Origin: Pavona decussata
Taxonomy: Eukaryota
Length of the DNA stretch: 64,000 bases
Assembly: GCA_977016875.1 (NCBI GenBank)
Contig: CDRNST010000099.1
Location: 186,001-250,000, forward strand
Reading direction: 5' to 3'
Made by a program: the position numbers and the translations under genes. The notes beneath the pieces are model-generated. The model was not told the DNA's origin, searched no databases, and saw only the letters and a list, made by a program, of their open reading frames with translations. Of the stretch, positions 1 through 64,000 are shown piece by piece (position 1 is the stretch's first letter; the number at the start of each line of letters is the position of its first letter).

Positions 1-516
1 CACGAGCCTCATCCTCTAAACCTTTATTCCCCGATCTGCTAGTATTTCCTTTAGCAGTCCCTCTCCACAAGAAAGATATTCCCTAGCTACTTCCTCTACA
101 ACTTCATCAAGCTCACTTTCTGTTATTTCTGTGAATTGAAACTGACTGAGGCCGAAACGACCCATTCTACGATAAACAGTAATTTCTGAAACAGAAAGTA
201 ACGACGCAATTTCCTTAATATTAAAGCCATCCTCCAGGTACCCCCCTAAAACTGACTTGGAAATTAAATACTCAGGAGCGCCACACGCTTGTGTTCCTGG
301 TTTCCTTGGCGGTGGACTGCTACCATAGTTGAAACACTGTAACCTTAAATTCATCATTGCGTTGCGAACTTTCACACCTAAAAGTTTCATTTCTTCACAA
401 GATAGCTTACATATTTGATCCACAGTTACCTTTTCACGCCAGATGTTCTCAATAAGATGCCCAAGGTGCATCTTATCAAGTATAGTTGACAAAGTGTCGT
501 TGCTTGTTCCCGCCAT
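1..516 (-). pseudogene. IS3EU-like (integrase-core DDE) transposase, 5' part: SAM-like domain + HTH; premature stop; continues off the window edge
   Basis: The N-terminus (LSTILDKMHLGHLIENIWREKVTVDQICKLSCEEMKLLGV) is SAM-like. IKEIASLLSVSEITVYRRMGRFGL is an HTH. ITESELDEVV...CGEGLLKEILADRGIKV matches the segment preceding the integrase core in this family. After the TAG at 16-18 the frame reads RMRL, so TAG likely replaced CAG (VQRxRL motif). Confidence 0.65.
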
Positions 517-647
517 TATTTTGATTCTTCCACACGGGGAACGAGAAGGGATTGGGACCCATCTAAAACCGGTCTAACCAGTTCGTGATAGCGATTAAGG
601 CTGTATACTAGAGCTTGGTATTGCAAGTGAGGCTAAGAAGACAAAGA

Positions 648-931
648 CGAAACCACATCACGTAATGATCGAACCACATAACAATGGTACCAGACCACAT
701 AACAGCGTAACCACATCACATCATGACAAGAGCACAAAAAATAGCGTAACAACCTCAATACATCATGATAAAACCAGAACACATAATGAAGTTATTACAA
801 AACGTAATGATAAAAACACATCACGTCAGGACTGCATTACAAAACATGATGAAGAAACCACAAAACGTAATGAGGTGACTACAACACATAATGAAGAAAC
901 CACACAACATCATGTATCAACAACCACATAA
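648..931 (+). repeat. Degenerate ~21-bp tandem array (ACCACAACACATAATGAAGAA-like), upstream of the IS3EU-like gene
   Basis: About a dozen recurrences of acca/ca...cataatga/cgtaatga. This periodicity explains the T/H/N-rich ORF 665-931. Confidence 0.75.
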
Positions 932-2659
932 GAAAGTTATGGCTTTCCATACACTTACGTGAGTCTTTGAAATTGTTCGCTCGATGAACGATGTCAAAGT
1001 GTTCCTCGACTCAGAATTTTCCAATAGAACTCTTACTAACTCTTTAGGATTGTCCACGTTCATATTAACTGAAACAATGTTGGACAAGATAAAAAAAAAA
1101 ATTGAAAAGAAAGGGCAACTCGTACTACACACGGCCAAAACAAGGCTTGACGAAAAGTTACAAATTGCGTCAAATCAACACACGCAAACAAAATGACACG
1201 CTATTGAAATGCTGTTGTGTCGTTCGGTGGGAAACTTCTAGTTTTTATATGCACGACTTTTTTCCTCAATCCTTTCAGTCCAGGCCTGAAAAGTTTGTTT
1301 TCAAGTTACGATACGCTGTTAAAAAGCAACAAACAAAAATAGAATGGCCGAAACACTCGTGGAGCCGGCTATCGCAAGCGCTTTTGTACCAATTGCCAGG
1401 GATGTTTACGTGCACGAAGAACTGTCTACAGGCATCACAAAATGTTTGGGTTTCATGCCTCTGAATACATAAATGTCAGTGAAGAACCAGTCAAGAAAGT
1501 CCAAAGTTTAGATGTTGACGGAATGGTTGTGGAACCTAAAGGGTGAGTCCAGTTAATTAATATTGCATTTTCGAATTTTGTTTTTTTCATCGACACGGTC
1601 GCACATCTAATTTTGATTTAAGTTCTCTCATTAATACTTATAAGTATTAGCTAGAATTAAATGATATGTTTCTTTCTTACCTTTTGAGCCGCTCGAAGTT
1701 GTTATCTTTTCGAGAATTAGTCTTTGTAGCTCTTTGTAGTTTGCGGTCAGGTCGATTGCTTTCAAACGTAAACATTACGCATTCTACAATTGGAAAATTT
1801 ATCTGGACTGAAATTTTGGATTGCGGATCTTGGAATTGGATTCTTGATTACCTCATTTGAGTACAGTAATATGAAAATATTAAAAAATGAGTCCCTCTCT
1901 TAAAAACGAGGATGTTGAGAATGCTAGAAATCAGATTCTAAAATCAGTGGTATTGGTTCTTGTTCATTGAGTGATTTTGTCTGCAGAATAATTATTCAAT
2001 ATTTATAACCACCCTCTACAATCACTCCCACACATCACACAAAATTACCCCAATTGATTTTAATGACTTTTATTTGACAATTGTATCTTTGTTATGTGTA
2101 GATGAAAGATGAATTTCCCCATTATGCGGAGAAAAATGTAATGAACTAGAGTTTTGGATTGAAATTTTTTGGAAATGGATTTAATAGAAGAAAAAGTAGA
2201 AATATGTAGGTATGTGGATTCAATCAAATGAAAAGACTTGTAAAAAGTTGCAGACAACAAAAATTAGTCCTGATCATTGCACTCTTTCTTTCACTTGAGG
2301 ACATATAGTTTAAAGATGTAAGATCATAGATGGCTTCTACGGTGGTAATAATAGTTGAAGACATTTTATGGTATTTTTAGTTTTGTATATATGCCATAAA
2401 GTTTTTATTATCATACTTTTTATTATTGGAATGTCCTTTTTTATATGATCTCTATAATGATTCTCAAGATATGAATCTTTTGGCCAAGAGTACGGAAGAC
2501 ATGACAGGCAATGAGAATAACAACCAAACATGACATATACTGAATATTTCAAAGGTGGGTTACAGTAAACATTTACATTCATCAAATAAATCTATAATTT
2601 ATTATTCTGAACCCAGCTTTCCAAACATGGTTTATATCTAATCCCCGGGTAAGGAGAGG

Positions 2660-2990
2660 ATGGGGAGGGGCGGCCCACTTCTTGAAACCTTCACCCCATT
2701 TCCGACCAAAATATGTCATTTTTCCCTACCCTATTTCAGACCTGACCCAAAATTCAATACCCTATTTCAGATCACAATACATGTTTTTGTTAATCAAAGC
2801 ATACTTCTAACCAGATGAATGATAATAAAAAGATGGCGTCTTCTAAAAATCGTACCCCGATTCTAGACCAGACATTATCATATTACAGACTAATAGGGTC
2901 ACAATCTTTTCAGACCTCAATGGTTCAAAAAGTATACTCTAATTAGGGCCACACATACCTATACAGCTTTTTTAGGAGACTACCCCGACC
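2660..2990. mobile_element. Short non-autonomous interspersed repeat in an intron
   Basis: Internal ccctatttcagac reiterations and G-rich/C-rich ends; resembles repeats common in coral genomes (from memory, not searched). Confidence 0.45.
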
Positions 2991-4356
2991 CCCTCGGATG
3001 CAATCTTGGAAGTATTTGTGGGAGTGTATACAGTACGTTTTACATACACTCTATAAAAATTGGAGGCTCTGACCCAATGTTCAAACCCTAATGGGGGGCG
3101 GGGGAGATCCTGAGTACTCAGTTATAAACAAGAAGGTGTAAAGGCTTTTTTTGGTTTAAATAAGACATTTGAAGAGCTTTTCCTGGACTAGGCACGGCCA
3201 AAAGTGACTCATGGAGTCTACAAATTTAGCCTCATTGGCAGCTTGAAGTCTCTATTAAACAGAATAGACAAGGCTGGGTTCAAACTAGTCTAATACACGC
3301 AGACGTTTTTTGGATTTGTCTTGCATTCCAACCCACACACCCATAAACCGTCTGCACAGGAGGATAGGTTGAAGCCTTCACACTACAATAATCCAAATGA
3401 GGAACATTTGAATTGAGCAAAATCTTAAGTTTAATAATTTTACGTAGAATTGCTTATTGTTGTGTGAATTAGCTCAAAACATACTTATCTACCAAAATGT
3501 GGCCCTTTGATTTTTAAATTATTGCATTGTTTTCAAATCCCTATGAAACAAAATGACAGCAACTGTTATCCTTGACAATCCCATGAGAGAAAATAAACCG
3601 AGGTTTTTATTTTGAGATTTATCACAAATGACAATTTATGAAGCGTGCTCAACATTTAATAGGAACAATGACATCCACCAATTTACATATAGAATCATAT
3701 CTAATAAAACTAAACCCAATTTAATTTACAGTAAAAAAGTGGATCATTAATAACCATGTAAAAGGAACTTTGGCTATTATGGGCATGTGAATGACTTTCA
3801 CGGACTATTATGTTTTGATTTATTTATCATAATTCCCTCTATTAATAGAATGTGAAAGTTCAGGCTTTTCAGGTGAGTCAATTCAACTGTATTTGCAGGC
3901 TGCAGGTGTCTTATCATCCTCAGGTGCCTTATTGGGCTTACCTGAAGTGAACAACAGAAGATATTAAAATTAAATTAATAAAAAATTCAAGATAATACCT
4001 TTATGTTAAATTATTGCTCTTTCCATGTAGGAATTAAAACACAAATTGAAATATTTGTTAAAATAATTATTGTCCCAGGTGAGGATCAGGAAGTGGATGT
4101 ATCCATACATCTGGATATGAGTGACAGTGTTGGTGACAGTAAAGGTAATGCATGCTCAATTTCTGGAAGAACAGCATAAAATCAATTCTGAATTGTTGGT
4201 CTCATTATTTTATCCTCTACAGAGTCAAACATTTGCCATATGAGACGCGCTTATTTTGATTGACCTTCTGCAGGTGGTTCTCAGGAATCTCAGCAGAAAG
4301 ATGGAGATATGGACAAATGATTTTAATGAAATTTGGTACGTAATGAATCAAATAGC

Positions 4357-4650
4357 CCAGGTATGGGACTCCCATATAAACGGGGCGGGGATGCTCATCT
4401 GAAAATTGAAATTAAACCCCTAAAGAGACCAATCTGGGGATGATCCAAAGCTTTTTTCGACCCCTAAAAAAGACCATTTTAAAACAGATCTACAAATAAA
4501 AACTACAGTGATCTCTTCGTGTGCAACCCTTGATGATAACTTGGCAGCTAAATCTAATGGTGTTTTATCAAGAACACACTAAATGTGATTAAAATCTGAA
4601 ATTTACACCCCTAAGCAAGCCAAACAAATGTCCCCACCCCTTTTAACATA
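4357..4650. mobile_element. Short non-autonomous interspersed repeat (MITE-like)
   Basis: The ends GGGGCGGGGATGCTC and TCCCCACCCC are loosely inverted; ACCCCTAA motifs are repeated. Confidence 0.4.
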
Positions 4651-4940
4651 TAAAAACACGAGGAACACAAATCTCCCCCTTCCCACCACCCCCATCTTCA
4701 AAAGCCAACACACACACCGCTCTCAAATAATTTTTGTTGGTAAGATTATACTACACTACACTGTTTTGCCATTTTTTAGGTGAAAATGACAGTGATTTTG
4801 AGGACAGTGCTAATGAAGAGGAATTAGGCATTAATACTTTAAAAGGTAAAATATTGCACCTCCTAATTATTATAATCTATAATCTATACTTTTAAATTAA
4901 ATAAAAATCAGATACTTATGATCAAAACTAACAATGAATT

Positions 4941-5299
4941 AAAATTATTTGCCAAAATTATTTGCACGCTTTCGTTATCAAAACTTTTTACGATATTTAC
5001 TTAATCAATATATATATTGATTGAAATATATTATATATATATATGCTTTTGTTTTGTTTGCGGTGTTAGTAATGTTGTAAGTGAAGATAGTAGTTAATAG
5101 TGTATACAGCCACATTGTAAGTAATTAAGCTAAGTAATTGTATGTTTGAAACACTATTTTTAATGGCAAATAGAGTTTTGTATTGTTAGTAGTGTAAGTA
5201 ATCTGTATTGAAAGTATTGTAATGTAATGCAAGTAATGTGTTCTTGAAAATAAAGTCTCATTTTGCTATAAAAAAAAATAATAAAAATAAAAAGACAAC
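4941..5299 (+). mobile_element. 5'-truncated non-LTR retrotransposon 3' tail with poly(A) and 11-bp TSD
   Basis: AACAATGAATT occurs at 4930-4940 and 5300-5310, flanking a T/G-rich UTR-like tract with AATAAA and an A-rich tail. Confidence 0.55.
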
Positions 5300-5404
5300 A
5301 ACAATGAATTTTGTACTTAAAACTAGTATTCCAGGATTTCCATCAATAAGGAAGCTAGGAAATGTGTAATGTTATTTAAATTATTCAATAAATCAGAACC
5401 AGAT

Positions 5405-6090
5405 ATAAATGATGCTTTTCAGACAGAGACACAGGACTTCATACCGGCATACTTAGAGTTGATTCCAATTGGAATCGAATCTATATGACCTTCAGATTAC
5501 TAGCTAGTTCTGCTGCTCTGCCCAGTAGAAGATCTATATCCAGACTTTTGTTTGAGGGATGGGTTGCAAGCTAGTATAGTGGGACAAAAAGCCACAATTC
5601 CATAGGCATAAGAAATGGATGGGTATCAGCTCTACATGCATTTTTTTTTTGCCATTGTATTGTAGAAGATGGCAGATGTGGCGCCTGAGACGTTGTCACA
5701 AAATCAATCTTGAATCAGGCTGATTAGTATACAAAAACAAATAGCTAGTCTGGACCCGCCTAAGCTATACTACCCAGCTGCAACAGCTGACTCGTATGAA
5801 CTTAGACCACTATAAATCTCAATTCATACCATAGAATTATGGTTTCTATCATACAAAAATGCTTTTATAATACCCGACTCATCAACATTCAAACCATAGC
5901 AGTGAGCAGGATGCTCAAATTATTACTTGAACCTAGTTTAATGGTGTAAGTTCCCACAAGTCTTCTGTAGCTCAGTGCTAGAGCATCTGAAGTAGTAATC
6001 AAAACATCATAGGGTCAACCTTGACTCTCGGTGGAAGCAACTCAAAAGTTTTTTTTCCCTAGATAATATGCATGTTCACAGACTGGGTTA
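5405..6090. mobile_element. Two degenerate tRNA-derived SINE-like heads in inverted orientation (~5405-5530 minus; ~5925-6090 plus)
   Basis: The plus copy has an A-box-like GTAGCTCAGTGCTAGAGCA followed by TAGTAATC...CATAGGGTCAACC. The reverse complement of 5460-5520 gives AGAGCAGCAGAACTAGCTAGTAATCTGAAGGTCATATAGATTCGATTCC. Confidence 0.45.
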
Positions 6091-7719
6091 CAACATTAAT
6101 TCCATATATTTTCTTTGGTACGTTCTTTAGAAACTTTACAAACATCGGATTTAGATGAATCAGAAGAAGGTTATGTAGAAGCCCAAGTGAGAGACAATGA
6201 CAATGAGGACATGGAGGAGGATTTGGAGGAGGCCGACAATATGGATGAAGAGGACAAGGAGAAGGCTGATAACATGGAGGAACAGGACAAGGGAAATCTT
6301 ATTTGTTGGATTTCGCTATTACTTTTGCGTCTGAAGCTGCAGTATAATCTATCTAATACTATGTTTTCTGTACTGTTAAACCTGATCTATTTTATTTTTT
6401 GGGTAATTCACCACCCTCTTCACATCTTTTTTCCCAAAACAATTAATGACCCAGAAATGATCGCAAATTTAAAGGTTCTTGATAAAACAGTAATTTTTGC
6501 TGTATGTCCGAACACAAAGTGTTCAGCTCTCTACGACATGAAGGATATTTGTTCAGAAAAGAATGGGATCAAGAGGGCGGCAGTTTATAGAAAAAAAAAA
6601 TAATGGGTAAGAGGTGTAACACAGAGCTTTCTTTTGAGAGGAACCTATCATTTGGAAAGACTAAAATTGTACCTTACAAAACCTATCCCTTTCTTGCACC
6701 CTCGGAGTGGATAAAGTCTTTTTTTTTTAAACAAGAATTTATTACTCTAATAACAACCAGCCTGAACCTTCAGCAACTGAGTATAGGGACATCTGGGATA
6801 GGCGAATTCTTCAGAAGTTTCTGATGGACCCAGAGGACAGAACCAAAGCCCTGCTGAAGAACAAAATGAACCTGGCACTTCTTCTCTACTTACTTTTTCA
6901 ATCCATTCCAACGTGCAGTGTACTCCTGTGAAGCCCTCTACATTAGCGTCCTTAACATCCCAAAGAGTAATAGGTACAAAGCAAAATGGGCCATGCTTAT
7001 CGGTTTGATACCTGATCCATCTGAGCCAGAGGGTCACATCAATACGTATTTATCGCCAATTGTTGATTATTTAATTACTATGTATGCTGAAATTCGAATC
7101 AGGTTTACGCAACACGACTCAAATATTTTTTGCTACTCAAACTTTAGACGTGGATATCTAAATAACCAATCAGAATTTCGAAAAAGCCTGACACCTTTTT
7201 GTTGATTGATGCCTTGTGAATAACACTGTGCAGCGATTTCGTTCTTCGCGCGGCATTTGATAACCGATTAATTCAATGGAACGACCATCGGTCGATTCGA
7301 GGTTCTACAGGCTCCTGGCACTTAAAAAAGGAAAAGATCGCTCAATTATATTTTTTATAGGAAACTACATTTATTAAGCTTTATAATGATATACAGTTTA
7401 TTAAAGGTTTATTAAAACTTGCGCGCGTACGATTTTTTTTCCAAAGGACACCCGCGAACCCAGGAAGTATCCTTAAAAGGCTTAAATGGAGGCACAGAAA
7501 TAAGAGAACACCACCTGGTAAGTGTTGATTGGTATTATTTTGCAAACAAGAACCATGCTGTTGACAAGCTATCTGGGTTACCAGCACTGAAGAACAATTT
7601 CTATTCTCGAGAACATATTGTAAATGTAAGGCGGTTGATACACAGAGTGGCTTTACTTCCAGTTAAAAAGAACTACCAGTTAGTGGCAAATCTTAGTTGA
7701 TGACTTGAATTCTATTCCG

Positions 7720-9500
7720 TCACCGCACGTACTAAGGGTTCACATGATATAGCATTGCGCCTGCGGGAACTCAGTGTGTTGACACCATTACAGCGAACCC
7801 TTTGGTCAATTTTCTGGCAGTCGTTTTTAGCAATAATTTGCTAGCCAACTTCGGGTTGCAAGATGCCAGATAAAGAAACGGAACATTTGACGAGTAAAGA
7901 AACGCCGGGGTGGAAGAGAAAAGCACAAGATGCTAAAAACACAGCCGAACACTTTGACGTTCATGTCAATGTCGAGAAGAATGGCGCCAAAGTTGGCGCT
8001 TCGACTGGCTCGCCTTGTGATGAAACGCCTTCGACATACCTTGTTGCGGCCGTGAAAGAGGGTTTTGCCCAGCTGTCGGGCAATATGGTTAATGCCATTT
8101 CTGAGGCATGTAAGTCTTTTAAATCCGACCTTGGGTTTTCTTTCGAGGTGAATCACGAGAGCTCTGAGTCAGACCACGAGGATGAACCCTCCGCGAAGAA
8201 GCGAGGTGACCTAAATGAGCAACGCTTATCTAAAGAATCCAGCAAGAAAACCCTTGATGTCGACAAGTCTGTTGGAAATTTGCTTCAGGGATCTCATAGC
8301 GCCTCTTATGAGGGAAAAGCGAAGTGCTTAATAGCCTAAAAAAACTATTTACAAAAGGAGGTAACGGGTCTGAATGTGGACAGCGAACTGGCGAGCATTA
8401 TAAATACCTTGATAAAAGATGGACTGCCTGAGGAAAAGCTCCAGGACAAAATGAACAAATACCACCGTCCTGGAAACTGTGAAAGCCTAATGAAGGTACG
8501 CATTAACCAGGCCGTGTAGAACAATTTAACCCCACCTGTGAGATCACAGGACGTTCGACTTCAAAAAATACAAACGTCACTATTGAAAGGTATGTGCCTT
8601 GACTGTCATGATAAACAAACTTGTGGATCAAATACCTTCGTTTCCAGCTGGAAACGAACTGCTTCAAGAGGCTACTGATGCCTTTGCTCTGATTGCTAAT
8701 GCAAATACTGAGCTTAATCACAGGCGTAGAGAGTTTATAAAGCCTGATTTGCATAATGATTACAAGCATCTAAGCTCTTCATCCCTTGCCATCACAGATC
8801 AATTATTTGGGGATGATTTACCGTGGCAGGTTAAAGATTTGACAGAAGACAATTGTGTGGGAAAAAAGATGACCACAAGTAGTGGGTCTTTTACCAGGTC
8901 TCAATGTGATTCTAGAAATCCTAGAAACTACACCTCCCGCTCCTCAAGCCATGGACGGGGATACCGGAACACATGGAAGCCTTTTTTAGAATGCGTGCTA
9001 CAACAATCAACAAACAAACCCTCCAAGGAAGACAAAGCAAGGAAAGATGAAATAGTCACTAAGAGCTGGGATCCTGTTTCTTCTGTTGATGTTGAGGTGA
9101 GCAAACACCTACAGTTGTCTAATGACTTTATTGCTGGGTGCCTGAAGCAGTTTTCCTCCCAGTGGCAGCATATTACCTCTGATCCGTTTATTCTTGATAG
9201 TGTGCAACACAACAAAATTGAATTTCTTGCTGAGTTTCAATTGAAAAATTGTTGCATAAAGGAGTGATTGAGGAAACAACCCACTGTGTTGGTGAATATA
9301 TACCTACTATATTTATTCGCCCCAAGAAAGATGGCACCTATAGGCTCATATTGAACCTAAAAAGTCTTAATGATCATGTAGAGTATCATCATTTCAAGAT
9401 GGACACTTAACAATCTGCTACCAGGCTTATGAAGCAGAACTGCTACATGGCATCTGTAGATTTGCGAGATGCTTATTACTCGGTGCCTATCGATAAAAAG
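7720..9500 (+). mobile_element. DIRS1-like (tyrosine recombinase) retrotransposon fragment: gag-like ORF + truncated RT
   Basis: The gag-like region has KYHRPGNCESLMKVRIN and DAFALIANANTELNHRRREFIKPDL...LFGDDL. The RT reads AGCLKQFSSQWQHITSDPFIL...IFIRPKKDGTYRLILNLKSLNDHVEYHHFKMDT...YMASVDLRDAYYSVPI and then breaks off at ~9497. Multiple stops and frameshifts. Confidence 0.85.
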
Positions 9501-10588
9501 ACGATCTGATGTAATCTATTTTTAGAATCTGTGCGCAGCGCTATTCAAGGTGGCTCATCAGTGTCGGAGTTTAACCTGGTTTCTATAGCAGTAAATGACT
9601 ACTTTCCCACGGATGAAATGCTAGTCCATGACAGGGTTATTTCCTAATGACATTATGCCAATAACATGGAAAGGGTAACTGTGCACTTGGACCACAGACC
9701 ATATATAGCTTATTTCATTTTCTGTAGCTACATGTACTTCTCTGTGGATGGGATAATCCATCACTGGGCTACCGTGACAACTACACATACCTAAGGAAAC
9801 AACAAGAACCTGAACTTCTGGTTTTCAGATATGAAACTCATATGCATTCGCTGTAATAACCATAACAACATGAGTTGTTCTGATAAAAGACTTCTTATCA
9901 TTATAAGAACTGACTAATGATCTCATTACCAATGACTTCTGCAGAAAATGAAGTCAGTCTGTTTATTCAAGTTAGTCGTCTTGCAGTGTGGTGCATATGT
10001 GCAGTTGCATACATATGTTTAGATACATGTTCATTTATTACCGTGAACTATGAATTGATGTGACTATTTCTATTCAAGACAGCACAACATGGATATGTTG
10101 AAGTGATAGTTAAGTATGGTATTTAATTAAGTAGAACATAAAGAGGTTTTTCTTAGTTGCAAGTAAAGGTACCTCCTGCCTTTCAAGTAATTTTTGTAAT
10201 CCAAAATAATTTGTACTGTATGAACTCTATTTTAGCTTGATAAGAAACAAGCAAATCTGAGAAGAGCAGACTACATACTGTTTGTGAACTATTATTAAAA
10301 GTGCATTTGAATTTTGGACAGATTTGTTACTATACAGCACCCACCTCTCCCACCCCAACCTAAGCCGGATACTTTAACTTTTATAGTACTGATTACTCAT
10401 TTACACATCCCTTTTTCTACCGTACCAAACGATGTGAAATTATGATTTGGTACGGGTAAAAGGCTCAACATCTTGGTACGTGTAATTTTTTCATCCGAGC
10501 CATGCCAAACTTTTTCTGCAGTGTGAATGGGGCTTTAGTGAAATAAACTACCAATCAAATATTCAAGTACAGTACTGAAGCAAGCTTA

Positions 10589-11625
10589 CCATACAAGGTC
10601 CATCCATGCAACAATTTCCATATCTTTAATCGTCTGCTTTAAGGGGCCGATTACATGGCAAATTTTGGCCCGGGCTGAGATTTCAGCCCAGTTTCCTGAA
10701 CAAATCTTCTTAAAACGACGTTCGTGATTACATGAAGAAAGTTTCAGCCTAAAACGGGCTGGAAATTTCAGCACGGGCAAACGGGTTGAAAAACCTCATG
10801 TAATCAGAATGAAATTTCAGCTGGGCTTAAAAAGCCAGGCCACCTGGGTAGAAAAGTGACCTGGCCATGCGCAATGATTTGTTTTCAATAAAACAAGATG
10901 GCGGCTACCAGGTTTCAGTGGAATAACGGCGATAAAATCGAAAATCTTATTCAGTGCCTGGCGAATTACAAATAAAAAATGGACTACCAGAACAGTGACT
11001 TCAATGCAGATAAGGTGAAGCAATATGAAGCTGTTCGGGAAGCGATGGCCCAAATATATGAGGAACCAACCATTACACCTGCCATTACACCATTGCCAGA
11101 GCCAGACCAGGTCGACGAAACTGAGATGCCCAATAAAAAAATTGGAAATTGAGTGCTAACAAGTTAAATATTTGATGCCATTTTGATTTCGGTTCACTCT
11201 TCCTGCCAAATTTCATATTTGGCGCACGGGCTGAAATTCGCCATGCAATCGCAACAAAATTCCAGCCTGCCTACCAGGATGAAATTTCAGCCTGGGCTGA
11301 AATTCGCCATGTAATCAGCCCCTAAATAAAACATTTTCCACGTGAAAAGGTACATATTATTTGGATGGAAAGTATTTTTGTAAACAATTGAGAACAGGTC
11401 ATACCATAAAAGGTGTCTTCTTTTGCCAACAGATCTAAAGTCCTTTTCACAAAGGAGGCAAAAAATCCATGACCCAACACAAATACTAGAAAACCTCGTA
11501 CCAGTCCTCTTCATTTTTGATTCATTGAGAATTTGCTCATGCGTTGTACAAGTCACTGGCACAGATGCCGGTAAACTTGCGGTTAAAAAATATTTCAGTT
11601 GTTTTTCCGAGTTCAGGTCAGCCAT
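10589..11625 (-). pseudogene. Exon of an unknown gene (probable second gene of the EnSpm-like element) split by the Harbinger MITE
   Basis: Removing the MITE plus one TSD joins ...WKMFYL to KQTIKDMEIVAWMDLV followed by a GTAAG donor. Further possible minus-strand exons lie at 9500-10110. Confidence 0.4.
10643..11322 (+). mobile_element. PIF/Harbinger non-autonomous element (680 bp) retaining the 5' part of a Myb/SANT-like accessory gene
   Basis: TIRs GGGGCCGATTACATGGCAAATTT / AAATTCGCCATGTAATCAGCCCC, with TAA on both sides (10640-42, 11323-25). An internal frame from 10898 reads MAATRFQWNNGDKIENLIQCLANYK*KMDYQNSDFNADKVKQYEAVREAMAQIY. Confidence 0.85.
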
Positions 11626-11679
11626 CTTCAGCGTCTAACAGAAAAAAAGTTTTGAATTGCTTTTTCTTTTTTAATTAGG

Positions 11680-11955
11680 GTTATGATTCCACAAATGATT
11701 TCATTACAGTGACGAATCAGCTTGTAATGATTCGTAGTACATGCATTTCATACGTTATGATTCCACCGATGATTTCACCAGCGGATGAAATCATAATACA
11801 TGATTCCAGTACGAATACTATCAAGCATAATGTACTCATCATGAAGCTCCCCCAATGATTCCCCAGCCTGGGAAATCCATATATGCTAATTCCAACGATA
11901 CAATAAAATCAGTACATGAATTAAAAAGAATGATTCCTAAGGTAAATTTCCTGTG
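11680..11955 (-). repeat. EnSpm-like terminus: CACAG end with subterminal ATGATTCC repeats
   Basis: The minus strand starts CACAGGAAATTTACCTTAGGAATCAT at 11955. About 9 ATGATT(C/T)-like motifs occur within 280 bp. Confidence 0.55.
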
Positions 11956-12924
11956 ATGCCGAGTGCAGTCCATGACGATCTATCACGTGACTCTATAGTA
12001 CAGGGCCCTTACATAAGGCCACTCCCTTTAAATAATAGTTCATTCAGTCATTTCGATGTTAAAACTGCTTCTTTTCGCGTTTGCAATTCTTTGCCCCATC
12101 GCTGTGCCGTTCTCCTTGTGGCTGACCAGGTTCCTGTTGTTCCTGACGTTCACCAATTACAAGACGCCCTAGCTGTACTTTCAGCCAAAGCTGGAGCTAC
12201 GCAAGCTGCTCAGAATGCTGATGGCGCCGAACTACCCGCTGTTGTTGCTCTGCCAGCTCCCCCTTTTCCTGAACAAATTGCTGACGTGGTTGGTAGTTCC
12301 TTGCCTTCTGTTGGCCTGCCTCGCTTTTTTTTATATTTCTTAGCGAGTTTCTTTTTCTTGCTTTGGTGAGTTTGTTTAGTTGCTAGTGTTACTGCTACTT
12401 TGTTTTACTAAAAATGTTACAGTTTATCGGTCTCACTCAAAGTTCTTTTACAAATTTCTATATGTCATTTTGGCCTCTCAAGTTTGTCTCGGCTCTAGCA
12501 TTACTTTGAGTTTATAGCGTCCTGGGTGTTGTAGTGAATTTGTTTCACTGTTCATGTTGTGGCGATTTTGTCCTAGTCTGGTGTTGTGGCGAGTTTGTTT
12601 TGCTGGACTTGTTATTATCTCGCTCGTTTCATTTCAGCGAGTTGTCTCACATGAAATTCACGCATGGATCCCTTTTAAGTTAAGATGTATCCTAAGTATC
12701 GTAATAGTCGGCGTATTCCTCTTGAAATTAGGGACTTTAAGATACAAGACGAGAGGGCTGTAAGGTGTGCGCCGCGAGAGCTGGACGCCAGCAGGAGTAG
12801 CTCTTCATGGACGAAATAAGCTGCACATGCTCAAGCCATTGTCATGCTGGGGTGACGTCGAGTCGAGAACTTGGTTTGGCAAGATTTAGCGTTCTTAGTA
12901 AAACGTCAGTATTTTATTCTTCTG

Positions 12925-13670
12925 GCCCCAGCTCCTGGAAAGCCGATTAGCACTAATCGAGGATTAAATCGCCTTAACCCAGGAATAAAATTTATCTTTC
13001 GATTAGTTTTTGTTCCTGAAAGCCCAATTAGTACTATCCAAGGGATAAACTAAGGGTTATAATTAACACACCTAGCAAGTTTGATTAACTCACTAATCGG
13101 GGAATAAAGTTGATCAATGTTTGTCAAAACAAACGAAATGGTAGACTTAGTAATCCCAGTAATTCCTCCAAAAATACGCAAAAGAAGTTTACATCAGCAC
13201 GAAATTTTTTTGACGTTTCAGACGAGGAACTTTAAAGCAGATACCGATTTGGTCGAGGTTCTATTGAGTTTTACACGGCAATCCTTTAAAACAATCTGCA
13301 GCGACAGACAAAGAGAAGCCATGTCGCTGATGCTACAAATTCTTGTAGCGTTGCCTTTCTTTTTGAGCTGCATCTTTCTACAACTCATCGGTGACATTGT
13401 TGGCCTCCCGAAATCCTCCGTCTCAAGGGCGGTAAAAGTTGTGTCGCTTGCGCTGGCCCAGAGGTAGAATGAATTCATTTTGTGGCCGTCTCCCGACGAA
13501 CTGCGAGAAGTCAAGCGAGGGTTTTATGACAAGGGAGGGTTCCCTGGTGTACTTGGTTGCGTTGACGGGACCCATGTGAGGATTCACGCACTGTGCACAA
13601 ACGAAAACGACTTTGTAAATCGGAAAGGATTTCACTCAATCAATGTACAAGCAGGGTGCAAACATATAGG
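12925..13670 (+). pseudogene. Harbinger terminus + HARBI1-like transposase exon 1 (decayed)
   Basis: GGCCCCAGCTCC...AAGCCGATTAG terminus, then QLIGDIVGLPKSSVSRAV...GFPGVLGCVDGTHVRIHA...FVNRKGFHSINVQAGC followed by a donor; in-frame stop at 13465. Confidence 0.85.
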
Positions 13671-14412
13671 TAGGTAACACAAAGTGAAATAAATGAATCA
13701 TTTATGCTAACATTGTACATATTTCCAAAGTAGGAAAATTTTCAACCAGGGAGAGGGGGTGGTGGTGCAAGCGATCTTTTGAGAAGTTGGATAAGGTTAC
13801 AAAGTTTCTTTTAAAAGCATTTTTTTCCTCATATGGAGTTGTATGAACAGACACCTCTCGTCTATATTATCTTTGTCGTGTAATTCGCTTGGAATCCCGT
13901 CTTACCAGAGAACAGCCTCCCTGAGAACAAATCTAAACCCAACACCTGGCCAGATGTCCAATACGCAAACCTTGCAACGGCCGAGCTTCTCCTCTGGCTC
14001 GAGAAAAGTGCAACCATCATCATGGAAGAACTCGGTTGTAGTAGTGGATGTGGGGTATCTGTAAAATGCGGACCAGATGGCAGCGGGTGGCGGATGGGAA
14101 AATGCGGATGACAAAATAAAATAAAATAAATAAATTAAAAAAATGAAAAAACGAAATAAAATATAAAGTATAAATATACAGATTAACAAGAAGAAAAAAA
14201 ACTTGAATGGAAAATGACAACAACAATTAACAAAGGACTAACGTTACCCGAAAAAACCACCAGTAAACAAAGAACGGCGCTGGGAAATCAAGTAGGGTTT
14301 GTTCTGCTTCACAGCTACCATGAGCCATCAGGAAACCTTCCTTTTCGTTTGCAAGCTAGCACTCTTGCAGGGAACAAAATAAGTCAGGTTTAAATATGCA
14401 GCTTCCAATAAA

Positions 14413-14497
14413 GCGAATTTCACTTTTTCACATAAAAAGTATACAATCGACGCATTATGAAGAGTATATAAGGAAGCCAGAAAAGGCAACTAATTCC

Positions 14498-14537
<40 letters not shown>

Positions 14538-14667
14538 CAAAACTCAACTATGCATATGTAGGTGGCTTTATCGACGTAGGTGGCGAATTTCACTTTTTCA
14601 CATAAAAAGTATACAATCGAAGCATTATGAAGAGTATATAAGGAAGCCAGAAAAGGCAACTAATTCC

Positions 14668-14722
<55 letters not shown>

Positions 14723-14761
14723 CCAAACTCAACTATGCATATGTAGGTGGCTTTATCGACG
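14413..14761 (+). repeat. Tandem duplication of a ~170-bp unit, each copy with an (AAT)n microsatellite (13 vs 18 units)
   Basis: GCGAATTTCACTTTTTCACATAAAAAG...GGCTTTATCGACGT appears twice. Confidence 0.95.
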
Positions 14762-16750
14762 TGGCATCTGCCACAAAAAATCTGCCTCAATTGCGCACAT
14801 GATTGTTTGGCCAGAATGTTACTGTTATCAAAATTTTATCTACCCATTGTTAAAAATATTTTCCCACATGTTTCGCATTTAAAGTGTAAGGCCCACTTAA
14901 CGCGGGGGAAAGACCTAGTTAGGGCGCTCAGGGTAAGACATTTGCAGGAAAAATAACAGACGAATGTATGGAAACATACGAAAAGCCACAGAACGTTTTT
15001 CCTTGTACAGAACGTTTTCTTGTTTCCTCAAATTTTCTGGCACGGCTGATCCCTCAAATTTAGAATTCGTTACCTTCCTATCTTTTGCATAATATTAACA
15101 ACGAGGCAACTATTTTCGCTAACATTTGAAACATTATCCGAAAACTCAGTTGGAAAAAAGCACTTCTAAACTTCCCTGCGAGACAACCACAAAATGATAT
15201 TAACCTGAGCCATCGTGGCTCCAACAAACCGGTGCGTGCGTGGACTTCTCTTCCTCACATGTATATTTTGACGCCGTTAATTTGGTTGGCTGGTTGGAAT
15301 GACGTGAAATTAAAATAAAAAAATGTTCCCGGTTACTATGAAACGATTTATTACGTTTTGTTAACGATTGGACTGACATCAGAAGCGCAAAAATGCTTCA
15401 AGCCAAAAGGTAGGGGGGGGGGGGGGTGGGTGATAGGAATTTGTTGCACTCGATTAGTATGAGTGGGTGAGAGAAGGGAAATCAATGTGAGTGCGCGCTT
15501 CATAGTGCCAAGATAACGCAGTTTGGGCAGGGGCTATGGTACGATCATCTACACAAAAAAAATCTGAAAAAGTGGTATTTTAGTGAGGGAATTTTTATCC
15601 TCACTTATCTCTTCTTTTATAGGTTCGCCTGATTTTAGAATATTAAAAAGCTTTGAATTTACTTTTCCAGTTTCCTTACTATTGTATAGTTTTGTTTTTT
15701 ATAATTCTCGCAGCGAGTTACCCGAGCTTTGTTTTTAATGCTCTGCGTTTTAGTATACCTTTTTAATGATCCTACATCATATATGCTTGTCCAAACGTGA
15801 CAGCATCTCAACTGAACAATTTAACAATTAACTAAAGAAGGTTAGTAGTCAGAATACTATAACCCACTGCGATATTTAGACGACGATACTTCATGATATG
15901 GACCCCTAATTGTATGGAAATAAATTTCGCATTCAAAATTCTGGCCAAGTGCCACATACGAAAAATATGTTTTCTTCTACGTCCGTAAAATATAATGAAT
16001 TATTCACATTGCTTTTTGGAGGGTAGACAAAGAAAAAGCTGGAGTTTATTCTTACTGGTGAAAATATAATCTTACTAGTCAAGAAGTGTTTACAAGAAAA
16101 TAAAATTAAACTTATCAGTCATACCCCAACCTTCGATTAAGCAGCCTGTAATGTTATAAGAAGAACCAGTTGTCAAAGTGATAAAAATTTCTGATCAACA
16201 GGAGCTAAGAGACATGTGGTATGTTTAGAACAAGAACGCTTGTCTTTGCCATTATCTGAAATCACACTAACATATTTTATAACATAGCTAGTAAATTTGT
16301 GTAATCAAATTCAATTGCGCGACCATGCTTCATATTCCCATTGTGCACGCTGAAGACGTCAAACAGCACCTTTGTTTTTCTTTCTTGTATTCAATCAGAC
16401 ATTAAAGTTTATTTACACGCATGAAGTCACCTGTCAGGTTTTTACAAATCTGAGATGAGATCGTTGAAGCGTAGATAATGTTTTTCTGAAACAAAATAAA
16501 CAACGCGCTGAAGCGTAGCAGAGGGAATTTCCTTTATTCAACATCTAAACTACCGTGTTGAAAACCTTATAAGACAATTGGTTCAGGCGTCAGCGTGAGT
16601 TCATCAAGATATGAAGCGTGCGGGAAGTTTGGAGTGCAAGAAAGATGTGTAAGAATTGCGGCAACTTTAGCTTCTTGAGTAATTATCAGGTTAATAGATC
16701 CATGCATATGAATACAAAAGCTAAACGTCTATAAATTCTCTTTAAAACAG

Positions 16751-17088
16751 TTGCCGATGATTCACAGGAACGACCCTCAGCGCAAGACCCACTCCTTGAC
16801 AAGAGGAACCAGAAAAAGGAAACTGACATTGGAGAAGAGAAAAAGGAAACCAGCCAAAAAAAACGAAAACTGTCCAAACAGGCTGTGTACGAAAACACGT
16901 TTGCCGATATAAAAAGCTACCAAAAAGAGGAAAATGAAAAATTTCTAAAAATGATTGAAGAGCATGGTAAAGAAGATGTTTATCTCAGAAAGCAGGAGCT
17001 TCAAACTTACACAGATTCAATGGCTCTGTTGGCCAGTGCTATTTCTGGTCAGAATACTGCCCGTACTCAGCAGCAGTTTGTTTACTGA
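16751..17088 (+). pseudogene. Terminal exon of a probable Harbinger accessory (Myb/SANT-type) gene
   Basis: Acceptor AAAACAG, then KKRKLSK and a coiled-coil-like EKFLKMIEEHGKEDVYLRKQEL...MALLASAI. It converges on the Harbinger transposase at 25.2-26.0 kb once the Kolobok is removed. Confidence 0.45.
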
Positions 17089-18225
17089 TTAAGAGAACAG
17101 CAAAACCCTCTTCAGGTTGTGAAATCAGGTTGTCAAGCTTCTTTAAATCTTTGTTGAAAAGTTGTGTTAAGGACAAGTTCTATGTACAAGGATTCTACCA
17201 ACTTCACAACAGTTACAATTTGTGTATGGTCTAAAACATTCAGGTTGTGAGAGAAGACTGAACGTTCCTTAACCTGTGAACCTTCCTCTCTAGCTATACG
17301 TTGGGTCATTAATTTCAAGGAATGTTTATTGAAAAGCTGTTTTAAGGAAACTTTTTATGTAGAATGACTTTACGTACTTCACAGCAGTTACACTCGTTCA
17401 TTTATTAAGGTGCTACCGGAGGCTAAAATCGGCAAATTTTGTATAAATTTGTGGATAAAATATTTACTGTAGGATTTGTTGAAATGACCTGAAATTTTCG
17501 CATGAAATATATCATTATATATGTAATTCGGATTTTTTATTTTTATTTCGATTAGTTTCATGGAATTTGTGGAATGTGAAGAATTAAGGGGTGTGGTCAA
17601 AAACTATATTTTGCAGTAAATGTTCTCTTAATTCTCACCAATTTAATATTACTCAAAATGAAGAAACATGTGCATAAAGATCACAATAATAAAGATTTTC
17701 AGCGCAGTCTGCCAAAAAATATTTAATTGTGACAATTTTATCCCCCAAAACTGAAAAAATGTTTATGTCTTAATTCCTCGCCTTGTCGTTTGAAAAATTT
17801 TTGGCGGACCAAGGCGGACTACGCTGTAAATTTTCGTCGTCGTATATTCTTTGGCTCTGCCGAGTTTCGTTTCAAAATAATAAATATTCTTGGAGATAAT
17901 GCTGTTGCAGTAGGATGACATTATGTAGCTGCGCCGATTAATTAGCGAAAAGGAGCAAAATCTTTCGTAGAATTCGTCTGAAAACCAAATTTTGCTTTCG
18001 TTGCTTTGGTCGCCATCTTGTGTAAGCCAGTTATACTTGGGTACAGCGGTTAAACGCAAAAGAGGTCGATAAAAATGGTCATGATCGCCATATACGTCTT
18101 GCTATTTTTCCCGCGAAACCAATCAGAACTCGAGACCATAAACATTGACACCTTTCCCTGGCAACGGCACCTATATTCCTGCGGTGTCGAATGATTCACG
18201 CACGCACGCTGCGCCTTCGCTAGAG

Positions 18226-21200
18226 ATGGACAAACAACATGAGAGTAGAGGTTTAGGCGAAGGTTCTAGGCTCTCTTTCGACTTGGAGAAATTAAAATCG
18301 CTAGGCTGGGAAGTAAAAAGAAGAGAATCTAGGTCGTCCGGAACCACGAAGGTAAATTTCAGTTACAAAACGCCAGACGGAAAAACCCTGAAATCGGCAA
18401 AAGATGTGGAAAAGTTCCTACGAGAAACCGGAGTATTTTTTCAAGTTGCCGTGGAATCAGATGAAAGAATTCCAGAAGCAAGTTCATCTGCAGTTTCTTC
18501 CGTTTGTGAAGATCCGGATTTTCAGCCTCCTAATGCCAAGGTTCTGAAAAAATCTACATCTAATAATAAGCGGTAGGTGTATTGAAGTTCTTCCATCTAT
18601 CGCGATTTCTCTGCGAACATTATAGCAGATTATAGACTCGCTATGGTTCCCCACTCAATGAAGACTTTACTTGAGTTGCTTCTAATAATTTTACATTTTC
18701 CCCACAGAATAGCTGTTCAAGAGGGTATCTTTGTGGGAATGACATCGAGCATCGTTATGCTTGTTGAAGATTTCAACCGATACTTTTGTTGTCCGTCAAA
18801 CAATCGAACCTGCAAAGGTGAGTGTTCAATATTCTTTGTTTTTGTTTTAATTTCGAGATGTTTGGTTGCCAGAAATGTGGTCCATGATACCGAAGGAAAG
18901 TAGTTGCCTGTAAAATGTCCATAGCAATATGGCAGAAAAGTCCTGTGACGACCAAATTGTTTGCATCTGTTATGCTCCAATTTCTATCTATAAAGTTACC
19001 GACGCCTAAAGCTAGCATATTGTGCCGAAATGTGTGACTTTTTAATATTCGGCTGAGGCTACATATCAGTTTTTGCCAAGTCCATTTATTTATGTGTTTG
19101 TATTAAAGCAAGTAACAAGCGAATACTCTTTACTACTTTCCTTTTGCCAACCAGGAGAAGTGGATGTGTTCGCCTTGTAGCAGTTACCCCAGGCCCATCC
19201 TCACTCTTCTTCCATTTAAAAATAACTATTTAGCTGGGCCCAGTTGTTCAAAAGCTGTATGATTTTATCCAGTAGATAACACTATCCAAGGTGTAAAATC
19301 TACTTCAAGTTAAAAAATGCATTTACAAAGGTTTTGTTACATTCCCATAATAAATATTATTATTCACATTACCTACTTATTGACTGAGTGAGAGGGCAGG
19401 ACATATTTTTCCCGGTGTGCACCCTGACCAAGGGCCAAATATTTTCCCAACCGACCTGACCTAAACCCAGTCAATAAGCATTTTATCATATGACCTCATT
19501 TAAGAAAAAAATAAGACTTTCTGGCTGTTGGAAAAAAAAAGTTTGTTTCAACTCTCATCCCACAGGGCCGGACGGCTTTTTCCAGCCCTTTTACATCATC
19601 GCAAATGGCCCTCGCATGGTAACCTAATGAATACTTTTGCAATAAGTGCACTTGTGGTACCATATAGGTCATATGAAAAAGTGTGTATATTCATTCTAAT
19701 TCACTGGATACAGTTATCTAGCCTTGAAAAACTGGGACTTGGTCAGGGCTTTTTTTGTGTGGTATAGTTCAACAGAAATGGATCTTCATAAGTTTGGCGC
19801 ACAAGGTATTAAAGGGGAAGTATCAGGGGGTTTTTGATAGCTTTTGTTAAAAATGCTGAAACAAGACCTTCAATCAGCTGCCAAATAATTCTAGAATGAC
19901 GAGAGGAACGAAATCAACTCAATTCTTGAAAGAAACAATTTTTGGAAACAAAAATGCGAGAACTTGAAAAACATTAGCCTAATATTTTTCAAGTTTCAAT
20001 CCAGACCGGCCAGTTTTATTGCACTGGGGTGATAATTTTTAAAAAAACTTGACAATTATTTCGTTGTTTCTGCTGACAGTCAAACATTTTTGGGTTTTGA
20101 AATGACAGCAAATTCTCGTGATACTTGCCCTTTAAACCCTTTTTGGTTTTGTGATATCAAGAGTGATGAGGTCAAGGTAAGAGTACAGCTTTGGCTGATA
20201 ACTCTTACCGAGTATCTCAAAAGCAAAATGTAATTATATAATATTAAGACCTTGCTTATAATTTGCATTAGGAAAACTTGTCCTTGTGGCCAGTGAAAAG
20301 AAAGGACTTGGTGGAGCCATGAAGTTCCTGTTTAGTTGCAATGGCTGTTGGCAGGAATCCATACATTACCAGAGTAGCCAGCTTGCCCTAGAGTCACGAC
20401 GTCATCTGGTGTCCTTAGCCCTATCCTTAGCTTTTTTTATAAGTGGCCATGGGTACGCATCATATAGAAAAACCTTAGGAAGGGGTTTGGGCTTGGGCAT
20501 TTTATCTGATAAGCCATTTCTAGAAGTTATCGATCTTGCTTTCCCTCACATCAAGGAAATCCTTGATGAGATGTGTGAGGAGGAAAAGGAACACATGAAA
20601 GCCCTTCCACCGACTCAGTTGGGGAGTTGGTCTCGAGGAGTAACAACATGTGATGGGTGTTGGCAGATCAGGGGCCATTTTAGTCAAAACTGTACATCTG
20701 TTATAAAAAATTATTTGACAGGGGGTCTCCTTTACTATGGGCATTTATCAATGAGAGGGGCAGATACAATTTGTAATGAAGAGTTATGGGAGGGTACATC
20801 AAAGGCTGCAGAGGGACATTTGGCACAGGTTTTGTGGGCAAAAGCAAAAGAAGAAGGGTTTAACGTTGAGGTTAATTGGCAGGATACTGACTCATCGTCA
20901 GCAAAAGGATTTCGTTAGCATATTCAAATGAGCAAGAATCGAGGATCATGTTGTGTGGGGGGCATGTAGGGAGGGCTCATGGGAAGAAGCTCTTGGATCT
21001 TCAGACCAAAAGTTCTTTTAGTAGGGCGTTTATTGACAGGCATAAGAAGGATCACCCCCATATGGACAAACTGAAGTGTTGCTGTTCTGGGAAGAAGCAT
21101 ACATATGTCGCCACACGAAACAAGCCTGCGTGTGGTTGCATAAGCCCAGCTTTCATCCAAAGTGCAAAGCGCAACCATTATTGTGCTTTAGTTCAGGCTG

Positions 21201-22627
21201 GACAAGATCCAGATAAATACAGGGATACAATGTTGTGCTTGGGGAAGTACCATTCCCGAGACATACACGAATGGGAGGGTGGTTGCTGCCAATTTCATCC
21301 TTTAAAGAAGTGTAGCTGCAAGAAATGTCAAATTGATGAAGAGGGGTTTTGTGAGGAGTTAAAGTGCCCTGGGGAAACTTATCATTCTGCCCATGTCTTA
21401 AAGTGTGAGTTTCATGCTCTGTGTTATGAAATAGAATGTTCTGCTAGGGCCTCTGAGGCAGAAAAGGTGATTGATCCTGGGTTGGAAAAGGGCCACTCTA
21501 ACCTGCCAGAATCAACATTTAGTGTCCTTACTAAGTTTAGGGCTAAGGACGTGAATCTTCACCAGAAGCACTACTCTGCTTCAACAAATTTGGGCCTCAT
21601 TCAGGCAGGCATGACGTGGTGTTTTAAGAAGAAAGGACCCAACTACCACTGGATCGTGGATTTATATTCCAGATTGGGATTGCCATTACTTGATGGCATC
21701 CAAGAAATGGTACGTCTCCTTATTCGTTTACATCCTTTAAATTTAAATTGAATATGTGTAATAGATTTATATGAATATGCAAAAGTTAACATTACCAGAC
21801 CCCTTCTCCTCTTCACATACAGACAATTAATTCTATTTTAGAGGAAAACATTTTCCCCTTGCCTTAGTGAAATCCACCAGCAAAAACTGTAGCTAATTAT
21901 CTTTGAATATCTCTCTGCAGTGTATGCATGATAATGAAGAAAGAATGAAACGACTTGAAAGAAAGAGGAGTGAAGAGGGAAAAAAGAAGCGGGTTCAGTT
22001 GAAAATCAACAGGACTGAGGAGCAAGCACTAAGGTACAGGGAGAACCATTTGAACTATACATTTGATCTAAGAAGGTTATTGGCAACTAAACGATTGGTC
22101 AAGTAAATGCCTCTATTATTCCCTTGCTAAATTGGAGGGAATGTGGTAAACTTAAATTCTTTTGTTTCCCCAATTTGAGGGAGTATTCTCTTTCTAAGTT
22201 TGTCAAATGTTTGATTACAAGCAACCTTTCTTCCCCAACAAGACTAATTCATGATCCTGATCTTCTCAAGGCTCAACTGGCTTAGTCTAAATAATTTATT
22301 GTGTAGTAACTGAAACATAATACATCTTTCTTTTGGCTGAAGTACATTTGTGGTTTTTATTCCAGAAAGAAGTATGTAAAGAACTGTCAAATAAGACATA
22401 CATATGGTAATGAAGATGAAGATGATGCATGTACTGAAGAGGATGCCCTGCTACTGACAGAATCAGCTATTGCTGATGGAACTGCAAGACCTCCTCCAGC
22501 GTTAGCACCGGTACCTGTGCCTGAAGGAGCTACCCTGGAAGTAGGAGGAAAGTCCTGTAAATGGTGTGGCAGCAGAACACATTCCAGAAAGAGTCACAGA
22601 GACTGCCCCTTTAACAAGAATGTGTAG
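18226..22627 (+). CDS. Kolobok DDE transposase with N-terminal MBD-like domain and C-terminal CCHC knuckle; 5 exons; one 1-bp frameshift
   Basis: Exons 18226-18572, 18708-18817, 20272-21709, 21921-22033 and 22366-22627 splice in phase with GT-AG. Motifs: CDGCWQIRGHFSQN, GTSKAAEG, WQDTDSSS, CGGHVGR, GHSNLPES, and a C-terminal CKWCGSRTHSRKSHRDC. The only lesion seen is a 1-nt deletion at ~20917. About 756 aa if repaired. Confidence 0.85.
19236..19737. mobile_element. Harbinger-type MITE (GGCCCAGTTGTTC end) with a probable nested insertion, in transposase intron 2
   Basis: CTGGGCCCAGTTGTTCAAAAG at the left; degenerate TTGAAAAACTGGGAC at the right. Confidence 0.5.
19813..20131. mobile_element. 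Kolobok-type MITE inside the Kolobok intron
   Basis: TTAA|AGGGGAAGTATCA ... TGATACTTGCCCT|TTAA. Confidence 0.75.
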
Positions 22628-23606
22628 TGGCCATCATTATAAACTGAGGTGTTATTATCAAATAATTTTTATTGCAAAGGAATGCTGCATTATGCCATCC
22701 TAGACCCCCCCCCCTCCACCAATAAATGTTTCTGAGCCAGTAATAAGTTACTTATGCATGCAAATACTAGCAGTGAAAATAGATGCTAGTTTTTCGATTT
22801 CTTTACCATAGGGGAATACCAAAAAAAATAATGAGGTACTGCATGATTTGATGCAAGGTGTATTTTTCAGTACTTGTCTGTCTAAATATCACGCAATTGA
22901 TTTGCCTACACATTTTTTTTCGCTCAGGGTTGTGAAAGCAAACAATAGAATAACACAAATGGCTTTCACTAACATCTTTTTTATTGTATGCCATATTCTG
23001 AATATTACAGTTTGTTGTGATCAGCTCTTTCTTATTGGTTCACAAGTTGTTTCATGGTTTGAAATCATCCAGATAAATAAAATACAGATAAAGTTTCTAA
23101 TAATTGTAATAGTATTAGTAAGACTTGCTTTAGATCAATGTTAGCTAAAATTTGCGTTTTGGTTGTTTAAAAAGTTGGTGAAGGAAAAACTAAGAAACAG
23201 ACAAACACTTTTTGCACAGGTTTTAAGCTTTTTCACTCCCAAACTATGTGAAAGTAGCAAATCAAGAAAATTTATGTTTCAGAGTAGTAACAATGTCAGT
23301 ACCATGTTATATAGGTCCTGTTCAAAAACGTTTCTTCTAGAAGTAAGCGATTGTCATCCGAGACAAATAACTCTTCTATGTTGCCTGTCTCCATAAATGA
23401 CTTTGGGAGTGAAAGAGCATTTATGTATATATTGTATAACAATAAATTAATGTAAATAGTTGATTTGGACTCAGGTAAAAAAGAAAAATATATTTTTAAG
23501 TTGCTTTGTAAATAGATACATTTTTTTACATGACTATTTTTCCCTTGATCACAAATCATTAATTATTATAATAAAACATCACTAAATTGTTACATTCTAA
23601 TTATCA

Positions 23607-24859
23607 TTACTTTGCCTTGCTTCCAGGCCATTTGGATTGGTACAAGTCACTGATAGTGACATGGTACACCTGGTTGAAAAAAAGATGCAGAAAATATGGT
23701 TGGAAAAAAGATTATAAAAAAAAAGAACTTTCACTACTACTCGTCACACATACCCATGAAAGACTATTACAGAGGGAAAAATCAGTATAAAAAAACTTAC
23801 TGCAGATCCTTTGGGGTCTGGGTAGTCAGCCAGCTCCCCACCAATAGCTTCTCGCACTGCCGCCTTGAGGCAAGGTGGATAGACATAGGTGGGGAGTGTC
23901 TTTCCTCTAAATTCCCCTTTCCCTATGCTGTTTCCAAACTGTAGAAAAAAACAAGAAGACAATATTTTGGAAGGGTTTACAAGACATTAGGATTCTAGTA
24001 TAATTTTTCCAGATCAGAGAAATAGGTTCCAGGACTGATCAGAAAAAAATGTCTTCACGTTACTCAGTTCTGCTTGTTGAATTCGCAGGGCGTATGTAGG
24101 GGGGTCCTGGGGTGCCTGAGAACCCCTTCCACCCCCCCCCCCCCCCTGTCAGAGTCAACGACCTACAAACCATATTATTCAGGCGGCGAAAAACGCACGG
24201 ATCTGAAGAATCAACATGCATAAATCTTTTCCAGTGCTGAATACTCCATTTGCCAGTCCTTCTCGCCACATGAATACTAGCGCGCTTAGAACAGTTATAC
24301 AAGGCTTGTCCCTCCCCAACGCTCAATGCCCATTTGAAAAATTGTCACTTTTTAAAACAAAGCGTGGATGTCGACATGACAATCTGGCAAGTACCCTGGG
24401 TGCGACACATTGTGACCCCCCCACCACCACCACTTTTCAAAAATCCTAGGTACGCGCCTGTTTGGTAAATAATTTTTTTTTGACCACGTGTTATTGAAGC
24501 ATGTTCGCGTAAAAAATCTTATGGCGGTGTATTCAACAAAGCAATCGTTTCCTTCAAAATTATGCAGTAATTTACAATAGTAAAGAGATAATTTGACGAT
24601 ACTTACCCACAATATGCCAAAAATACGGCAAAGAAGCCGATGCCTGCAATCTTCGCGGCTTTCACCTGGCTTTGGCTTGGCGCGCCGTAAAACGTTCGCT
24701 AAACCAGGCGGTGTTCCATCAAATCTATGTCAAAAATTGCGAGCATTTTCTATTAAACCGAAGCTTAACAAGGAATTCAATTTGAAGAAAGAAATCAGAA
24801 ACTCTCACATACCCGTTCTGACGAAATGCTTCGCCGAGTCTTGCAATGACTTCCTCCAT
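23607..24859 (-). CDS. KolX-like accessory protein, 4 exons, intact 121-aa ORF
   Basis: Exons 24859-24813, 24724-24607, 23938-23801 and 23669-23607 give MEEVIARLGEAFRQNGFDGTPPGLANVLRRAKPKPGESREDCRHRLLCRIFGILWFGNSIGKGEFRGKTLPTYVYPPCLKAAVREAIGGELADYPDPKGSAVYHVTISDLYQSKWPGSKAK*. The GKG..R..LP..C...R...P.P.G.Y pattern resembles KolX. Confidence 0.7.
24086..24460. mobile_element. hAT-like MITE in KolX intron 2
   Basis: Loosely inverted ends CAGGGCGTATGTAGG ... CCTAGGTACGCGCCTG. Confidence 0.5.
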
Positions 24860-25212
24860 ACTCTAGTCGGCTGTCTCGCGAGAAAGAGGGATTTGATATC
24901 CGAGAACCGTGGTTTATTTAACCATCAAAGGGTGTATTGAGTTTCATAACAATGATCTACTTGTTGACATGTCTGTCAGCAAAATAATCTTTAGGGATTT
25001 CTACATCTGCCCGAAACCACATACAGCGCAGCATGTTGCCTTTATTTTTCGCGCGAAAGGGCCCTTAGATACAAAACTTTCGTCGTTTATATCTCGGAAA
25101 CGCGCTGCTGCCCAGACTTTAAATTTAGCATGCAGGCTTATTTTGTTATATTCTGCGAGGCCGCAAAAAATTAACACAATCTGAGACACTAAGGTTAGCC
25201 TCCGGTACCACC

Positions 25213-25982
25213 TTAAAATGCTTGTCTAATTTCTTGCAATGTTGAATCTGCCGGGATTGCAGCACTGGCAGTACTTTCATTTTCATAGTCATCATTTACA
25301 TGCATCTCACACTCCTCCTGAAAATCATCTCCTCTTGTCTCACAAATATTATGTAGAACACAACATGCAGCAATCTTGACAGGCAAATATTTCAATGTAG
25401 TATCATTTCTCTTGAGGAGGCAGCGAAAACGACCCTTTAAACGCCCCAAGGCTCCCTCCACCACCATTCTGGCACTGCTCAGAATTAAATTGAAGTGTTG
25501 TTGTCCCATGTTCAACTCCCCACTGCCTGGAAAACCCTTCATTAGCCATCATAACAAAGGGATAAGCGGCATCCCCAATGATCACTAAGGGAATATTACA
25601 TCCACGAACGTCCTTTGTCCACTAGACAGGATAGAAATTGCGATAATATTATGTTAAAGTAAGAGGTACAAAATATCAAAGGCACAAATATTACAAATAT
25701 TTCTTCTGCATTTTTGGAAGTCCTTGAATACGTTTCTCAAACTCATTACTAACTAATGAAGTTTATGGCTCCCATGAGACACTCGCCCTTGTTGAACTGT
25801 TACTTAAATAATTAATAATAAATTATGTGGTTAAATAACATCAAGGTAAAGTGAATATATGGCACTCACATCTGGAAAGAGTTCTCCCTGTTGGCCCTTT
25901 GTATACAACCCTGAATTGCTGAAGACGCGTGCGTCATGTACTCGTCCTGGCCATTACAGAAATGATGCAATGTCTGTAGTCA
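25213..25982 (-). pseudogene. HARBI1-like Harbinger transposase, last two exons, abutting the Kolobok insertion
   Basis: Exon ~25982-25870 has WPGRVHDARVFSNSGLY. Exon 25621-25213 has IIGDAAYP...FNLILSSARMVVEGALGRLKGRFRCL...AACCVLHNIC. Frameshifts present. Confidence 0.9.

Positions 25983-64000: not shown

Follow-up and report, generated by a model that had tools for sequence, protein, structure and literature searches.

A coral Kolobok transposon with an MBD/TAM-like domain at the N-terminus of its transposase

Introduction

What does a domain of the methyl-CpG-binding (MBD) type do at the front of a transposase? THAP, BED, helix-turn-helix or similar fingers are the usual means by which DNA transposases find DNA, and the N-terminus of a DDE transposase is generally a DNA-binding module. 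We addressed the question with an element of the Kolobok superfamily of Kapitonov and Jurka, found in a 64,000-nt stretch of Pavona decussata DNA (hereafter the window). Kolobok lineages have been reviewed (PMC9587614) and the Xenopus families described (PMC6004289); THAP is the usual N-terminal domain of their transposases (PMC6004289). An earlier reading of the window (the original prediction) had proposed an MBD-like domain in its place. Here we ask whether exon 1 encodes such a domain, whether it belongs to a mobile element, and what its role might be.

Termini and extent of the element

As listed in Table 1, the transposon is 7,804 bp long (17409-25212), with GG..CC termini, 18-bp terminal inverted repeats (TIRs) and a TTAA duplication. 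The arms 17405-17426 and 25195-25216, each including its TTAA, are 95% complementary, which bears out the intact TIRs and target-site duplication expected at the outset. Position 22627, originally reported as the end of the element, is instead the end of the transposase stop codon and falls 2.6 kb short of the right TIR. The two flanks of the insertion are contiguous to within 7 bp in a paralogous Harbinger-like sequence (L080, contig C426). The window copy is nested in another transposon. The TIR next to TTAA occurs 103 times in the genome, against no occurrence of the reversed pattern used as a control. Together, the paralog with joined flanks and the 103 TTAA-flanked TIRs indicate that the inverted repeat is not due to chance.

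The TTAA duplication was found for the window copy, the C90 and C288 copies and L058, a relative from a different organism, while GG...CC ends are present in four elements (the window copy, L002, L081 and L058). Kolobok termini have the form 5'-RR ... YY-3', unlike those of piggyBac (PMC9587614). Pfam labels the transposase core only as 'Mutator-like' (PF20700); the assignment to Kolobok, as first proposed, is based on hallmarks, namely the TTAA target, the termini, the DDE core with its CxxH and the zinc motifs including H2CH. An Rfam scan of the element gave no RNA family.

Table 1. Features of the element in window coordinates.
Feature	Position	Strand	Evidence or remark
Left TTAA target-site duplication	17405-17408		flanks contiguous in paralog L080
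Left TIR, 18 nt, terminus 5'-GG	17409-17426	+	single mismatch to right TIR: C at 17413
5' subterminal region, presumed transposase promoter and 5'UTR	17427-18225	+	CpG-rich, o/e 1.4
Exon 1, MBD/TAM-like domain at about residues 11-75 (18256-18450)	18226-18572	+	Pfam, AF2, donor 18572 in 4 runs
Exon 2, first half of Cys4 zinc-ribbon-like motif	18708-18817	+	RNA joints on both sides, 4 runs
Nested high-copy repeat, ~320 bp, intron 2	19814-20131		dozens of genomic matches
Exon 3, DDE core	20272-21709	+	frame broken by 1-bp deletion in window copy only
Exon 4, basic Lys/Arg-rich stretch	21921-22033	+	RNA joints on both sides, 4 runs
Exon 5, acidic tail and C-terminal CCHC knuckle (22556-22609), then stop	22366-22627	+	RNA joint, translation
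Second gene, last coding exon, 20 aa and stop	23607-23669	-	RNA joint; kept in diverged copies
Second gene, 46-aa exon, best conserved part, 16 invariant columns	23801-23938	-	RNA and alignment
Second gene, inferred exon, 39 aa, FGILW before GTAAGT donor	24607-24724	-	conserved in diverged copies and L058
Second gene, inferred first coding exon, starts MEEV	24813-24859	-	conserved in C288/C266/C144 subfamily
3' subterminal region, presumed second-gene promoter	24860-25194	-	CpG-rich, o/e 1.1-1.3; ~200 bp conserved between subfamilies
Right TIR, terminus CC-3'	25195-25212	-	inverted-arm comparison
Right TTAA target-site duplication	25213-25216		inverted-arm comparison

Structure and expression of the transposase gene

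RNA contigs from four runs of four studies contain the GT..AG joints 18572/18708, 18817/20272, 21709/21921 and 22033/22366, and the five exons are all present, joined, in a single 2,265-nt contig; 18000-18572 is likewise covered by transcript contigs. The exons sum to 347 + 110 + 1439 + 113 + 262 = 2271 nt, i.e., 756 aa and a stop. The peptide quoted for exon 1 in the original prediction was obtained on translation, and the predicted in-phase path from exon 1 through exon 2 into the DDE core and the CCHC knuckle, about 756 aa long, proved correct. So did the count of a single 1-bp lesion. This is a deletion after 20917, where L002, a second genomic copy, and every transcript contig have an extra T; the deletion disables the window copy itself, whereas the reading frame is intact in all transcript contigs.

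After the MBD/TAM-like domain of exon 1 comes an acidic linker that contains the motif ED-PDFQPP. The Cys4 motif begun in exon 2 is finished in exon 3, whose C18 and C21 are invariant, and it is uninterrupted in the intronless protein P0068. The repeat nested in intron 2 is present in both young copies, is skipped in the alignment of the older C354 copy, from which it is missing, and has an RNA-contig depth in the thousands. The basic stretch of exon 4 may be a nuclear localisation signal, and P0068, P0062 and P0151 all retain the terminal CCHC knuckle.

The catalytic residues in exon 3 are D (20652-20654), D (20883-20885, and 20889-20891) and E (21509-21511), with CxxH at 20954-20965 and an H2CH plus Cys-rich insert in the same exon. 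In an alignment of 15 homologues D123, D200/D202, C224-x-x-H227 and E409 are invariant, and H323, H328, C335, H338 and further Cys columns, forming a zinc motif between CxxH and E, are invariant or nearly so. A 210-aa window fragment of exon 3 matches PF20700 with E 1.4e-10. No Pfam match was returned for the intact 488-aa ORF of L002, which corresponds to the exon 3 frame, although the window fragment matches; we treated this as a filter artefact and not as evidence.

Identity of the N-terminal domain

Domain searches were made exon by exon. Exon 1 scored 31.1 bits with Pfam MBD (PF01429), for which the cut-off is 21; the genome scan gave 31.9 bits. The relatives P0122 and P0124 also exceeded the cut-off, while diverged copies scored 15-21 bits, at or under it. 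No transposase exon had a THAP match in Pfam at E<=1, in line with the proposal that an MBD stands where Kolobok transposases usually carry THAP. Profile searches of the PDB with exon 1 returned MBD2, SETDB2, MBD3 and MeCP2. The AF2 model has strands at 29-37 and 40-48 and a helix at 58-68, with a core pLDDT of 81-89. All of the top 15 Foldseek matches were MBD/TAM domains, SETDB2 and BAZ2A/B being the best, and the top seven of an exhaustive VIA structure search all belonged to the MBD family (Z 4.1-5.3). Absolute statistics are modest (Foldseek E ~0.01, Z ~5) owing to the small size of the domain. Exon 1 is thus an MBD/TAM-fold domain integral to the transposase, and its identification as MBD-like was right. 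Two other candidates were set aside. Gasdermin matches to exon 1 from a single-sequence PDB search were attributed to chance (E ~0.01 summed over two weak pieces, unsupported by profile and fold searches), and a dsRBD-like fold scored Z 3.0-4.0, below every MBD entry.

MBD2 and MeCP2 contact methyl-CpG through a set of two Arg fingers, an Asp and a Tyr. In the alignment to MBD2 the exon 1 domain lacks this set: the positions of R166, D176, Y178 and R188 are occupied by S35 (or R36), N44, S46 and K56 and differ among family members. The original prediction had anticipated both the altered MeCP2-type contacts and a TAM/SETDB-like alternative, and the closest relatives were indeed the SETDB2 MBD and the BAZ2 TAM. 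Because the canonical contacts are replaced and unconserved, methyl reading by the domain is putative.

Copies, relatives and mobility

The second copy (L002) lies on another contig, is 99% identical to the window copy, and has different flanks, its own TTAA and no 1-bp deletion. The search suggested earlier for an intact copy thereby succeeded, and the idea of a young family held. About 19 TIR pairs among the 103 TTAA-flanked TIRs are ~1.8 kb apart; these are non-autonomous deletion derivatives sharing the TIR of the element. A second subfamily has perfect TIRs and TTAA. The family has been mobile recently, and since the 99%-identical sister copy is intact and intact-frame spliced mRNA occurs in four studies, it is probably still active.

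At least eight diverged copies have the MBD-like exon 1.7-2 kb ahead of the DDE core, and in all full-length copies examined it is within the TIRs. In L058 an intronless 755-aa ORF with MBD, DDE and CCHC is contained in a TTAA-flanked GG..CC element, and Exaiptasia RefSeq proteins have a more diverged version of the domain. In RefSeq the Exaiptasia homologue is listed among ordinary protein-coding genes, as uncharacterised, as would be expected if the locus were not mobile but a host gene (a domesticated transposase with an MBD) or if the exon had been captured in the window copy only. We regard this as very improbable: TIRs and TTAA accompany each full-length copy examined, near-identical copies have different flanks, several subfamilies and many deletion derivatives exist, and the exon is constantly located inside the TIRs.

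The second gene

On the minus strand, convergent to the transposase, the element carries a second spliced gene (CT..AC joint 23669/23801 in RNA contigs of three runs). Its 3'UTR extends to ~22705, where it meets the 3' end of the transposase gene (contigs spanning 22705-23667). All subfamilies and L058 share conserved versions of its exons. This gene, like the intact, expressed sister copy and the non-autonomous derivatives, was absent from the original prediction. Searched exon by exon, the gene had no Pfam and no PDB match, and a word search returned only a 66-aa partial Porites protein. A suspected likeness to the P2X7 ballast C-terminus (PF20478) raised KolX as a candidate, which was left unconfirmed by Pfam, PDB, hhalign and ESM-Atlas: against the P2RX7_C C-terminal exons of the coral genome itself hhalign gave a probability below 1% (pairwise E 0.057, 17 columns), and the ESM-Atlas feature search gave uninformative scores of <=0.80.

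The second gene always accompanies the MBD-bearing transposase. Such constancy would suit a protein-interaction module, by which the domain would recruit a host chromatin factor or the second protein of the element without binding nucleic acid. The MBD of SETDB1/2 binds C11orf46, and the top structural match is a SETDB2 MBD solved with a protein partner. This explanation runs against the general DNA-binding nature of DDE transposase N-termini, and we give it only a small chance.

CpG composition and insertion flanks

In the young family, in the diverged subfamily of the coral and in L058, the element ends are CpG-rich and the interior is strongly CpG-poor (o/e 0.1-0.5). Interior depletion across subfamilies suggests that the elements have long been in a methylated state. 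For three full-length elements, CpG o/e in the flanking +/-600 bp was 0.20-0.59 vs. a local median of 0.65-0.77, in a sample of 3-4 elements and with no proper null. For L058 the flanks had 0.14-0.15, the median of the coral genome being the only reference.

These values would be consistent with a true methylation reader, in which binding of mCpG (or mCpG/TpG) would direct insertions to methylated gene bodies or to DNA rich in repeats. The depleted interiors, the nesting of the window copy inside another transposon and the Pfam match over the cut-off point the same way, and a precedent exists for a working MBD, captured by a TE, that guides where the element inserts (PMC6673714). The replaced and variable MBD2 contact positions, nearest matches in SETDB2 and the BAZ2 TAM instead of MBD2/MeCP2, a TpG in place of the TIR CpG in the sister subfamily, and the size of the flank sample argue against it, and we consider such a reader, raised as a possibility in the original prediction, rather unlikely. 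A fuller version, also doubtful in our judgement, would have the domain guide the transposase to methylated repeats or gene bodies as a sensor of methylation or its decay (mCpG/TpG), with methylation-free, CpG-rich ends keeping both promoters active.

Discussion

We favour, as likely though well short of certain, an autonomous two-gene 7.8-kb coral Kolobok in which the MBD-like domain is an ancestral, methylation-independent module of the transposase for nucleic-acid binding or tethering. The protein consists, in order, of the MBD/TAM domain, the acidic linker, a Cys4 ribbon, the DDE core with CxxH and H2CH, the basic stretch and the CCHC knuckle. The domain is probably ancestral to and retained in this Kolobok lineage, at the position that THAP has in other Kolobok transposases, and most likely serves at the N-terminus to bind nucleic acid or to tether the enzyme. 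In this capacity the domain would take the transposase to DNA, whether the element ends or chromatin at large, in a TAM/SETDB-like manner independent of methylation. While the anatomy, splicing, fold, conservation and recent mobility are shown by the data, we infer both the DNA binding and the role of the domain.

Two observations run counter to a binding module. In a k-mer scan of both ends, the 18-nt TIR was the only candidate binding site, with no repeated subterminal motif besides it. The best match in structure and in single-sequence searches, 8hfp, is bound to protein rather than DNA, which makes a protein-binding role possible.

A Kolobok lineage of corals, sea anemones and another organism carries an MBD/TAM fold at the transposase N-terminus, and reader-type folds have been recruited by cut-and-paste elements as well as by retrotransposons. 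The family is experimentally tractable because of an intact, expressed and spliced copy, about 19 recent derivatives and a conserved partner gene. It is suited to asking whether an MBD fold acts in end recognition or in chromatin or methylation targeting during transposition, and may supply an active Kolobok element for cnidarian genetics. Should methylation-guided reading be true, this would be the first methylation-guided DDE transposon, naturally intact and expressed. The contrast between CpG-rich ends and a CpG-poor body, which subfamilies and species have in common, is relevant to the methylation of mobile elements in invertebrate genomes.

Comparison with known systems

Like other Kolobok elements, the coral transposon has a TTAA-specific 4-bp duplication, 5'-RR..YY-3' ends, short TIRs and a DDE core in which CxxH separates the second D from E and precedes an H2CH/Cys-rich zinc motif; unlike them it begins with an MBD/TAM fold and not with THAP. 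The published accessory modules of Kolobok (DEDDh, PD-(D/E)xK, His-Me nuclease, RecQ and KolX) do not include an MBD. The two-gene layout, with a second gene transcribed separately within the element, resembles the Kol0 lineage, but the second protein is not recognisable as KolX/P2RX7_C.

The domain itself is closest to the MBD of SETDB1/2 and the TAM of BAZ2A/B, which came out on top in sequence and structure comparisons (8hfp, 7win, 7fhj and 7mwl; rmsd 2-3 A over 45-60 residues) and share its YKTP-G--L(K/R) core. Whereas they belong to histone methyltransferases and remodellers of the host, the coral domain is a transposase fusion preceded by a conserved RG-G--SR motif.

A survey of TE-reader fusions lists mainly Chromo and PHD domains, with MBD only in the Copia case (bioRxiv 10.1101/2021.11.30.470311), and in the literature we found TE-captured MBDs for Copia retrotransposons and none for a DDE transposase. 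As in arthropod CopiaMBD (PMC6673714), an MBD-family domain is part of the element's own protein, in a host with mosaic or gene-body methylation. CopiaMBD belongs to the LTR retrotransposons, and binding of its MBD to dense methylated CpG has been demonstrated (PMC6673714), while the coral carrier is a DDE cut-and-paste element, the canonical contacts are absent, and the domain is known from sequence and predicted fold. From chromoviruses and other TE-reader fusions it differs in reader fold, element class and level of evidence; with the chromodomain Ty3/gypsy elements it shares the gain of a chromatin-reader type of fold by a mobile element.

Element boundaries, copies and insertion site

Two inverted arms of 22 nt, 95% complementary and each containing TTAA, bound the Kolobok element of the window (see table). 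From these TTAA-bearing arms the element is 7,804 bp long with 5′-GG...CC-3′ termini, and position 22627, originally taken as its end, marks nothing more than the transposase stop codon. Within the window's own genome, contig C90 carries a second full-length copy with 99% identity (locus L002, 1501–9295). This copy is bounded by its own TTAA, has perfect TIRs and shares no flanking sequence with the window copy; thus, the two arose by transposition rather than by segmental duplication. On its right side, the window copy adjoins a Harbinger-type DDE_Tnp_4 transposase remnant, of which this flank is the C-terminal part. In a 92% identical paralogue on contig C426 (L080) both flanks are contiguous, save for a 7-bp difference exactly at the insertion site. 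The suggested position in a nest of transposable elements holds to the extent that the Kolobok copy interrupts this remnant.

A third, older copy (G000:C354:839239-844696; loci L003, L004, L006, L007, L011, L033, L048) is 88–95% identical; its MBD exon is interrupted by a stop codon, and its 3′ region is partly inverted. The repeat of ~320 bp in intron 2 was aboard the element when it transposed; it occurs in dozens of copies in the genome, and its RNA-contig depth is very high.

Features of the Kolobok element and its insertion site (window positions)
Feature	Position	Strand	Remark
Kolobok element	17409–25212		
Inverted arms	17405–17426 / 25195–25216		TTAA in each
Transposase exon 1	18226–18572	plus	MBD/TAM-like domain
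Transposase exon 2	18708–18817	plus	
Transposase exon 3	20272–21709	plus	DDE core
Transposase exon 4	21921–22033	plus	
Transposase exon 5	22366–22627	plus	
Nested high-copy repeat, ~320 bp, intron 2	19814–20131		in both young copies, absent from older C354 copy
Second gene	22705–24859	minus	RNA contigs and conserved exons
Harbinger/PIF DDE_Tnp_4 remnant split by Kolobok insertion	25216–25542 and left flank 16700–17408	minus	

Gene model of the transposase

The window copy and L002 differ in 85 alignment columns. One of these is a T that L002 has after window position 20917 and the window copy lacks. Thanks to this T, exon 3 of L002 is an unbroken 488-aa ORF, and exons 4 and 5 of that copy are open too; the broken copy is that of the window, not L002. 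Four runs, each from a different study, supplied contigs that were placed on window positions 18000–23999. These runs are labelled 'RNA?', a label borne out by the splice joints: GT..AG joints at 18572/18708, 18817/20272, 21709/21921 and 22033/22366 were each seen in all four. The first two had been predicted from the sequence and are hereby confirmed, as is the splicing of exon 1 to the DDE exons; a single contig of 2,265 nt comprises all five exons consecutively. The 1-bp lesion proposed earlier is likewise real, the T missing from the window being present in L002 and in every RNA contig of the four runs. The coding lengths of the five exons sum to 2,271 nt, i.e., 756 aa and a stop codon. 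All protein searches were run on the single exons.

The transposase has the invariant residues D123, D200/D202, C224xxH227, H323/H328/C335/H338 and E409. Pfam names the core 'Mutator-like' (PF20700) and nothing more specific; the assignment to Kolobok is made here by hallmarks of the superfamily.

Exon 1 is predicted to adopt an MBD fold

Exon 1 matched the Pfam MBD model (PF01429) with 31.1 bits (cut-off 21), and when all six frames of the genome were scanned with this model, it detected six loci only, of which two are the young Kolobok copies and four are host-type genes. Against the PDB, a profile of 14 sequences of the domain (A1) retrieved MBD2, SETDB2, MBD3 and MeCP2 chains (best E 0.005), and exon 1 as a single sequence retrieved the SETDB2 MBD (E 0.017) and the BAZ2B TAM. 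The AlphaFold model has a confident core (residues 21–70, pLDDT 81–89), and in it a pair of long strands precedes a helix. Its first 15 Foldseek matches were all MBD/TAM domains (SETDB2, BAZ2A/B, MBD4, MBD2, MeCP2, plant MBDs; rmsd ~2–3 Å), and exhaustive structure alignment to 48,161 chains placed seven MBD family members on top (Z 4.1–5.3), with dsRBDs below. For so small a domain the match statistics are modest in absolute terms; as the four methods agree, we read exon 1 as a modeled MBD fold, in line with the original prediction.

Pfam DUF7028 (PF22970) matched at cut-off one diverged Kolobok MBD-like exon (G000:C250:1066052-1066156) and below threshold most members of the family; possibly DUF7028, too, is MBD-like.

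The domain belongs to the transposon lineage

In tblastn searches of the genome with exon 1, homologous open exons of 35–43% identity were found in eight or more diverged members of the family, whose DDE exons are 70–73% identical in DNA. The homologue and the DDE core share a strand; the homologue lies 1.7–2 kb upstream on contigs C57, C37, C2, C287, C6, C288 and C144, and ~10 kb away on C266. In the C288 member, perfect 18-nt TIRs and TTAA enclose the MBD exon. Close homologues with precomputed PF01429 are present in other coral assemblies. Protein P0068, encoded by a 4.3-kb element of ENA assembly ERZ21781341 (L058; perfect TIR, GG..CC termini, TTAA), is one intronless ORF of 755 aa from the first ATG, with, in order, an MBD-like N-terminus, the DDE core and a CCHC knuckle. 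As no intron is involved, the fusion is demonstrated independently of splicing. A more diverged version of the domain occurs in two 'uncharacterized' RefSeq proteins of Exaiptasia diaphana (609 and 756 aa), where it was found by the family profile (E 2e-7) and not by a Pfam search. The domain is absent from other clades of this transposase family (P0052, P0060, P0090, P0111).

The P0068 cluster also holds fragments of this eukaryotic transposase deposited as bacterial proteins (Alphaproteobacteria, Pirellulales), probably host DNA binned into metagenome-assembled genomes.

Methyl-CpG contacts and possible function

In the profile alignment, the methyl-CpG contact residues R166, D176, Y178 and R188 of MBD2 align to S35 (R36 if shifted by one residue), N44, S46 and K56. 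Across the family the contact columns vary (N/H/Q/F/R, S/K/Q/T/R, K/W/T/N). Judged from the alignment, the canonical methyl-CpG reading set is not retained, as had been suspected, though the fold is that of an MBD.

DDE transposases generally carry a DNA-binding module at the N-terminus. Because of its N-terminal place and its closest relatives of TAM/SETDB-type, the domain most likely has a methylation-independent role in nucleic-acid binding or tethering. A true methyl reader with a targeting role seems unlikely: CopiaMBD retrotransposons provide a precedent (PMC6673714), and the CpG-poor flanks of three elements of this genome and of L058 are compatible with it, but the contact residues argue against it, as does the TIR of the sister subfamily, in which TpG replaces CpG.

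CpG o/e of the window element is 1.0–1.6 at the ends (~1.2 kb 5′, ~0.9 kb 3′) and 0.07–0.6 in the interior, introns and UTRs included. CpG-rich ends and a CpG-poor interior are common to L002 (1501–9295), the diverged C288 copy (L081, 1846–9379) and L058 (5031–9357), a pattern characteristic of a body that has long been methylated, flanked by two protected ends that resemble promoters. Over these copies the ends are at about 1.0–1.6 and the interior at about 0.1–0.5, so the subfamilies and a further organism (L058) share the bimodal profile.

Second gene and non-autonomous derivatives

The 3′ 2.6 kb of the element contain a second, spliced gene convergent to the transposase, with a CpG-rich promoter side. 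Its CT..AC joint 23669/23801 was seen in three runs, and the contigs extend to ~22705. A 46-aa exon is kept in every subfamily and in L058, where it always follows the transposase in convergent orientation. Exon conservation and splice signals suggest four coding exons (~121 aa), the last junction alone being RNA-verified. Searched exon by exon, the protein had no match in Pfam, PDB or Atlas; a suspected relationship to KolX/P2X7-ballast was not confirmed, and the protein cannot be recognised as KolX.

Across the genome, 103 occurrences of the TIR have TTAA before them, vs. 0 in the control. Some 19 pairs of TTAA-flanked TIRs are spaced 1.78–1.85 kb apart (e.g., G000:C20:79822-81662, G000:C36:1131246-1133086), which points to a non-autonomous family, probably deletion derivatives that owe their mobility to the MBD-bearing transposase.

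Comparison with known elements

Kolobok elements and MBDs captured by transposable elements are both known already. Full-text literature searches for Kolobok with methyl-CpG or MBD found no paper describing such a fusion. The accessories listed in a review of the lineage are DEDDh, PD-(D/E)xK, His-Me, RecQ and KolX (PMC9587614), and a survey of chromatin evolution cites MBD capture for the Copia case only (bioRxiv 10.1101/2021.11.30.470311). Kolobok transposases usually combine DDE with THAP and H2CH (PMC6004289), whereas in the exons of the coral transposase no THAP is detectable and the N-terminus is MBD-like.
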